The notes under the pieces were generated by a model. That model was not told the origin of the DNA and made no database searches. It saw nothing but the letters and a program-made list of their open reading frames with translations. A program made the translations under genes and the position numbers. Positions 1 to 64,000 of a stretch of 64,000 nucleotides of DNA are shown piece by piece. The stretch covers positions 1 through 64,000 of the IMG/VR virus record IMGVR_UViG_3300048672_000970. One strand, 5' to 3'. Every line of letters starts with the position of its first letter. Within the stretch, counting starts at the first letter, position 1. The stretch comes from a virus. Taxonomy: Duplodnaviria > Caudoviricetes.

Positions 1-134
1 AGTTCTTCACTTAGACGCCCGATTTGTTGTTCAGCCTCCATACCCCTCTGATACTGGCCGGCATCTTCGGAATACATGTATTGCCAATTATGCCGGCTCA
101 TCAGGGCTTCGAGCTGTTTTAGTTTATCACTCAT
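1..134 (-). CDS. Partial hypothetical phage protein (runs off the left edge)
   Basis: ATG at 134 overlaps the upstream gene's stop; reads MSDKLKQLEALMSRHNWQYMYSEDAGQYQRG with no stop to position 1. Confidence 0.55.
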   Translation of the reverse strand, partial: MSDKLKQLEALMSRHNWQYMYSEDAGQYQRGMEAEQQIGRLSEE

Positions 135-498
135 ACTTAAGCCCTCGCTTAATCATTTCATTTTCAAGTTGACGCGGACTATACGTTTGAATTTCTTCGT
201 TCATACTCACCAGCCGCAGACGCGGAATGAAATGAGTGATGAGTAGCTTATGCTTGAAATTTTCGCCGAACGCAATGTGTTCAGCCTTATGCAAATCTTC
301 GCCATAAACAGCCGTATTTTCAAGATAGCCCGAGAAAATAGACGGGTGATTCAGGCTAAAAGAAAGCAGATAACTCTGGTTCATCCCCGAATAGTTCGCA
401 ACCAGATTGCTGAGACTCAAGAGAGCATTGGCTGCACGCAGGAGCTTAATAACATTCAACAGGTCAGCATCAGAGACAGTGTTCAGGAGAGTGGTCAT
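127..498 (-). CDS. Hypothetical protein
   Basis: ORF track 127..543; start moved to the ATG at 498, which follows an AAGGAA RBS. Confidence 0.6.
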   Translation of the reverse strand: MTTLLNTVSDADLLNVIKLLRAANALLSLSNLVANYSGMNQSYLLSFSLNHPSIFSGYLENTAVYGEDLHKAEHIAFGENFKHKLLITHFIPRLRLVSMNEEIQTYSPRQLENEMIKRGLKYE

Positions 499-558
499 TT
501 CGTTTCCTTGAGTTGATAGATGAATTGTACATCCACCTATCATGAAAGTACAGCACTG

Positions 559-1158
559 TTACATTTCGATGCCAAGAAGCCGAAGTTCTTCCTCGGTCAT
601 AACACTGTTAAGTTTCTCTCTGGCCTGATGAACCTTTAGCAGAGTCTTCTGTTCTTCTTGTCGGAATTTCTGGTAACTTTCAAGACCATCCATAATCATC
701 TGAAGTTGCCACATAGCGTCCTCAAAATTCTCTTTGGTGCTTTTTGCACGTTGCTCCCACCCTTCAACCTCAGTAATGCCAATTTCTATGATGCCGCAAT
801 TACTGGATTCAATTTCTTTCTGTGAAATCGAGCCAATTGGCGGCATACGGTCAAACAGCGGCATACGGTCAAACACTGATGCAACCGTATCAAGGCCGTT
901 TTGTAGGGAATAAAATATATCGGGCATCGTATCCGAGGCACAAAGAATAACCCCTGAAATGAAATCGGTCGCAACCGGAGTTAGTACAATATGCGCGGCA
1001 CCGTCACCTAAAGCATTTACATGTGCATTATTTACTTCTGCAATTCGTTTGAACAGTGTGATGAGGTAATGTCCGTTGATAAAGGCACGAAGTTCCTCGC
1101 GTTCACGTTCTTGAGCCTGAGCCAGCTTTTCAGCCTTAGAGAGTTTGGTAGCCATCAT
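559..1158 (-). CDS. Hypothetical protein
   Basis: 199-aa ORF in a tightly packed minus-strand run. Confidence 0.65.
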   Translation of the reverse strand: MMATKLSKAEKLAQAQEREREELRAFINGHYLITLFKRIAEVNNAHVNALGDGAAHIVLTPVATDFISGVILCASDTMPDIFYSLQNGLDTVASVFDRMPLFDRMPPIGSISQKEIESSNCGIIEIGITEVEGWEQRAKSTKENFEDAMWQLQMIMDGLESYQKFRQEEQKTLLKVHQAREKLNSVMTEEELRLLGIEM

Positions 1159-1330
1159 TGGTTCCTTTCATTTCAACAATTTTAGCTCTAAGATAGTGTT
1201 GGATTTTGTTCCAATGATGTTCTCCCCAAATATCAATTGCTGCTTGTTCGCATTCAGCAATTGATGATTTGACAGTATAGGGAAGAATGTACTTAAAAAT
1301 TGGCCCATCTATAAACACTGCATGCATCAT
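1136..1330 (-). CDS. Small hypothetical protein
   Basis: 64-aa ORF overlapping neighbours at both ends (ATGA coupling at 1327-1330). Confidence 0.5.
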   Translation of the reverse strand: MMHAVFIDGPIFKYILPYTVKSSIAECEQAAIDIWGEHHWNKIQHYLRAKIVEMKGTNDGYQTL

Positions 1331-1608
1331 TCAATCCTTTCTTCGATGAACATTTCAACTGGTAGGAGATATCCGTTAACGGGAATTTCAGTTCGTTTGA
1401 TTTTGGAATAGAAAACAGTTTGCAGAAAGTCATTCCTGCCATCCCATGAATAGAATAGTTTGTAACACTCGTAATGAGCGATATGATGAATCTCGCAAAG
1501 GTGTTTCACAAATTCGCCATATCTGCCAGCAACATAGTTCTCGCTATCTAACTTATTGAGCTTGAGAAGCTGTTCCCTGATACTCGGCGCCGGCGTGAAT
1601 TTATACAT
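1327..1608 (-). CDS. Hypothetical protein
   Basis: 93-aa ORF coupled to its neighbours. Confidence 0.6.
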   Translation of the reverse strand: MYKFTPAPSIREQLLKLNKLDSENYVAGRYGEFVKHLCEIHHIAHYECYKLFYSWDGRNDFLQTVFYSKIKRTEIPVNGYLLPVEMFIEERIE

Positions 1609-1972
1609 TGTTCAAAATCGCCTTCCTATTAGCCTTCAACTGCAAAAGCAGTGCCTGAAGATACTGCTGATAGCTATCGGTACACTCAGGCGAATTCCCC
1701 TCACTGAACGAAACTTCAATCACTTTCCGTGGTATGAAGTCTGCCGGCATCTGAAATGGAATAAAAGAGGGGAGAATATTAACATTTTTCCATTTTGCAC
1801 CGAGAACAGTCTGACTCAGTTCTTTTTCAATTTCGTCATATTCTGAACGCAAAACATCCTTATCAAACACGAAAATGTTACGCTTCAGATAGTCCAGCCG
1901 ATATTCAGTGAACAGCGTTTTATTGCAAATCTCGTTCATCAGTTTACGGTTAGCAGCAGACAATCCCATCAT
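1601..1972 (-). CDS. Hypothetical protein
   Basis: 123-aa ORF coupled to its neighbours. Confidence 0.6.
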   Translation of the reverse strand: MMGLSAANRKLMNEICNKTLFTEYRLDYLKRNIFVFDKDVLRSEYDEIEKELSQTVLGAKWKNVNILPSFIPFQMPADFIPRKVIEVSFSEGNSPECTDSYQQYLQALLLQLKANRKAILNNV

Positions 1973-2596
1973 TCACCCTTTCATCAAGTTATAAGCATCA
2001 ATCATGGCTTGAGTATCAGTGATGGCCTGCTTATACGCAGCAACCCGTTCCTCAAGGAACTCAACACCCAAATCCATTGTTCCGCCATGATTTGAGGCGA
2101 CGATAACAGGTTTACCATCTACGTTGATGAGCCATGCCTGACTATCGCATTCCCAACCAGACCAGTACACGTCAATGACTTGTTCCGCAAGAATTTCTTT
2201 TCCATTAAACACAACTGTCAGGGCGTTAATTTTGGCCTTCTCAACATTCTCAAGATGCCAACGACCTCTAACGGTTTCGTAAATCATCTTTGCCACTGGC
2301 GCGTGTTTATTAAAAGCATCCTCCCAGAAATTAAACAGTAGCTGATTGTATTCGTACGGAGTGTTTTTATCAGTCATCATTTTCGGCGTGGCTCGAATTT
2401 CCCTAATAACCGCCTGCAGAACCTTCGTCAGTTGAAGTGGATCTACCCGAGAGTGCAGCTCATTGAACCTGTCATAAAATGACTTGGACTCATTACAAGC
2501 GATATCACTCAGTTCATTAACGTCAAGTTCGTTAAAGGACTTGACACACAGTTCTTTGTATTTGTTAACCAGTTCATTCACTTTCTTAATAGTCAT
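1973..2596 (-). CDS. Hypothetical protein
   Basis: 207-aa ORF abutting its neighbours. Confidence 0.65.
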   Translation of the reverse strand: MTIKKVNELVNKYKELCVKSFNELDVNELSDIACNESKSFYDRFNELHSRVDPLQLTKVLQAVIREIRATPKMMTDKNTPYEYNQLLFNFWEDAFNKHAPVAKMIYETVRGRWHLENVEKAKINALTVVFNGKEILAEQVIDVYWSGWECDSQAWLINVDGKPVIVASNHGGTMDLGVEFLEERVAAYKQAITDTQAMIDAYNLMKG

Positions 2597-2597
2597 C

Positions 2598-3383
2598 TCA
2601 TTCTCCTAAGTCAATAATCATCGGACGACCACCAATGGTGGCGTTCCTGTATTCTGACACATAGCCAGTTGGATTGCAATAGATTTTACATCCATGAAGC
2701 GCTGTTTCGATACGGTCATGAGTATGTCCGTGAAGCCAGAAATCGGCCTTTTCAATCAGATGGTCGCTATCACTGGCAAAGCCGCCATTGATGCCATCAC
2801 CCCAATGTTTGAACCGGGGATGAACAAGTTCCCGGCTAGGAAGGTGATGAGTGATGCATACGTTCTTTTTCGTGCCAGCACTTAACGCAATGTCAAACAG
2901 TGTTTGTTGTTTTTCATGCAGACGCTTCATGTCGCGGACAGAAAACTTTGAGGCAAAATCATCAATCTTTTTGAAATCATTCAGCCCTTCATAAACAGCC
3001 AGTGAATCTAACGGCTGTTTGCCACCATCCGCCCAAAACGTTCCGAGAATGAATTTGAATTCAGGATGTTCAGTAAAGACTTTAACATCGGTGATGCCAG
3101 TGTGCCATAGGTTACTGAATGCTAATTTATCATGATACTCATCAACCGCTTGAAGCGACGTTCCATATGCCTCATGATTACCAAGAACATACAGCACTTT
3201 CTCAAATTTGTCCGTGCAAATGGTGAGAAATTCAGTTAGCCTATCAAAATGCTTCCCACTGAAAATGTCTCCAGCCAGTACCAGCCAAGCATTCTTTTCT
3301 GGGATGATGTAAGCGTTAAACAGGTCTGGAACCGGTGCAGAAAAGCCTTCAAGATGAAGGTCGGAATGGAGTTGAAGTTTCAT
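2598..3383 (-). CDS. Calcineurin-like metallophosphoesterase
   Basis: Motifs SDLH, LAGD, LGNHE, THH and HGHTH in canonical order; start may extend to 3419. Confidence 0.9.
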   Translation of the reverse strand: MKLQLHSDLHLEGFSAPVPDLFNAYIIPEKNAWLVLAGDIFSGKHFDRLTEFLTICTDKFEKVLYVLGNHEAYGTSLQAVDEYHDKLAFSNLWHTGITDVKVFTEHPEFKFILGTFWADGGKQPLDSLAVYEGLNDFKKIDDFASKFSVRDMKRLHEKQQTLFDIALSAGTKKNVCITHHLPSRELVHPRFKHWGDGINGGFASDSDHLIEKADFWLHGHTHDRIETALHGCKIYCNPTGYVSEYRNATIGGRPMIIDLGE

Positions 3384-3467
3384 ATTAAATTCCGTTAGCC
3401 AGATGTTCCCACCCAGCATCTAGAGAACTACACATCACCGCATATTCATGCGGGCCGGCGAACACGT

Positions 3468-3920
3468 TCACGATTCCCATTTTGTCGGATTCCTTTCAAG
3501 CAGATGATTTAATGTTTTTATATGAATGACAACATCATTGCCGGCGTACACGGCATTAATGATGGTGGTGAGTAAATCAATTTTAGAAGTGAGTTGCTGA
3601 CACTGCCTGTCGATAATAATTCGTTCACATTCAAATTGGCAGTCATATTCGGGGGTTGAGAAAAATTCGCAAAATTCGTTTTCATGCCACCAGTTATGAG
3701 CCTTTTGACAAAGATTGCGCCAGAAAGAGGCATTAACGTACCGTCGATGCTCGGCATATTTGGCCTCAAATTCTTGTTGCCAACTGCGGACACGGCGAAG
3801 ATCGCTTTCGTGGTCACCCAGCATCAAGCATAAGTTTTCAAAGAGTGGATTCGGCGTTCCAAGATTACCTTTAATATGCACGGTATCGGTCATAGTAGCT
3901 CCATTGGTTAGGTTTTTCAT
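3468..3920 (-). CDS. Hypothetical protein
   Basis: 150-aa ORF. Confidence 0.6.
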   Translation of the reverse strand: MKNLTNGATMTDTVHIKGNLGTPNPLFENLCLMLGDHESDLRRVRSWQQEFEAKYAEHRRYVNASFWRNLCQKAHNWWHENEFCEFFSTPEYDCQFECERIIIDRQCQQLTSKIDLLTTIINAVYAGNDVVIHIKTLNHLLERNPTKWES

Positions 3921-3926
3921 TATAGC

Positions 3927-3955
3927 AAAAAGCCGCCCCTTGGGGCGGCTTTTTT
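3927..3955. terminator. Intrinsic terminator (bidirectional-type)
   Basis: AAAAAGCCGCCCC-TT-GGGGCGGCTTTTT: perfect GC stem flanked by A and T tracts. Confidence 0.8.
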
Positions 3956-4679
3956 ACTTAGGCAGGTCGAAACCGTCTGTCATCTTGGCAACAGCCTGTT
4001 TTCGCAGATTGTCCGCAATACCAAAGTAGATTTGGCGCGCAGCGTCTGCTACGAAATCAAACACGAGAAAGTTCAGGAGAGAAATCGGCCAGCAGGAAAT
4101 CCATCCGATGATTGACTTTTTATGCTCGCTCGGAACAGGCGTCACATGCTCGATAAGCTGTTGAAAGGTGGAGGGAGTGGTAAAAGAATATGTCTTAACG
4201 CTAGAACGCATGCTGTCATCCACCTCGGACACCAGTTTTGCCTGTGAGGATTTCAATCCCAAATGGCTAAATTCAACTTCATCCGCGTAAAGAGCGGAAA
4301 CGGGAATCTTAGACGACTTTGACCATTTAGCAAGTGCTTCATCGAACTGGCGCTTTTGATTTGCCAGTAGACGAGTCCATTGCATCTTTGCCCAAAATGC
4401 ACCAGCGACAAAGAAGCCGATTACTGCAGCAAAATGCACATACCACGGTTGGTCAATAATGGCTGTGAGAAGTGCTGAATCGGCCAGCTTGACTCCGTTA
4501 TGCCAGTTGTTAAAAACCATTGCGAGAAGCACTAGGCCGAGAAGCGATGCCCATCCTTCATACGTGTCACTGTTGACAATCTGACTCAAAATGAGAGTGA
4601 TGAAAAAGACGATGGCCGCGAAAAGCAGCGGGGAGTTCAGAGCGAACACCGTGATGAGAATGCCAGAGAGAAATTCCAT
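3954..4679 (-). CDS. Multi-pass membrane protein
   Basis: Several long hydrophobic segments in the N-terminal half and one near the C-terminus. Confidence 0.7.
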   Translation of the reverse strand: MEFLSGILITVFALNSPLLFAAIVFFITLILSQIVNSDTYEGWASLLGLVLLAMVFNNWHNGVKLADSALLTAIIDQPWYVHFAAVIGFFVAGAFWAKMQWTRLLANQKRQFDEALAKWSKSSKIPVSALYADEVEFSHLGLKSSQAKLVSEVDDSMRSSVKTYSFTTPSTFQQLIEHVTPVPSEHKKSIIGWISCWPISLLNFLVFDFVADAARQIYFGIADNLRKQAVAKMTDGFDLPK

Positions 4680-4704
4680 TATGGTTCCTTTTGGTTAGAG
4701 ATAA

Positions 4705-4977
4705 TTATTGCGCGTCAAGACCGCAACCTTTTTCGGTTTTGACGCTATACGGTTCATACAAGTCAAATCCGATGAAATAAAACGGGGCGACGAGAGTTTC
4801 AGACAAAATGAAAGCCCAAACGACGTTGCCCCAAATGACACGATAGCACATCTTTTTGCTTTGGTCAGTTTGTGCATTCAACAGCCCAAACGTAGGGTAA
4901 ACCTTTTCTTGATGATGCATCGGCTGACCGCATGCAGTGAGGCAAAGAACCATCAACACAATCAGAAACTTTTTCAT
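4705..4977 (-). CDS. Putative lipoprotein
   Basis: MKKFLIVLMVLCLTAC signal peptide with lipobox; start at ATG 4977. Confidence 0.7.
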   Translation of the reverse strand: MKKFLIVLMVLCLTACGQPMHHQEKVYPTFGLLNAQTDQSKKMCYRVIWGNVVWAFILSETLVAPFYFIGFDLYEPYSVKTEKGCGLDAQ

Positions 4978-4987
4978 TTGGTGCCTT

Positions 4988-5410
4988 TCAAAAATCGGTG
5001 CACCGTACAACACTGGTCAGTTCTTTGTACCGACTGAATGGGATTGTAACGCAGGTTTCAGTGTCTTGCAATAGCGTAATCAGTCGTTGCAAAGAATCAA
5101 GATGGGCTTGGGCGGTTTGAAGAAGATTTTCAAGGTCTTTTCGCTGGTCGAAAAGACGCCGCCGCTCAGCGTCGGCGCGGATTTCAACCGCTTCAAATTC
5201 TCCAAACAGCGATTCTTTAATGAGGCTGAATATTGAGATAGTTTGGCGGCATCCTTCTTCGTCCATCTGCTCGATTTGCCGCTCAATATCCGCAATCTGC
5301 TCGCAAAGTTCTTGAATGTGGAATTCAACTGCAGGAATCATCTTCAGAAATTCTTTGACGAAATAGTCTCGGTCTTCCAAAGAATCAATCTGAATAGTGA
5401 TATCAGCCAT
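4988..5410 (-). CDS. Coiled-coil hypothetical protein
   Basis: Heptad-rich ORF starting MADITIQ at 5410. Confidence 0.6.
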   Translation of the reverse strand: MADITIQIDSLEDRDYFVKEFLKMIPAVEFHIQELCEQIADIERQIEQMDEEGCRQTISIFSLIKESLFGEFEAVEIRADAERRRLFDQRKDLENLLQTAQAHLDSLQRLITLLQDTETCVTIPFSRYKELTSVVRCTDF

Positions 5411-5451
5411 TGGGGCCTTTCGTTTGTTATCCAATGACTGAATTCTAGACG

Positions 5452-5479
5452 AAAAAACGGGGACTCGCAAGCCCCCGTT
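5452..5479 (-). terminator. Intrinsic terminator after phoH
   Basis: Minus strand AACGGGGGCTTGCGAGTCCCCGTTTTTT. Confidence 0.7.
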
Positions 5480-5499
5480 ACAAACACTTACATTTTCAA

Positions 5500-6264
5500 T
5501 TATTCCAGATTGTCCAGAATCAGAGAAATCAGTGGATGCCGCTGAATGTCCGCTTTGGTCAGTTCAACCACGCAAATATCAGGCGACTTGCCACGTAACT
5601 TAGTGATAACTTGTTCAAAGCCGGTTTGATTCGTTTTCACATCACTTTGTTTTGTATCACCAGTGAAAACCATTTGGCAATTTTCACTAATGCGGGTGAG
5701 CAACAGTTTGAAAGATTCAACGCTCATATTTTGGGATTCTTCGACCAGTACGATGCAATCCTTAAAAGTCTTGCCGCGTTGGTACGCAAGTGGAGCAAAT
5801 TCGATACGTCCTTCTTCCATCAGTTGATCAACCATCTTCGCGCCAATCAGTTCTTCCATGCAGTTTAATGTCGGCATGAAATAGGGTAGTACCTTATCTT
5901 CCAATTCGCCGGGCAGTGCTCCAAGGTCAAATTCACCTGAAGTCAATACCCCTGCTGGAACGATTGGCCGAGTGACGAGAATCTTTTCAACTTCGTTACT
6001 CAGCAGTTTTTCCAGGGCTGATTGGGCAGCAAGGATACTTTTACCAGTTCCACTAGCGCCGTAACAAAACAGCACCGGGTAACCGTCATCAAGCATTCTC
6101 ACATACATTTCCTGACCATAACTCTTTGGTAAGAGCTTTTTCCGGAACTGGACGTTTTGCTTGATTGGTTGTGGATACTTCTGACGTTTTGGCTTAATCT
6201 GAGTTACTTTCCCTCCAAAAAACTCGTCATCGTCAGTTTCTCTAATTTTTACAGATTTTCCCAA
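5500..6264 (-). CDS. phoH: PhoH-family ATPase
   Basis: GASGTGKS Walker A, ILVTRP, GALPG, LAYQRGKTF, VEESQN and GDTKQSD are PhoH signatures. Confidence 0.93.
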   Translation of the reverse strand: MGKSVKIRETDDDEFFGGKVTQIKPKRQKYPQPIKQNVQFRKKLLPKSYGQEMYVRMLDDGYPVLFCYGASGTGKSILAAQSALEKLLSNEVEKILVTRPIVPAGVLTSGEFDLGALPGELEDKVLPYFMPTLNCMEELIGAKMVDQLMEEGRIEFAPLAYQRGKTFKDCIVLVEESQNMSVESFKLLLTRISENCQMVFTGDTKQSDVKTNQTGFEQVITKLRGKSPDICVVELTKADIQRHPLISLILDNLE

Positions 6265-6421
6265 TTAATGCTCCTTTATAGTTGGGGTTACTTTTAAGCA
6301 TCGCTGCTCTGAGGGTTAGTTTTATCGTGCCTGAATGGAGAGAAAATTGCTACGGGATGTTTATATACCCGTCTAGGTTATATTTTAGGCACAACCAGAA
6401 AAACTAACAAAAATGGATTCT

Positions 6422-6805
6422 TTACTTATCGTTCCTCATCTTGGTCACCATGTTCATCCAGTCAGTTGTCGTGATGACCATCCCTTCTGGGAATTTAGGC
6501 ATCTTCGCCGACTTGTCCATGCATTGCATCAGATGATGCGCCAGTTTAACACGTTCTTCGTTCGACATTGCACGTAATGCATCTACAGCTTCAGCATCCG
6601 ACGCATGGGAATCCAGTCCGATGCCATTGTTGCTGAGAAAAAATTCTGATGGAACGGCATCTTCATGCTTGAAAAATTCGGACATCTTGGACAGGACGAA
6701 AATGTCTGATGGGTCAGCTTTACCGTCATTGTCGATGATACGCTGAAGAACTAACCGTTCGTTAATGTAGCCATCTTCAGCGAGAAATCGTTGCAGTAGT
6801 TTCAT
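6422..6805 (-). CDS. Hypothetical protein (late-promoter motif upstream)
   Basis: 127-aa ORF; TAAATA at 6831-6836 on the minus strand. Confidence 0.6.
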   Translation of the reverse strand: MKLLQRFLAEDGYINERLVLQRIIDNDGKADPSDIFVLSKMSEFFKHEDAVPSEFFLSNNGIGLDSHASDAEAVDALRAMSNEERVKLAHHLMQCMDKSAKMPKFPEGMVITTTDWMNMVTKMRNDK

Positions 6806-6842
6806 AATGAAAACTTTATTGGGTTTCCATTATTTACCAGAT

Positions 6843-7403
6843 TCAGTAGATGTAATCAACAACTTGGTCGCACAGGCCATACTTCTTGCATTCATGTGCG
6901 GTCAGGAATCGGTCTGATTGCGCGAACACAATATCCTTGATTTGCTTTTCATTCATGGTCGAATGCTTCTTGAAATAAGTGATGAACTTCTTGGCGAGCA
7001 TTTCATTTCGTTTGTTGATGGCGACTAGCTCATGGTACTTACCTTCCATGCCGCCGTAAAACTGGTGAGCCATGATTTCCGTATTGCGGGTAATCTTGCG
7101 AGTTCCTTTATTGCCAGCACAAGCGATTAGAAGGCCCATAGACGCGAGCAAACCGGACGCGGTAGTGTGGACAGGGAGCCGGGAATGGACGATGGCATCA
7201 ACGATGGCAAAGCCATCTGACACCGAGCCACCTTCCGTATTGATGATGAAATTCAGTTGGTCAACATGATTGAGCATATTGGCCTTCAGAATGAAATTAC
7301 ACGCAGCATAGGCTTGGTTAGTTTCCACCTGTCCGAACAGCATGAAAGTGCCTAATGATTCTAGTGAAATTTGCTCAAAGCCAATTAACGTTTGTTCGTC
7401 CAT
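6843..7403 (-). CDS. clpP: ClpP-like serine protease subunit
   Basis: INTEGGSV, ASMG (catalytic Ser), IMAHQ (His) and DRFLTAHECKKYGLCDQV. Confidence 0.9.
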   Translation of the reverse strand: MDEQTLIGFEQISLESLGTFMLFGQVETNQAYAACNFILKANMLNHVDQLNFIINTEGGSVSDGFAIVDAIVHSRLPVHTTASGLLASMGLLIACAGNKGTRKITRNTEIMAHQFYGGMEGKYHELVAINKRNEMLAKKFITYFKKHSTMNEKQIKDIVFAQSDRFLTAHECKKYGLCDQVVDYIY

Positions 7404-7496
7404 AAAAAACTCCTTGTTTTCAGATTGTAAATAATTTTACCACGGATTCATCTTAACTGATGTTTCACGGGAAATTTCTTAATTGAAAGGTATCAC

Positions 7497-8132
7497 ATGC
7501 AACCACTTTACTTTGAATCCCCTTACGGGAAAACTCTACTGACGCCGTATGAATGGCAAAAACCTATCTGTGATGCATTGCAACAAAAACTGGCATCATT
7601 CCGAATCGCCCGGCAAATGGGTGGTTCATTGCTTTCACTATACCACGCATTTCACATTTGTGACCCGTTCGTATCATCTGTTAAGCAACATGTCCTCATC
7701 GTTTCCCCTAATTATCAAACCGCTAATGGGAAAAAGGATATGGCGAGAAACATTTGCCGAAACACCGGCATTCCATTCTATGAATCTCAACGGGTGCTAG
7801 AGTTTGAAAATGGCAGCACGATTCGATTTGAAAATGGAAACAACTTGAGCGAGTTTTCTCTAAAGGGTAGTAAATTTCATTCGGTGTTCATCAACGATGA
7901 TACATTCATTTCGTTCAGCATATATGAGTCAGTTTTCTACCCGTTTGTGATGGGTGAAAGCAATTTCGTCTCATTTGGTATTGGGCCGGATCATCCACTG
8001 GACAAAATGACGGCACGTGGCGAACGATACACCTTTCCTTATACTTGTAATCCAAATGCTGAACAAGTAGTGCAAAATTTGAAGGGAGTGATGACTCCTG
8101 AAATGTGGATGCGGGAAATGCTCGCTGAATAA
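7497..8132 (+). CDS. Stand-alone degenerate terminase large-subunit ATPase-like protein
   Basis: LTPYEWQ adenine-binding motif, ARQMGGS (Walker A-like, Lys replaced), VLIVSPN, ENGSTIRF, VFINDD (Walker B-like); no nuclease domain. Confidence 0.65.
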   Translation: MQPLYFESPYGKTLLTPYEWQKPICDALQQKLASFRIARQMGGSLLSLYHAFHICDPFVSSVKQHVLIVSPNYQTANGKKDMARNICRNTGIPFYESQRVLEFENGSTIRFENGNNLSEFSLKGSKFHSVFINDDTFISFSIYESVFYPFVMGESNFVSFGIGPDHPLDKMTARGERYTFPYTCNPNAEQVVQNLKGVMTPEMWMREMLAE

Positions 8133-8148
8133 GTAATTACCAACGACA

Positions 8149-8171
8149 GAAGGGGGCCAATGGCCCCCTTC
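8149..8171. terminator. Hairpin between convergent genes
   Basis: GAAGGGGGCCA-A-TGGCCCCCTTC perfect inverted repeat. Confidence 0.6.
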
Positions 8172-8278
8172 GCATGCAGTCTTTCTCTTGATATCCACTC
8201 CAGGTGGAAACTGAATTTGATTACTCAGTCGGCTGTGCGCTTTTTCAGACTACTGAACGCACTCTTTCAATTTGTTAT

Positions 8279-9379
8279 TTAGATTTGTACCAGTTGCCAA
8301 GTCTTCAGCATGTTCTTTCCGTACCATTCCATCCAATCGATTTCTCGACCATCAAATTGTAGCATGAGCAGCGCCCGTTGCGGATGATTTTTGAACATGA
8401 TGGCAAAGTCCTTCTTGCTCAGTTCACGATGGGCTTGCACGATGGTTTCGACGGCAGCTCGCACATCACGAACGGTTTCCAGCACTTGCTGCTGAATCTG
8501 ATCAAACCGTTCAACGGAAATGCCAGCCATCATTGCCGCTGCTCGCAGGTCATCAAATGTGTCATTCACAACCGCTTCCGCAATGTCTCGCTCACGCAGA
8601 AACGTGATTTGATGATGAAGATTTCGATACCAATCGGTTTTCCACTTGACCATATCACCATTGGTAAACTGAATAACGAACCCTTCAAACCCGTCTCCGG
8701 TTTCGATTTCCTTCTGCATCAGTGCTGGTTGGAAAACACCATTTTCCATGAATCGTTGTTTTTCGTCAATCACCATATTGAACGGCGGGTCAGTTTCCAT
8801 GATTTCCGCTTGAGTCAGATAACGGCCGGTTTCGTTATCTCGCACATGAAGAAGAACCAGTTTCGTTTCCAGATAGCGGACAACGATTTGCGGCAACTCG
8901 GGCGACACCAGTTCAAAAACCGGCGTCAAGCTCTTGGCAAGCATATTGTAAACCCACCGAGTGCCATTTTCCATTTGTTTCATCGCGGCCAATGCGACGT
9001 TACAATGTGGCGCATCCCACGACTTTTTCGTCTTCCAAAAAATTTGACCGTCAATCATGACCGGCACCAGCATCGAGCCATCAACCTTAATCATCACGCG
9101 GTCAACTTGCGTCCAGTCAATCGCGTGAATTTGCGTATGTTCCGTTTCACCGACGTTACGGAACTTGTGCAGCGGGCGACTAATCAGCTTGCCATCCCGG
9201 TCAAAGACGATGCCACGTCCTTCAATCCTTTCTTCATATCCTTCACCGAGAGCAAACGTCTCAGGCGTTTGAACCACGTAAGAAATGGTGGTAGTTCCTT
9301 CAATCCCCGCCATACGAACGAACATAGGATACTGAAGGGAAGAAACGTCATCGATAGTCTTGATTTGCTTGAACATCAT
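8279..9379 (-). CDS. rnlA: T4 Rnl1-like RNA ligase
   Basis: SRPLHKFRNVGE, KVDGS (adenylylated Lys motif I), TPVFE, EGFVI and MVKWKTDWY. Confidence 0.9.
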   Translation of the reverse strand: MMFKQIKTIDDVSSLQYPMFVRMAGIEGTTTISYVVQTPETFALGEGYEERIEGRGIVFDRDGKLISRPLHKFRNVGETEHTQIHAIDWTQVDRVMIKVDGSMLVPVMIDGQIFWKTKKSWDAPHCNVALAAMKQMENGTRWVYNMLAKSLTPVFELVSPELPQIVVRYLETKLVLLHVRDNETGRYLTQAEIMETDPPFNMVIDEKQRFMENGVFQPALMQKEIETGDGFEGFVIQFTNGDMVKWKTDWYRNLHHQITFLRERDIAEAVVNDTFDDLRAAAMMAGISVERFDQIQQQVLETVRDVRAAVETIVQAHRELSKKDFAIMFKNHPQRALLMLQFDGREIDWMEWYGKNMLKTWQLVQI

Positions 9380-9446
9380 CGCTCCTTGAAAAGATGATGA
9401 AGTGTAGCAAGCGTCTTCAACGAACGCAAGTGCCTATTACACTTTG

Positions 9447-10079
9447 TTACTTCTTGTTCGCCATTTCTTTAAGGACGTTTAAGCGCGCACTGGTAGTGTA
9501 CTTTTTAATGTCCACTGAAGGTATCTTAGTGACAACGGGCGCTGCCACCGGAGTTTCTATCTGTTTCAATTTCTCCTTAACTGTCTCGTTAATCTGGTCT
9601 GTTTTTGCCATCTGATTGATGATGCTAAATCTAGGTTTTTCAACTTTTACTTCTGCTACTGGCGGTGTAACGTCCTTAACATCCTTTTTCTCCGGTTCTT
9701 CAGATTTCTTGAAATACGATTTGATACTTGGCACAGTAATCGGTTCTTCAACAGTTTCAATTTCAGGTTCAGGTTCTTTTTCAGCCACAGATGGTGTAAA
9801 AACGTTAACGGCCGTTAAATCCTGTTCCAATCTAATAGGCATCTTGACAGGCGTAACAATGTTGCCATTCGATATGATTTCAATTTCAAAGTTTGCACTT
9901 GACGCAGAAGATAAGTAAGATTCTCTTAAATCAATTTCGGCCTCCCACTCGTTTCCATTTTGCTTGGCAAGAAATGCGAGGGTTGGTTGTTCACCGACCA
10001 AACATCTGACAATCAATCCATGTTGCGAATTAGTAAAAACGGAAAACGCAACTTTGTTCGGTACGTTTGTATAAAGCAT
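9447..10079 (-). CDS. Hypothetical protein
   Basis: 210-aa ORF with a low-complexity E/K/P linker. Confidence 0.65.
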   Translation of the reverse strand: MLYTNVPNKVAFSVFTNSQHGLIVRCLVGEQPTLAFLAKQNGNEWEAEIDLRESYLSSASSANFEIEIISNGNIVTPVKMPIRLEQDLTAVNVFTPSVAEKEPEPEIETVEEPITVPSIKSYFKKSEEPEKKDVKDVTPPVAEVKVEKPRFSIINQMAKTDQINETVKEKLKQIETPVAAPVVTKIPSVDIKKYTTSARLNVLKEMANKK

Positions 10080-10082
10080 GAG

Positions 10083-10493
10083 TTATCCTTTGCTGAAGAA
10101 AATATCGGTCGTTCGAGCTTTCAACGAATTGATGTTATCGAACGAAACATGAATTGGGGTGAACACCATAGATTGCTCGGCATACTGGTCATTCAGTTTT
10201 AAGCCTGAGACGGCATACAGACCAGCCGGTGAAATAACAGACCTAGATTTGTAAGTGCGGTCTTGAAATGAGACAGTTACCAGTAACGTCTGGACGTTAT
10301 CGATTTCAAAATCCAACGGAGTAATTTCCCAATCTCTACTCTGCACCGCCATCAATGAAGATGGGCCAATACCCCCACCCGCAATGGATGATTTCTCTTT
10401 TTTAACTAAAAGAGCTGAAACGATTTTAGCGCGTCTAGGATTCTCTAACCCGTTAATCGAGTCAAAGAGAATCCTATTTCCATTTATGCTCAT
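10083..10493 (-). CDS. Hypothetical protein (late-promoter motif upstream)
   Basis: 136-aa ORF; TAAATA at 10517-10522 on the minus strand. Confidence 0.65.
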   Translation of the reverse strand: MSINGNRILFDSINGLENPRRAKIVSALLVKKEKSSIAGGGIGPSSLMAVQSRDWEITPLDFEIDNVQTLLVTVSFQDRTYKSRSVISPAGLYAVSGLKLNDQYAEQSMVFTPIHVSFDNINSLKARTTDIFFSKG

Positions 10494-10526
10494 TCGGAAA
10501 TACTGGTGTCAGCCAGTATTTACTTG

Positions 10527-13500
10527 TTAGACATAGAAATTCGGTGCCCGTGCTTTCGTGCCTATACCAGTTGATTGATAATGTAGGTCACAACTTAACA
10601 AGAATGGATTGGTAGCTGCCGACAATGTGTTACCCGTTAATGACACTCTCACCATGATGAGTGTGTCTGGTTCAATTAACGCAGTATCAATTAGAGAAGC
10701 AGAGCCACCAGCGACTGTTAGAGCCGTTTCCGCAATAAAATGCTCATATTGAGTGGTAGGAGTGGCAGTTTGTGTCACTGACGTGGTTTTAGCGGCTGCA
10801 AATGCGGCCTGTTGATGACCCTTTGCAGCAGTCACATCAAACGTCCATGTCACGCCGCCTGTGGTGACGGTTGTGCTGTTATGAGTCCAATGGGTATGGA
10901 TATAAACGACCGTCCCCGGAACGTAATCATGGTCAACGTGGAATGTAAGCCAAATTTCCTGATTGACAGTAAATTGGTATGCATAGATGTTCGTCATGAT
11001 GGCCGCCCACGTTGGGTTATTAACACCCGACCCACGAACGACAAGCTGCCCGATTAAATCACGGAACGGGAAAGTTGGCGTTGTTGTATCAACCTGAATA
11101 CCTAATCCAGAAGTTTTCTGAATGATGACGTTTGACGCAGATTTGATAGTTCCGTTAATGTCAGCGGCGTTAGCATTCACTGAAGCGAACCGTAAAGCCG
11201 TTGTACCAATATTTCCAGTGCCGGCGGTAAACGGCTGCAAATCACTTGCGACTACCGCCAAGCCAGTTGTCGTATTTGAATACAGGCGCATCGCACCACC
11301 CGCATCAAGCAATTGGATACCACCACGGAAAGTGGCGTTAGATGTGCCAGAAATGAGCCATGTTGCATTGGAAGCTGTGCCCATGATGACATTCAATGCA
11401 CCCGTAAATGTGTTGGGGGTGGTCAAAGCTCCGTATGACGCGCTGTATCCAACTGCTTGTAGTGCACCGCCGCCCGTTCCAGAAGTGAAATAATTTCTTC
11501 CCTGTGCGACATAAATTGAATATACATCCGTCATCGTTGTATTTGTACTTGCCACTGGTGTTCCGGCAATATATAACGAACTTGCGCGAGTATAAGTAGA
11601 AGCTGACGTGGCCGCAACAGTCATGCGGCCGATAGAACTCGCTGCCAAATCTGCAATAGAACCACCATTCACTTGAACAGATTTTGTCTCAATGCTCAAA
11701 TCAATACCACTGGCAGTAACTGGAATACTACCTGTCGCGGAAGATGCCATTTGGTCTAAATGTTTATTAAACACCACAGCCGTCGTGTTAAGTGTATCAG
11801 TGGATTTTGTGTATCCAGTGAACGTTCTGCCACCGTTAGCTGTACCCGCTGATACAGTAACTAACGCTCCAGCCAATTCAGCTACAGTATCCGCATCAGT
11901 GGCTCGTGTTAACACCCATGGGACGGTTGTGCTGCCAACTGTAGTCACCGTGTAAATTCCGCGATATGCGGCGCCAGCATTCAGGCCGGCAACAGTAGTG
12001 ATGTCTTTAACTAAAACTCTATCGTTAACCGTGGCAGCAGTTCCATCAGGGGTGAATGCGGCGATAGTTTGTGCAAACGTATGGCTGACCGTTGTGCCGG
12101 CTGCGATACCTGCATTAACATACCCTTGAACAGTTGCGGTAACCGTTTCTGTACTAGCCCAAGAAACAGATGAAGTGGTGCAGGCCGTAACGGTAAATGT
12201 TCCGTTATAAGTGGTAGGAGTGGCCCCTGAAATTGTGATAGACGCACCCACTGCATATGGTGCATAAGTTTTCGCTGCAAAAGTGGCAGTAGCCGTAGTT
12301 CCCGTGCCAGTAATGGCAGTGGTAATTAAATTAGTGATACTACCCTGAACAGTTGCAGTTACGGTTTCTGCACTAGCCCAAGAAACGGTGGTCGTGGTGC
12401 AGGCAGTGACGGTAAATGTTCCGTTATAAGTTGTCGGAGTGGCACCAGACACATAGATGGTTGAGCCAACAGAATATGGCGCTCCAGCTTGCGCAGCAAA
12501 CGTGGCAGTAGCTGTACCGGCTGCGCCAGTGATAGCTGTTGTTGCCAACGTCCATCCCGGAACGTTTTGCGCAATAGCTACCGTCGCACTTGAGATAGTT
12601 GGAATGAGGGTATTGGCCGGAATATTTGTAGTGGCAACTGAAACGGCTGCACCGACTTTAACACCAACTGTTGACGCAAGTGTTAAAGACAAACTGTTAA
12701 GTGTGGTGGTAACAGTCGTAGTATTGGTATTAGAATATCCAGTAAGGACGTTAGCTGAAAAGGTGCTGGGTGCAATATCAACGGTAGTGGCCCATTTCAC
12801 TAATTTATGCGCGAACAATGGCGAATGAGTTGCCATGTCAAAGGTAGACCAAGTGGGTGCTGCTGCTCCATTTGATTGCAGAATTTGAGCTGCAGTACCA
12901 GCAGCAGTTCCCGCTAATGAAGTGGCAGTATCTGCATAAGCAACACCCCATTGGGTGATGGCATTAATACTCTTTCCATCGACAGTTGCCGCATCGCCAT
13001 CAATGGACGTGATACCCGTTAACGCAATAGCCCCCGAAGCTCTATTCAGTGCAATGGACGTGGTGCCAATGAAAACAGATGAATTACCTAAGACCGCCGC
13101 AGGTATGGTGCCTGATAAGTTACCCGCCGTTAAGGACGTTAACGCTGCTCCAGACCCTGAGAATGATGATGCAAACACTGCCCCACCGACACCAAGGCCG
13201 CCTGCAATTGTTAAAGCGCCAGTGGATGTGGACGTTGATGCGGTAGCTAAACTAATTGCAACTGACGTAGAACTAATGGTGGCACGCGATGCACCAGCAG
13301 CATAAAGAATCAGATTTCCAGATGCGCCGGAAGAAATGACGAGTGCATTACTTTCAGCCACATTCGTTGTACTTCGCATCAGAATTGATGCAGTGTTTGT
13401 CCCATTGCTTAGAATCAATCTAGCATCTGAACCTGTACCGGTATCCGGGTTAGTAATTGATAATGACGTACTTCCGACAGTAGTGGCAGAAATACTACTT

Positions 13501-14222
13501 GAAGCTCCCGCATAAATTGCTCCACCGACACCCAATCCACCAGTAATTGTTAATGCACCCGTCGATGTACTAGACGAAGCGGTGTTATTGGTGATAGAAA
13601 CTGCACCAGAAGACGTTAATCCAGTCAACGTCCCTACGGACGTGATACTTGATAAATTATTGGTATGAATCAATTTATACCAAGTACCCCAAGTCGTACT
13701 AGAACCCGACCGATGCCAGATATTGTCATTATCGGTGAAAGCTAATTGATGCGCTTTGCCACCCGACCAATCAGTGCCGGAGCCATATTGACGGATAGAC
13801 ATGACTCCATTAAATGAGCCACCATCCGCCAAAGAATTTGTCGTATTGCTTTTGAAATCTGCCCAAATACCGGGCGAGGCGGTAGTTTCAGGAGTATCAA
13901 CCACTGCACGAGTATCAGACACAACCATTTTTGTACTTGACCCGGCTAGTCCGTCAATTGAAATACCTGTGAGTGATTGTGCGCCGCTGGCTCTGTCAAG
14001 TGTGATGGCGGTTGTACCAAGGTTAACGGTCGTGGACAGCGCGCCGAAATATCCTTTTCTGAATACCAACGTCGATGACCCAATATCTTGTGTCCCGGTG
14101 GCAGCCGGTAACAAATGTTTCGACGCAGAGATATTGAAAGCGTTGCCAATTGTCAAATCAGCAACGTTGAAAATATTTTGATATGCTTCAAATCCGGCTT
14201 GTGTAAAAGATGCTAGTGCCAT
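10527..14222 (-). CDS. Tail fibre / receptor-binding protein (1231 aa)
   Basis: T/A/G/S-rich fibre repeats (ASTSTSTGALTIAGGLGVGG), a knob-like WGTWYKL domain, RVLVKD...WVLTRATDAD fibre motif. Confidence 0.85.
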   Translation of the reverse strand: MALASFTQAGFEAYQNIFNVADLTIGNAFNISASKHLLPAATGTQDIGSSTLVFRKGYFGALSTTVNLGTTAITLDRASGAQSLTGISIDGLAGSSTKMVVSDTRAVVDTPETTASPGIWADFKSNTTNSLADGGSFNGVMSIRQYGSGTDWSGGKAHQLAFTDNDNIWHRSGSSTTWGTWYKLIHTNNLSSITSVGTLTGLTSSGAVSITNNTASSSTSTGALTITGGLGVGGAIYAGASSSISATTVGSTSLSITNPDTGTGSDARLILSNGTNTASILMRSTTNVAESNALVISSGASGNLILYAAGASRATISSTSVAISLATASTSTSTGALTIAGGLGVGGAVFASSFSGSGAALTSLTAGNLSGTIPAAVLGNSSVFIGTTSIALNRASGAIALTGITSIDGDAATVDGKSINAITQWGVAYADTATSLAGTAAGTAAQILQSNGAAAPTWSTFDMATHSPLFAHKLVKWATTVDIAPSTFSANVLTGYSNTNTTTVTTTLNSLSLTLASTVGVKVGAAVSVATTNIPANTLIPTISSATVAIAQNVPGWTLATTAITGAAGTATATFAAQAGAPYSVGSTIYVSGATPTTYNGTFTVTACTTTTVSWASAETVTATVQGSITNLITTAITGTGTTATATFAAKTYAPYAVGASITISGATPTTYNGTFTVTACTTSSVSWASTETVTATVQGYVNAGIAAGTTVSHTFAQTIAAFTPDGTAATVNDRVLVKDITTVAGLNAGAAYRGIYTVTTVGSTTVPWVLTRATDADTVAELAGALVTVSAGTANGGRTFTGYTKSTDTLNTTAVVFNKHLDQMASSATGSIPVTASGIDLSIETKSVQVNGGSIADLAASSIGRMTVAATSASTYTRASSLYIAGTPVASTNTTMTDVYSIYVAQGRNYFTSGTGGGALQAVGYSASYGALTTPNTFTGALNVIMGTASNATWLISGTSNATFRGGIQLLDAGGAMRLYSNTTTGLAVVASDLQPFTAGTGNIGTTALRFASVNANAADINGTIKSASNVIIQKTSGLGIQVDTTTPTFPFRDLIGQLVVRGSGVNNPTWAAIMTNIYAYQFTVNQEIWLTFHVDHDYVPGTVVYIHTHWTHNSTTVTTGGVTWTFDVTAAKGHQQAAFAAAKTTSVTQTATPTTQYEHFIAETALTVAGGSASLIDTALIEPDTLIMVRVSLTGNTLSAATNPFLLSCDLHYQSTGIGTKARAPNFYV
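12122..12540 (-). repeat. Tandem ~73-codon intragenic duplication in fibre 1
   Basis: SGATPTTYNGTFTVTACTT..VSWAS.ETVTATVQG occurs twice with a 219-nt period. Confidence 0.9.
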
Positions 14223-14251
14223 TTCAATACCCTTTGAATGTTATTTATTGC

Positions 14252-17200
14252 TCACAGCTTATTGAAATATGCTGACAAGTACCAATCCGGAAAATCAGAT
14301 GCTCCACCACCAATTTCAAGGATAGCCGTTGCTGAAAATGGAATACCGTAAATGTTTCCGTTAGGGGCCAGCACACCGCCAATATATTTGTCAGCAGTGC
14401 CTAAACTACCAAACGTTGAAGCAGTATCAGTATTCGGGTCGATCACTAATACTGATGTACTGGTTCTAGGCAATCCATAAATTTTTCCGTTAGGTGCCAG
14501 TACGGCACCACACCATTTTGCTGTTCCAGCTAATGAACCCTTGGTAGTTGCTGTCCCTGCTACCGGGTCAATAACTAGAAAATCGGTGGCTGAATAAGGC
14601 ACTGCGTAAATTTTTCCGTTAGGAGCCAATGCGCATCCCATATATTTTGTCGCTGTGGCCGAGAGAGTGCCAATAGTTGTGTAAGTGTCTGTTGACGGGT
14701 CTACCACTAACACAGTGGTAGCACTTGCTGGCGCGAAATAAATTTTGCCATTTAGTGCCAATGCACCCGTTTGATATGAACTTAAACCCGAACCAATCGT
14801 ATAAGTGGTTTGTGTTGCCGGGTCGATGACTAAAATATTTCCACTAGACCCCGGCGCGCAATAGATTTTCCCGTTTGGAGCTAACACCCCTCCCCACCAT
14901 TTGATACTGCCAGTGGCGCCCAATGAACCAAATTGAGTAATTACATTGGTTGCTGGGTCTAGTTCAGCAACTGTCCCGACAAAAGACGGAATGGCATAAA
15001 TTTTTCCATTTTGCCCTAACACACCGCCAACATACGCACTAGCCCCTTGTGCGGCACCAATAGATACTGTAACTCCGGTATCTGGGTCAAAACTGCGGAA
15101 CGGCACCGAGCCATACGGAATCATGTAGATTTTTCCGTTTGGCGCTAATACACCCCCGGTGTATTTTGATGAGCCTGTAATCGCACCTGAACCCGAACGA
15201 ATGGTAGTAACGGTGAACCCTGAAGTTCCTGCTGAAGAATTGGTAAAATCATTCGGCATTGAGCTAACAACCGTGATGCTACCCGCACCATCAACTCCCG
15301 TTGAAGAAAACGCTGTATCGCCTGTTAACGCCGTTTGAATGGCTGCTGCAACTTGAATGGCAGTAGCGCCCGTTGTGATAGATGCCAGCACATAACGTCC
15401 GGCGCCTGACGCCGGTTGAGTGCCAGCACCAGAAACTTGAAACCAGACATCAATAATTTGCTCAACCCCAGAAGGGTTAATTGCACCAGCAGTTCCTTGA
15501 GGGCCATACAACCTGAAATATGTACCTGCTAATGAACCCGCCACATCTGCCACGCAAGTTATTTTAGTGGTTTCATAAGTCGCCGCTGCAAAACTAAGTG
15601 AAGCTTCTTGAGCAGGTAATGAAAACAGGCTGGCGACAGAGTTTTTAACCGAGCTTCTTCCAGCGACAGTAACGACTGGTGCAGTAATTGAGGTGTCATT
15701 AGTGATAGCACCCGTGGTTGCAATTCCGGCTGAATTGACGGTCACACGGTCTACAACCGTGTTGGCAGTAGCGCCTGAACCAGCAGTAACACCGGCTTGA
15801 ATAACTACCGCACCACTGTTTCCAGTACCTTTTCCTAAACCTGGACGAATAGTTAAATTAACACCGGCTGTATCATTGGTGCTAGTATTGGAACCTCTGA
15901 TAATCGTAGCAGATGCGGATGCAACTGAATCCCCATTACCAAAAATAATGTCTCCAGCAGCATTGATACGATGCCGCTCGGTTAACGTTCCTGAAGTATT
16001 GGCAACGTTCACCACGTAAGATGCATTATTGGCCGTTGCACTGGCAGTTTCTTGCAAACCATCAATTCTAACTACTTCCACTGCACTTGCTGACCCTGGA
16101 GCAGCAATGACAAACCCTGTTCCTCGGCCGCTGCCGCCATTACCGGAAGAACTAATGCGCTGTGCAAGCGCAACGCCAGCAATGCCGGGCGTTTCAACAT
16201 GTAATCTGTAAGTGCTGCTTCCTGTAACAGAACCGAAATAAACATTTCCACCTGTGGTTAGCGTTCCGTTAATGAATGCATTACCGCCTGAACCAATACC
16301 ACCCGATACAACTAGCGCGCCAGTGGTTGTACTGGTTGAAGCTGTGGTATCGGTAATTGATACTGCGCCAGAAGAAGTTAAACCAGTTAACGTCCCTAAA
16401 GAAGTAATAGCCGTTTGTGCTGCACCAGTGACCGTTGCTGCACTGCCAGTAACACTGATTGACCAAGTGCCGGAAGCTCCAGTTCCAGTAAGAGTTGGGG
16501 AGTAAGTGTTATACGAAGCCGACGTTAAAATTTCTTTCCATGCTGTCCAGTTGTCGGTAGTGTCACGAAGTCCCCGATACCACAATGAATTGGAAGTATG
16601 CCATGACCCAGCGATTTCAATACTACCACCCGTTCCGCGCCCAAACCCTAACGTCGCCCAATAAGCTACTGGCGTGGTATCACCTAAAGAAGCATTGGTA
16701 GTATTTTGAGTATAAACACCTGCCGCTGGCGAATTCCGGCCGGTGCTGGCAGCGATGTTACTTCCAAGAGATGCAGTAACAGTGTTAACTTGAGTATTAG
16801 TTAAAGTGGAAGTGAACGTATAGGTAGTTAAATCATTTACTAACGAAATAGCCCAACCCGTATTCCACGATGCCACGCCAAACGTACTTTGCGCACCAGA
16901 CCAGCGAACAACCTCCACCCGTGGATATTGCCATAATGAGCCAGTAGTTGCATTTTCATCGCCAATGACAATCACGCATTTTGTGCCATCATGCCCGAAT
17001 CTCACTTTATAGTTTTGAGTAACATCCGGTTGTCCAACGATTCTGGCGCTAGTGTTAAACCATTGAGTAGACGGCTGATAGTTGTATCCAGAGCAATACA
17101 AATCAAATCCTTGCCCCGCTGCATATAAAAACACTCTTATATGCATATCCATCATGGTAGTAGTCCATGATTGCGGTAGAGTGATAACAAAAGCCCCGCG

Positions 17201-20200
17201 CAAGTTCGCGGCGGCATTAGAATATTTTGCTCCACCCGGAGTGAAAATGGTAGTCGTCGCGGCGGATATAGAGGCATAGCCGTTGGTTGCAACGATGGCA
17301 TCACTCACACCCACGCCACCCGCGACGACCAGCGCACCTGTGGTAGCAGACGTGGAAGCCGTTGTGGCCGCCAGTGATAATTGTCCAGCGGCAGTTAGCG
17401 TGGCATAAGTAGTACCATTATTCGTACTGAACGTTAGATAACCACCCGTCGTCCCTGCGCCCCGGAAGAAACTGATACCAGCATTCAATGAGCCAGAGTA
17501 TTCAAGGCCAATTCTTGCAGCTTCAGTGCTAACGGCGGTTCCGGCACCATTTCGGATATTCAATCTAAAGTTCGTATCACCCTGGAATCGGGTCAGTGAT
17601 GCGGTTAAAGCACTTGCGGTACTATTAGCCGTATTGTATGTTCCGGCAAATAGGTCGCCGGCAATACCAACCCCGCCCGCAACCGTTAACGCACCAGTTG
17701 TGGTATTGGTGGATGCTGTCGCATTGGTGATGTTGACCACTCCAGAAGATGTCAATCCCGTTAACGTCCCTAAAGAAGTAATTGCAGTTTGCGCCGCGCC
17801 AGTGACTGTCGCCGCACTTCCATCAATTGAAATTCCGGTCAATGATTGAGCACCACTTGCGCGATTGAGGGTAATACTCGTCGTGCCTAAGTTAAATGAA
17901 TCAGCCGTGTTTACCGCATCAGTAATACCGTATCCAGAAATGGTAGTTGGTTTATTTCCGACATCTGCCCAATTAGTTGAAACCAGTGGGCCAAATTCTA
18001 CATCTTCAATAGTTCCAGAAGACAGCGTAAAAATGGATGAGTCAAAATAAAGCGAGGCAGTGACCGTGGCTGCAACTGTTCTAACAATCGTACCGTTTTT
18101 GTAATATTTGACATTCACACCGTCATACGTGATACTGATAATGTCACCTACGGCAACAGTGGTCAAGTTTGAATAGGCCGTTCCAGATTCATACACACTA
18201 AATGAGGCACTGTTAATATAAACCGCGTAATCAATCCCTGTGTAATTTGAATCGGTTGCCGGGTCGGTATTCAATCCGACCATATAAGCGGTGGAAAGAT
18301 TCGCAATTCTGAATCTAACAAATGAACCACCTGCATATCCAACTGTTGAATATGCACCTGCATCCCATGTACTGTTCACCCCGCCAGTTTTTCTAATTTT
18401 GTTTCCGTTGATAGTGACGTTCGTGCCGACTAATCCTAACGCATTGCCAATACCAGAAGGTGAAGCGAAAAGTTTAGTGTAATCAGATTCGGAGCCGTCC
18501 ATTACTTCAAATTTTGGTTTCCCCCATTGAGCGGTACAAATTTGAGTAGCGGCCGTTGGTTTATGCAGGCCAGAACGCATTCTAAATTGGGTGACGGCTG
18601 CATTCCAGTTAAAATCGGTTAAAGTAGAAACTACCCCTGGCGCTGCATTATCACCAGTATCCATATCAATCAGTTTAGCCTGATTGGTAAAACCAGTAAC
18701 ACCTGTTGGATAAATGTGCCCAACCAGAAGATACCATTTATTCTGAATTAGGTTGGCGATGTTTACCGCAAGGAAATACGCATTTGAGTTAGTAGTCGAG
18801 GTGTTAAGTGTATCAACTACATTGGCAACCGCAGTAGCACCAATATAAATTACATGCCCATCAGTATTGGCACTGGTGCGGCGAATTGGCATGATAAACC
18901 GATAAGTCCGGTCTGGATAAACTTTAACCAGTTTTGAATATGGGCCGGCAAACCAGTTCAGATTACCAATAATACTATCACCCTGCCATACAACCGAGTA
19001 TTCTCCGTTTGGCATGACAGTATAAGCGGTGGAGTTAGTACCTTGAATACCATACGGGTTCCAGCCGTCTAATGAACTTCCCCACCGTGGAGCTTCCATC
19101 AAGTTATTTTTGACGGAATCATCGTACAGGGCAGTGCCATTATCATCACGGACATTACTTAATGGTAATCCACCAGTAGCTGAAAGCGTGCCACCGATGT
19201 TAACGTTGCCCGCAATACCTACCCCGCCCGAAATAATAACGGCACCAGTCGTGGTGGTAGTTGATGCGGTAGTGCTAGTAACCGAAAGTGAACCATCAGT
19301 ACCAGAGATTTTTGCACGTATAGTTGATGAACCGCCGGCGCCAAAAAGTAAATCTTGCCCTGCACCCGCAGCCACAATACCAAGTGGCGCAGAAGCATTT
19401 TGATACACCACCCCAATTGTTCCAGCCGTGTGACCAAAAATTGTTCCGCTAGATTGCCCAATATATAAATCCGCGCCGGTTGAACTGCCAAATAGCCGTT
19501 GATAAAATTTCGTCAGGCCGGCAGTGCCATCCCCAATCTGAAGTGCTTCCGTTACCGATGTCGTTTTTACCCCAACCCCTGTGGCATTAACGGTAATACC
19601 CCTCGCCCATGAAATAGCACCATCGAGTGCTCCAGTAACCGCCGTATCTAAAGTAATCACGCCGTTATAAGACTCAATTTTAGTCGCTAGGCCGGCTGCT
19701 CGATAATTCCACGTGGCAGTACCAGGGTCATTTCCGGTTGTGTAAGCATTGGTGGCTAAAAACAAATCACCCACGGCGCCATTTGTTCCTGCACCAATTG
19801 AACCCCGCGATTGAAAGTCAATAACTTTTGCTGCAGCATTCCAAGAAGTATGCGGGATGATTCCTAGGCCAATATGCCCGTTGGCATCTTTAACAAACTG
19901 ATTGGAATCTAAATTAACAACACCAGTTCCGGTAATCCCACCCGTGTAGGCCGGTGCGGAGGCATTAAGTTTCAGATTCAACGCCGTCTGGGTGGCGGTA
20001 GAAATTGGCTTATTAACGTCACTCGTGTTATCAACATTGCCCAATCCGACATCACTGGACGTTAACGTAATTACGCCCGTTCTACCGGAAACTGAAGTAA
20101 CTGCATCAGTGAAAGAGATTACCCCCGTAGTGGAATTATAGGCAAGGGAACCCGAAACAGAAATAGCATTTCTAGCACGAGTATTAGTGAAATATAAATT

Positions 20201-21736
20201 AGTGACACCTTCAGTCACCGCATCCGTCGAACCGGGTGATGCAGAGATTTCAATGTATGCTGAACCACTCCATCGATAAGTTTTATTTGAATCAAGTGCT
20301 ACGTAAATTTTTCCCGTTGAACCTGTTGCGGGGAAAGATGCCAAAGCGGCAAATTCCAATACATCATCCACATATGACGGAAGTTGTGTGGCGGGCACTA
20401 AACCACTCGCATCCAATGTCGCAACGCCATTCACGGCCCCTAACAAAGTAGAAGACACCTTGCCATCCAATGCCGTTTGAGTGGCAGTGGAAATCGGTTT
20501 ATTCAAATCTGACGTGTTGTTAACATTACCCAATCCGACATCACTGGACGTTAACGTGATTACACCCGTTCTACCCGCCACTGAAGTAACTGCATCAGTG
20601 AAAGAGATTACGCCTGTTGACGAATTATAGGCAAGGGAACCAGAAACAGAAATAGCATTTCTAGCTCTAGCGTTCGTGAAATAAAGATTGGTGACACCTT
20701 CTGGCAAATTATCAGTATTAACGCCCGCAAGAACCGATGATGTAGAGACGTTATTCCAAGTCTGCGTCGTTGAGTTATATGAAAGCAGTTGTCCATTTGC
20801 CAGAGAAGTGAAAGATATGTCATCAAGTTCACTGACCAATGTACCAATTTGAAGCTCAACTCTAATTTGACCTACCACCGCATGACTTCTAACACAGTAT
20901 CCGATTCTGATAGATTTGTGCGGGGCGGCAGGTTTAACATTAGTAATTCCACCCGGCACCGATGCCGACAGCCATAACACATCATTTTCAGTAAATGCAG
21001 AAGTATCAAGGTCGTGAATCAAACCGCCCGTCGTCACAAACCCTTGTTGGTTGTTAAGGATATCTTCAGTCAAAACACCAATGACATTAGTCGCATTTGA
21101 TAAAGTATCAGACTGAGCCAAAGCGACAGTCGTTCTTTGCCCCTGTGAACCAGTTACTCGGACAACTTTTCCGTTCACCAAATCTACACCTGTTTTATTC
21201 AAAACGAGTGCAACTTGTTCTTGACCAATTTGCAGGGTGACGTTGCCACCAATCAAGCCGAGGTCTAACGTCCCATCAGTCGCATTCCACGATAGTTGTC
21301 CAACTGCCGGAGTGACAGTTGCGGCTTGATTGAACCGCATTGAATCAAAAGTCGCAGACGGGCCAGACAGCAAACCCGTAAAAATCGGATTGTTTTTAGG
21401 TAGCGCGTCAGTGATGCCATACCCGGCCAAAGTGGTTGGCGTGGCAAGAATGTTAGAAAAAGAAATGTGCGCGTTGATTGAACCAACCGCGCCAGAAATC
21501 ACTTCACCTGAGTTAGAAGCGTCGGGGATGTAGGTGAATTGTTGCGAGCTGGCGTCAAAACCGAAAAAACCTAGTTTTGGATTAGTTCCGTCATGCCATC
21601 TAAATTCTATACCCCGGTCTTTGTTATCATTAAAGACCAGCGCCTGATTTCCGCCGATGGTAATAATCGGGTCATTCGCGGTAAGCGTATCACCATATAC
21701 GGAAAGATTGTTAGACGCGAATTTAATTTGTGACAT
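14252..21736 (-). CDS. Giant tail fibre protein (2494 aa) with C-terminal 7-repeat beta-propeller
   Basis: TTLAGYGITDA and DVGLGNVDNTSD fibre motifs; seven GxxLAPNGKIYxxP repeats at the C-terminus. Confidence 0.85.
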   Translation of the reverse strand: MSQIKFASNNLSVYGDTLTANDPIITIGGNQALVFNDNKDRGIEFRWHDGTNPKLGFFGFDASSQQFTYIPDASNSGEVISGAVGSINAHISFSNILATPTTLAGYGITDALPKNNPIFTGLLSGPSATFDSMRFNQAATVTPAVGQLSWNATDGTLDLGLIGGNVTLQIGQEQVALVLNKTGVDLVNGKVVRVTGSQGQRTTVALAQSDTLSNATNVIGVLTEDILNNQQGFVTTGGLIHDLDTSAFTENDVLWLSASVPGGITNVKPAAPHKSIRIGYCVRSHAVVGQIRVELQIGTLVSELDDISFTSLANGQLLSYNSTTQTWNNVSTSSVLAGVNTDNLPEGVTNLYFTNARARNAISVSGSLAYNSSTGVISFTDAVTSVAGRTGVITLTSSDVGLGNVNNTSDLNKPISTATQTALDGKVSSTLLGAVNGVATLDASGLVPATQLPSYVDDVLEFAALASFPATGSTGKIYVALDSNKTYRWSGSAYIEISASPGSTDAVTEGVTNLYFTNTRARNAISVSGSLAYNSTTGVISFTDAVTSVSGRTGVITLTSSDVGLGNVDNTSDVNKPISTATQTALNLKLNASAPAYTGGITGTGVVNLDSNQFVKDANGHIGLGIIPHTSWNAAAKVIDFQSRGSIGAGTNGAVGDLFLATNAYTTGNDPGTATWNYRAAGLATKIESYNGVITLDTAVTGALDGAISWARGITVNATGVGVKTTSVTEALQIGDGTAGLTKFYQRLFGSSTGADLYIGQSSGTIFGHTAGTIGVVYQNASAPLGIVAAGAGQDLLFGAGGSSTIRAKISGTDGSLSVTSTTASTTTTTGAVIISGGVGIAGNVNIGGTLSATGGLPLSNVRDDNGTALYDDSVKNNLMEAPRWGSSLDGWNPYGIQGTNSTAYTVMPNGEYSVVWQGDSIIGNLNWFAGPYSKLVKVYPDRTYRFIMPIRRTSANTDGHVIYIGATAVANVVDTLNTSTTNSNAYFLAVNIANLIQNKWYLLVGHIYPTGVTGFTNQAKLIDMDTGDNAAPGVVSTLTDFNWNAAVTQFRMRSGLHKPTAATQICTAQWGKPKFEVMDGSESDYTKLFASPSGIGNALGLVGTNVTINGNKIRKTGGVNSTWDAGAYSTVGYAGGSFVRFRIANLSTAYMVGLNTDPATDSNYTGIDYAVYINSASFSVYESGTAYSNLTTVAVGDIISITYDGVNVKYYKNGTIVRTVAATVTASLYFDSSIFTLSSGTIEDVEFGPLVSTNWADVGNKPTTISGYGITDAVNTADSFNLGTTSITLNRASGAQSLTGISIDGSAATVTGAAQTAITSLGTLTGLTSSGVVNITNATASTNTTTGALTVAGGVGIAGDLFAGTYNTANSTASALTASLTRFQGDTNFRLNIRNGAGTAVSTEAARIGLEYSGSLNAGISFFRGAGTTGGYLTFSTNNGTTYATLTAAGQLSLAATTASTSATTGALVVAGGVGVSDAIVATNGYASISAATTTIFTPGGAKYSNAAANLRGAFVITLPQSWTTTMMDMHIRVFLYAAGQGFDLYCSGYNYQPSTQWFNTSARIVGQPDVTQNYKVRFGHDGTKCVIVIGDENATTGSLWQYPRVEVVRWSGAQSTFGVASWNTGWAISLVNDLTTYTFTSTLTNTQVNTVTASLGSNIAASTGRNSPAAGVYTQNTTNASLGDTTPVAYWATLGFGRGTGGSIEIAGSWHTSNSLWYRGLRDTTDNWTAWKEILTSASYNTYSPTLTGTGASGTWSISVTGSAATVTGAAQTAITSLGTLTGLTSSGAVSITDTTASTSTTTGALVVSGGIGSGGNAFINGTLTTGGNVYFGSVTGSSTYRLHVETPGIAGVALAQRISSSGNGGSGRGTGFVIAAPGSASAVEVVRIDGLQETASATANNASYVVNVANTSGTLTERHRINAAGDIIFGNGDSVASASATIIRGSNTSTNDTAGVNLTIRPGLGKGTGNSGAVVIQAGVTAGSGATANTVVDRVTVNSAGIATTGAITNDTSITAPVVTVAGRSSVKNSVASLFSLPAQEASLSFAAATYETTKITCVADVAGSLAGTYFRLYGPQGTAGAINPSGVEQIIDVWFQVSGAGTQPASGAGRYVLASITTGATAIQVAAAIQTALTGDTAFSSTGVDGAGSITVVSSMPNDFTNSSAGTSGFTVTTIRSGSGAITGSSKYTGGVLAPNGKIYMIPYGSVPFRSFDPDTGVTVSIGAAQGASAYVGGVLGQNGKIYAIPSFVGTVAELDPATNVITQFGSLGATGSIKWWGGVLAPNGKIYCAPGSSGNILVIDPATQTTYTIGSGLSSYQTGALALNGKIYFAPASATTVLVVDPSTDTYTTIGTLSATATKYMGCALAPNGKIYAVPYSATDFLVIDPVAGTATTKGSLAGTAKWCGAVLAPNGKIYGLPRTSTSVLVIDPNTDTASTFGSLGTADKYIGGVLAPNGNIYGIPFSATAILEIGGGASDFPDWYLSAYFNKL
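19982..20701 (-). repeat. Two ~230-nt direct repeats in fibre 2 (19982-20212 and 20471-20701)
   Basis: GVTNLYFTNxRARNAISVSGSLAYNS...NKPISTATQTAL duplicated at an offset of 489 nt. Confidence 0.9.
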
Positions 21737-21791
21737 TTCAAACCTTTTCTAATACTGAACCAGTCATAGTCAGTATTTAGAAAAGGAAACA

Positions 21792-23276
21792 TCACGAATT
21801 GATTAAGTGATAGATGGCTTTGATGACTGTCACTGAAGAAGAAATTGCCGTATAAGTAACGGACAGTACACCGGCCGAAATATTGGCATCGAAAGAAATG
21901 CCGGAAGGGCTGTTAGGAGTGATGCGCGCATATTCAGCCACATACGGCGTAACGTCGTTATGCAACACGAGCAATTCACAAGCTTCAAAATTAGTACCTT
22001 GCGAAATTTGAACAGTCAACTTGATAGCACGGACGGAACTTGCTTGCGCCGCCATCAAAGTTCCAGTTCCCACTGCCGATGAAGTGACAGTTGCACTGGA
22101 TGTCGCAGCATGTTGATAATTCAGTTGTGGAGCGCCAATCGTCCCTGTAAAAGTGCCACCGGCAACAGAAACTGCATCTGTGATTCCATATCCAGAAATG
22201 GTCGTCGGCTTATTTTGAATGACTGACCAATCAGGCGTTAAATCAACTGAGCCAGCCGCCGTGAGTTGACCACGAGAATTAACAGTGAACGTTGGAATTT
22301 TAGTAGCACTGCCATATGCTGCTGCCGTAACACCTGTATCAGTAATGGAAAAAGTATTCCCTGATAACGAAAGTCCGGCACCATTGGTATAACTGCCTCC
22401 ACCACCAGTAGATGTATTGAAATGTACAAATACTAATTCAGTTGTACCAACAACAATCGGGTCAACGGTACTTAACACCCATGCAGAACCTGCGTTAGCT
22501 GTTCCTTTCTGCACATACATGTACATGCCGGAACGAACTTCCGTATTCGTATCTGCATCAGATGCTCGCACCCATGCTGATGCATGCGCGACATAAATTC
22601 CGTTAGTAGAAGCATCAAGCTGGTCTTTCACTAACACTCGGTCATTTTCATTGACAGCTTGCCCATCAATAGTTTGCAGACCGGATAAAGTAATTGGCCC
22701 GGTGGTCGCAACTAAAACAGATTGCTTTGGTAACAGACCTGTAATCGCCGCCGATATTGAATCATCCACATATTGTTTTGTGGCTGCGCCTAGTGCAGTA
22801 ATTGGATTGGCGTGCAGAATAACCGCGCCCGTAAACGTCGCCCCTGAAAGTGATACGCCGTCCGTGATGCCGTATCCGGCCAAAGTGGTTGGTGCGCCAC
22901 TGATGCCACTCCAAGCCACGGAAACGGCCGTAGACGACAAACTAACAACTCGTCCCTTCGTATCCACCTGAATGACTGGAATCGCGCTTCCTGAGCCGAT
23001 TACGGCCGTTGGCAGGCCGGCGATGGTTGCTAACGAAGTGGTGATCGCTGGATAGCCTGACCCGGAGACATCACCCGACAATGTGATAGGTGAGCTGGCC
23101 GACAGATAATTTTGCGCCTTGACAAATTCAGTGGTAGCTATCGCCGTCGAATTATCATTGGTTGCCGGAGTAATTGACGTGCCGCCGCCGTTCAGTGCCA
23201 CTGGCCCGGAGAATGAGCTTTGAACTCCTACAGCCGTTGCTTCAAATCCTTTTGCCTTAAAATTGACCAGTGCCAT
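21792..23276 (-). CDS. Tail fibre protein (494 aa)
   Basis: DNSTAIATTEFV, TTLAGYGITD, AATKQYVD and DRVLVKDQ...NGIY phage fibre motifs. Confidence 0.85.
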   Translation of the reverse strand: MALVNFKAKGFEATAVGVQSSFSGPVALNGGGTSITPATNDNSTAIATTEFVKAQNYLSASSPITLSGDVSGSGYPAITTSLATIAGLPTAVIGSGSAIPVIQVDTKGRVVSLSSTAVSVAWSGISGAPTTLAGYGITDGVSLSGATFTGAVILHANPITALGAATKQYVDDSISAAITGLLPKQSVLVATTGPITLSGLQTIDGQAVNENDRVLVKDQLDASTNGIYVAHASAWVRASDADTNTEVRSGMYMYVQKGTANAGSAWVLSTVDPIVVGTTELVFVHFNTSTGGGGSYTNGAGLSLSGNTFSITDTGVTAAAYGSATKIPTFTVNSRGQLTAAGSVDLTPDWSVIQNKPTTISGYGITDAVSVAGGTFTGTIGAPQLNYQHAATSSATVTSSAVGTGTLMAAQASSVRAIKLTVQISQGTNFEACELLVLHNDVTPYVAEYARITPNSPSGISFDANISAGVLSVTYTAISSSVTVIKAIYHLINS

Positions 23277-23278
23277 TG

Positions 23279-24004
23279 TTATCCTTTAGTTATTAATGTG
23301 ACTTTCCCCTTCATGGTGATACTTGAAGAAGAAGGATTGTCAATGGAAATAACTAGAAGATTATTGGCTAGATGGCTTTCAAACTCTACACCACTCAATG
23401 TCCCCATTCTTCCATACTCGACAATATGACTATTTACGTCATCATGGCATACGAGAAATTTGACACAATCTCTTATACCGTCTTTAGTGATTTGAAAGAA
23501 TCCTTCCAAACTACCGAACGAGTTTGAAAACGAGATGATGGAAGACGTTCCGGCAATTAACGCACTGGCTTCAACTTTTTGTTCAATCATCCCCGAGTAG
23601 GAAATGGTTTCGACAGTTGTCGTGCCGGTTAAATTGACGTTATTGAACTGAGGTAACAAAGATAACCGAGTCAAAGTTTCAGCCGTCACTCGCACATCGA
23701 CTAACGTCTGATTATCACCTGTTGAAGTCCAACTTCGAGCTATCGTATTTTCTTGCCCACGTCCATTAGATTCACAAATGAGCAAATCACCTTGTCGAGC
23801 AACAATCTTGACAATTTCTTGAACAGACGCATTAATGTCTTCTAACGTCATTAGAAAATAATCTGACCCATCACCTGTCGGCTGCGGGAAAATTATTCCA
23901 GTACCCGGAATCAATTTGAAGATGGTGGACGATTCAGTGACATCCTCCATTAACAACGAAGTCGCATTGTTGGCAAATAACTGACGTAGAGAAAGAGGAA
24001 TCAT
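23279..24004 (-). CDS. Virion tail-associated protein
   Basis: FANNA...FP...DYF..TL...EIVKIVARQGD...RGQENT tail-type N-terminus; C-terminus resembles that of fibre 3 (LVCHDD...VEYG vs LVLHND...AEYA). Confidence 0.7.
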   Translation of the reverse strand: MIPLSLRQLFANNATSLLMEDVTESSTIFKLIPGTGIIFPQPTGDGSDYFLMTLEDINASVQEIVKIVARQGDLLICESNGRGQENTIARSWTSTGDNQTLVDVRVTAETLTRLSLLPQFNNVNLTGTTTVETISYSGMIEQKVEASALIAGTSSIISFSNSFGSLEGFFQITKDGIRDCVKFLVCHDDVNSHIVEYGRMGTLSGVEFESHLANNLLVISIDNPSSSSITMKGKVTLITKG

Positions 24005-24043
24005 GCGCTTGATAGTTTGAGTTATTTACCAAGCCTAAAACAC

Positions 24044-24069
24044 AAAAGCCGGGCAATGCCCCGGCTTTT
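24044..24069. terminator. Terminator-like hairpin
   Basis: AAAAGCCGGGCA-A-TGCCCGGCTTTT. Confidence 0.6.
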
Positions 24070-24132
24070 CATAGTTCCTCACAAGGTGACCCATGAATTT
24101 GATAAATACAGGTTGACAACCTGATTTAATAC

Positions 24133-24669
24133 ATGTATGTAATTCCATTACCCGGTGACTCTATCACCACGGATGATGACCACACGTTTATCGTCCAGTC
24201 ATTCACCAACTTCAAACCTGAGGGGCCGGCAGTCTATGTGCAAACTGATGACAAGGTTAATTTTTTCTACTTCTCATCTATCAAAAAGATTAACGGAGTA
24301 CATGTCAAATATTCTGTCAGGGACGGAAAAGTTTTTGTCACTTCAGGCGTTTTCAAACGAAAAGGGAAACCGGGTGATTATACCCTTCCTCAGAAAAATG
24401 ACATTATCTTCGCGCATATTAATGGCGAAGTTCAGAAGCTGAAAGTAGTCAAGTATAACATCATGCACAAAGCGGGTGATTATGCGAAGGGGCTGCGTAT
24501 CATCGGATTACTACAATCTGAAGAAGTGGACGAGGATGCCGAACCCGTCATCATTCTGCTATCACAACTTGTGGACGTGCAAGCAGCTATCGGCCACCGA
24601 GCATTTAACCGGGCGGCCTTTAGCAAGCTATACCATGAGTATTACCCACTCAAGGGTAAGAACGTTTAA
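24133..24669 (+). CDS. Hypothetical protein (late-promoter motif upstream)
   Basis: 178-aa ORF; TAAATA at 24103-24108. Confidence 0.65.
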   Translation: MYVIPLPGDSITTDDDHTFIVQSFTNFKPEGPAVYVQTDDKVNFFYFSSIKKINGVHVKYSVRDGKVFVTSGVFKRKGKPGDYTLPQKNDIIFAHINGEVQKLKVVKYNIMHKAGDYAKGLRIIGLLQSEEVDEDAEPVIILLSQLVDVQAAIGHRAFNRAAFSKLYHEYYPLKGKNV

Positions 24670-24866
24670 TCGTCTTTCTCGTCGTCCAGATAGGCGAACA
24701 TGTCGAAATCATCTTCCGCGTCATCTTCCGTGATGACGCGGTGGCGATACTTGTTCTCCTTCTGACGTTCCTTTTCAAGAACGCTGTGTTTTGCCACTCG
24801 ATACGCACGCCCGTCGAGTTGACGGTCACGCGATTGGTCATTACGAGATTGGCTATTCTGACTCAT
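24666..24866 (-). CDS. Small protein with acidic C-terminus
   Basis: 66 aa ending EDDAEDDFDMFAYLDDEKDD. Confidence 0.55.
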   Translation of the reverse strand: MSQNSQSRNDQSRDRQLDGRAYRVAKHSVLEKERQKENKYRHRVITEDDAEDDFDMFAYLDDEKDD

Positions 24867-24868
24867 GA

Positions 24869-25291
24869 TTACGATTCCTTTGTGTAAAGTTGGTTAATGA
24901 ACGTTTCCCGCAAATCACGGTAACGGTTCATCTTGGTCTGAACTCGCTGCCGTTCAGCTTCGTTCAATTCTATCACTCGACTCATCAATTTGGCAAGTGG
25001 TGCAAACTCATTTGTTTCCGTTGCCGTGTTGATGAAAGTAATTATGCTCTCTATCACTTCTTCTGTCAAGCCAATCGATTCAACTGGTAGAGAGAAATTT
25101 GTGTCTGAATGTAACAACCTGTCTCGAAGTTCGTCTCTATTGAACGGTTCGGTCAAGCTGACCATTTTGAATCGGACGTTGTGCCCACTAGCCGTTTTTT
25201 CAAACGCGAAAGCGATTCCGCCATTTTTTAGCGGCTGGTAAACCCCTTTCCGATTGTCCCACCTAAGGGGACGGAAATACCTAAAAATCAT
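24869..25291 (-). CDS. Hypothetical protein
   Basis: 140-aa ORF. Confidence 0.65.
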   Translation of the reverse strand: MIFRYFRPLRWDNRKGVYQPLKNGGIAFAFEKTASGHNVRFKMVSLTEPFNRDELRDRLLHSDTNFSLPVESIGLTEEVIESIITFINTATETNEFAPLAKLMSRVIELNEAERQRVQTKMNRYRDLRETFINQLYTKES

Positions 25292-25377
25292 CTACACCCC
25301 AAATGCACGAGTAACACACTGAGAAAAATTACGCAAATGAATCCAATCATCACCCGGTAAGTTTTATCGTTCTTCAT
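25288..25377 (-). CDS. 29-aa single-TM peptide (not in the ORF track)
   Basis: MKNDKTYRVMIGFICVIFLSVLLVHLGCR; GGAG RBS, TAAATA at 25400-25405, ATGA overlap with the next gene. Confidence 0.5.
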   Translation of the reverse strand: MKNDKTYRVMIGFICVIFLSVLLVHLGCR

Positions 25378-25405
25378 GTGTCACTCCATGTTTAACAATT
25401 ATTTA

Positions 25406-26320
25406 CTAGACAGCCATAGGCGCAGAAATTGCTGAGTCATGAGTGTAGTTCACCAGCTTGAAGCTGTCAAGCGTAAATTGCTCCAGCGATGTAACAGCCG
25501 GGTCAACCCACAGTGAAGGGACTTGATGGGGCACGCGGGTCAATTGTTCTTCTACTTGCTTCACATGATTCAGATAGATGTGCGCGTCGCCAATTGACAA
25601 AGTTAATGTACCCACTTTCATTCCAGATAGATGCGCGAAGATATGGGTCATTAATGCATAGCCTGACACATTGAATGGATTGCCAAGAAACATATCATTA
25701 CTTCGGATGTAAACCTTGCACGAAAGGGTGTTATTTCTAACGTAGTATTGGCTCATCATATGACAAGCGGGTAACGCCATCAGTCCATCATCTAGTTCGC
25801 CAGGATTGTAATTCAGAAGAATGTGCCGCCGACTATAAGGGTCAGATTTCAGGCTAGTCAGTAAATTTTGCACTTGGTCAGTCAGATGGATGTTACCCTC
25901 ATTGTCAACCGTCCGCCAGAAACGTAGTTGCTCCCCATATACGCGGCCTAGGTCACCATCGTAAGCGGCTTTAGGCTTCCAGTAATCGGCATTAGCATTT
26001 GCCGTCCAAATGGTCTTTTTACTCGCGTCCCGTGTCCCATACTGAATTTCAGCGAGGCGCCGTTCATCACTAGACCCTTCTAGGAACCAAAGGTTTTCAG
26101 CGACCATTGAGTTAAATGCCAGTTTCTTCGTCGTGATGGCCGGAAAACCAGCCGCCAAATTGACACGAATGTCTACGTCAAAAATACTTTTAGTACCAAC
26201 ACCCGTTCTATCAGTAGACACTTCGCCAAACCGAAGAATGTCTGACATAATATTCAAATACTGATATTCCCACGAAGGGACGGTTACCATATCATCTTGC
26301 CACATACTTTTCCTTTCCAT
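25406..26320 (-). CDS. thyA: Thymidylate synthase
   Basis: TTKKLAF, ENLWFL, LGRVYG, MALPACH (catalytic Cys), [22 protein letters not shown]. Confidence 0.96.
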
Positions 26321-27035
26321 GTCTTTCCATAATTAAAGCCAGTTTCTTTCCATCCAGATGTGCGACATCTGTAATGTCTGGGTGCAGTTTAACATACAAA
26401 TCACCCAATCGATTATTAATCTTGTTCGTGATTGGATTCCAGCCGAACGTCCCTTGACCCGCCACCTTCAAATACTGGTCAGTCTTAAATCCTTCTGGGA
26501 CACGAATTAACGTATTTTTCCCTTGCAGGTTTGGCACCTTGATGACACATCCAAGGATAATGTCCAAAACATCAATCTTGAACTCAGTAATCAAATCACC
26601 AGAATTGGCGATGGTGTTATAGTTTTCACGAAATGAAAACATCGAATCTCTCACACTAACCGATAGTTCAACTGTCAGTTTAGCCGTTCCATCCACACTT
26701 GTTAACACCATTCGACGTTGAAAATCTCGCACCCCTTTAACCAATTTTACTTCATACTCTTTCCCACCATATGAGAACGTGTGCAAAAATCCTTTGTATG
26801 CTTCCGGAATAGTGATTTCTAACGTGAGATGATGCGTATTTGAAAAGAGAGTTTGTCCGTGGACAATATGCTCATAGGCATTCTTGATAATTTTGAACTG
26901 TTCTTCAGCTTCTGCCTTGAACTGGTCTTGAATACGGTCTGGATGAAATTTGGACGCGAGGCGTTTGTACGCTTGCTTGATTTCATCCATTGAAGCATTC
27001 TTTTTAATTCCGAGGATGGCGTGTGGATTGGTCAT
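26292..27035 (-). CDS. dnaJ: DnaJ/CbpA-like co-chaperone
   Basis: N-terminal J-domain with HPD motif; C-terminal domain with LKVAGQG and GDLYV; no Zn finger. Confidence 0.88.
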
Positions 27036-27046
27036 AAAGTCCTTTC

Positions 27047-27069
27047 AAGCTGGGGCATGGCCCCAGCTT
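27047..27069 (-). terminator. Hairpin after the topoisomerase gene
   Basis: AAGCTGGGGC-ATG-GCCCCAGCTT. Confidence 0.5.
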
Positions 27070-27072
27070 CCA

Positions 27073-28410
27073 TTACAGTTTTAGTTCGTTCAGTTCACGG
27101 ATATACATCTTTTCCGGCGTATCCGCTTCAACCGTCAGTTTCTTTTCTTCCAGTTGCGTAATGTCTGTTTCCAGTTCAGCAATTTTCGTCTTAGTCAAAT
27201 TCCACATCGGCATGTCGAGTAGTCGGTCATAAGAAGAAAATTCATTGGCTAGCAACAGGGCAATCAATTCGGCTTTCGCCGTCTCCTTGAATATGTTTAC
27301 GTTCGTCAGGTAAAACTTGATAAATCGAATCTTCTCTTTCGCCCACGCGATATCATAGGCAATCTTTTCGAGTAGTTTGATTTTACGAACTTCATACTGA
27401 CCCATGCGCCACATGACAAATTCTTCTAGCATTTCTTCCACGCAGGCGAATTTGGTAATGGTTCCTGACGCATCCCACATGGTAACGTTCTCCGTATTTT
27501 TCACCCGTAGGCCTAGCAGGTCGATGAGTTCTTCTTCCGACTTAGCAAAAGTTTCTCTATCGACATAAACTGAAAAATCAATACCAGTTTCTTCACCTGA
27601 GAAATTATCACAGTCTTTGATAACACCCTCATCAATCAGTTCCGTCAGTTTTTGCTTATACGCAAAAGCTTCGATGGTAAACGGAATCTCAGTCACTTTG
27701 ATGACAGGGGTCTTGCCCGCTACTTTGGTAATTTTTCCCGAGACGATAACTTGTCCAGTGGTTTTAGATTTTTCGACAGTTCCCGTAAATCCTTCCCAAT
27801 ACGGGACTAATGAATTAGGTTCCAGTTTGTTACCTTTCAAAACCTGCTTGATGGCCTTGACAATATCTTTCGGATTGTAGCTGAAGATGTTAGTCGCGTG
27901 ACCAGTTCCCATCCCTGCTACACCATTGAGTAATGTGATAGGTAGAATCGGAATAAAGAATCTTGGTTCAACTCGCATCCCGTCCGACAGTTTCTGTTCA
28001 AGGATGAGGTCATCTTCCTTCCTGAACAGCTTGCGAAAGATGGCAGTGTTCAGTTTGGTTTTGACATATCGAGAGGCAGATGGTTCAAAAGAGAGTCGAT
28101 TGCCAAATTGGCCGTGAGCTTCAAACAGAGGAACGTTATTCGTTCCCGCAAATTTCTGCGCCATCTTAATGATAGTGCCTTCCATACTGACCGCGCCGTG
28201 CCGGTAATCAGTGATGGAGCAAACGGCCGCAGCAATTCGTTCGACCGTATCTTTATCGGCCGATTCCCCTCTCGCCAAAATGCCCCACAATGCCTTTCGC
28301 TGGGATTCTTTCAGTCCGTCAAGAAAAGGAATATGACGGACGTTAGATTGGTTTGAAAAATGAATGAGTTTGGTGTCAATGAACTCAGAGGTGGTGGTTG
28401 TGTTTACCAT
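27073..28410 (-). CDS. Type IIA topoisomerase, GyrA/ParC-like subunit (T4 gp52-like)
   Basis: DGLKESQRK, YRHG, GQFGNR, SASRY (catalytic Tyr), LLNGVAGMGTG. Confidence 0.93.
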   Translation of the reverse strand: MVNTTTTSEFIDTKLIHFSNQSNVRHIPFLDGLKESQRKALWGILARGESADKDTVERIAAAVCSITDYRHGAVSMEGTIIKMAQKFAGTNNVPLFEAHGQFGNRLSFEPSASRYVKTKLNTAIFRKLFRKEDDLILEQKLSDGMRVEPRFFIPILPITLLNGVAGMGTGHATNIFSYNPKDIVKAIKQVLKGNKLEPNSLVPYWEGFTGTVEKSKTTGQVIVSGKITKVAGKTPVIKVTEIPFTIEAFAYKQKLTELIDEGVIKDCDNFSGEETGIDFSVYVDRETFAKSEEELIDLLGLRVKNTENVTMWDASGTITKFACVEEMLEEFVMWRMGQYEVRKIKLLEKIAYDIAWAKEKIRFIKFYLTNVNIFKETAKAELIALLLANEFSSYDRLLDMPMWNLTKTKIAELETDITQLEEKKLTVEADTPEKMYIRELNELKL

Positions 28411-28449
28411 ACTTTCCTTAAAATAGGCGGGACGAGTCCCGCCGTTACA

Positions 28450-30501
28450 TTAATCTTCTGACTTGAAATAGTTTGCGCCGGCCAGCCAAGTTTTGCGCGC
28501 GTCCGGAATCTTATCATTGAATGCAAGGTTCAGTTTCGCAAAATCAGCAGCTTCCAGGGCAGTAATTCTAACCAAGTGTTTTTCAGGATTTTGAATGAAT
28601 CGAGAAAAGTCTTTGGTGGCAAATGTGCCAAGTCCTTTGTAATACTCTACCTTATGTTTCGGCGCAGTTTTCGCCCAAGCAAGATAATCTTCTTCCATGA
28701 AAAATTCATGATGCTGCTTTCCTACGGTCGCAATATAGAGTGGCGTATTGAATCGATAGATGGCTGCATGCTTAAACAATTCCGGCCAGAACTTAGCAAA
28801 GAAACTGAACATGAGGGCAGCAATATGATGACCATCATTATCGTAATCACTCAGAATGATAAACTTTGAAAAGCGGGCGTTAAGGCGACGTACGTGTGTT
28901 ATACCGATATTCGCTTCATACTGTTTCAGTTGGTCATCAGTGGGTGATACTTTAACTCGCAGCATGTCGGCCACTAACGTCTGATTGGCGTCGAGTAGCA
29001 TGTCGTTTTCATTATACAGCTTTCCATTACTCATCACCCAATCACCTTCTGGCAAAATGCCAGATTCTGTCAAATAGAGTCCGGAGGCGATGAGGAAATT
29101 GGCAAATTCTTCCGTATCGTGTACTTTCTTCATATCGATGTTATAGACATTCTTCGGCGTACCCTTCAGTGCAAACGCGCCGATATAAGGACTTTTTCCA
29201 CGAGCTGATTGAATGGAGTTAAGAGCTGACAATCCTTCCGTAATGTACATTTCGCACTTGTGCCGTTCATTTCGAGAATTAGCGTCAGTGAATTTGTCCA
29301 CATGCTTTGGATTGGTTTTACTCAACTCCTTTTTCTTCTTAGCCATTTCCGCATCAATAGCCGCCTGTTCTTTCGCTTTCGCCCAGGAGAGAACTGATTG
29401 GATAATGTCAGATTTCAGAATTTTACCAATGAACTTATCAGGCGCCGACCAAGAAGTTTTATATTCAGATACTTGCGAAGTCATGAATTCCTTCGTCTGT
29501 GAATTAAACTTTGGCCGATTGATGCTGGCAGAAATGAATACTCGCAGATGGGATTTGATGTCACTTGGCTTAACATCAACCTTATGCTTTTTCTTGATAT
29601 GTTCTCTAACCGAGCTGACAATCTGATTGGCGACATAATCAATGTGCGTGCCACCCGTATAAGTTTCGATTGAGTTGACAAAACTTACCTGTTCAAATCC
29701 GTCAGAAGCCGCGACAGCTACTGTCCAATCGGGCGTCACATCAATGACAAATTCATCCGTGTATAAATGGATGTAATCTGAAAAAGATTTGATTTGGACA
29801 CGTTCACCATTCAGGTAAAACTTGATACCGGGGTTACAGGCTGCCGCGTCCATGACCCGCTTGATGAATTTGGCCTGATGGTCATCGTCCAGATGGGGGA
29901 TGCCAAAATAGGCGAAATCGGGCGTAAACGTGATGGTTGTGCCGTTCTTCGAGTTCGCCCTGATTTGTGGCTCTGAAATCGTTCTAAGGCCATCCCGATA
30001 GGTCTGCCGGAACATCTTCTTGCCATCGCACGATTCAACTGAAAACACGGTAGAAAGAATGCAGGTGGCAGTTGAACCAAGGCCATTTGTCCCTGCTAGT
30101 TGTTGGTCTTGTTCATCCTTGAAATTTGAGCCGGCGTGAATGGTGGTGAAAATGGTTTCAGCCACGTACTTTCCGGATACCGGATGAATTTCAACCGGAA
30201 TGCCGCGCCCGTTATCAGCGACTGAAATTTCTTTATCACTAACTGTCACGCGAATAGTGTCCATGACGTTCGGCGCGCGTTTGTATTCATCAATCGCGTT
30301 GTCTAGAATTTCAGAGAAGATTTTGATGATGGCTGGAATATAAGTTAGTTCCCGATTAACCATCTTTCCCTGTCCGTTATCAAACACCCAAGTTGTTTGA
30401 GTATTCGGCTTGACATCGCCGACATACATTCCTGGCCGGTGTCGTACTGCCGCGATAGGGTCAAGAATTTGATAATCTGATACTGAAGGTGTAGTTGTCA
30501 T
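28450..30501 (-). CDS. Type IIA topoisomerase, GyrB/ParE-like ATPase+TOPRIM subunit (T4 gp39+60-like)
   Basis: RPGMYVG, EILDNAIDE, DNGRGIP, HAGSNF, GTNGLG, TEGLSA, DYDNDGHHI, YYKGLGT. Confidence 0.95.
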   Translation of the reverse strand: MTTTPSVSDYQILDPIAAVRHRPGMYVGDVKPNTQTTWVFDNGQGKMVNRELTYIPAIIKIFSEILDNAIDEYKRAPNVMDTIRVTVSDKEISVADNGRGIPVEIHPVSGKYVAETIFTTIHAGSNFKDEQDQQLAGTNGLGSTATCILSTVFSVESCDGKKMFRQTYRDGLRTISEPQIRANSKNGTTITFTPDFAYFGIPHLDDDHQAKFIKRVMDAAACNPGIKFYLNGERVQIKSFSDYIHLYTDEFVIDVTPDWTVAVAASDGFEQVSFVNSIETYTGGTHIDYVANQIVSSVREHIKKKHKVDVKPSDIKSHLRVFISASINRPKFNSQTKEFMTSQVSEYKTSWSAPDKFIGKILKSDIIQSVLSWAKAKEQAAIDAEMAKKKKELSKTNPKHVDKFTDANSRNERHKCEMYITEGLSALNSIQSARGKSPYIGAFALKGTPKNVYNIDMKKVHDTEEFANFLIASGLYLTESGILPEGDWVMSNGKLYNENDMLLDANQTLVADMLRVKVSPTDDQLKQYEANIGITHVRRLNARFSKFIILSDYDNDGHHIAALMFSFFAKFWPELFKHAAIYRFNTPLYIATVGKQHHEFFMEEDYLAWAKTAPKHKVEYYKGLGTFATKDFSRFIQNPEKHLVRITALEAADFAKLNLAFNDKIPDARKTWLAGANYFKSED

Positions 30502-30583
30502 TCATTTCCTTTACTTCAATTGAAAACAGCGGCATTACCCGCTGTTCATAAGCCTAACACATTGTTAGTTAGGAGTTCAGATT

Positions 30584-30718
30584 TCAGTCCAGCTTGAATA
30601 ACACATCAGGCCGGGCGATAATCATCGGAACCCCGCGTATCGTCACTCGTTCGCAAAGCTTCATTGCAAGCCATCGAACAACGCATAACGGTAAAATTTC
30701 ACACCAGAGAGCTAACAT
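30584..30718 (-). CDS. Possible 44-aa peptide (not in the ORF track)
   Basis: MLALWCEILPLCVVRWLAMKLCERVTIRGVPMIIARPDVLFKLD directly after the vWA gene; AAAGG upstream. Confidence 0.3.
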   Translation of the reverse strand: MLALWCEILPLCVVRWLAMKLCERVTIRGVPMIIARPDVLFKLD

Positions 30719-30721
30719 ATT

Positions 30722-31438
30722 TCAACCTTTGTTAATCCAGTTGAGCAGTTTATCAGAAAGAAACTTGTCATACAGGTCTTCATCAGACAGATTGTTGAAC
30801 GAGTTAATGTCGGTGACACGAACATAACTGACGTTTTCTTTCCCTGCATATTGTTCAAGGTGCGGGAACGATGCATTCCGGTCGTTATTCATCCCGACAA
30901 AAATGATGAACTGGTCATTCATTTGGGAGAGAATGCTTCGGGTCGCTTGATGGTCTGAATTTTCTCCGTCAGTGACGAAAAAGACAATAGACCGCTTTTG
31001 AATCACAGGTTCCGCCTTCTTACCAAACCATGAAGACACTTTACCAATAAGCGAAGAACTTGCCTGTTTCTTTTCAGCGATGACTTGCAGCACAAAACTG
31101 TAATCAGTCCCATGACCATATCCGGGGACATTCCGAATGATTTCTCGCTGAACATAATTCGGGTAGTTACTTTCGTTAACAGAACCTACCAGATTGGCCG
31201 AACTGGCACCGTCTGAAAAAGTATAAACCTCCATTTGCTTGTCCGGGTCAAAAACCAGCGCCCACGGAATAACGCGCGTCAGAAAATCATTAGTCAGACC
31301 TTCTTCATGCTCATCGTGAAATGAGCCTGAAACATCTAGGACAAATTTAACGTCCATCGCCGGAATGGCGATATTCTTCTTTGCCATCGACAGCTTGAGC
31401 GCCGAGGTGGACTTTTGAGTATTCAATTGGAGAGCCAT
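30722..31438 (-). CDS. vWA domain protein (TerF-associated type)
   Basis: MIDAS motif VLDVSGS, GTDY, FFVTDGEN; Ter-cluster context. Confidence 0.8.
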   Translation of the reverse strand: MALQLNTQKSTSALKLSMAKKNIAIPAMDVKFVLDVSGSFHDEHEEGLTNDFLTRVIPWALVFDPDKQMEVYTFSDGASSANLVGSVNESNYPNYVQREIIRNVPGYGHGTDYSFVLQVIAEKKQASSSLIGKVSSWFGKKAEPVIQKRSIVFFVTDGENSDHQATRSILSQMNDQFIIFVGMNNDRNASFPHLEQYAGKENVSYVRVTDINSFNNLSDEDLYDKFLSDKLLNWINKG

Positions 31439-31449
31439 GTTAATTCCTT

Positions 31450-32199
31450 TCAGGTAAGGTCAAGAGAAAATTGCTGCTGTTTAATCGTGCTGAATTGATT
31501 GGCTTGCGCGAGCGCAACGTAATTATCGAACGTCGGTATCCTCACATTGATGATGAGGTCTATTTCATTTTGCACTCGTTCGACCAGCAAAAGGATACCA
31601 TCAACTTGCTGCAAAACCGACAAAGCCAGCAGACAACTTTTCACCAACCCCTCTTGTTTGACAAAATGCAAATTATTGCGATTTTTGGCAAAAACGACTG
31701 CTAATACCTTGCTTTCAAATTCAGCCCTATTTTTCACCGAAGTTAGCTGATTTTGAGCGGATGTTAACTGCTGTTTATAAGAAGTTAACGACAGTTGTTT
31801 CATTTCTTTGGCGATTTCAACAATTTTCACGTTTGTTGTGAGAACGGTTTTGGCCGGATCTGGCCTAAACCATTTTGCATTAAGTGATTCGATGCACGAT
31901 GAAATGGAGCTGATGAATTGCTGAATGAGGAATTGTGCTTTAGTGAGAATTGGTGAGCCAATCAAACTATTGATGGTGTTGATTTGTGAAGTGATGTCGG
32001 ATTGGAGAGTGGTGGACGTAGATTCTGAAAAAGAGTTACACCCTTTCAGAATCTTGTCCACATCTTCTTGGAAGAATGGGATGACATCGGCTTCCACATA
32101 CATCGGCGTGAGAACTGTGCCAATTCTGGTAATTGGTCGAGTTGATGGCCCCGATGGCGTGGCCGGTGTGCCGATAGGCTTACCAATCATCGTGACCAT
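31450..32199 (-). CDS. Helical hypothetical protein in the Ter cluster
   Basis: 249-aa helical ORF between the TerD-like and vWA genes. Confidence 0.6.
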   Translation of the reverse strand: MVTMIGKPIGTPATPSGPSTRPITRIGTVLTPMYVEADVIPFFQEDVDKILKGCNSFSESTSTTLQSDITSQINTINSLIGSPILTKAQFLIQQFISSISSCIESLNAKWFRPDPAKTVLTTNVKIVEIAKEMKQLSLTSYKQQLTSAQNQLTSVKNRAEFESKVLAVVFAKNRNNLHFVKQEGLVKSCLLALSVLQQVDGILLLVERVQNEIDLIINVRIPTFDNYVALAQANQFSTIKQQQFSLDLT

Positions 32200-32207
32200 C
32201 TTTTTCC

Positions 32208-32858
32208 TTAAGAGTAAACTTCCAGAACAGCGTTAAATTCGCCCTTGAACACAGATACTTGCGTGACGAACACCAGCGAGCCATTATTAGGGTCGATGGT
32301 GAATGCACCAAGTTGTACACCATTGTATCCGGCAAATTCTTGTCCAGTGAGCGAAACGTCGAGAAGGACGTTGCCAGTAGAACTAACAACCTTGACAGCC
32401 GCATCGGTAATGTCGGCAAACGTCTTGTTGTTCGGCGGTTGATTATGAATCATTGCCACCAGTGGAATTTCAATCGGCGCGGAACGGGCCGGAAAGAGTG
32501 ACGGATTGATTTTAATCCATTCATCATCCGTGCCAGCATCACCATTCAGCGCATCCTTCGAGTGGAGCAGGGCACCGTTAAAGATTCCAAACGTGCCATC
32601 CGGATTGAGTGGCAGCGTGCCAACTTCAACCATCTGTCCATTTTCCCGAACCTTCCGAATGACGTTATAGGTCGAAAGAATTTCATCGAAATCAGTGACC
32701 TTCGCGCCGTTAGGCGTTTGACATGCGAACAGTGCATGTAGGTCAAGGTCAGCAGAACCAGACCAGTTCAGGAAGACAGTGACAGTTTCTGCCTTACTGG
32801 TATTGAGGGACAGGGATTGGCGTTGGGTTGCCTTCGTAACATTCACCTTCAGAGCCAT
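32208..32858 (-). CDS. terD: TerD-family stress protein
   Basis: LNWSGSADLDLHAL, HSKDALNG, DDEWIKI match the TerD fold pattern. Confidence 0.72.
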   Translation of the reverse strand: MALKVNVTKATQRQSLSLNTSKAETVTVFLNWSGSADLDLHALFACQTPNGAKVTDFDEILSTYNVIRKVRENGQMVEVGTLPLNPDGTFGIFNGALLHSKDALNGDAGTDDEWIKINPSLFPARSAPIEIPLVAMIHNQPPNNKTFADITDAAVKVVSSTGNVLLDVSLTGQEFAGYNGVQLGAFTIDPNNGSLVFVTQVSVFKGEFNAVLEVYS

Positions 32859-32869
32859 GATTTCTCCTT

Positions 32870-34075
32870 TTACATAGACCGATTAACACCCGGTTGAATC
32901 CGGGTTCCAAGCTGACCGAGAGTTTGAGTGACACTGGTCAGAGTATTCCACGCCACATCAAATTGTTGCTGTTGATTGGCACGGGCAGTTTCGATTTCCG
33001 ATTGCAGGGCTGCGATGTCATTCACCGTTTGTTGCAGGCGTTCAGCTTCTCGCACTCGGTTATCTCCCATCATTTTAGCAGACTTGAGAGCCACTTGTCC
33101 AGTCAGTTGCCCACGAACAGCGGCAAGATTTTCGTCCAAAGCTTGCCCTTGTAGCATGTTCCGCTGCAGAGTTGCAGTCACCAATGCTTGATGAATGTTA
33201 AGCATCGTCATCTTGATATTGGTGAATCGACTCAGTGCCGTTGACGTACTTTCCGTTAGGGTAATGATACCTGCTTCTTCCAGTTGAGTAATAACCAATT
33301 GGTCGGTCGGCAGCTTAAGCATGGCCGACGATAGGAAAATGGTGCGACTTTCAAGAGCGGCCAATTTCTGTTTCAGTTCAGACAGTTCATAGCCGTCAAG
33401 TTTCCCTTCCGCTTCAATCGCCTGAAAATCTTTTTTGCTCTTAGCAAGAATGAGCATCATGAATGCCACATCAGTTGTAAAGTCGGTAAACGCCTTTTGA
33501 TAAGCAGCCTTCAGTTTTTGCATTTCTTGAATAGACACAATCTGCTTTTGCTGGTCACGTTCAAGTTCAGCTTGCATCTTGTTAATGACATCATTCAGAT
33601 TTTTAGTCTTACCACGCAGAGTGATGCTAAGTCCGTTAATTACTTCATCAATGGCATTGTTGAGTTTCTTTTTAGAAAACATGCCAACAAACTTAGCCAT
33701 CGTCCCCGGTTGCGGATTGATAACTTGAGCAGCCAGTTCACCAACCTTTTCCTTTTCAATTTCTGCATTCAGTTCTTTAACCAGACGGTAAACAACCGGA
33801 GATTCACTGGAACACCGAGAAAGAAAATCACTGACGGTCTTCGCCAAACCCTTTTCAGCCGTATCGGCCAGCTTTGAAATATCGAGCAGATTAACGTCCT
33901 GCAGCGAAAATGAGTTAGCTTGTGCAACGGCTGCTTGCGTCATTTGCGGGGAAAGCTTGGTCGGGAAAGTTTCCAGCACCGACATATCTAGTGAAGGTTG
34001 TTGATAAATCGACGCGGAACTCGATTGTACGGGTTGACCAAAAGAAACGGGCTTGAACAGAGTTTGAGCGGACAT
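32870..34075 (-). CDS. telA: TelA-like toxic anion resistance protein
   Basis: 401-aa all-helical protein, MAKFVGMF hydrophobic patch, Ter-cluster context. Confidence 0.65.
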   Translation of the reverse strand: MSAQTLFKPVSFGQPVQSSSASIYQQPSLDMSVLETFPTKLSPQMTQAAVAQANSFSLQDVNLLDISKLADTAEKGLAKTVSDFLSRCSSESPVVYRLVKELNAEIEKEKVGELAAQVINPQPGTMAKFVGMFSKKKLNNAIDEVINGLSITLRGKTKNLNDVINKMQAELERDQQKQIVSIQEMQKLKAAYQKAFTDFTTDVAFMMLILAKSKKDFQAIEAEGKLDGYELSELKQKLAALESRTIFLSSAMLKLPTDQLVITQLEEAGIITLTESTSTALSRFTNIKMTMLNIHQALVTATLQRNMLQGQALDENLAAVRGQLTGQVALKSAKMMGDNRVREAERLQQTVNDIAALQSEIETARANQQQQFDVAWNTLTSVTQTLGQLGTRIQPGVNRSM

Positions 34076-34130
34076 TAGATACTCCTAAATTGGTTACTTT
34101 CAATTGGGTAAAGGGGCCGAAGCCCCTTGT

Positions 34131-34808
34131 TCAATTCAGAGAGAATGCTCGGTCTTGGCGATGGTACAGATATGTTACCACACCTGCCAGGATACCGGCC
34201 ATCACCATGTTAGTGTGCGGAATCGACCAGATGAAAGTCACCGACAGCAGCATTTCCAGGGCGACATAGGCGAGCAGCGCGGCGCCAAAATCGACCAGAA
34301 CCGGGAACCGTTCCATGATGGCGATAACACCCTTAGAACCCCATACGATGATCGGAATGGACAGGATGATGCCAGCAATTGCGTAGGCAGTTGAATGTTC
34401 GCCGGCACTTTGAGCGGCACTAATGACGGCAAGAACGTTATCGAGGCTCATCGCAAAATCCGCAACAATGATAGTCCAAATGGCGCCACGCAGCGTATCA
34501 GATTGCGCAACTTCATGCTCACCTTCATCATGACCCATCGTTGCAGCCAGATAACCAAGATACCCGGCGCCGGCAACCTTCAGTGCATCGGATAGGTATG
34601 GGACAGAAAGCATCCAGCCGGCGAGAATGAGCATGACAGCTCGCAGTGCGACAGCTCCAGCAGTACCCCAAAAGATACCCTGCTTTTGTAGGGCGGGTGA
34701 TAGACCCATTACCGCCAGTGCAATGACGATAGCATTGTCTGCACCGAGAAGGATATCAATCATGACAATCTTGAAGATTGCCGCAAAGTCAATAGAAAAA
34801 TCAAACAT
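34131..34808 (-). CDS. terC: TerC-family (YjbE-like) membrane protein
   Basis: IDILLGADNAIVIAL, GAVALRA, ADFAMSLDNVLAV, LSIPIIVWGS. Confidence 0.92.
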   Translation of the reverse strand: MFDFSIDFAAIFKIVMIDILLGADNAIVIALAVMGLSPALQKQGIFWGTAGAVALRAVMLILAGWMLSVPYLSDALKVAGAGYLGYLAATMGHDEGEHEVAQSDTLRGAIWTIIVADFAMSLDNVLAVISAAQSAGEHSTAYAIAGIILSIPIIVWGSKGVIAIMERFPVLVDFGAALLAYVALEMLLSVTFIWSIPHTNMVMAGILAGVVTYLYHRQDRAFSLN

Positions 34809-34829
34809 GCAAAACTCCTTTAGAGTTGG

Positions 34830-35330
34830 TTAGGAAACGGATTTGGACGCGATGTGTGATTGCAGATTTTGTTCAGCGGTATGAAGTTCGGTTTCTAGCC
34901 GTTTCGTTTTATCCCAGCTATTTTGATATTGCCGGGTAGCCAGCCGCAGGCTGTCGGAAAGTTTCTGCAGAGTGTGAAAATAATACACATCCGACGCATA
35001 TTCATTCAGGTCATAGTACGGGATTCGTATTTCAAAGTAGTCAACCATTCCATTCAGAAAGTTGCCGTATTCATAAGAACAAATTAGAGCGAAATGCAGA
35101 ACCAGCATCCATGCAGAAAATTCACCTGCGCTATTATTAACACGCCGGATGTAAACCCACTTAGCAGAATCAACAATTTTTGTTACATCTGCTTCTCGGA
35201 TACTAGGTTTAGTGACACGAATTACGTCCGTGACAAATTTCTTTTGGTCAGGTTCGTTTTGGAAAGTGTTCAGTAATAGGTTATACTGATATTGAGCAAG
35301 AGCTTCAAAATCACATTGGTTAAGAATCAT
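34830..35330 (-). CDS. Hypothetical protein
   Basis: 166-aa ORF. Confidence 0.6.
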   Translation of the reverse strand: MILNQCDFEALAQYQYNLLLNTFQNEPDQKKFVTDVIRVTKPSIREADVTKIVDSAKWVYIRRVNNSAGEFSAWMLVLHFALICSYEYGNFLNGMVDYFEIRIPYYDLNEYASDVYYFHTLQKLSDSLRLATRQYQNSWDKTKRLETELHTAEQNLQSHIASKSVS

Positions 35331-35448
35331 GGGGTTCCTTTGTTAAAATACACACTTGAATGACCGCCAGAATAACAAATGATATGATGCATCATGTCCT
35401 TTCAATTCAGTAAAAAACTGTGGTAAAATATGCCAAAACTTATTCAGT

Positions 35449-35769
35449 ATGTCAAATTTCAATTTCGATTGGTGTGTCTACGAAACTAGGCACCCATCAG
35501 GATTCTACTACATCGGAAAAGCGAAAATAGACAGAATTTACAAAGGATACAAAGGAAGTGGCACCCGGTTGAAGACTTCTTTCTTACAAGAAGGTTTTCA
35601 CAAGTCTACATGGAAAACCGACATTTTGCAAGTGTTCAGAACCGAAGAAGAAGCCTATCAATGGGAGGCTTGGTTACTCCCCATTGATAGGCTGGCAGAC
35701 CCGTTTTGTTTGAACAGCAAAGCTGGAGGTAGGCATGCTTCACGGAAAGGTCATTCTGCTTTGCTTTGA
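35449..35769 (+). CDS. Free-standing GIY-YIG (Seg-like) homing endonuclease, short
   Basis: VYET...YYIGK...YKGSG...EEAYQWE...CLNSKAGG; oriented opposite to its neighbours. Confidence 0.8.
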   Translation: MSNFNFDWCVYETRHPSGFYYIGKAKIDRIYKGYKGSGTRLKTSFLQEGFHKSTWKTDILQVFRTEEEAYQWEAWLLPIDRLADPFCLNSKAGGRHASRKGHSALL

Positions 35770-35784
35770 CGGTCGGAACGCTGC

Positions 35785-35973
35785 TTAAAGATATTTTCGC
35801 TCAATGGTATATCCACCAGTCAATCGGTCAACCATGTGGTAATCTACAAAATGCAGAATGTATTCAGACCCATGAATTCGCATACCAAATTCGTCAACCT
35901 GACACCGCACTTCTTGGCCCTGGTTAATCGGAATGGATTTAACCCTATTGAACAGCCTGTCCCAAAGATTCAA
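35785..35973 (-). CDS. Small hypothetical protein
   Basis: 62-aa ORF. Confidence 0.5.
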   Translation of the reverse strand: MNLWDRLFNRVKSIPINQGQEVRCQVDEFGMRIHGSEYILHFVDYHMVDRLTGGYTIERKYL

Positions 35974-36034
35974 CTACTCTGCTTCGTAGATAGATGCAGA
36001 AATGTCTGATTTGGTGGCACTATAATCAGTCATG

Positions 36035-36268
36035 TTACTTCCCTTCGCACGGAATGTAGGTGAAAGCCACCGATTGGCTATATCCACCACCAGTGGCAAT
36101 CTTTTCAGTGGACATCACTGCATAGCACCGGCCGGCCGAATCTTTCCCATAATACAGATGTGCCAACAGATTGTCAACGTCCCTCTGTGCCATCGGTGTG
36201 AAAGCCGGTTCAACGCACCCCGTCAATGCAAACGCTGCAACCACCATACCAAACAGCTTCTTCATCAC
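36035..36268 (-). CDS. Putative lipoprotein
   Basis: MMKKLFGMVVAAFALTGC lipobox. Confidence 0.7.
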   Translation of the reverse strand: MMKKLFGMVVAAFALTGCVEPAFTPMAQRDVDNLLAHLYYGKDSAGRCYAVMSTEKIATGGGYSQSVAFTYIPCEGK

Positions 36269-36340
36269 TAACTCCGGTTAAATTTCGATGTAATGATTGT
36301 CGCAAAGTTCAGTCATGCCGGCAAGGGTTGTTACACTTTG

Positions 36341-36529
36341 TTACATCCTCGCCCAAATGAACAGACTCACCGCAAACATCACAACCAGCGGTATTGCACC
36401 CACCGACACTAGCCATAGCGCCGCAGAAAAAATTATCATGAAAGTGAAAATGGCGAGAAATATCATCGCCACCGGGATGAATACCCCTAGCATGATGACG
36501 CCAAAAATAAAGAAAGCTAACAGTTCCAT
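36341..36529 (-). CDS. Small membrane protein
   Basis: 62 aa, almost entirely hydrophobic. Confidence 0.65.
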   Translation of the reverse strand: MELLAFFIFGVIMLGVFIPVAMIFLAIFTFMIIFSAALWLVSVGAIPLVVMFAVSLFIWARM

Positions 36530-36742
36530 TCAATCCCCCGTTTCAACTTGAGCTGGACATGTGCCAAAATTGTACTTGATTTCAAACCGTTTTTGAAAGT
36601 AGGTGCCCTGGTAATAATACTCACACCATAAAGCAACCGGCCAAGGGCCATTGCCTTCCACTTTCACATTTCCTGTCCAAAACGCAGTTCCGGCATAACT
36701 CATTTGGCAAACGAGTGCCAATCCCAAAATTGTTTTTCGCAT
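36530..36742 (-). CDS. Small secreted protein
   Basis: Start moved to ATG 36742: MRKTILGLALVCQMSYA signal peptide. Confidence 0.6.
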   Translation of the reverse strand: MRKTILGLALVCQMSYAGTAFWTGNVKVEGNGPWPVALWCEYYYQGTYFQKRFEIKYNFGTCPAQVETGD

Positions 36743-36771
36743 ATAGAAAAACCCTCCTAAGAGGGTTTTAG

Positions 36772-37053
36772 TTACCAAACAATCGGCTCGCCAGTCAGCT
36801 TGCGCAACAGCATGTTCACACCAGCCAGGGCAAGCAGTTGAACGTCGGGTGAAGCAACGTATCCATAACGCATTTGCAGGCCGATAGCGACCGCTGTAAT
36901 ACCGTTCACCCACAGTGTCTTACTGGTGTACCAAGGCTTACCGGGAACGCTTCCCATCGAGTCTGAAGCAAGGGCGGTGGCCGCCGTCATGATGGTCTGA
37001 TTAATCTTATCACTCGTTTGTTGATCCATATCTTCTTTCAGTTGTTCACTCAT
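36772..37053 (-). CDS. Holin-like two-TM membrane protein
   Basis: KPWYTSKTLWVN...LAGVNMLLRKLT pattern typical of small phage holin-like proteins. Confidence 0.5.
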   Translation of the reverse strand: MSEQLKEDMDQQTSDKINQTIMTAATALASDSMGSVPGKPWYTSKTLWVNGITAVAIGLQMRYGYVASPDVQLLALAGVNMLLRKLTGEPIVW

Positions 37054-37288
37054 TCAGCGACAGAGTGAGTTCGTCGTTTTTGAAAGTTAGGAAAAACACA
37101 TATCCAATCACTTCATCTAACACTCTGACAATCCTGTCTCGTTTTGCTGCATAGGCGGCTGATGTAATTTTGATAGTGAAGGTGTATTTCTCCGGGCCAA
37201 AGACGGCTTCTGGAAAAACAGACATCACCTTGCGTCTGAACTCATCTTGTGTAATTAAAGAAGTGCCCATAACTTTCCTTTCTTCCAA
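37046..37288 (-). CDS. Hypothetical protein
   Basis: 80-aa ORF. Confidence 0.55.
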   Translation of the reverse strand: MEERKVMGTSLITQDEFRRKVMSVFPEAVFGPEKYTFTIKITSAAYAAKRDRIVRVLDEVIGYVFFLTFKNDELTLSLNE

Positions 37289-37782
37289 TCAGTATTTATT
37301 TCCTCATCATCAAAACATAAATTCGGTTTAGCAACGTTCGAGTGAAAGAACTGCCCATATTCCTCTTTCAGTTTCTGCTGACATAAGTATTCAAGGCGAC
37401 GCTTATCACCTTTAGTGATTTTATCACCATCACTAATCAACACGTCAAATATCAATTCGAGTGTTTCTATTTGGTCTGAACCGATAGCTGAGGCGAGTTG
37501 TTTTGCCAACATCGCTTCGCCGGTATTTGGAGTTGATGCCCCTGTGACCAATCTTGACTTATACTCTTTCGCCCTCTGCTTCAAATTTGATGTTTGCCCA
37601 ACTCCTATCGAAGAAAGGACTGTTCCATCAGTCAAATATGCATTGACGAAGATAGAGTAAATGCACCAGCAAGAATCGAAAGATGGTTTGATGACAACTA
37701 TCTTATCTTTCAATTTCTGGTGGTGCATTCTACGCTGTTCAAACAGGTCTTGAATGGACAGCGTTTTAATAAGTTCTTCCAT
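37255..37782 (-). CDS. Possible divergent GIY-YIG nuclease
   Basis: CIYSI...IGVGQTSNLKQR..Y and a later conserved Glu (RRLE). Confidence 0.45.
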   Translation of the reverse strand: MEELIKTLSIQDLFEQRRMHHQKLKDKIVVIKPSFDSCWCIYSIFVNAYLTDGTVLSSIGVGQTSNLKQRAKEYKSRLVTGASTPNTGEAMLAKQLASAIGSDQIETLELIFDVLISDGDKITKGDKRRLEYLCQQKLKEEYGQFFHSNVAKPNLCFDDEEINTDWKKGKLWALL

Positions 37783-37811
37783 GTTTCCCCATCTTTTCAG
37801 ATGGGATTATA

Positions 37812-38114
37812 TCACAGCGGCTTGACCCGGATGACAAACCAGAAGTTAGCGGGATTGTCTTGATTGAAAACCATTTCCCAATAGGGTTCGATACCAACAG
37901 ACTTGAATGCATTGACAAAACCTTCCCATTCAACATCATGCTTTGAAAAGCCTGCCTTGAATGGAATTTGCCCCTTGCTCAGTCCAAGTTCTGCCCATGC
38001 GAATCGATACGGGCCGGTGGCTGTCACGACCACCCCCACTTCTTTGATGGATGGATTGGTAATTTGCTTCGTCAGCACCTTGTACGCATCATCAAAAAAC
38101 TTTACTACACTCAT
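37812..38114 (-). CDS. Hypothetical protein
   Basis: 100-aa ORF. Confidence 0.6.
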   Translation of the reverse strand: MSVVKFFDDAYKVLTKQITNPSIKEVGVVVTATGPYRFAWAELGLSKGQIPFKAGFSKHDVEWEGFVNAFKSVGIEPYWEMVFNQDNPANFWFVIRVKPL

Positions 38115-38548
38115 TCTGTTTCTCCTTTCGGAAGTTCATTAAACATCGGATAAATTTGCTGAGGATTAAATTCTTCACTCAGGGTCATGTATTTATAATT
38201 CGGCTTTGCTACCTTATGACCAGTTCGATATAAATTCTCCATGAGAAGCATCGTGCTAAACAACGCCATTCGTTCATGCATTTCTTCCACACAGGATGAC
38301 AACTCAATTCCTTCACCAACCGCCAGAATTTCAAGCAGCATCATCAGTTGATGGCAGGAAGCTTCTGATAAAGCCGTTGGCTTGATTAAGAAATTGATGA
38401 AGAACGTTATTTCTTCATCAGTTCTGTTTTCCATCCAGTGCGAAATTGGATAATGCCCCTTAGCCATTAACTGCTTGGCAGCGTCAGAGACGAAAGGTAA
38501 AAATTCCGGATTGTCGATAACGCGATGTAAATCTAAGCCAAAGGACAT
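38111..38548 (-). CDS. Hypothetical protein
   Basis: 145-aa ORF with ATGA overlap. Confidence 0.6.
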   Translation of the reverse strand: MSFGLDLHRVIDNPEFLPFVSDAAKQLMAKGHYPISHWMENRTDEEITFFINFLIKPTALSEASCHQLMMLLEILAVGEGIELSSCVEEMHERMALFSTMLLMENLYRTGHKVAKPNYKYMTLSEEFNPQQIYPMFNELPKGETE

Positions 38549-38559
38549 TTTGATTCCTC

Positions 38560-38775
38560 TTAAGAGATGATAACCACTTTTTCTTCCATTCCTGAAAGTT
38601 TCCAGTGGGCGAACAATTGCTTCTGCGCGGCAGGATTCAACTGTTCAAAAGTCACGTATGGTGGATTGCCAGCCATCACCGCGTCAAGAATTCGCACTGG
38701 CATATCGCCATGCTCATTGAGCAAATTAGTCAGTTGAGCGATCAGTTCCGTCAACGTTGCAGCCGGCTTTTCCAT
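38560..38775 (-). CDS. Hypothetical protein
   Basis: 71 aa; LTNLLNEHGDMPV resembles a common small phage protein. Confidence 0.55.
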   Translation of the reverse strand: MEKPAATLTELIAQLTNLLNEHGDMPVRILDAVMAGNPPYVTFEQLNPAAQKQLFAHWKLSGMEEKVVIIS

Positions 38776-39068
38776 CAGGCAGCGTTTCGAGAAATCCAGC
38801 GAAGACCGTGGTGAATGGTCACAAGATCGTTATCACTCGGCATCACTGAAAATTGATGCTTCTTGTTCTTACAAACCGAACCTTGGGCGGTAATCGAGTA
38901 AGTCAGGCCATCGTCCAGTTGAATATAGACTGAGCCGATTTGCTGTTGACGCGGAGTTTGAATAACGTCCGCGCGAGGAAACTTGGTCTTAATTGCTTGC
39001 CAAGTCTTAGAACCAGTGATTGATTGAACGTATGAAGTCATATTTTCCTTTCGGTTAGGTTGTGCCAA
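38775..39068 (-). CDS. Hypothetical protein
   Basis: 97-aa ORF. Confidence 0.55.
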   Translation of the reverse strand: MAQPNRKENMTSYVQSITGSKTWQAIKTKFPRADVIQTPRQQQIGSVYIQLDDGLTYSITAQGSVCKNKKHQFSVMPSDNDLVTIHHGLRWISRNAA

Positions 39069-39125
39069 AATGGCTTAGAGAAGGGTGGGCAATCCACCCT
39101 GTAAGAATTTCTATTGTAACAGATT

Positions 39126-39767
39126 TTACTGCAAGTACGTCTTCGACGTTTGATATTCAAGTGCCGCTGCAATTTGGTGAACACCGGACGCTGAATTGCC
39201 ATCAATGACCGTATCCCAATGAGCACGAGTAAACCAGTCAATTTCACTTGAACTCATTGACACAATCCGCTTGGTATGCTCATCAATTTCGGCATAAAGG
39301 ACTTGCGCGATATCTTGCAAAGTTTCGTTATTAACTAACTTACCGAGCAGCGTGCCAACCGTCCGATTGACAATCCGCTCAATCCTCGCCTGAATATCAC
39401 AATAGACGAATACGGAGAAAACCTTGAAGCCAATTTCCTTCGCCTTTTCTTGCCAAGTGAGAAGTCCGTTCGGTTCAACAATGATAACGGGAATCAGATC
39501 CGTTTCAATGACAGAGCTTTTCTGAGCACCGTACAGATGTCCGTTAATTTCAAGTTTCTCCCATTCGACAAACATGTCATTTTTCACCAGAGACATGAAT
39601 TCATCTTCTGAGACGAAATGATAGTCAATACCGTTAATTTCGCCTTCTCGAATTGGTCGGGTGGTCGTCGTGATAATCCGTTGATACTGGCCCGTATCAA
39701 CCAATTCATCAATCAGGGTTGATTTCCCTGATGCAGTTCCACCCACAATTACAATCATCGTCCGCAT
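39126..39767 (-). CDS. gmk: Guanylate kinase-like NMP kinase
   Basis: GGTASGKST P-loop; TTTTRPIREGEINGIDYHFVSEDEF; YG. Confidence 0.88.
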   Translation of the reverse strand: MRTMIVIVGGTASGKSTLIDELVDTGQYQRIITTTTRPIREGEINGIDYHFVSEDEFMSLVKNDMFVEWEKLEINGHLYGAQKSSVIETDLIPVIIVEPNGLLTWQEKAKEIGFKVFSVFVYCDIQARIERIVNRTVGTLLGKLVNNETLQDIAQVLYAEIDEHTKRIVSMSSSEIDWFTRAHWDTVIDGNSASGVHQIAAALEYQTSKTYLQ

Positions 39768-39775
39768 ATTTCTCC

Positions 39776-40846
39776 TTATCGACCGAACCCAAATGCTGCC
39801 CGAGTTGGCTTCGCTTCCGCATGGTGTTCAGCATGGTTACCTACTGTAGACAGATTATATACCGAAAGTTCAGGAAGTTCCGGCAGGCCGAGAGCCGAAT
39901 TTACATTGACAGCTTCTGAACGAGTCAGATTACGGAAATTGATAACGTCGAAACACCGGCCTGGGCGAAGAAGTGCTGGGTCAACTTTGTTAATGGATGC
40001 GAGGTTGGTCGAGAAGATAATCTTCTTGTTAGACGACATAACACCATCTGCAATGTTCAGAAACTTGTGCAGAAGGTTATTCCCTCGTTCTCGGTCAACA
40101 CTTAGGAAAGTATCCGCGTCTTCCATGATGAGCATCCGTTGAGCAGTATTTTGCATGAAGTTAGCAAAGAATCCGTCACCGGACAGAATTCGATCATCGT
40201 AGGACAGCAGAGCATCCGCGCGAGAAATGCGGATAAGTTGCTTCAGAAAACTGGTCTTACCAGTACCGGGCGGGCCGATGAGGACTAGAACTGACGATTT
40301 GCTTTCCATGTACCGGCGCATGTATGCGTGCGGGTCTTCGGAAATGAACGGATAAGCTTCCGGGATAAATTCCCGATTGTCCAGTTCAATCGTAACTGAA
40401 TTTCCATTCTCAGCATAAACCCATTCAACAGCGGCGGGTGGATTGGTAAAAGCGTCTGATTCAAACCATTGCGCAACTGGTGCCAAAAATTGAGGATTGC
40501 CGGCATAAGAACAGAACAGACGACTATCAAGCCGGCCGGCGATAGTCAGAATAAACTGAGGGTGAATGACGTTAAAACGGAATCCGTTAGAACCCGCGTC
40601 ATTCGATACCACTTCTTCTTCAAAGATGCGGCAATCTTCCATTTTAACTGCACCATCATAACGTCCAATCAGCTCGGCGAAAAACACATCGACGTTAAAT
40701 TCACTTGGGCATGCGACTGACCGGGTGTATTGCCGCTTTGAAATGTAATGCTGAGTAAGATAATCATCAATACGGAACTTGATGATATCTAGCATGTTAT
40801 GAGTATGCGCGGAAATTTTCGATTCGATTGAAGGGTGAGTAATCAT
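39776..40846 (-). CDS. AAA+ ATPase
   Basis: GPPGTGKT Walker A, LIMEDAD Walker B, STN sensor 1, DPALLRPGR arginine finger. Confidence 0.9.
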   Translation of the reverse strand: MITHPSIESKISAHTHNMLDIIKFRIDDYLTQHYISKRQYTRSVACPSEFNVDVFFAELIGRYDGAVKMEDCRIFEEEVVSNDAGSNGFRFNVIHPQFILTIAGRLDSRLFCSYAGNPQFLAPVAQWFESDAFTNPPAAVEWVYAENGNSVTIELDNREFIPEAYPFISEDPHAYMRRYMESKSSVLVLIGPPGTGKTSFLKQLIRISRADALLSYDDRILSGDGFFANFMQNTAQRMLIMEDADTFLSVDRERGNNLLHKFLNIADGVMSSNKKIIFSTNLASINKVDPALLRPGRCFDVINFRNLTRSEAVNVNSALGLPELPELSVYNLSTVGNHAEHHAEAKPTRAAFGFGR

Positions 40847-40855
40847 GCAAGTCCT

Positions 40856-42634
40856 TTATTCAAGTTGAGAAGTGTAAATGGTTTGGAATTCATCCGCCCA
40901 ATCATTATTGGTTGACCACAGCTTTTTGATATTGCTATCAATGAAATAGGTGGTTGCCCAATCGTTAACGTGGCGTACCGACCGGCCGGCGCCTTGCACC
41001 AATTTTAGCAGCGTTTCAAGCTGATAGATGTGCGGGTACTGATCAAGAATTCGCTTCATGCGCGCGTCACCAAGGCTGCCATACGGCGCTTTAACGATGA
41101 TTTGATACCGTGACTGGTCATTAGGCAAATCGATGCCCTCAAAGCCGGCTGGCGTCAGCAGGATGGCAGACCCCTTGTATGCCTTGAAAGCTTTCAGCAC
41201 CTGATTCAGTTTTTTGCCCTGTTCATGTTGAAAGATTTGCGCATTGGTCTTCAATCCATTGGCAATCAAACTGTTCAGCTTGAAAGACGGCGTAAGAATA
41301 ATTCCCCGCTCTTTCTTCGCATGGTGGTGATTGACAATTTGATTGCTCAGGGAAACCAACTTTTTCCCTGTCTCCGGATTCTGTAATGATTGATAACTCA
41401 GTGGAATCGGATTGAGGAAAATAACTTTCTTGTTCTTCTTCGGAAAGACAGCCGGTGCTTTGATGAATTTCACCTTACCGGGAATCTTCATATAAGCCTT
41501 AACTAACGTTTCGTTAATCGTCGCGCTCATGATAAGCGTATAAGTCGAATTGACCATTTCACGATACATATCACCGATGAACAGCGGTTTGATAATGAGC
41601 TGATATGGCTGATTCGGGTCTTGGGCAGTTGGCTGCTTGAACTCATACGAGTGTTCATAAGTTTTTGAAACGAACTTGTCCGTTACGCCGACCAGATTGC
41701 CGAGCTTGCGCGAAAACTTGTTCAGCGTCTTGAACAGTTCTTTGTTCAGGACGAAATCCTTCATGTTGAGAATTCGCTCATTGACATCTGCGAGAAATGG
41801 CCGATAGACATCTTGAAGCATCAGGGAGAAAAACTCAACATAGTTTTCTTGCGTGATATCACCAGACGTAAAAATACCTTTCAGGTCTTTAACTAACTTA
41901 GCATACTTCGGATTCCCGAGTGCAAGCGTTGCTTCTTCAGCGAGTTTATCAAACAGTGTTTCTGACAGTTCTAACGTGACAAAATCAACGAACAGTGAAT
42001 TAGTCAGATGCCCTTCGTCAAATACTGCGAGGGTACGAGATTGCAGTGCGATTTCATCCGGCATGAAAAGTCGGTCAACGTAGTAATACGCATAATTTGT
42101 CACCAGATGGTGTGACTTTTCTTTTTTCTGACGAAGGAAATTGTATTGACAAAAGCGGCAATGCTCATTGAGCATTTCTTCATTGTTCGACCGAGTGAAA
42201 TCGGAGAAAACGCAATCTTCCGCAGTGGTTGGTTCACCCGTACTGGATAGTGCCGAGCAATTATAGTTCGATGCACCTTTCACCACCAGAAAGTTGAGGT
42301 CGCGTTCAGATTCAGCAAAATCGGTCGCATACTGATCGAGCAGGACGTTAGTTGCTGATAGCAGAAATGATGCTTGTTCGTGCTGGTCTGGGTGCAGAAT
42401 TGAATGGAGTGCTTCAGCAGTAACGACCGCTATCGTTGACTTACCTCGGCCAGTGGGTGCGGATAGGATGATGGTTTTGTTATCTTCATCCAGAAATGAG
42501 ACAAGAAGCTGATTGATAATTTCTTCTTGTCCGTCCCACGGCTCACGGCCGACCTTCTTGAACGCGGCTAAAATTTGTTCCTTGTATTTCATGCAGTCCT
42601 TTGGTGCAAAGTTGGAGATGCTGAATGATAGCAT
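40856..42634 (-). CDS. dinG: DinG/YoaA-family SF2 helicase with Fe-S-type cysteines
   Basis: GQEE Q-motif, APTGRGKS, four Cys (NYNC, EDC, HCRFC), DEGH, MSAT, EGIDLP, QGAGRSVR. Confidence 0.85.
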   Translation of the reverse strand: MLSFSISNFAPKDCMKYKEQILAAFKKVGREPWDGQEEIINQLLVSFLDEDNKTIILSAPTGRGKSTIAVVTAEALHSILHPDQHEQASFLLSATNVLLDQYATDFAESERDLNFLVVKGASNYNCSALSSTGEPTTAEDCVFSDFTRSNNEEMLNEHCRFCQYNFLRQKKEKSHHLVTNYAYYYVDRLFMPDEIALQSRTLAVFDEGHLTNSLFVDFVTLELSETLFDKLAEEATLALGNPKYAKLVKDLKGIFTSGDITQENYVEFFSLMLQDVYRPFLADVNERILNMKDFVLNKELFKTLNKFSRKLGNLVGVTDKFVSKTYEHSYEFKQPTAQDPNQPYQLIIKPLFIGDMYREMVNSTYTLIMSATINETLVKAYMKIPGKVKFIKAPAVFPKKNKKVIFLNPIPLSYQSLQNPETGKKLVSLSNQIVNHHHAKKERGIILTPSFKLNSLIANGLKTNAQIFQHEQGKKLNQVLKAFKAYKGSAILLTPAGFEGIDLPNDQSRYQIIVKAPYGSLGDARMKRILDQYPHIYQLETLLKLVQGAGRSVRHVNDWATTYFIDSNIKKLWSTNNDWADEFQTIYTSQLE

Positions 42635-42646
42635 CTTTTAACGAAC

Positions 42647-42670
42647 AATCCCCGCGTTTAGCGGGGATTT
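42647..42670. terminator. Hairpin between the small ORF and dinG
   Basis: AATCCCCGC-GTTTA-GCGGGGATT. Confidence 0.55.
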
Positions 42671-42675
42671 GTGTT

Positions 42676-42942
42676 TCATCGGTCTTCTGGTTCAACCCAC
42701 ATCTGTTCGGCAGAATAGGTTGCTTGCAGAATCTTTTGCAAATCCATCGTACCAAGCGACCGTTCAAATTCAGAAGACGGATAAGCAATCACCCGTGCAA
42801 CATTCTTGAATCGTTGCAGCTCTTTGTACAGTTGAAGAATATCTGCTTTAGCGTCTTCAAACGCGTACTGAATGGCTGCAGGGCTTTGAGTTACCATTGC
42901 CCGAGGGTCGCAGTTAGTCCATTGGTCAATAGTGCGTTGCAT
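42676..42942 (-). CDS. Hypothetical phage protein (88 aa)
   Basis: Start moved to ATG 42942 (MQRTIDQW...), 1 nt after the upstream stop. Confidence 0.6.
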   Translation of the reverse strand: MQRTIDQWTNCDPRAMVTQSPAAIQYAFEDAKADILQLYKELQRFKNVARVIAYPSSEFERSLGTMDLQKILQATYSAEQMWVEPEDR

Positions 42943-42943
42943 T

Positions 42944-43429
42944 TTAACGACCCCCGATAATGATTCGTGCCCGAGATTCCAGCCCGTAAAGCTGATGATG
43001 CTCTTGCTTTTGAGCATGCTTCGCCCGCGCCTTTGCCTCATCGGCAAATTCATACCGGCGAGCCGTTTGAAAAGTTTGAATGATCTTGCCAACGTCAGAC
43101 AGCACACTTGCACGCGTTGCCAGGATTTCTCCTTCCACGTCCACGTCAATCTTGCTGAAAGAGAAAATGGACGGCTGCGTGTGCTCCAGAGTTTCAACCA
43201 GCACATGATCCATGGCTTGTCGAATATTCTTCACCAGCACTTCATCCTTTTGGCCGGTGGCAAACTGTTCGCGCATCAGCTTTGCCAGCGCAGCATACGC
43301 CTTCGATGCTGCGGGCGTCAGCACGCCGGGGATCGGGAGATTCTTGCGATTCCACGCCTGTTGCTGGCGGGTCAGGAAAGGTTGTTGTGCGGCAATCTTC
43401 TGGCTCGGTTCAACGATGTGCTTTTGCAT
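42944..43429 (-). CDS. Hypothetical helical protein (161 aa) immediately downstream of the CRISPR array
   Basis: ATG 43429 preceded by AAGGAAG RBS. Confidence 0.7.
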   Translation of the reverse strand: MQKHIVEPSQKIAAQQPFLTRQQQAWNRKNLPIPGVLTPAASKAYAALAKLMREQFATGQKDEVLVKNIRQAMDHVLVETLEHTQPSIFSFSKIDVDVEGEILATRASVLSDVGKIIQTFQTARRYEFADEAKARAKHAQKQEHHQLYGLESRARIIIGGR

Positions 43430-43525
43430 GATGCTTCCTTTCAGGTGGTGTTGCGATGGAATGAATTTTAACGGATTTGACGAAAGAGACAATCAGAAAG
43501 TTGTATCAGGATGTAACCAGATTTT

Positions 43526-44164
43526 ATGTTAATCCGCACAAGTGGCGGCGAGGGACTCACGTAGCTTGAGCATCAAAGACGCGAGCCTTTTAAGCCGCAC
43601 GTATGGCGGCGAGGTCAGCAGAGTATCACCGCATTGCTGAAATCTGCTCTTTTAAGCCGCACGTATGGCGGCGAGGAACTCATCTAACCTGACGCTCATC
43701 GCAGGGCTTCTTTTAAGCCGCACGTATGGCGGCGAGGCTGCTCGGTTTGAGTGCTGATGCAAAAGCTGTTCTTTTAAGCCGCACGTATGGCGGCGAGGGG
43801 ATTTTCTCAGTCAGCGGCAGTCACATCAGTTCTTTTAAGCCGCACGTATGGCGGCGAGGTTTGCAATCCGGCCAGCGGAGTTGAGTGAGATACTTTTAAG
43901 CCGCACGTATGGCGGCGAGGCCAGTCGTTTTCAACGGCGGAAGATTCTTGATTCTTTTAAGCCGCACGTATGGCGGCGAGGATGCGGTCAACTGAAAATT
44001 CTTCTTTCTCAGTTCTTTTAAGCCGCACGTATGGCGGCGAGGGTTGTTTGACAGAATGACTGAATTAGTCGTCAACTTTTAAGCCGCACGTATGGCGGCG
44101 AGGCGCACTCGTGATAGTTCCTGCAGCGATTTCAGCCTTTTAAGCCGCACGTATGGCGGCGAGG
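43526..44164 (-). CRISPR. CRISPR array with type I-F-like repeat: 10 identical repeats, 1 degenerate trailer repeat, 10 spacers; no cas genes in the window
   Basis: Repeat CCTCGCCGCCATACGTGCGGCTTAAAAG (28 nt, minus strand); plus-strand starts at 43587, 43649, 43710, 43771, 43832, 43893, 43954, 44015, 44076, 44137; degenerate copy 43526-43553; unique spacers of 33 nt (one of 34). Confidence 0.97.
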
Positions 44165-44330
44165 TAGAGCTTTTCAGAAAAACATTAATTAAATCAATAA
44201 CTTACATCATTAACTTAAAGTAACCCTTTCTCAAAAGTTACCGTTTCTCACTGTCAAAAAGATGATATAAATCAATGACTTACCTCACTTTCTTCAAGTG
44301 ACTGAAAAATAAAGGGGGTCATTTGGCTGG
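44165..44330 (-). promoter_or_regulatory. Type I-F-style CRISPR leader
   Basis: AT-rich; two WATCAANNNNTTR IHF boxes (44192-44204, 44270-44282); inverted AACCCTTT (44222) and AAAGGGGGT (44311) motifs. Confidence 0.85.
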
Positions 44331-44339
44331 ACTATCTCC

Positions 44340-44753
44340 TTATCGGATGACTTCCAGCGAGAACGGAAGCGAGCGGAACCGCAACACTTTGCCCGCATCG
44401 GCCTCCGTCACGCCCACCGGGAAACGCTTCGACCGGCGACCCTTGATGGTCGGGTCATGCACCCACAGGCCGCCCTTTTGGCGCAGGGTCGCTTCAAATT
44501 CATAACCCTGCTTGGCAGCATCGCGTTCATTCCGGCGACGGATTTCCTCATTTCGAGCCTGATTTGCCCGTTCTTCCGCAGCAGCCCTTGCGGTACGGTG
44601 CTCTGCAAGAGCCTTTTCAGAACGGGCGTTAGACGCCGCCCATTCAGCGTACAGAGCTTGCGCTTCAGCACTTTGCGGGTGGAGCAGCTTAACACCATTC
44701 GGCAGAGTGGTGCATCCGAACATTTCATGATCAGCTTGGCGTGCGTCAGACAT
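44340..44753 (-). CDS. Hypothetical protein between the tRNA and the CRISPR leader
   Basis: 137-aa ORF with GGAG RBS; helical middle and basic beta-rich C-terminus. Confidence 0.65.
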   Translation of the reverse strand: MSDARQADHEMFGCTTLPNGVKLLHPQSAEAQALYAEWAASNARSEKALAEHRTARAAAEERANQARNEEIRRRNERDAAKQGYEFEATLRQKGGLWVHDPTIKGRRSKRFPVGVTEADAGKVLRFRSLPFSLEVIR

Positions 44754-44770
44754 TTTTTGCTCCGAGAAAT

Positions 44771-44846
44771 TGGTGGGTTGTGCCGGCTACGATCCGGCGA
44801 CCTACTGATTAAAAGTCAGTTGCTCTACCTACTGAGCTAACAACCC
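44771..44846 (-). tRNA. trnK: tRNA-Lys (anticodon UUU), CCA encoded
   Basis: GGGTTGT-TA-GCTC-AGTAGGTA-GAGC-A-ACTGA-CTTTTAA-TCAGT-AGGTC-GCCGG-ATCGTAG-CCGGC-ACAACCC-A-CCA folds as a 76-nt cloverleaf. Confidence 0.95.
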
Positions 44847-44863
44847 GTTGTGTTCAAGACTCT

Positions 44864-44891
44864 ATTATATACGATTTCAAAGCCGCGTCAA
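44864..44891 (-). promoter_or_regulatory. sigma70-type promoter upstream of tRNA-Lys
   Basis: TTGACG-16 nt-TATAAT. Confidence 0.7.
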
Positions 44892-45514
44892 ACAATTTCT
44901 GCTTCTTTCCGGCGAGCAAGTTCTTCCGCTGCGGCGCAGATGACGTTCAGCGGAGTCAGCTTGCCGAACAGATAGTAGAACGAACGCACGAACTGAGTGC
45001 CATGCGAATTGACAACCATGTGAGTGTTTGCGTACACACTCAGACCATTGAACAGTTCACCGAGATAAATGCCTCGGAGATACTGTTGCTGCCGCTGTTC
45101 GATGATTTCACTGAGCAGCTTTTCAACGCGCACCACCCGTTCAGGCTTTGCAGCCACTTCCGGCGCAACGATTTCAGTAGCCATCACTTCAGCCCGCAGG
45201 CCGACCAGTTCGTTGATCAGGTCGATTTCACGTTCAGCTTCCGGAAACATCTTCAGAACCGCTTCTGCATGACGGTCACGCCAGTGGTTCAGTTGATTCG
45301 GGATGTCGTAATAAACATCCGTTTGTTCTTGAGTACGAACATCATACGGAACGTTCAGAAAATGAGCATGAACCGCATCACGCACAGAATCATAGGCCCG
45401 TCCCAGCATGTCAGTAACACGCTTCTTGGCGGCCTTGCTGGAAAAACCATCAGCCATCATTTGCATGGCATTAGCGATGTTCTTTTCTGCGCGGGTGATG
45501 TATTGCGAGGTCAT
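44888..45514 (-). CDS. Hypothetical phage protein
   Basis: 208-aa ORF. Confidence 0.7.
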   Translation of the reverse strand: MTSQYITRAEKNIANAMQMMADGFSSKAAKKRVTDMLGRAYDSVRDAVHAHFLNVPYDVRTQEQTDVYYDIPNQLNHWRDRHAEAVLKMFPEAEREIDLINELVGLRAEVMATEIVAPEVAAKPERVVRVEKLLSEIIEQRQQQYLRGIYLGELFNGLSVYANTHMVVNSHGTQFVRSFYYLFGKLTPLNVICAAAEELARRKEAEIV

Positions 45515-45589
45515 GTCGTTGCTCAGTTCGGTTTCGATAGGTGTTATTGTAGCGAACTGAGCAACGGAGGCAAGCGGTGTTACACTTTG

Positions 45590-46042
45590 TTACGGAATCA
45601 CTTTGAAATATTGTAGGCGCCATTTTTGTGTGTTGGAATCAAAACAGATGGGACAAAATTGCTTAAGAGTGCCACACGAGCCTTTTATATTATCATCAGG
45701 TATAAACAATGTAATACCATCCCCATTAAACATTTTGCCTCCCTGGATTTCAACCTGAGTTAAAAGCGCATCAACTGCAGCTTCCACCGAAATAAACTTC
45801 AGCGCATCTTTTTGATTGTTGGTTAGTTCAGCCGAGAAACGGGCTGGATTAGAGGCATCGTCCCCTGTTTTAATGAATCCAGAATAAGTTAGGTAAGAAA
45901 ATTCGATAAGAGCCATAAAGTTTTCCTTCGCCAGAGTGACGCATCCCGGCATTAGCTTTTGTCCATTACCCGTGCACGATAAGGATAGAGATTTTACACC
46001 CCTACCTGAATATGTAACAAACGCGTTTTCGATTTTAGTCAC
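45590..46042 (-). CDS. Hypothetical protein
   Basis: 150 aa; ATGA overlap with the upstream gene; internal xxTYSG motif occurs twice. Confidence 0.55.
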   Translation of the reverse strand: MTKIENAFVTYSGRGVKSLSLSCTGNGQKLMPGCVTLAKENFMALIEFSYLTYSGFIKTGDDASNPARFSAELTNNQKDALKFISVEAAVDALLTQVEIQGGKMFNGDGITLFIPDDNIKGSCGTLKQFCPICFDSNTQKWRLQYFKVIP

Positions 46043-46458
46043 CCAAACACTTCATCATAGTCCACCGTCAGCCCATTAGCGCATACGATGTTACGTTCAA
46101 CGATGTGCCGAAATTCTTCATGACCTGCTAGAAGTCTATCACGGCATAGCTGGACGTTATCGGGCATGATGTCAATCCCGTAAATGGTTGATAGTGCTTG
46201 TTCCAGCGTAGAGCCGTTTTCCAGCTTCCTGATGAGGATTTCTGAAAGGAACTGCCCATCCCCGCAGGCGTTGTCAATAAACGTCTTAGAAGGGTCTTTG
46301 AAGACTTCTGGGTTGATATGGTCAAGCACTTCTTGAACGAGTGGAGTGGGGGTGAAAACTTCAGCAGTAGCTTTTACCCGATTTGCATCACGTTCGATAC
46401 CTGACATATATTCCCGGTTTCGGGCATGATTGATGATATGAGTTAGTTCAGGATTCAT
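46039..46458 (-). CDS. Half N6-adenine methyltransferase (SAM-binding motifs X, I, II, III only)
   Basis: AEVFTP, FIDNACGDGQF, IYGIDI, NIVCAN, then stop with no NPPY/F; start moved to MNPEL at 46458. Confidence 0.85.
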   Translation of the reverse strand: MNPELTHIINHARNREYMSGIERDANRVKATAEVFTPTPLVQEVLDHINPEVFKDPSKTFIDNACGDGQFLSEILIRKLENGSTLEQALSTIYGIDIMPDNVQLCRDRLLAGHEEFRHIVERNIVCANGLTVDYDEVFG

Positions 46459-47458
46459 TTGACTTTCCATTCTTGAGTTCTTTCTTAATAGCTTCCACGA
46501 GTTTTTGGCAAAAGGTATTCCCAATAAATTGAGTAAATGGGAATACTTCAACCGCCGGGCCATCATATAGCCGCTCATTTAGCAAATAGATATATCCGCT
46601 TGTCATCGATGCATCTGATGGGTCAGATGCCGCTTTCATTTTCCCAAATTCCTCTTTAACAAAAAGAGGCGTGCTACCGGGAATATCATGCATCATTACG
46701 TCATATTCGGCGGATTGCAAAGAGCATTTAACGTAATAGGTTGAGCGAATATTTCTATACTTCATCCTAAGTTCGTCAAACCCCACGTTGGTAGTCATAA
46801 TAGCATCAATTTTGTAGTGCGAATTATATTTCAGCGGGGCGGAAGGGGATAAAAAACTACTTACTGTATATTCAGTTCGGCTTACCCATTGTTCAAACAG
46901 ACCCGTATGGGTGACTTCGGAAACGAAAGTTACTTCTCCCGGCGTTTCAGTGCTAGCCGTACTGCCTTTAATTACACATTCATCTTTGGTTAGATTTTGC
47001 TTCGGACACACAAAATTCAACAGGCCCATTTTGTTGGCAAAGAAAAATACGGGAACTTCTGTAACGGATGCATCAATGTAACGTGCCACACGGCCTTCAC
47101 CATAAAGTCTATAAGCCGCACTTTTCTTATTTCGTGGATCACCCTTGCCACATACGGCATTCTTAAGAGAGTCCAAAGACGAAGTGGGATTAATGACGAT
47201 TCTACCAGTTGTTGTAATTACGGTGTTATCACTACACACGAGATTAAAAGGGGAGGTGAACACAACCACCCCGTTTTTGTTTTCACTTTTTGTCATTACA
47301 TCTACTGACCCATTTTTATTAATGGCTACTGAGTCAACGTCGAGGAAAAATTTCCTATAGTCACCCCCATAACCATTGGTAGCATAAGCCACCCAATCAG
47401 CAGCATTTGCCCCAACACCCATTACGGCCAATAACCCAGCAATCAAAGTCTTCTTCAT
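46448..47458 (-). CDS. Secreted/periplasmic protein (336 aa)
   Basis: MKKTLIAGLLAVMGVGANA|ADW signal peptide; overlaps both neighbours. Confidence 0.7.
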   Translation of the reverse strand: MKKTLIAGLLAVMGVGANAADWVAYATNGYGGDYRKFFLDVDSVAINKNGSVDVMTKSENKNGVVVFTSPFNLVCSDNTVITTTGRIVINPTSSLDSLKNAVCGKGDPRNKKSAAYRLYGEGRVARYIDASVTEVPVFFFANKMGLLNFVCPKQNLTKDECVIKGSTASTETPGEVTFVSEVTHTGLFEQWVSRTEYTVSSFLSPSAPLKYNSHYKIDAIMTTNVGFDELRMKYRNIRSTYYVKCSLQSAEYDVMMHDIPGSTPLFVKEEFGKMKAASDPSDASMTSGYIYLLNERLYDGPAVEVFPFTQFIGNTFCQKLVEAIKKELKNGKSNES

Positions 47459-48138
47459 TCTTCCACCCCTTCTCGCAGTTGATAAGCTTCAAAGTCAATT
47501 TCACAACTGGCAACCGAGATAGGTGCCAGACCATTTTTCTCACGGAGCATGTTAAGAAAGCCGAAGTTATCTTTCACCTTCTTCTTAATCATATCTCCGT
47601 TGACAACTTCCACGCAGCCAAAACACATTTCATTCAGATTGAAATGGATGCCCTTGGCGGTGGTGAACAAAATCTTTCTAGCCTTATAGGCTACTCGCTC
47701 AACCAGCGCACGCATACTCGCATGTGTGATAAAATTGGTAATACCGTATTCATCATTTGCTGTAAATTCATATGAAGACTTTTCAACGTACTTCATCTGA
47801 ATAAAAACGGGGGCGCCGGGATGGCCGGAAATCTTGCCATCATGATAAGGCTTCAGTGTAGTAGTCTTCCCCTCTGCATCAATGCCATAATCCTTAGCGG
47901 TATCACACAGCTCTTTTGAGAGGGCTACTCCATGCAGGTTGAAATCCTTACCAAAATAATTAAGGAACTCTTTTCCAAACCATTCGAGGAAATCACCCTT
48001 AAAGACTTCAGGATGGTTTTTATACGCATCCTGAATCGGCTTAGAACGAGCTTGTTTCTTCACACGGTCAATGATATCTGAAAAGTCAGGCTGCTGGAGC
48101 AGTTGAGCAAAATCAGCATACTTTTCAAATCTGGTCAT
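47455..48138 (-). CDS. Mrr-like PD-(D/E)xK restriction endonuclease-fold protein
   Basis: KGDFLE helix, DYGID and FIQMKY (D...QxK variant). Confidence 0.72.
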   Translation of the reverse strand: MTRFEKYADFAQLLQQPDFSDIIDRVKKQARSKPIQDAYKNHPEVFKGDFLEWFGKEFLNYFGKDFNLHGVALSKELCDTAKDYGIDAEGKTTTLKPYHDGKISGHPGAPVFIQMKYVEKSSYEFTANDEYGITNFITHASMRALVERVAYKARKILFTTAKGIHFNLNEMCFGCVEVVNGDMIKKKVKDNFGFLNMLREKNGLAPISVASCEIDFEAYQLREGVEE

Positions 48139-48152
48139 GATACCCTCTGTTG

Positions 48153-49478
48153 TTACGGTGCCTTACGTTGCTTTTTCGCCTTACCGGGTGCGTTTGCTTC
48201 AATGTATGCAATTTCTTCCGGCGTCAGCTTGAGAGCATTGTAAATCAGGTTTGGCGAAAAGTCAACGGCTAAGTCAATCTTTGGGATGTGGGCCAGCAGA
48301 GTTCGGTTGGTGAATCCGGCCGTTTTCGTTTGGTCAAGAAGCCATGCCATGATGTCAGATGTGAGGTATTCCATAATATGCGTACCTTCTAATGGCGTAT
48401 CCACCAAAATGGCGGCGGCGTGCTCGGTATATCCCCACTCGCCATCCATATCAAAAACCATTTTGTCGGACACCGTTCCTCTGGCGGCGTAAAGGGGGAA
48501 CACAATTTTCCGTTTGAACTGATTAGGATGGGGCTTAGAGCCATATCGAATGCTCGCGCCGTGCACATTCGGATAATGAAATACATTATCATCAACTTTC
48601 GACATATGCGGCCTGCGGGCATCATTATTCGAGTCAAACAACACTTCCATGTTTTCACGAGTTCTATCATTGAATACTTTATTCATAATAGAAAGACTGA
48701 TAGTGTCAACCGTTTCAGGCATAACTGTAATATTATTTAAATTGATAAAAACCGTATCTTTACCATTCACCGCAGTGGTTAAATGTTCCCGCGAAGGAAG
48801 TTCTTTTTTAACAATGAACCAAGAAACAGTCGTACCAACGGTAGGGAAATATTCACGGGCATTTAAGCAAATGTACTCGGCGCTGTATTTGTTTATCACC
48901 TCTTTAAACACTTTTGTTTTGGAATCGGCCCAAGCATTTGGCGTAATCATTGCCAGATGGCCGGACGGCTTGACAAGTTTCATACCTGCCAGGACAAATT
49001 CCGTCCACGCCTTCTTACTGCTGGCTGCGTCTTTATCTTGAAACGGCGGGTTGCCGCACACCACATCAAATCTCATATATCTCCAATCAATGTTGCCAGT
49101 GGAAATGCAAGCATACTTGATGCCATGCATTTCACACAGTTGACGGATTTTATCATGATAGTCGTTGGTGGCGAGCGTAACGGATGCGTTATTTTGTAGT
49201 TTCAGCCACAGCGCCCATTCAAACGTCTCAAAGACCAACACGGATTGATTTCCACGGGGCAGATACGTCTGAATGTTTTCAATCAACTGATACGCAGTAA
49301 ACGGTTGGGTGAAGGCATCTTCACGGTCGGATGGTGCCGCATAAATGTCAGAAATTAAAAAATCGGCAATGGCACTCAGAATTTCAGAATTGGCAGTGTG
49401 TTCACAGTCAGTGAAATTTTCCGTGTTCAGCATGTCGTTCCAATCAAAGTTATTTGGTATGGGTGAATTATGGTACAC
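48153..49478 (-). CDS. Eco57I-like (gamma-class) N6-adenine methyltransferase with TRD; motif I degenerate
   Basis: FDVVCGNPPF motif IV, LVKPSGHLAMITP, YFPTVGT; VLVFETFE where FxGxG is expected. Confidence 0.8.
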   Translation of the reverse strand: MYHNSPIPNNFDWNDMLNTENFTDCEHTANSEILSAIADFLISDIYAAPSDREDAFTQPFTAYQLIENIQTYLPRGNQSVLVFETFEWALWLKLQNNASVTLATNDYHDKIRQLCEMHGIKYACISTGNIDWRYMRFDVVCGNPPFQDKDAASSKKAWTEFVLAGMKLVKPSGHLAMITPNAWADSKTKVFKEVINKYSAEYICLNAREYFPTVGTTVSWFIVKKELPSREHLTTAVNGKDTVFINLNNITVMPETVDTISLSIMNKVFNDRTRENMEVLFDSNNDARRPHMSKVDDNVFHYPNVHGASIRYGSKPHPNQFKRKIVFPLYAARGTVSDKMVFDMDGEWGYTEHAAAILVDTPLEGTHIMEYLTSDIMAWLLDQTKTAGFTNRTLLAHIPKIDLAVDFSPNLIYNALKLTPEEIAYIEANAPGKAKKQRKAP

Positions 49479-49501
49479 CCATTTAACGCCGTCAAGCTCT
49501 G

Positions 49502-50941
49502 TTACACAATCTTTGCGCGCAACATTTGAAGATATCGGGCATGTGACTTCTTAACGGCGGTCAGTTCCTTTTCTTCACGTTCTTGTTCTTCCACTTCAAT
49601 TTGAAGACCAGGGTCAATGGCCTTACGAACCGTCATCAAGTCTTGATATCCAGTAGCGTCAACAAGAGCTTGCAGCACTTGTTTTGCATCCGGGCCGGTC
49701 AGTTCATGGTGGTCAATGACCGGGATGATCACCAAACATTCTCGCTTCTGCCTAATGTCAAAATTGGCGGCGCGACTGAACTTGCCAGGGTCGGGGAGAT
49801 AGTCGGGGCGAGTCAAATCACCAATGTAAGGGCGGGCGCATCGACCAACTGATTGAATCAGCTTTTCACGAGTCTTTTCACTCATGAACAGAACTGCAGA
49901 CAAAGTGGAAATGTCAATCCCTTCTGCCAAAGTGTCATAATGCGCAACAATACAGTTTCGCTGATTTTCCTGAATGTCCTTCAGCAGAGCTTCCCGCGAC
50001 TGGAAAAAGTTACCGTCTTTCATCTGATTCTTGGAAGATACGGTATTAATGTTAAAACATCCGGCCACTTCCGGCAGTTCAGCAACAATACGGTCATAGA
50101 TTTTCCGCACGTTAGTTTGAATGGTGGTAATGTCAACTTGCACGTCACGAGTACAAACCAGCATCTGTGTATGCGGCATACCATTGAGCCGATTTCGCTT
50201 ATACGATTCAACAAACCCGGCGACCAGAATATCAACAATAGTTGCCGAAAGTTCGACATTCTTTCGATTGGCATGCAGTTCAATAATGGCCGGAGGGACA
50301 ATGTAGCCATCCTTGTAAAGTTCATACGGAAGCACTTCAGCAAGCACGCGTCCATACATCGATTCATTCATCGCCGAATGCATGTCAACTTTTTCACCAT
50401 TCTCATATACCACCGGGGTTGCGGTATAAAGCAAACACTTCGTTTTGAAAGACAAATTCATGGTGTAGTCCCTGAATTGCTTTTGCGCCAGATAATGTCC
50501 CTCATCAGCAATGACCAAATCAAATTCAAAATCATTGATGTGGGTGAAACTGTCATACGACGCATACGTGATATGCACATTACCCACATCCATAGCGGAA
50601 TTGATACATTCCGTCAAAATGGAAGCATTGGTAGTATTGATTTCCATCCGCATGTAACCTTCAGGGTGAGCGCCAGAATTGAAAGAATTCTTCACGACTT
50701 CAATTCCGCAAATCCATTCAGCACCGTTACGCACTTGTTGCTGACTGAGCGCAATGCGCGGCGTGACAACACAGAAATTACGCATACCAAGTTCAACTGC
50801 ATGCTCGATTGCCTTGTTGAACAGGACAGTCTTCCCCGCGCCAGTAGGCGCATAAATTTGCCCAAGCATTTCATCATTTTCGATAAACGCCTTGGTGGCG
50901 TTGTGAATCTTTTCTTGGTACGGGCGCAGGGTCTTGGACAT
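49502..50941 (-). CDS. SF2 helicase/translocase (type III Res / ISP-like)
   Basis: LRPYQ, APTGAGKT, DEGH, TATP, AEGIDI, QSVGR. Confidence 0.88.
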   Translation of the reverse strand: MSKTLRPYQEKIHNATKAFIENDEMLGQIYAPTGAGKTVLFNKAIEHAVELGMRNFCVVTPRIALSQQQVRNGAEWICGIEVVKNSFNSGAHPEGYMRMEINTTNASILTECINSAMDVGNVHITYASYDSFTHINDFEFDLVIADEGHYLAQKQFRDYTMNLSFKTKCLLYTATPVVYENGEKVDMHSAMNESMYGRVLAEVLPYELYKDGYIVPPAIIELHANRKNVELSATIVDILVAGFVESYKRNRLNGMPHTQMLVCTRDVQVDITTIQTNVRKIYDRIVAELPEVAGCFNINTVSSKNQMKDGNFFQSREALLKDIQENQRNCIVAHYDTLAEGIDISTLSAVLFMSEKTREKLIQSVGRCARPYIGDLTRPDYLPDPGKFSRAANFDIRQKRECLVIIPVIDHHELTGPDAKQVLQALVDATGYQDLMTVRKAIDPGLQIEVEEQEREEKELTAVKKSHARYLQMLRAKIV

Positions 50942-50978
50942 TTGCTTAACTCACGTAGAAAGTTGTTCGATGAAATGG

Positions 50979-51007
50979 ATTATGCACAAAAGAAAAACCG
51001 GCGTCAA
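50979..51007 (-). promoter_or_regulatory. sigma70-type promoter of the helicase/MTase operon
   Basis: TTGACG-17 nt-CATAAT; the -35 box lies inside a hairpin at 50995-51017. Confidence 0.6.
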
Positions 51008-51052
51008 GCGCCGGTTTAGGTTGTTACACTTTGTTACCGCATTCACATACTT

Positions 51053-51310
51053 TCAATGTCCGTAATTACATCCGATGAAAGCTTGGCGGCCTCCAACCAT
51101 GATTGGAACGTCAGCAAATCCGCAGCATCCCTTTAGTAGTTTGGCGTAATACCCGTCTTTGGCCGATTCTTCATCGGCATAAGCAAACCGATAATTATCA
51201 ATACACGGGTCGTTACATTTTTCTTCCAACCAGTCGAAAGCGGCTGTTTCCGAATCGAATTCTTTCTTAACGCCGGTTTTGAGAAGTTTAGTGAAAAATT
51301 GATGATTCAT
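51053..51310 (-). CDS. Hypothetical protein
   Basis: Start moved to MNHQF at 51310. Confidence 0.55.
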   Translation of the reverse strand: MNHQFFTKLLKTGVKKEFDSETAAFDWLEEKCNDPCIDNYRFAYADEESAKDGYYAKLLKGCCGFADVPIMVGGRQAFIGCNYGH

Positions 51311-51323
51311 TATGTGCTTTCTA

Positions 51324-51779
51324 TCACGTTTTGTTAGGGTCAACAACTTGCCCATCAACTGACAGCATCTTCAAAATATCTTCACGGTTCGCCATGACGA
51401 CATTGTTGACAGTTTTACCACCAGCATTCGGGATAAATTGCTTCACACGTTTCCGGTCATTTTTAACTCGGGCTTTCGTCGCAGCAGCTTGCAACGCAAT
51501 GTTCAAAAACGTTGCTGCCACTTCCGCATTGCGAGCTGCATAACGCGGCTCGACAATTTCTGTGTATCCATTCTGAGTGCGAAATGCTTCAATCGCTTCT
51601 GAATAGACTACATCAATCTTGCGGTCATTTTCTACATCATCAGCGTCCTTTTCTTCAGGGGCAGCAGATGCATTTTCAACCGGCAGATTTTCTTCATACT
51701 CGGCCAGCTCAGAATCAGCATCAGATGAAAATACGGTTTGCTCGATGTTAAGAGTTTCAAACAGTGGATTCTTAATCAT
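51324..51779 (-). CDS. Putative terminase small subunit (T4 gp16-like)
   Basis: Helical core (ARNAEVAATFLNIAL) and C-terminal TVNNVVMANREDILKML resembling the gp16 C-terminus; TAAATA upstream. Confidence 0.6.
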   Translation of the reverse strand: MIKNPLFETLNIEQTVFSSDADSELAEYEENLPVENASAAPEEKDADDVENDRKIDVVYSEAIEAFRTQNGYTEIVEPRYAARNAEVAATFLNIALQAAATKARVKNDRKRVKQFIPNAGGKTVNNVVMANREDILKMLSVDGQVVDPNKT

Positions 51780-51887
51780 ACATTAACTTAGGGTGTAACC
51801 TGTATTTATCAACTGGCAGTTCCAGGAAAGCTGATGCCTCATTAGAACACATCTTGATGCGATTGTCAAGGGGTGTGCAGGAAATGA

Positions 51888-52702
51888 TTAAACGGGCCGT
51901 AGAGCGTTTTTAGTAGATGGGTGGTGCATGGGTAGCCTGATGGATGAAAACGGCTGTAACGGCCGTTAAACGCGTCCTGGTGGTGTGTTCTTATTTGTCA
52001 CCTATAGGAGTTTTACTGAATTGGTTAGGAAAGCCGGTAGGTTGGTTGGTTGGTTGGTTGGTTCCGTTCAGAGAAAGGTTCGTTGATTGGTTGTTCGTTA
52101 GATGCTGATTGATTTAACGGCTGTTAGCGCGTTCATAGACCAGTTGGCTACCCATGTAGCCTGTCGGATGAAAACTGCTCTAAAGCCCGTTAAACGCGTT
52201 CTAGACCCATGTTCTTATTTGTCACCTATAGGTATTTTACAAATGAACTGAAGAACTGAGTGGAAAGAGCTTAGTGGTAGCTTAGTTGGTTGGTTCGCAG
52301 AAAAGCTTAGTTGAGTAGTGGCGTGAGTCAGCTTGCAGCCGCGAGGCTCAAGATGCGAAAGAACTACTCAACTACTGAAGCCCTACGGGCTGAGGTTAGG
52401 TATGAAACGGATTGAAACCGACAGTAGTTGAATTGGTTCATAAAGGTACTGTGAAATTGGTTAAACGGGCCATAGCGCCGTTGGATGATGAAGTAGCTAC
52501 CTGGGTAGCCTGTCGGATGAAAACCGCTCTAACGTCCATTTTAGCCCCTTACAAGTCAATTCCTTATTTGTCACCTATAGGTATTTCTCAAATGAACGGA
52601 GAAAAGCTGGGTAGGTGGCTTAGTTAAGTTGGTTCGGAGAGCTTTAGGTGAGTTAAGCTCATGAGGCAGCTTGCAAGCCGGTAGGCTTCAAGATGTGAAG
52701 GA
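51888..52702 (+). repeat. Non-coding block A: three ~220-350-nt repeat units
   Basis: CTTATTTGTCACCTA at 51990, 52214, 52563; repeated GGTAGCCTG..GATGAAAAC and TTAAACG motifs; (GGTT)6 at 52040-52063. Confidence 0.92.
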
Positions 52703-52776
52703 CTTACTCGCCTATCCCGGAGGGATATGGGTTAATTGATAATCTAAATACTGACTAAAGAAGATTAGGTTAAGGA

Positions 52777-55700
52777 ATGGCATTCAGAAATACAAATAGC
52801 GCCGAGACTTGGGATAAGATTTATGATGCGTTCGACAAAGTAAACTTCGTCGCATATGATTTCAATACCATCAAAGCCTCACTTGTTGATTACATCAAGA
52901 TATACTATCCAGAGTATTTCAATGACTTGATCGACTCTAACGAACTGTTCATCATGATTGATGCATTCGCATTCATCGCTGAACAGTTAGCTTATCGAGT
53001 GGATATGGTCGGCCATGAGAACTTCATCACTACCGCCCAGCGCAAACAATCTATTCTTAAGCTAGCCAAACTTATTTCATATAAGCCAACTCGCAACATT
53101 CCTTTACGTGGCCTAGTCAAATTCACATCTATCACTTCCACTGAACGAGTTATTGATTCACGGGGAATTGATTTATCGGAAACGACTATCAAATGGAATG
53201 ATGCTAATAACACCAATTGGAAAGAGCAATTCATGTTGTTACTCAATCGAGTGATGACTTCCAATTTTGGACAACCGCAAAAGACGTTTGAGATTAATGA
53301 CGTGCAGATGGAAATTTACGGTTTGAATACTGATGGATTCAAAAATGGCGTGATTGGTTATCAAGCGAATGCCGGACTAGATACTTATCCGATGGAATTA
53401 GTTCCTGCCGACTTGGACGAAAATGGGCCGTATGAACGCGAACCTGATTTAACCACTCCTTTCTCGTTCGTCTATTCAAACGATGGCAATGGCGATGCGT
53501 CCGATTTGACGGGTTTCCTAGCCTATACTAAACAAGGGGCATTAACTCGTGTTGACATCTCAATCGATGCTCAATTGCCTAACAGAGAGCTGAAGTTCGC
53601 GCCGCAAAATGTTAACCATACTGACGTGTGGGTTCAGCAACTGGATGCCAATTCAAACGTATCTGTGAGATGGCAGCAAATTGACAACATTTCCGAACAG
53701 AACCTCATTTTTAACGACAGTTCATCAAGGAAGAAGTTTGAAGTTAACACTCTGGAAAATGACCAGATATCAGTGCTTTTCGGTGATGGTGATTTTGTCG
53801 ATGCACCTATTGGTAATTTCCGTGTATGGATGCGGCAATCTGCCAATAGAAACATTTCCATTCAGCGGTCGAAAGTAATTGATTCCCCATTCACTTTCAA
53901 GTATGTGTCAGCGGCCGGTAACTCAGAATCGTGCACTATCACGTTCAGTTTGACTAACACTCTCCAAAATGGGGCGGCATCTGAAACAACTGAACATATT
54001 CGGCAAGCAGCTCCTGCCACTTATTATTCTCAGAACCGAATGGTGAACGGGCAGGACTACAATACGTATATGCTGAAAGACCAGAGTATCCTTCGCATTC
54101 AATCCATTAACAGAACCTTCGCCGGCCAGCCAAAATATATTGACTGGAATGATGCGTCGGGTAGTTATGAGAATGTCAAGATTTTTGGTGATGATGCCCG
54201 AATGGAATATCAATTAGGAATTGAATCGTTGACGGTATCATCTTCCGGACAGGCGTTAGTTGATTCAGTCATTGAACCAATTCTGAAGAAGACGGGTGTC
54301 GTCTCGCTCATTTCTCATGTTGTCGCTTCTACTCCTGCGCTAAAAGGTGTTATCACCCCCGTTCGTCGGTCATTCATTGAAGACAATCGGGCTATGTACA
54401 AGAACGTCAATAACACCAGTGTCCAATTGATTTCAGGCGTCTCGGCCGATGGGTCACTGAAAGAGAAAACTGCCATTCAAGCTGTCATCGACCGACATTA
54501 TTACGGCGAGCCACTTTCATTTGTTGAAGGAACTGACGGCTCAGTTTGGGCGAAGATTCCTAATCCAGATACGTCACCAATGGATGATGGCAAGATTTAT
54601 GCGATGTCTGTTCCACGGACAGTGGACGGCGTGAACAAATATCCTCCGGGTGATGTTGGGTCAGGATTACAACCCATTGCCGAACAAGAATATTTCGGAC
54701 TAAGATATAATCCGATGATGAAGGGTATTGGTAACGGAACGTTAGTTATCAATACTTCCAATCCATCATGGAAAATTGTCGGGGAAGTGTGGACGATTGA
54801 AGTGTTAGCGGACAAAGTTTCGTTCAGTGTCCGGAGCAGTATTCGAGGGACGTTTGCTACTGGTTTGATTGGTCAGACGTATCAAATCAATCCAGCTAAC
54901 GCCAGTCTATCAACCGACTTTTTCACCTTAACTAACGGTTCAGTTGCCTTCGAGCCGGGTGACTCATTTGTCATTGATACTGCATCAGGCGGATTTAGTT
55001 ATCGGACGAATACCTATCCAAATGCGGGTGGTATCTTTCTGCCGAATGGCTGTATCAATTTGAATGGCTATTGGGAAATCATCTCGTATAACGAACTGAC
55101 GCATTATGCAGGTGGTATTGTCAATCCGGGCGATGAAAATCTGTTCACACCGTCCAATTCGTCTCTCATTCAAAAGCAGCATTCTTGGACAATCTTCGTC
55201 AAGAAAGTGAGAAATACACAGACGAATGTTGTCACTGGATATGAGATTCATCATCGGACATTAGACCTTATCGTGCAGTCAAATAACACTAAATTCTGGT
55301 TCAATGAATCGGACAAGATTCTCGACTATTCCACAAAGAAGACAGTGTTTGACAATATCAAAATTTTGCGCAGTAACAAAGATTCGGCGGGTTTGTTATT
55401 CGTCAATAGTCAAATTTATGATGTCGTTGCTGCTATCAAAGATTCTAACGGAAATGTGCAAGTGAATAAACTGTCCATTCTGCCGTCAGATATGTTACAA
55501 GAATCTTCGTCAGGTGATTTGATTCCAGACCGGGCGTTACAGTTTGAATTGGTTTCTGAAGGCAACTACAAATATTTCTATTTGTCAGACCCGACGACCA
55601 TTATTTCAAATCCGGGCGGAACGTGGGAAGATGGGTCGTTTGTTGACACTACTTTCACTTATGGTCGCAGTCAGTTTTTGGATAATGCCGGTGAAGGTCT

Positions 55701-56316
55701 TGATTTCATGTGGAGTCATTATGCCAGTCAGCATAACATTATCGATGGAAGTCCGACTAATATCATTGATGCGTATGTGTTAACTCGTGGCTATTATGAT
55801 AACGTCACCAACTACGTTCGTGGATTGACGGCCGTCAAACCGATTCCGCCAACGTCGTTAGAGTTGCGTAACGCGTATGGCTACATGATTAAGAACAAGA
55901 TGTTGTCCGATACTTTAGTGATGCATTCAGGTAAAATTAAACTGCTGTTCGGTTCATTAGCCGAACCCCAACTACGCGCATCTATCAAAGTAGTTAAAAG
56001 CATGTCAGCATCCATTAGTAACGAACGTATCAAAGAAGAAATTCTAAAAGTAGTTAACACCTATTTCGACATTCTGAATTGGGACTTTGGCGAATCATTT
56101 TACGCAACTGAACTGATTAGTTTAATTCATCAACGGCTTCCCGGTGATGTGGCGGGAGTGGTGTTAGTACCTACTTACAGTTCAAATTCGTTTGGTGATA
56201 TGTTAACTGTCACTTCTGGACTAGATGAAATTTTACAAAGCTGCCTGCAAATGTCGGATATTGAAATTGTTGACGCGTTTTCACCAACCGTAATTAGACA
56301 AGTCAAGACTGTCTGA
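52777..56316 (+). CDS. Baseplate wedge protein (T4 gp6-like)
   Basis: AYDFNTIKASL..YPEYFND...ENFITTAQRKQSILKLAKLISY; ETTEHIRQAAP..Y..QNRMVNGQDY; FDILNWDFGESFY. Confidence 0.88.
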   Translation: MAFRNTNSAETWDKIYDAFDKVNFVAYDFNTIKASLVDYIKIYYPEYFNDLIDSNELFIMIDAFAFIAEQLAYRVDMVGHENFITTAQRKQSILKLAKLISYKPTRNIPLRGLVKFTSITSTERVIDSRGIDLSETTIKWNDANNTNWKEQFMLLLNRVMTSNFGQPQKTFEINDVQMEIYGLNTDGFKNGVIGYQANAGLDTYPMELVPADLDENGPYEREPDLTTPFSFVYSNDGNGDASDLTGFLAYTKQGALTRVDISIDAQLPNRELKFAPQNVNHTDVWVQQLDANSNVSVRWQQIDNISEQNLIFNDSSSRKKFEVNTLENDQISVLFGDGDFVDAPIGNFRVWMRQSANRNISIQRSKVIDSPFTFKYVSAAGNSESCTITFSLTNTLQNGAASETTEHIRQAAPATYYSQNRMVNGQDYNTYMLKDQSILRIQSINRTFAGQPKYIDWNDASGSYENVKIFGDDARMEYQLGIESLTVSSSGQALVDSVIEPILKKTGVVSLISHVVASTPALKGVITPVRRSFIEDNRAMYKNVNNTSVQLISGVSADGSLKEKTAIQAVIDRHYYGEPLSFVEGTDGSVWAKIPNPDTSPMDDGKIYAMSVPRTVDGVNKYPPGDVGSGLQPIAEQEYFGLRYNPMMKGIGNGTLVINTSNPSWKIVGEVWTIEVLADKVSFSVRSSIRGTFATGLIGQTYQINPANASLSTDFFTLTNGSVAFEPGDSFVIDTASGGFSYRTNTYPNAGGIFLPNGCINLNGYWEIISYNELTHYAGGIVNPGDENLFTPSNSSLIQKQHSWTIFVKKVRNTQTNVVTGYEIHHRTLDLIVQSNNTKFWFNESDKILDYSTKKTVFDNIKILRSNKDSAGLLFVNSQIYDVVAAIKDSNGNVQVNKLSILPSDMLQESSSGDLIPDRALQFELVSEGNYKYFYLSDPTTIISNPGGTWEDGSFVDTTFTYGRSQFLDNAGEGLDFMWSHYASQHNIIDGSPTNIIDAYVLTRGYYDNVTNYVRGLTAVKPIPPTSLELRNAYGYMIKNKMLSDTLVMHSGKIKLLFGSLAEPQLRASIKVVKSMSASISNERIKEEILKVVNTYFDILNWDFGESFYATELISLIHQRLPGDVAGVVLVPTYSSNSFGDMLTVTSGLDEILQSCLQMSDIEIVDAFSPTVIRQVKTV

Positions 56317-56345
56317 GCTAAATAACGTAAAAGGAAACTTACACT

Positions 56346-56783
56346 ATGGCTAAGGATTTTGAAGATATGCCAGATGATACTGGTATTGATGATGACAAGC
56401 AAACAGTTGCCCCCGTGGTGGCGAAGGATGTAGAACAAGAACCGGACGTTGACTATGATGTCAAGTTTGACATGACTGCTTTTGCGCCGGAGCCGAAGGC
56501 TGAAGTGACGGATGAGGTAAAGAGCGTAACAGTTTGTTTTGAATACATTCGCGGTAATGGCTATGGCCCGGACGATGTTTTTGAAGTCGAGCTGCCTATT
56601 ACCGTTAGTGCGTTCACTACCGAAAATGGCAAGGACAAGTGTTCTACCTACACCATCATTCGGCGCCTGCGGTTTGACCGCAAGAAGCTGTATGCGGAAG
56701 CGCTGGCAAATGCGCAACATGTGACGGTGGTTGAATCAATTAACGAATCTACGCGGATGCGCAGACTAGCTGGACTGGAGTGA
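56346..56783 (+). CDS. Hypothetical acidic protein (late-promoter motif upstream)
   Basis: 145 aa; TAAATA at 56319-56324. Confidence 0.65.
   Translation: MAKDFEDMPDDTGIDDDKQTVAPVVAKDVEQEPDVDYDVKFDMTAFAPEPKAEVTDEVKSVTVCFEYIRGNGYGPDDVFEVELPITVSAFTTENGKDKCSTYTIIRRLRFDRKKLYAEALANAQHVTVVESINESTRMRRLAGLE

Positions 56784-64000: not shown

Follow-up and report, generated by a model that had tools for sequence, protein, structure and literature searches.

A leader-equipped CRISPR array without recognisable cas genes, and with strain-specific spacers, in an uncultivated jumbo phage

We describe a CRISPR array carried by an uncultivated jumbo phage that has a conserved leader, lies in phage DNA in which we found no cas gene, and differs completely in spacer content between sibling strains. 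Throughout, the window is the whole 64,000-nucleotide stretch that was analysed, and the phage it represents is called strain A. One spacer of a sibling strain derives from this same phage lineage, which fits a phage-versus-phage use of the array. Our preferred reading, to which we give moderate confidence, is that this Cas-less array is serviced by Cas proteins of the host and is used against competing phages, siblings included.

The window covers the opening 64 kb of an IMG/VR record of 200,363 bp, for which CheckV estimated a completeness of 56%. The carrier encodes T4-type topoisomerase II subunits, a giant baseplate wedge protein and an endolysin, and genes for ribonucleotide reductase, tail sheath and gp15 lie directly past the right end of the record. 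The wedge protein, topoisomerase II, endolysin, sheath and gp15 confirm the phage origin given in an initial annotation made from the sequence of the window, and the carrier is an uncultivated, T4-related jumbo myophage of fresh water. Its nearest cultured relative is the Ralstonia jumbo phage RsoM2USA (44% identity in the wedge protein), followed by the XacN1-type phages. Searches of IMG/VR with DinG peptides returned no close relatives, and the topoisomerases there are only 29-44% identical. DNA near-identical to the window was found in freshwater and aquatic metagenomes.

The array occupies window positions 43526-44164 and consists of ten exact 28-nt repeats, one degenerate repeat and ten unique spacers. 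The repeat reads CTTTTAAGCCGCACGTATGGCGGCGAGG on the plus strand and CCTCGCCGCCATACGTGCGGCTTAAAAG in the crRNA sense (minus strand). Its parts are the following.

43526-43553, minus strand: degenerate terminal repeat at the trailer end, identical to the repeat at 22/28 positions
43554-43586: tenth spacer, between the repeat block and the terminal repeat
43587-44164, minus strand: repeat block, ten identical 28-nt repeats with nine of the ten spacers between them
43587, 43649, 43710, 43771, 43832, 43893, 43954, 44015, 44076 and 44137: starts of the ten exact repeats

Nine of the spacers are 33 nt long and one is 34 nt, all are mutually different, and the array has a period of 61 (62 in one unit). 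The locus thus shows the general make-up of a CRISPR array: identical direct repeats within the range of 23-50 nt, unique spacers of near-constant length, and a degenerate repeat at the end opposite an AT-rich leader. The loop variant ACTTG of the degenerate repeat is also present near the trailer end of the sibling array described below. The initial annotation had reported ten identical repeats, a degenerate trailer repeat, ten unique spacers and a leader, and we located each of them, the leader being the AT-rich non-coding DNA on the side away from the degenerate repeat. Its by-eye impression that no spacer matches the window also held, and extends to the whole 200,363-bp record, where none of the ten spacers has a match elsewhere at up to 8 mismatches; the 28-nt repeat has no copy outside the array anywhere in that record. 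The peptides that it read from the spacers are correct translations, but strings of 11 codons carry no evidential weight.

The leader and the sites within it are listed here.

44165-44339, minus strand: leader, AT-rich and non-coding, 175 bp
44192-44204, plus strand: IHF-consensus site 1, WATCAANNNNTTR, 28 bp from the first repeat
44206-44234, minus strand: sigma-70-like promoter match reading into the array, TTGAGA-17-AATGAT, 9/12 positions; weak, a consensus match only
44270-44282, plus strand: IHF-consensus site 2, in the leader

GC content falls to 0.41 in the leader, which is 97% conserved in the sibling strain B (5 differences in 176 nt) and is thereby better conserved than the flanking genes (94-96% between the same two strains). 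Both IHF-consensus sites are perfect matches and lie inside a 47-nt direct repeat, D2; the whole 64 kb holds 12 such sites, two of them in these 175 bp. Three independent pointers place the predicted crRNA sense on the minus strand. First, the AT-rich leader sits opposite the degenerate repeat. Second, a predicted repeat hairpin (G5-C21, -9.3 kcal/mol) is trailed on its 3' side by a 7-8-nt tail, UUAAAAG (7 nt) or 8 nt with the outer pair open, in this sense alone, and class 1 crRNA handles require such a tail. Third, all 12 of the Cas6f-linked repeats introduced below align with the phage repeat at offset 0 that way round.

Sibling strains with the same array were found in other freshwater metagenomes. 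We scanned JGI metagenomes for the repeat with degeneracy allowed and obtained one array-bearing contig (L028), and the same DNA was present in ENA and Logan assemblies (L040-L042). These sequences are all 100% identical to one another and probably come from one sample; we refer to the phage that they represent as strain B. The genes and segments around the array are these.

40856-42634, minus strand: DinG/XPD-type helicase, about 0.9 kb from the array
42944-43429, minus strand: ORF161, directly downstream of the trailer
44340-44753, minus strand: ORF137, directly upstream of the leader, in DNA of 56-61% GC
44771-44846, minus strand: tRNA-Lys (UUU), between ORF137 and the phrog_8776 gene, kept in the sibling
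44888-45514, minus strand: ORF208, phrog_8776 family, a resident phage gene flanking the array region
45588-51052, minus strand: accessory segment of 5.5 kb, in strain A and absent from strain B

Strain B shares the phrog_8776 gene, the tRNA-Lys, ORF137 and the leader with the window at 94-97% identity, and it has the same repeat. Its array holds at least 6 spacers. The four leader-proximal ones are entirely unlike those of strain A, none of whose spacers was seen in strain B. When contigs of four runs were compared, two runs (X2 and X3) showed further terminal spacers at the same locus, mutually different. Thus, as expected of an interviral array, siblings (B, X2 and X3) carry the array at the same locus with other spacers, and the spacer turnover between sibling strains is complete. 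Because the spacers are wholly replaced while the strains share leader, repeat and locus, the comparison shows that an adaptation machinery has been writing into the phage-borne array.

A further run, X1, holds strain A together with a second contig that has a similar leader and another upstream flank. On this contig (1456 nt, depth 19), a leader-like stretch of 128 nt corresponds to window 44156-44283 with 14 differences and ends in the first repeat. Because the sequence upstream of it is unrelated, the leader-array module may exist in a second genomic context, in another phage or in a host.

The spacers of strain B also point to a target. Its spacer 2 finds a near-perfect match in the window.

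5210-5242, plus strand: protospacer, 32/33 match to strain B spacer 2, with the 5' flank CCAAACAG

This protospacer falls within a conserved gene for a 140-aa protein (4988-5410, minus strand), and the sole mismatch, at crRNA position 1, leaves the encoded amino acid unchanged. The same spacer matches a 947-bp contig (L043/L044) at 33/33. This contig comes from the same samples as the strain B array, shares 92% identity with the window and likewise carries CCAAACAG as the 5' flank. Because of these two matches (32/33 in the window and 33/33 in L043/L044), spacer 2 was taken from this phage lineage. A sibling spacer matching the genome of a related virus (32/33 in the window, 33/33 in L043) is the second trait of an interviral array found here. 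The contig L043 may represent a co-occurring rival strain, which is the pattern of the archaeal viruses SPV1 and SPV2, or it may be part of strain B's own genome. The low-coverage sample yielded only a single assembled allele at each locus, which leans towards a self-match in strain B. In public data the 140-aa gene exists as three alleles at about 89% identity. It has no Pfam match, and one allele was automatically named 'regulator of replication initiation timing' by JGI.

The PAM of type I-F is CC, and the initial annotation expected to find it beside the targets. The sole solid protospacer is flanked instead by AG, the dinucleotide that also ends the repeat (n=1). The database comparison proposed at the same time named no target for the ten spacers of the window, in cultured phages, plasmids, IMG/VR or two complete distant relatives. 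One partial likeness crosses the border between a spacer and a repeat: spacer 2 of the window together with the adjacent 24 nt of repeat (44043-44103) matches Pseudomonas phage Milchi (L018 3001-3051) at 42/51 positions (E 4e-4). The match covers the ribosome-binding site and the first 16 codons of gene 61.1, a gene of the Pseudomonas T4-like phages Milchi and Astolliot. Its repeat-like part encodes AARMAA, in Milchi only among seven family members, and the differences between the window and gene 61.1 lie mostly at first codon positions. Gene 61.1 is absent from this phage and from the two complete distant relatives, and the likeness may be due to chance. A single repeat-like site on the plasmid pPL-38ph, inside a baseplate gene, was taken as chance and set aside.

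To place the repeat, we used as a type I-F reference 15 arrays that lie beside Cas6f genes, drawn from 401 sampled Pseudomonadota genomes; 12 of them have clean 28-nt repeats. The predominant period was 60 in 14/15 of these arrays, and the fifteenth, a short one of four copies, gave 60 and 61. Nearly all of the Cas6f-linked repeats end in AGAAA, and the twelve 28-nt repeats share 18-26/28 positions among themselves (median 23). The phage repeat aligns with these twelve in register, at 15-19/28 positions, and so falls outside the sampled I-F diversity (15-19/28 against 18-26/28). Type I-F spacing combines a 28-nt repeat with 32-nt spacers and a period of 60; here the repeat is 28 nt and the period 61. 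The handle of the phage repeat matches CTTAGAAA at 6/8 positions, with a predicted hairpin tail of 7 or 8 nt. The initial annotation had aligned the repeat position by position with an I-F consensus. That alignment is indeed in register, at 18/28, but the repeat is an outlier among actual I-F repeats, and the period is 61. Taken as sequence, the repeat is I-F-like, a related outlier and not a demonstrated member of type I-F.

Searches for an owner of the repeat among hosts gave nothing. We found no host array with this repeat in an exact scan of 185,579 GTDB species genomes, which returned one chance match, and in IMG/VR and JGI metagenomes the repeat turned up nowhere apart from the sibling phage. 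Genomes of the order that gave the best I-F match hold no repeat match within 3 mismatches, the Rfam CRISPR-DR families do not match the repeat even at E 10, and a literature search for the sequence returned only unrelated papers. The partner of the repeat is probably an undescribed Cas6f-like enzyme, encoded either by the host or by the missing part of the phage genome.

Our preferred reading thus takes the following form. The array would be transcribed from its leader, along the minus strand, in the infected cell. A Cas6f-like enzyme supplied by the host would cut the hairpin repeats and release crRNAs with an 8-nt 5' handle, CUUAAAAG. These crRNAs would load into a class 1 effector of the host and be directed at co-infecting rival phages, sibling strains among them, while host Cas1-Cas2, aided by IHF bound to the leader, would add new spacers to the phage copy. 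Four elements of this model we infer: that the Cas proteins are host-derived, that they are I-F-like, that they cleave their targets and that the benefit lies in excluding competitors. The initial annotation had proposed an active inter-phage weapon, apparently built to hijack host I-F machinery. This proposal is partly supported, by the phage origin, the leader, the lack of cas genes in the available DNA, the spacer turnover and the lineage-derived spacer, the last of which fits phage-versus-phage use; the part that names host I-F machinery drew no support from a repeat at 15-19/28, a period of 61 and an AG flank. A hijack of host I-F machinery is plausible. Against the host-serviced reading as a whole we count the completeness of about 56%, the lack of a host array with this repeat, the off-range I-F repeat, the AG flank and the possible self-match.

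The first of these points leads to an alternative in which the array belongs to a phage-encoded system. In the present phage, model searches of all six frames of the 200 kb found no Cas6f, Cas7f or Cas1 at E values up to 1, and PADLOC found no Cas effector or adaptation family at E up to 1e-5 among 214 ORFs (210 of 90-1200 aa and four giant ORFs), only generic helicase-type matches. Likewise, the called genes in the roughly 10 kb past the right end of the record include no Cas Pfam family. The initial annotation had seen no cas gene in 64 kb, and this finding extends to the whole 200 kb by both types of search. It had also suggested searching the rest of the genome for cas6f/csy; no member of the type I-F gene set (cas6f, csy1-3, cas1/cas2-3) was found in the 200-kb record. 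At a completeness of about 56%, the record lacks some 150 kb (44% of the genome), which could harbour cas genes. The phage may encode its own, possibly compact or divergent, Cas proteins there. The low completeness leaves room for this, a repeat that has no known host array and is an I-F outlier is what one would expect of a private system, and huge phages with partial systems are known (PMC7162821). However, cas genes normally adjoin their array, and what adjoins it here is a tRNA, a phrog_8776 gene, a replication-type helicase and genes that have no relatives; moreover, nothing Cas-like appeared in 200 kb plus about 10 kb. We regard phage-encoded Cas proteins as unlikely.

The possible self-match opens a second alternative, because a cleaving system should not tolerate a self-match, which counts against a cleaving weapon. 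The crRNAs might instead leave DNA uncut, either guiding an effector that has no nuclease or silencing, as antisense RNAs, genes of the carrier itself or of its close relatives. Several observations fit this. Spacer 2 of the sibling matches a contig of its own sample at 33/33, next to a repeat-like AG flank. At both candidate protospacers the flanks resemble the 3' handle of the repeat (5/8 and 6/8) and the crRNA is complementary to the mRNA, in each case with n=2, of which one is a weak match. Repression or RNA-interference-like roles have also been raised for effector-less phage arrays (Al-Shayeb et al., PMC7162821). The small number and the weak second match count against this alternative, as does the fact that none of the ten strain A spacers matches its own 200 kb, where the strain A array has no self-match. 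In addition, the 33/33 contig may be unlinked to the array, and a rapid and complete turnover of spacers fits immunity better than fixed regulation. We consider action without cleavage improbable. The more specific proposal is that the array is not, or not only, a DNA-cutting weapon and that its crRNAs regulate own or rival genes, either by binding their transcripts or by way of an effector that needs no PAM and does not cleave. It is drawn from the possible self-match, the handle-like flanks (5/8 and 6/8), the antisense crRNAs and a gene 61.1 likeness that runs 24 nt into the repeat, and we give it an equally low probability.

We also analysed the DNA around the array. The array and its immediate neighbours (window 42850-45550) have a GC content of 51%, against 44% for the genome, and ORF137 reaches 61%. 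This raised GC suggests that the array module may have come from elsewhere. ORF137 has no relatives outside this phage lineage, and none was found for ORF161. Array-adjacent genes without relatives gave no family or atlas match, and their AlphaFold models (pLDDT 51-52) are of low confidence and offer no usable fold. ORF137 and ORF208 differ from their strain B copies mainly at third codon positions and are for this reason taken as real genes; in ORF137, where 14/18 nucleotide differences are at third positions, the pattern indicates purifying selection. ORF208 was considered as a hidden Cas6 and ruled out, since phrog_8776 is widespread in array-less phage contexts: the family comprises 287 homologue clusters, with homologues in T4-like neighbourhoods without arrays, and ORF208 is not linked to the array. 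Further out, the accessory segment is bounded in strain A by a 16-nt direct repeat, GTAACAAAGTGTAACA. Besides an Eco57I-type N6 methyltransferase, it contains a second ORF that resembles a methyltransferase, a helicase of the ResIII/SF2 type, a gene for a secreted protein of 336 aa and unknown ORFs. The initial annotation had placed a second defence-like operon beside the array; a methyltransferase/helicase segment is indeed there, but it is simply missing from the sibling strain. It looks like an accessory modification and helicase cassette that recombination at a repeated intergenic motif has either inserted or removed.

The array could, in principle, be inert, a fragment of a host CRISPR locus that the phage acquired by recombination and that is now out of use. 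The lack of cas genes and of any host match would agree with this, as would the regional GC of 51% against 44%, which suggests a foreign origin. Against it stand ten perfectly identical repeats, a conserved leader with IHF sites, and spacer sets that are wholly different between strains whose flanks are 94% identical. An array out of use is quite improbable on this evidence.

A further alternative is an RNA decoy, in which repeat RNAs would soak up host Cas6 and Cas7 and weaken the CRISPR immunity of the host as an RNA anti-CRISPR. Solitary repeat units in phages reportedly can act as RNA anti-CRISPRs, and the present repeat is I-F-like but off-consensus and sits on a lytic-type phage. For a decoy, a leader with IHF sites would be superfluous, as would ten unique spacers and their turnover, and we think this reading very improbable.

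Finally, the DinG/XPD-type helicase at 40856-42634 matches the PADLOC model typeIV_DinG PDLC01439 over its full length (1e-47). The same model is also matched by the array-less phages RsoM2USA (9e-60), Maynard (3e-51) and Ab1-TPeters (3.5e-38), and these controls ruled out the reading of the helicase as a type IV-A DinG (Csf4). Its homologues occur in 500 phage records and only 3 plasmid records, it scores only 25 bits against TIGR03117 csf4, whose cut-off is 400, and PADLOC scans found no Csf1, Csf2, Csf3 or Csf5. The helicase is a resident, replication-type phage helicase and not a type IV Csf4. Thus, a type IV-A-like system that uses this helicase is largely refuted and hardly credible: the match to the DinG model and the distance of about 0.9 kb from the array are offset by array-less phages that match the same model, by phage-rich and plasmid-poor homologues, by the csf4 score and by the lack of Csf proteins. 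As a separate observation, the gene upstream of the homologous helicase in Acinetobacter phage Ab1-TPeters (L038, 1-183) is annotated as a 'CRISPR/Cas system associated protein', which is probably a Cas4-like nuclease label from PHROGs.

The locus adds a bacterial jumbo-phage case to the few viruses in which a CRISPR array has a leader but is accompanied by no Cas proteins. Evidence at the level of the population is unusually clear, with one locus and one repeat, sibling spacers that differ, and one spacer that comes from the lineage itself. It supports the idea that phages borrow host CRISPR machinery against their own relatives, and it makes it possible to ask, in a defined case, how an array carried by a virus obtains its spacers. 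In addition, the off-consensus repeat suggests a partner enzyme, Cas6f-like and not yet described, in a freshwater host.

Compared with the type I-F arrays (Cas6f/Csy systems) of Pseudomonadota, a group to which the complete I-F system of Vibrio phage ICP1 is counted, the phage array shares a 28-nt repeat in register, a GC hairpin in mid-repeat, the CTTA motif that starts the 3' handle and IHF-type sites in the leader. It differs in a repeat identity (15-19/28) below the within-family range, in a period of 61 instead of 60, in a handle that ends in AAAAG instead of AGAAA, in a predicted hairpin shifted by one pair, in the lack of csy or cas6f genes, and in a sole protospacer flank of AG instead of CC.

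Huge phages carry compact arrays without acquisition genes and often without interference genes, with repeats like those of their hosts and spacers against other phages (Al-Shayeb et al. 2020, PMC7162821). The likeness to our phage lies in a genome above 200 kb, a compact array, the lack of adaptation or recognisable interference genes, and the proposed use of host Cas proteins against competing phages. In contrast to those arrays, no cas gene at all was seen beside this one, its repeat has no known host counterpart, and spacer replacement from strain to strain at one locus is documented here. The archaeal portogloboviruses SPV1 and SPV2 carry leader-bearing, Cas-less mini-arrays, and these sibling viruses hold spacers against each other (Medvedeva et al. 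2019, PMC6858448). Both cases have no cas genes, a leader, the same array position in siblings with different spacers, spacers from a sibling lineage and, as a proposed role, superinfection exclusion. SPV1 and SPV2 infect an archaeon, hold 1-2 spacers, share their repeats exactly with host arrays and have a mutated allele in the carrier itself; our case concerns a jumbo phage of bacteria in which the array holds 10 spacers (the sibling has at least 6) and the carrier's own allele may be unaltered. Thus, the locus behaves like both the Cas-less arrays of huge phages and the mini-arrays of archaeal viruses, and is of a kind already known. Its particulars are a bacterial jumbo phage as carrier, a full-size array, IHF-type leader sites, strain-level spacer replacement, an off-consensus repeat and a possible self-match.

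What the first reader, a model, noticed from the sequence alone, without database searches (positions are those of the whole stretch)
46039..50941. Disassembled restriction-modification-like system with a split methyltransferase
Seen, in one coupled minus-strand operon: an SF2 helicase; an MTase with NPPF and TRD but a decayed SAM-binding motif I; an Mrr-like nuclease; a secreted protein; and a 139-aa protein carrying only motifs X-I-II-III that stops just before motif IV. Established: gamma-class MTases have the order X-I-II-III-IV-TRD, and type ISP enzymes fuse Mrr nuclease, SF2 helicase, MTase and TRD in one chain. Inference: the two MTase halves complement in trans, and the four proteins rebuild an ISP/type III-like enzyme encoded by a phage, protecting its own DNA and restricting competitors.
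Basis: partly seen in the sequence, partly recalled or inferred. Interest (0 to 1): 0.75.

Follow-up and report, generated by a model that had tools for sequence, protein, structure and literature searches.

The report
Two-piece methyltransferase in phage restriction-like operon
A giant freshwater phage carries a helicase, a nuclease and a DNA methyltransferase whose cofactor-binding half is a separate, very conserved small protein; this pairing recurs in dozens of related phage contigs and shows how such enzymes are split and re-wired in nature.

Summary
A tight minus-strand operon (46039-50941) encodes five proteins:
- an SF2 helicase;
- a 441-aa gamma-type N6-adenine methyltransferase (MTase) with NPPF and a target-recognition domain, but a glycine-less motif I;
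- an Mrr-like nuclease;
- a signal-peptide protein;
- a 139-aa protein holding only motifs X-I-II-III.

The pairing is not peculiar to this phage. In 80 related viral loci, the small gene abuts a gene ending in the catalytic/recognition half in nearly every locus with upstream sequence. Among 60 non-redundant partners, the partner's own N-half is canonical (23), reduced (14), glycine-less (15) or absent (8, starting at motif IV). About 12 partners are ~1150-aa helicase-MTase fusions.

Aeromonas phage Aeh1 gp090 fuses catalytic half and small domain in one chain. Its model matches beta-class MTases across both parts. So the two belong to one enzyme.

Open points: whether the small protein replaces the large protein's own folded N-half here (complex prediction gave weak support only), and the biological role. 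The secreted protein is a passenger.

Verdict: a new variant of known kinds (split/permuted amino-MTase; type ISP-like module). First-stage notes of this scan recorded the same pairing in two other genomes.

The parts
50979..51017 (-). Terminator-like hairpin (9-bp stem followed by a T run) overlapping a promoter-like TTGACG-17-CATAAT, just upstream of the helicase start. Probable operon boundary.
   Evidence: consensus scans only
49502..50941 (-). SF2 helicase-like ATPase, 479 aa
   Evidence: Pfam ResIII, DEAD, Helicase_C. phrog_16 DNA helicase 4e-29. The only PDB sequence hits are the type ISP enzymes LlaGI and LlaBIII, E 2e-4.
48153..49478 (-). Catalytic/TRD subunit: a gamma-type N6-adenine MTase of 441 aa (possibly 426 aa from the ATG at 49433). 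It has GNPPF at residues 142-146, a C-terminal TRD and a glycine-less N-half.
   Evidence: Pfam Eco57I above cut-off. AF2 model pLDDT 85 with beta1-beta7 present. Foldseek top matches are CamA, M.TaqI and M.BseCI. hhalign of the N-half to the small family.
47455..48138 (-). Mrr-like PD-(D/E)xK nuclease, 227 aa
   Evidence: Aligns with a Pfam Mrr_cat_2 protein and with cyanophage gp052; D83, G85, D87, Q114 and K116 are invariant. Iterated search finds it beside the helicase in about 10 loci.
46448..47458 (-). Signal-peptide protein of 336 aa. A passenger gene inserted into the operon, not part of the system.
   Evidence: No relative in any of the 93 other loci searched. Present but split over three frames in sibling contig L101. 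Atlas gives only weak Adhesin_E-like leads.
46039..46458 (-). Small subunit of 139 aa (143 aa from 46470): motif X (FTP), motif I (DNACGDGQF), motif II (YGID), motif III, then stop.
   Evidence: Against the sibling strain, 30 codons differ synonymously and 7 non-synonymously.

Best explanation
The operon encodes a phage-borne, multi-chain relative of type ISP restriction-modification enzymes. It has an SF2 translocase, an Mrr-like nuclease, and a two-subunit N6-adenine methyltransferase.

The 441-aa chain carries the catalytic NPPF half and the DNA-recognition domain. The 139-aa chain is the conserved S-adenosylmethionine-binding half (motifs X, I, II, III). It assembles next to strand beta4 of the catalytic half, as it does within one chain in the fused Aeh1 form.

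The large chain's own glycine-less N-half is a vestige of a once complete gamma-class enzyme.

Shown: the gene anatomy, the family-wide pairing, the existence of N-half-less partners and of a fused permuted form, and purifying selection on the small gene. Inferred: physical assembly in this phage, that the small chain supplies the cofactor site, and that the four proteins act together on DNA.
For: 1. Profile tiling. On one PADLOC MTase_II profile of 432 positions, the small protein covers positions 20-86 and the large one 116-401. The mad2 profile is tiled the same way.

2. Adjacency. In 80 IMG/VR loci found with the small protein, its conserved domain mostly begins between 28 nt before and 6 nt after the stop of a gene whose C-terminus is the catalytic/TRD half. 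This holds wherever upstream DNA is present, with exceptions L031, L033, L069, L070 and L094; L043 and L092 have wider gaps. The same holds in 18 of 21 contigs from cellular genomes.

3. Partners without an N-half. In 8 of 60 non-redundant pairs the partner starts at motif IV. Many of the listed relatives of the large protein are 285-310 aa and align from their first residue to query residue 135. One of them, P0123, is followed by a 185-aa N6_Mtase gene.

4. Natural fusion. Aeromonas phage Aeh1 gp090 (415 aa) starts with motif IV and carries the catalytic/TRD part. It ends with the small domain at residues 281-392. Its AF2 model has pTM 0.77. It is best matched by beta-class MTases over model residues 1 to about 400. 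These include M.MboIIA (Z 10.1, rmsd 3.4, 150 aligned), M.RsrI and EcoP15I Mod. M.TaqI matches only residues 1-232.

5. Same small protein for different partners. Small proteins serving N-half-less partners are up to 87% identical to those serving N-half-bearing partners, and 60-71% identical to this window's.

6. Selection. Against the sibling strain, 30 codons differ synonymously and 7 non-synonymously. The family has 4299 hits, the top 120 at 66-95% identity. The large protein has no word-sharing relative, and its best remote relatives are 35-38% identical.

7. The large protein's motif I loop is cut to a two-residue turn without glycine.

8. Complex prediction gave weak support: score 0.46 (runs 0.46, 0.52, 0.00), best control 0.00. 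The mark was reached by 58 of 80 solved complexes and 2 of 110 mismatched pairs. At 0.60 or under it was reached by only 7 of those 80 solved complexes and by both mismatches that passed. The runs agree in at least 21% of contacts, and the partner's pLDDT is at least 60.

9. Type ISP likeness. About 12 partners are 1140-1236-aa ResIII helicase-MTase fusions followed by the small gene. The helicase's only PDB sequence relatives are LlaGI and LlaBIII. The helicase, Mrr-like, MTase and small genes recur together in about 10 loci, and in cultured Synechococcus phage ACG-2014f as gp051-gp054.
Against: - The AF2 model of the 441-aa protein alone has a confident, complete Rossmann sheet with its own beta1-beta3 (pLDDT about 90). 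There is no vacant place for the small chain unless that N-half moves.
- The glycine-less N-half is conserved among relatives, with motif X (TP), a hydrophobic beta1 and a conserved glutamate. That suggests a retained role rather than free decay.
- 23 of 60 partners have a canonical motif I and still keep the small gene, so repairing a defect cannot be its universal purpose.
- In this window the two genes are 1.7 kb apart, unlike nearly all relatives.
- The complex prediction is weak support only, and no interface was given.
- No biochemical data exist for any member.
- The helicase and nuclease are found near only a minority of the pairs.
Confidence: 0.58

Rival explanations
1. The small protein is an accessory or regulatory cofactor-binding subunit. 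It docks onto an already complete MTase, as sensor, activator or partner of a pseudo-dimer, in the way inactive partners serve MettL3-MettL14 or MTA1-MTA9. It does not replace the large chain's N-half.
For: Many partners keep a canonical motif I. The large protein models as a complete fold. The small protein has strongly conserved regions outside the classical motifs, namely an N-terminal H.R.R.YMSG.ERD segment and a C-terminal tail. Division of labour between subunits is established for beta-class MTases (PMC7544214).
Against: A beta1-alphaA-beta2-alphaB-beta3 half sheet is unlikely to be stable alone. Partners that start at motif IV, and the Aeh1 fusion, need it as a structural half. Nearly identical small proteins serve both kinds of partner.
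Confidence: 0.2
2. The 441-aa MTase is self-sufficient with a non-canonical cofactor site. The small gene is a leftover of a partial tandem duplication, or works with another protein, and has no role with this MTase.
For: The two genes are separated by two others in this window. M.TaqI also has an atypical motif I (from memory).
Against: There is strong purifying selection on the small gene. Adjacency is conserved across roughly 70 loci. No second catalytic-half gene was found in the 200-kb record, though the record is estimated to be only 56% complete. The motif I loop is truncated and the acidic residue after beta2 is not conserved in the glycine-less class.
Confidence: 0.1
3. Alternative biological role: the module is not a self/non-self restriction system. 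The MTase marks phage DNA to evade host restriction. The helicase and nuclease serve host-DNA degradation or phage DNA metabolism.
For: Most MTase-small pairs have no detected helicase or nuclease nearby. Arrays of up to five catalytic/TRD genes with one small gene look like a multi-specificity protective methylation kit. The close family is overwhelmingly viral: 207 confirmed matches in IMG/VR against about 11 close ones in 185,579 species genomes.
Against: Recurrent fusion of helicase and MTase in one chain and operon linkage with an Mrr-like nuclease are the hallmarks of type ISP-like enzymes, where methylation and cleavage are coupled (PMC4666363, abstract listed).
Confidence: 0.3

Closest known systems
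[quoted passage not shown]
   Same: The same set of activities: Mrr-family nuclease, SF2 helicase-like ATPase, gamma-type N6-adenine MTase with NPPF/Y, and a C-terminal TRD (PMC4666363 and PMC3553950 abstracts). They are the only solved sequence relatives of the helicase. Related phage loci fuse the helicase and MTase in one chain.
   Different: Here there are four separate chains instead of one. The MTase is itself in two pieces. An extra conserved small subunit has no counterpart in LlaGI. The fused relatives start with a GIY-YIG-like rather than a detectable Mrr segment (unverified). The module is phage-borne, not plasmid or chromosomal defence.
Gamma-class N6-adenine MTases of the Eco57I/M.TaqI/CamA/M.BseCI type
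   Same: The large protein passes Pfam Eco57I and its model matches these folds. The small protein aligns to the first ~100 residues of M.BseCI.
   Different: Those are single chains with motif order X-I-II-III-IV-TRD and a glycine-bearing motif I. Here the working X-I-III segment is a separate gene placed after the TRD-bearing gene.
Beta-class amino-MTases (M.MboIIA, M.RsrI, M.PvuII, CcrM, EcoP15I Mod)
   Same: Motif order IV-VIII, TRD, X, I-III. The gene order here follows it, and the fused Aeh1 gp090 model matches these structures over both halves.
   Different: By sequence the family is gamma-type (Eco57I, NPPF/Y), not beta-class (DPPY). In most members the junction is a gene boundary.
Naturally split or laboratory-split and permuted C5-MTases (M.AquI and M.EcoHK31I from memory; M.SssI and M.MpeI fragments, PMC3404938 and PMC5944983)
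   Same: An MTase assembled from two polypeptides. The permutation-by-duplication and fission-fusion models predict such intermediates (PMC3320104).
   Different: Those are cytosine-5 enzymes split at other points. Here an amino-MTase is split between motif III and motif IV. One constant half is paired with very variable catalytic/TRD halves, in thousands of metagenomic proteins.

Membership tests
Type ISP restriction-modification enzyme | Single polypeptide carrying all domains | tested here: not met
   Four separate ORFs in the window. Some relatives are ~1150-aa helicase-MTase fusions.
Type ISP restriction-modification enzyme | Mrr-family PD-(D/E)xK nuclease | tested here: met
   The 227-aa protein aligns with a Pfam Mrr_cat_2 protein; D83, G85, D87, Q114 and K116 are invariant. 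It gets no direct Pfam hit itself.
Type ISP restriction-modification enzyme | SF2 helicase-like ATPase | tested here: met
   ResIII, DEAD and Helicase_C. PDB sequence hits are LlaGI and LlaBIII only, E 2e-4.
Type ISP restriction-modification enzyme | Gamma-type adenine MTase followed by a TRD | tested here: met
   Eco57I domain with GNPPF. The model matches CamA, M.TaqI and M.BseCI including the C-terminal domain.
Type ISP restriction-modification enzyme | ATP-driven translocation and collision-dependent cleavage of unmethylated DNA | not testable with these tools
   Needs biochemistry.
Type III restriction-modification system | Res subunit with helicase and C-terminal nuclease in one chain, plus a beta-class Mod | tested here: not met
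   The nuclease is a separate gene. By sequence the MTase is Eco57I/gamma-type.
Gamma-class N6-adenine MTase (Pfam Eco57I, PF07669) | Score above the curated Pfam cut-off, with motif IV NPPF/Y | tested here: met
   40.3 bits against a cut-off of 25.3; GNPPF at residues 142-146.
Gamma-class N6-adenine MTase (Pfam Eco57I, PF07669) | Glycine-bearing motif I loop in the same chain, upstream of motif IV | tested here: not met
   The large chain reads FETFEWA with a two-residue beta1-alphaA turn. The canonical DNACGDGQF lies in the separate 139-aa chain.
Two-subunit (split) DNA MTase | Both polypeptides required for methylation and physically associated | tested here: inconclusive
   The comparative evidence is strong. 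Complex prediction gave weak support only: 0.46 against best control 0.00.
Known defence systems in PADLOC-DB | A specific system-defining profile for each gene | tested here: not met
   Only generic MTase_II, mad2, PbeA and Cas3-like helicase profiles hit. Nothing hits the nuclease or the secreted protein.

The most novel reading that the evidence does not exclude
Phages use one constant, highly conserved cofactor-binding subunit as a shared socket for interchangeable catalytic/recognition subunits. These come singly, in arrays of up to five, or fused to helicases, giving a modular multi-specificity methylation or restriction platform.

The same family preserves, in living genomes, every stage of a circular permutation from gamma to beta topology:
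- complete enzyme plus extra N-half;
- decayed N-half;
- lost N-half (true split);
- re-fused permuted single chain (Aeh1 gp090).
Probability: 0.4. Interest if true: 0.8.

Novelty: new variant of a known kind. Interest (0 to 1): 0.65.

Why it matters
If the small protein is the cofactor-binding half of these enzymes, then 4299 metagenomic proteins, some labelled 'N-6 DNA methylase' and most unnamed, are obligate subunits. Their partners cannot be judged active or inactive from their own motifs. That affects methylome and restriction-modification prediction for phages.

The family also offers a natural test bed for how Rossmann-fold MTases are split, shuffled and circularly permuted. That question has so far been addressed mainly with engineered C5-MTases and sequence surveys (PMC3320104, PMC5944983).

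It also points to a type ISP-like machine encoded by giant phages and by cultured T4-like cyanophages. Its role may be self-protection, host-DNA attack or exclusion of rival phages, and the isolates make this testable.

Tried and rejected
- DNA searches of the region against 50,697 phage records found nothing, at both megablast and blastn sensitivity.
- The large protein found no locus in viral contigs through peptide patterns and only itself in the word-indexed protein search. The exhaustive HMMER search was needed.
- P0126 was not on record for context, and P0124 sits on a 1.1-kb contig with no neighbours.
- Foldseek, which aligns sequentially, gave only low TM scores for the permuted Aeh1 model, as expected. 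VIA-align was informative.
- The nuclease alignment found no solved relative by sequence.
- The secreted protein got only sub-threshold Adhesin_E-like leads in the Atlas.
- A tree of 60 small proteins is mostly unresolved. Partner classes are interspersed (16 changes on the tree; well-supported branches force 2-4 per class), so no order of events can be claimed.
- Median identities across pairs are 65% for the small protein against 30% for the catalytic core, 23% for the TRD and 21% for the partner's N-half. These are biased because the loci were chosen through the small protein. The unbiased support is the contrast.
- An 'insertion split a gene' reading was rejected. The N-half gene lies downstream of the catalytic half, and the same order holds where the genes abut.
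- A 'pseudogene fragment' reading was rejected on the 30:7 ratio of synonymous to non-synonymous codon changes.
- My attempt to make the same count for the nuclease was misaligned by an indel and is not used.
Full report
**Setting.** The window is the first 64 kb of a 200,363-bp IMG/VR virus record estimated to be 56% complete. It encodes topoisomerase II subunits, helicases, baseplate and lysis proteins of a large tailed phage. Earlier notes of this scan call it an uncultivated freshwater giant phage. It has no DNA-level relative among 50,697 deposited phage records.

**The observation.** On the minus strand, five ORFs run head to tail with short gaps or overlaps:
- helicase, 49502-50941;
- MTase, 48153-49478;
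- a 227-aa protein, 47455-48138;
- a 336-aa protein, 46448-47458;
- a small ORF, 46039-46578, whose conserved part starts at M41 (46458), giving 139 aa.

A strong terminator-like hairpin and a promoter-like site lie just upstream of the helicase gene at 50979-51017. These are consensus matches only.

**The helicase and the large MTase.**
- The helicase has ResIII, DEAD and Helicase_C domains.
- The 441-aa protein passes Pfam Eco57I only around GNPPF, residues 132-200.
- Its AF2 model (pLDDT 85, pTM 0.82) is a complete MTase fold with a C-terminal recognition domain. It is closest to CamA, M.TaqI and M.BseCI.

**The large protein's N-half.** Residues 55-95 align by profile to motifs X and I of the small family (88.5%, E 3e-6). 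The motif I loop is two residues shorter and has no glycine: FETFEWA where the small protein has NACGDGQF. In the model, beta1 (79-83) runs into helix A (86-94) with a two-residue turn.

**The small protein.** It has FTP (motif X), DNACGDGQF (I), YGID (II) and the motif III strand, and then stops.

**The nuclease and the secreted protein.**
- The 227-aa protein aligns with a Pfam Mrr_cat_2 protein of a related locus and with cyanophage gp052. The columns D83, G85, D87, Q114 and K116 are invariant.
- The 336-aa protein has a Sec-type signal peptide.

All elements of the observation are therefore confirmed.

**The two methyltransferase ORFs tile one enzyme.** On PADLOC profile MTase_II PDLC03273 (432 positions), the small protein covers 20-86 and the large one covers 116-401. 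On mad2, the small covers 268-351 and the large 357-449.

**Unequal conservation.**
- The small protein has 4299 relatives of 76-244 aa in the 5.8-billion-protein collection. The best 120 are 66-95% identical. Dozens of columns are invariant, many outside the classical motifs.
- The large protein has no word-sharing relative. An exhaustive search finds 1783 relatives, the best at 35-38% identity.
- In a sibling strain (L101) the small protein is 95% identical. There are 30 synonymous-only and 7 non-synonymous codon differences. The nuclease is 78% identical, the secreted protein lies in three frames, and the downstream 150-aa ORF is absent.

**Family-wide gene context.** I collected 80 IMG/VR loci with the small-protein alignment (207 confirmed matches in all). 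I scanned their ORFs with profiles of the catalytic/TRD half and of the small protein.

- In almost every locus with upstream sequence, the conserved domain of the small gene begins from 28 nt before to 6 nt after the stop of a gene whose C-terminus is the catalytic/TRD half.
- Exceptions are L031, L033, L069, L070 and L094.
  - In L094 a 366-aa ORF with no profile match abuts the small gene, after a helicase and an Mrr-like gene.
  - In L033 and L069/L070 a small signal-peptide gene sits upstream of the small gene.
  - L070 also has five catalytic-half genes 2.7-8 kb away.
- The window is an outlier, with 1.7 kb between the two genes. That stretch is the nuclease gene plus the passenger secreted-protein gene.
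- The same adjacency holds in 18 of 21 contigs recovered from 185,579 species genomes. These include Curtobacterium ammoniigenes and a Geodermatophilus isolate, where the partner starts at motif IV.
- Close relatives of the small protein are rare in cellular genomes (about 11) and are mostly on short metagenome-bin contigs.

**What the partner looks like.** Among 60 non-redundant pairs, the partner's own N-half falls into these groups (a few assignments are uncertain):

| Partner's N-half | Example | Pairs |
|---|---|---|
| Canonical motif I | DPAxGGGQF | 23 |
| Reduced motif I | xGHG-type | 11 |
| Other G-x-G form | – | 3 |
| Glycine-less, as in this window | FNVEFV, YTIEWA | 15 |
| Absent (protein starts at MKFDVVVGNPPY) | – | 8 |

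- About 12 of these partners are 1140-1236-aa chains with a ResIII helicase in front of the MTase.
- One 72-kb contig has five tandem MTase genes with near-identical N-terminal ~100 residues and different C-terminal parts, followed by a single small gene.
- Among the listed relatives of the large protein, many are 285-310 aa and align from their first residue to query residue 135, which is motif IV.
- One such protein (P0123) is followed by a 185-aa N6_Mtase gene.

**A natural fusion.** In Aeromonas phage Aeh1, gp090 (415 aa) begins MHFDYMIANPPY, which is motif IV. It continues with the catalytic half and the conserved end of the TRD. Residues 281-392 are the small domain, with ERD, FFTP and EPSCGDG. 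This is PHROG 11371, and 29 Aeromonas phage records match the small protein.

An AF2 model of the identical IMG/VR copy has pTM 0.77, with the C-terminal segment mostly at pLDDT 90 or above. An aligner that compared it with 48,161 PDB representatives ranked eleven beta-class amino-MTases first. These include:
- M.MboIIA, Z 10.1, rmsd 3.4, 150 residues aligned, model range 1-371;
- M.RsrI, model range 1-405;
- CcrM;
- EcoP15I Mod, model range 1-398;
- M.PvuII.

M.TaqI matched residues 1-232 only. So in one chain, the catalytic half and the small domain are modelled as a complete MTase of permuted (beta) topology. The break between beta1 and beta4 is the known topological switch point of this fold (PMC7544214).

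**Inference for the window.** Some catalytic halves have no N-half at all. The small proteins that serve them are up to 87% identical to those serving N-half-bearing partners, and 60-71% identical to the window's own. The simplest reading is that the small protein plays the same structural role everywhere: it supplies strands beta1-beta3 and the cofactor site next to beta4 of the catalytic half. The partner's own N-half would then be under relaxed or altered selection. That fits its spectrum from canonical to absent.

**What speaks against a simple picture.**
- The window's large protein models with its own N-half firmly in place.
- That glycine-less N-half is itself conserved among relatives.
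- More than a third of partners look self-sufficient in motif I.
- The complex prediction gave weak support only: score 0.46 (runs 0.46, 0.52, 0.00) against best control 0.00.
  - The mark was reached by 58 of 80 solved complexes and 2 of 110 mismatched pairs.
  - At 0.60 or under it was reached by only 7 of those 80 solved complexes and by both mismatches that passed.
  - The runs agree in at least 21% of contacts, the partner's pLDDT is at least 60, and no interface was given.

An accessory or regulatory role for the small chain therefore remains a live rival.

**The wider system.**
- Helicase, Mrr-like nuclease, MTase and small gene occur together as separate genes in about 10 non-redundant loci.
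- They also occur in cultured Synechococcus phage ACG-2014f, as gp051 small, gp052 nuclease-like, gp053 MTase and gp054 helicase.
- In about 12 loci the helicase and MTase are one chain.
- The helicase's only solved sequence relatives are the type ISP enzymes LlaGI and LlaBIII, E 2e-4.
- Type ISP enzymes are single chains of Mrr nuclease, SF2 ATPase, coupler, MTase and TRD (PMC4666363 abstract).

The window's operon therefore works on paper like a disassembled type ISP enzyme. It fails the single-chain criterion and has an extra subunit, so I do not file it as a member. PADLOC profiles give only generic hits.

Whether the phage uses the module to mark and protect its own DNA, to attack host DNA, or to exclude rival phages cannot be decided here. 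Most MTase-small pairs have no nuclease or helicase detected nearby.

**Evolutionary reading (inference).** The states seen are:
- a complete gamma enzyme plus an extra N-half gene;
- a decayed N-half;
- a lost N-half;
- a re-fused permuted chain.

These are the intermediates expected from the permutation-by-duplication and fission-fusion models for MTases (PMC3320104). The tree of the small proteins is too poorly resolved to order these states.

**Novelty.** Full-text searches for split, two-subunit or permuted adenine MTases in phages found engineered or C5 examples and general reviews, but no description of this pairing. Databases mostly leave the small protein unnamed. The few names given are 'N-6 DNA methylase', 'type I restriction-modification system DNA methylase subunit' or 'hypothetical protein'. 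Two first-stage notes of this scan recorded the same kind of pair in two other genomes. I rate the finding a new variant of known kinds.

Noticed in passing
L005:1514-8552 (also L006, L007, L008, L017): Five tandem Eco57I-type MTase genes (378-396 aa) with near-identical N-terminal ~100 residues and divergent C-terminal parts, followed by a single small-subunit gene. It looks like a cassette array of specificities.
   Followed up: partly
L070:9989-18293 and L069: The small gene is preceded by a signal-peptide gene. An array of five catalytic-half genes lies 2.7-8 kb downstream, at least two of them starting at motif IV.
   Followed up: partly
L027, L018, L054, L077, L089 (first ~130 residues of the ~1150-aa fusion proteins): The helicase-MTase fusions start with a GIYI ... 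G.L.FG.G ... R pattern reminiscent of GIY-YIG nucleases, rather than the Mrr-like domain. No Pfam hit was obtained.
   Followed up: partly
window 46448-47458; L101:391-1399; L033:9391-9888: Secreted or membrane passenger genes recur just upstream of the small gene in the few loci where it is detached from its partner. The window's copy is split over three frames in sibling strain L101.
   Followed up: partly
window 45590-46042: A 150-aa ORF overlaps the stop of the small gene by 4 nt (GTGA). It has no family hit and is absent from sibling contig L101.
   Followed up: partly
L116, L117, L118, L120, L122, L123, L124 (cellular genome contigs): Actinobacterial and other genomes, including Curtobacterium ammoniigenes NBRC 101786 and Geodermatophilus sp. 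LHW52908, carry a diverged branch. A ~300-aa catalytic half starting at motif IV is directly followed by a 150-200-aa small subunit. Possibly prophage-borne.
   Followed up: partly
L095:3917-4408 (Aeromonas phage Aeh1): The gene after the fused permuted MTase gp090 encodes a HAD_SAK_2 domain protein (Pfam 5e-23).
   Followed up: no
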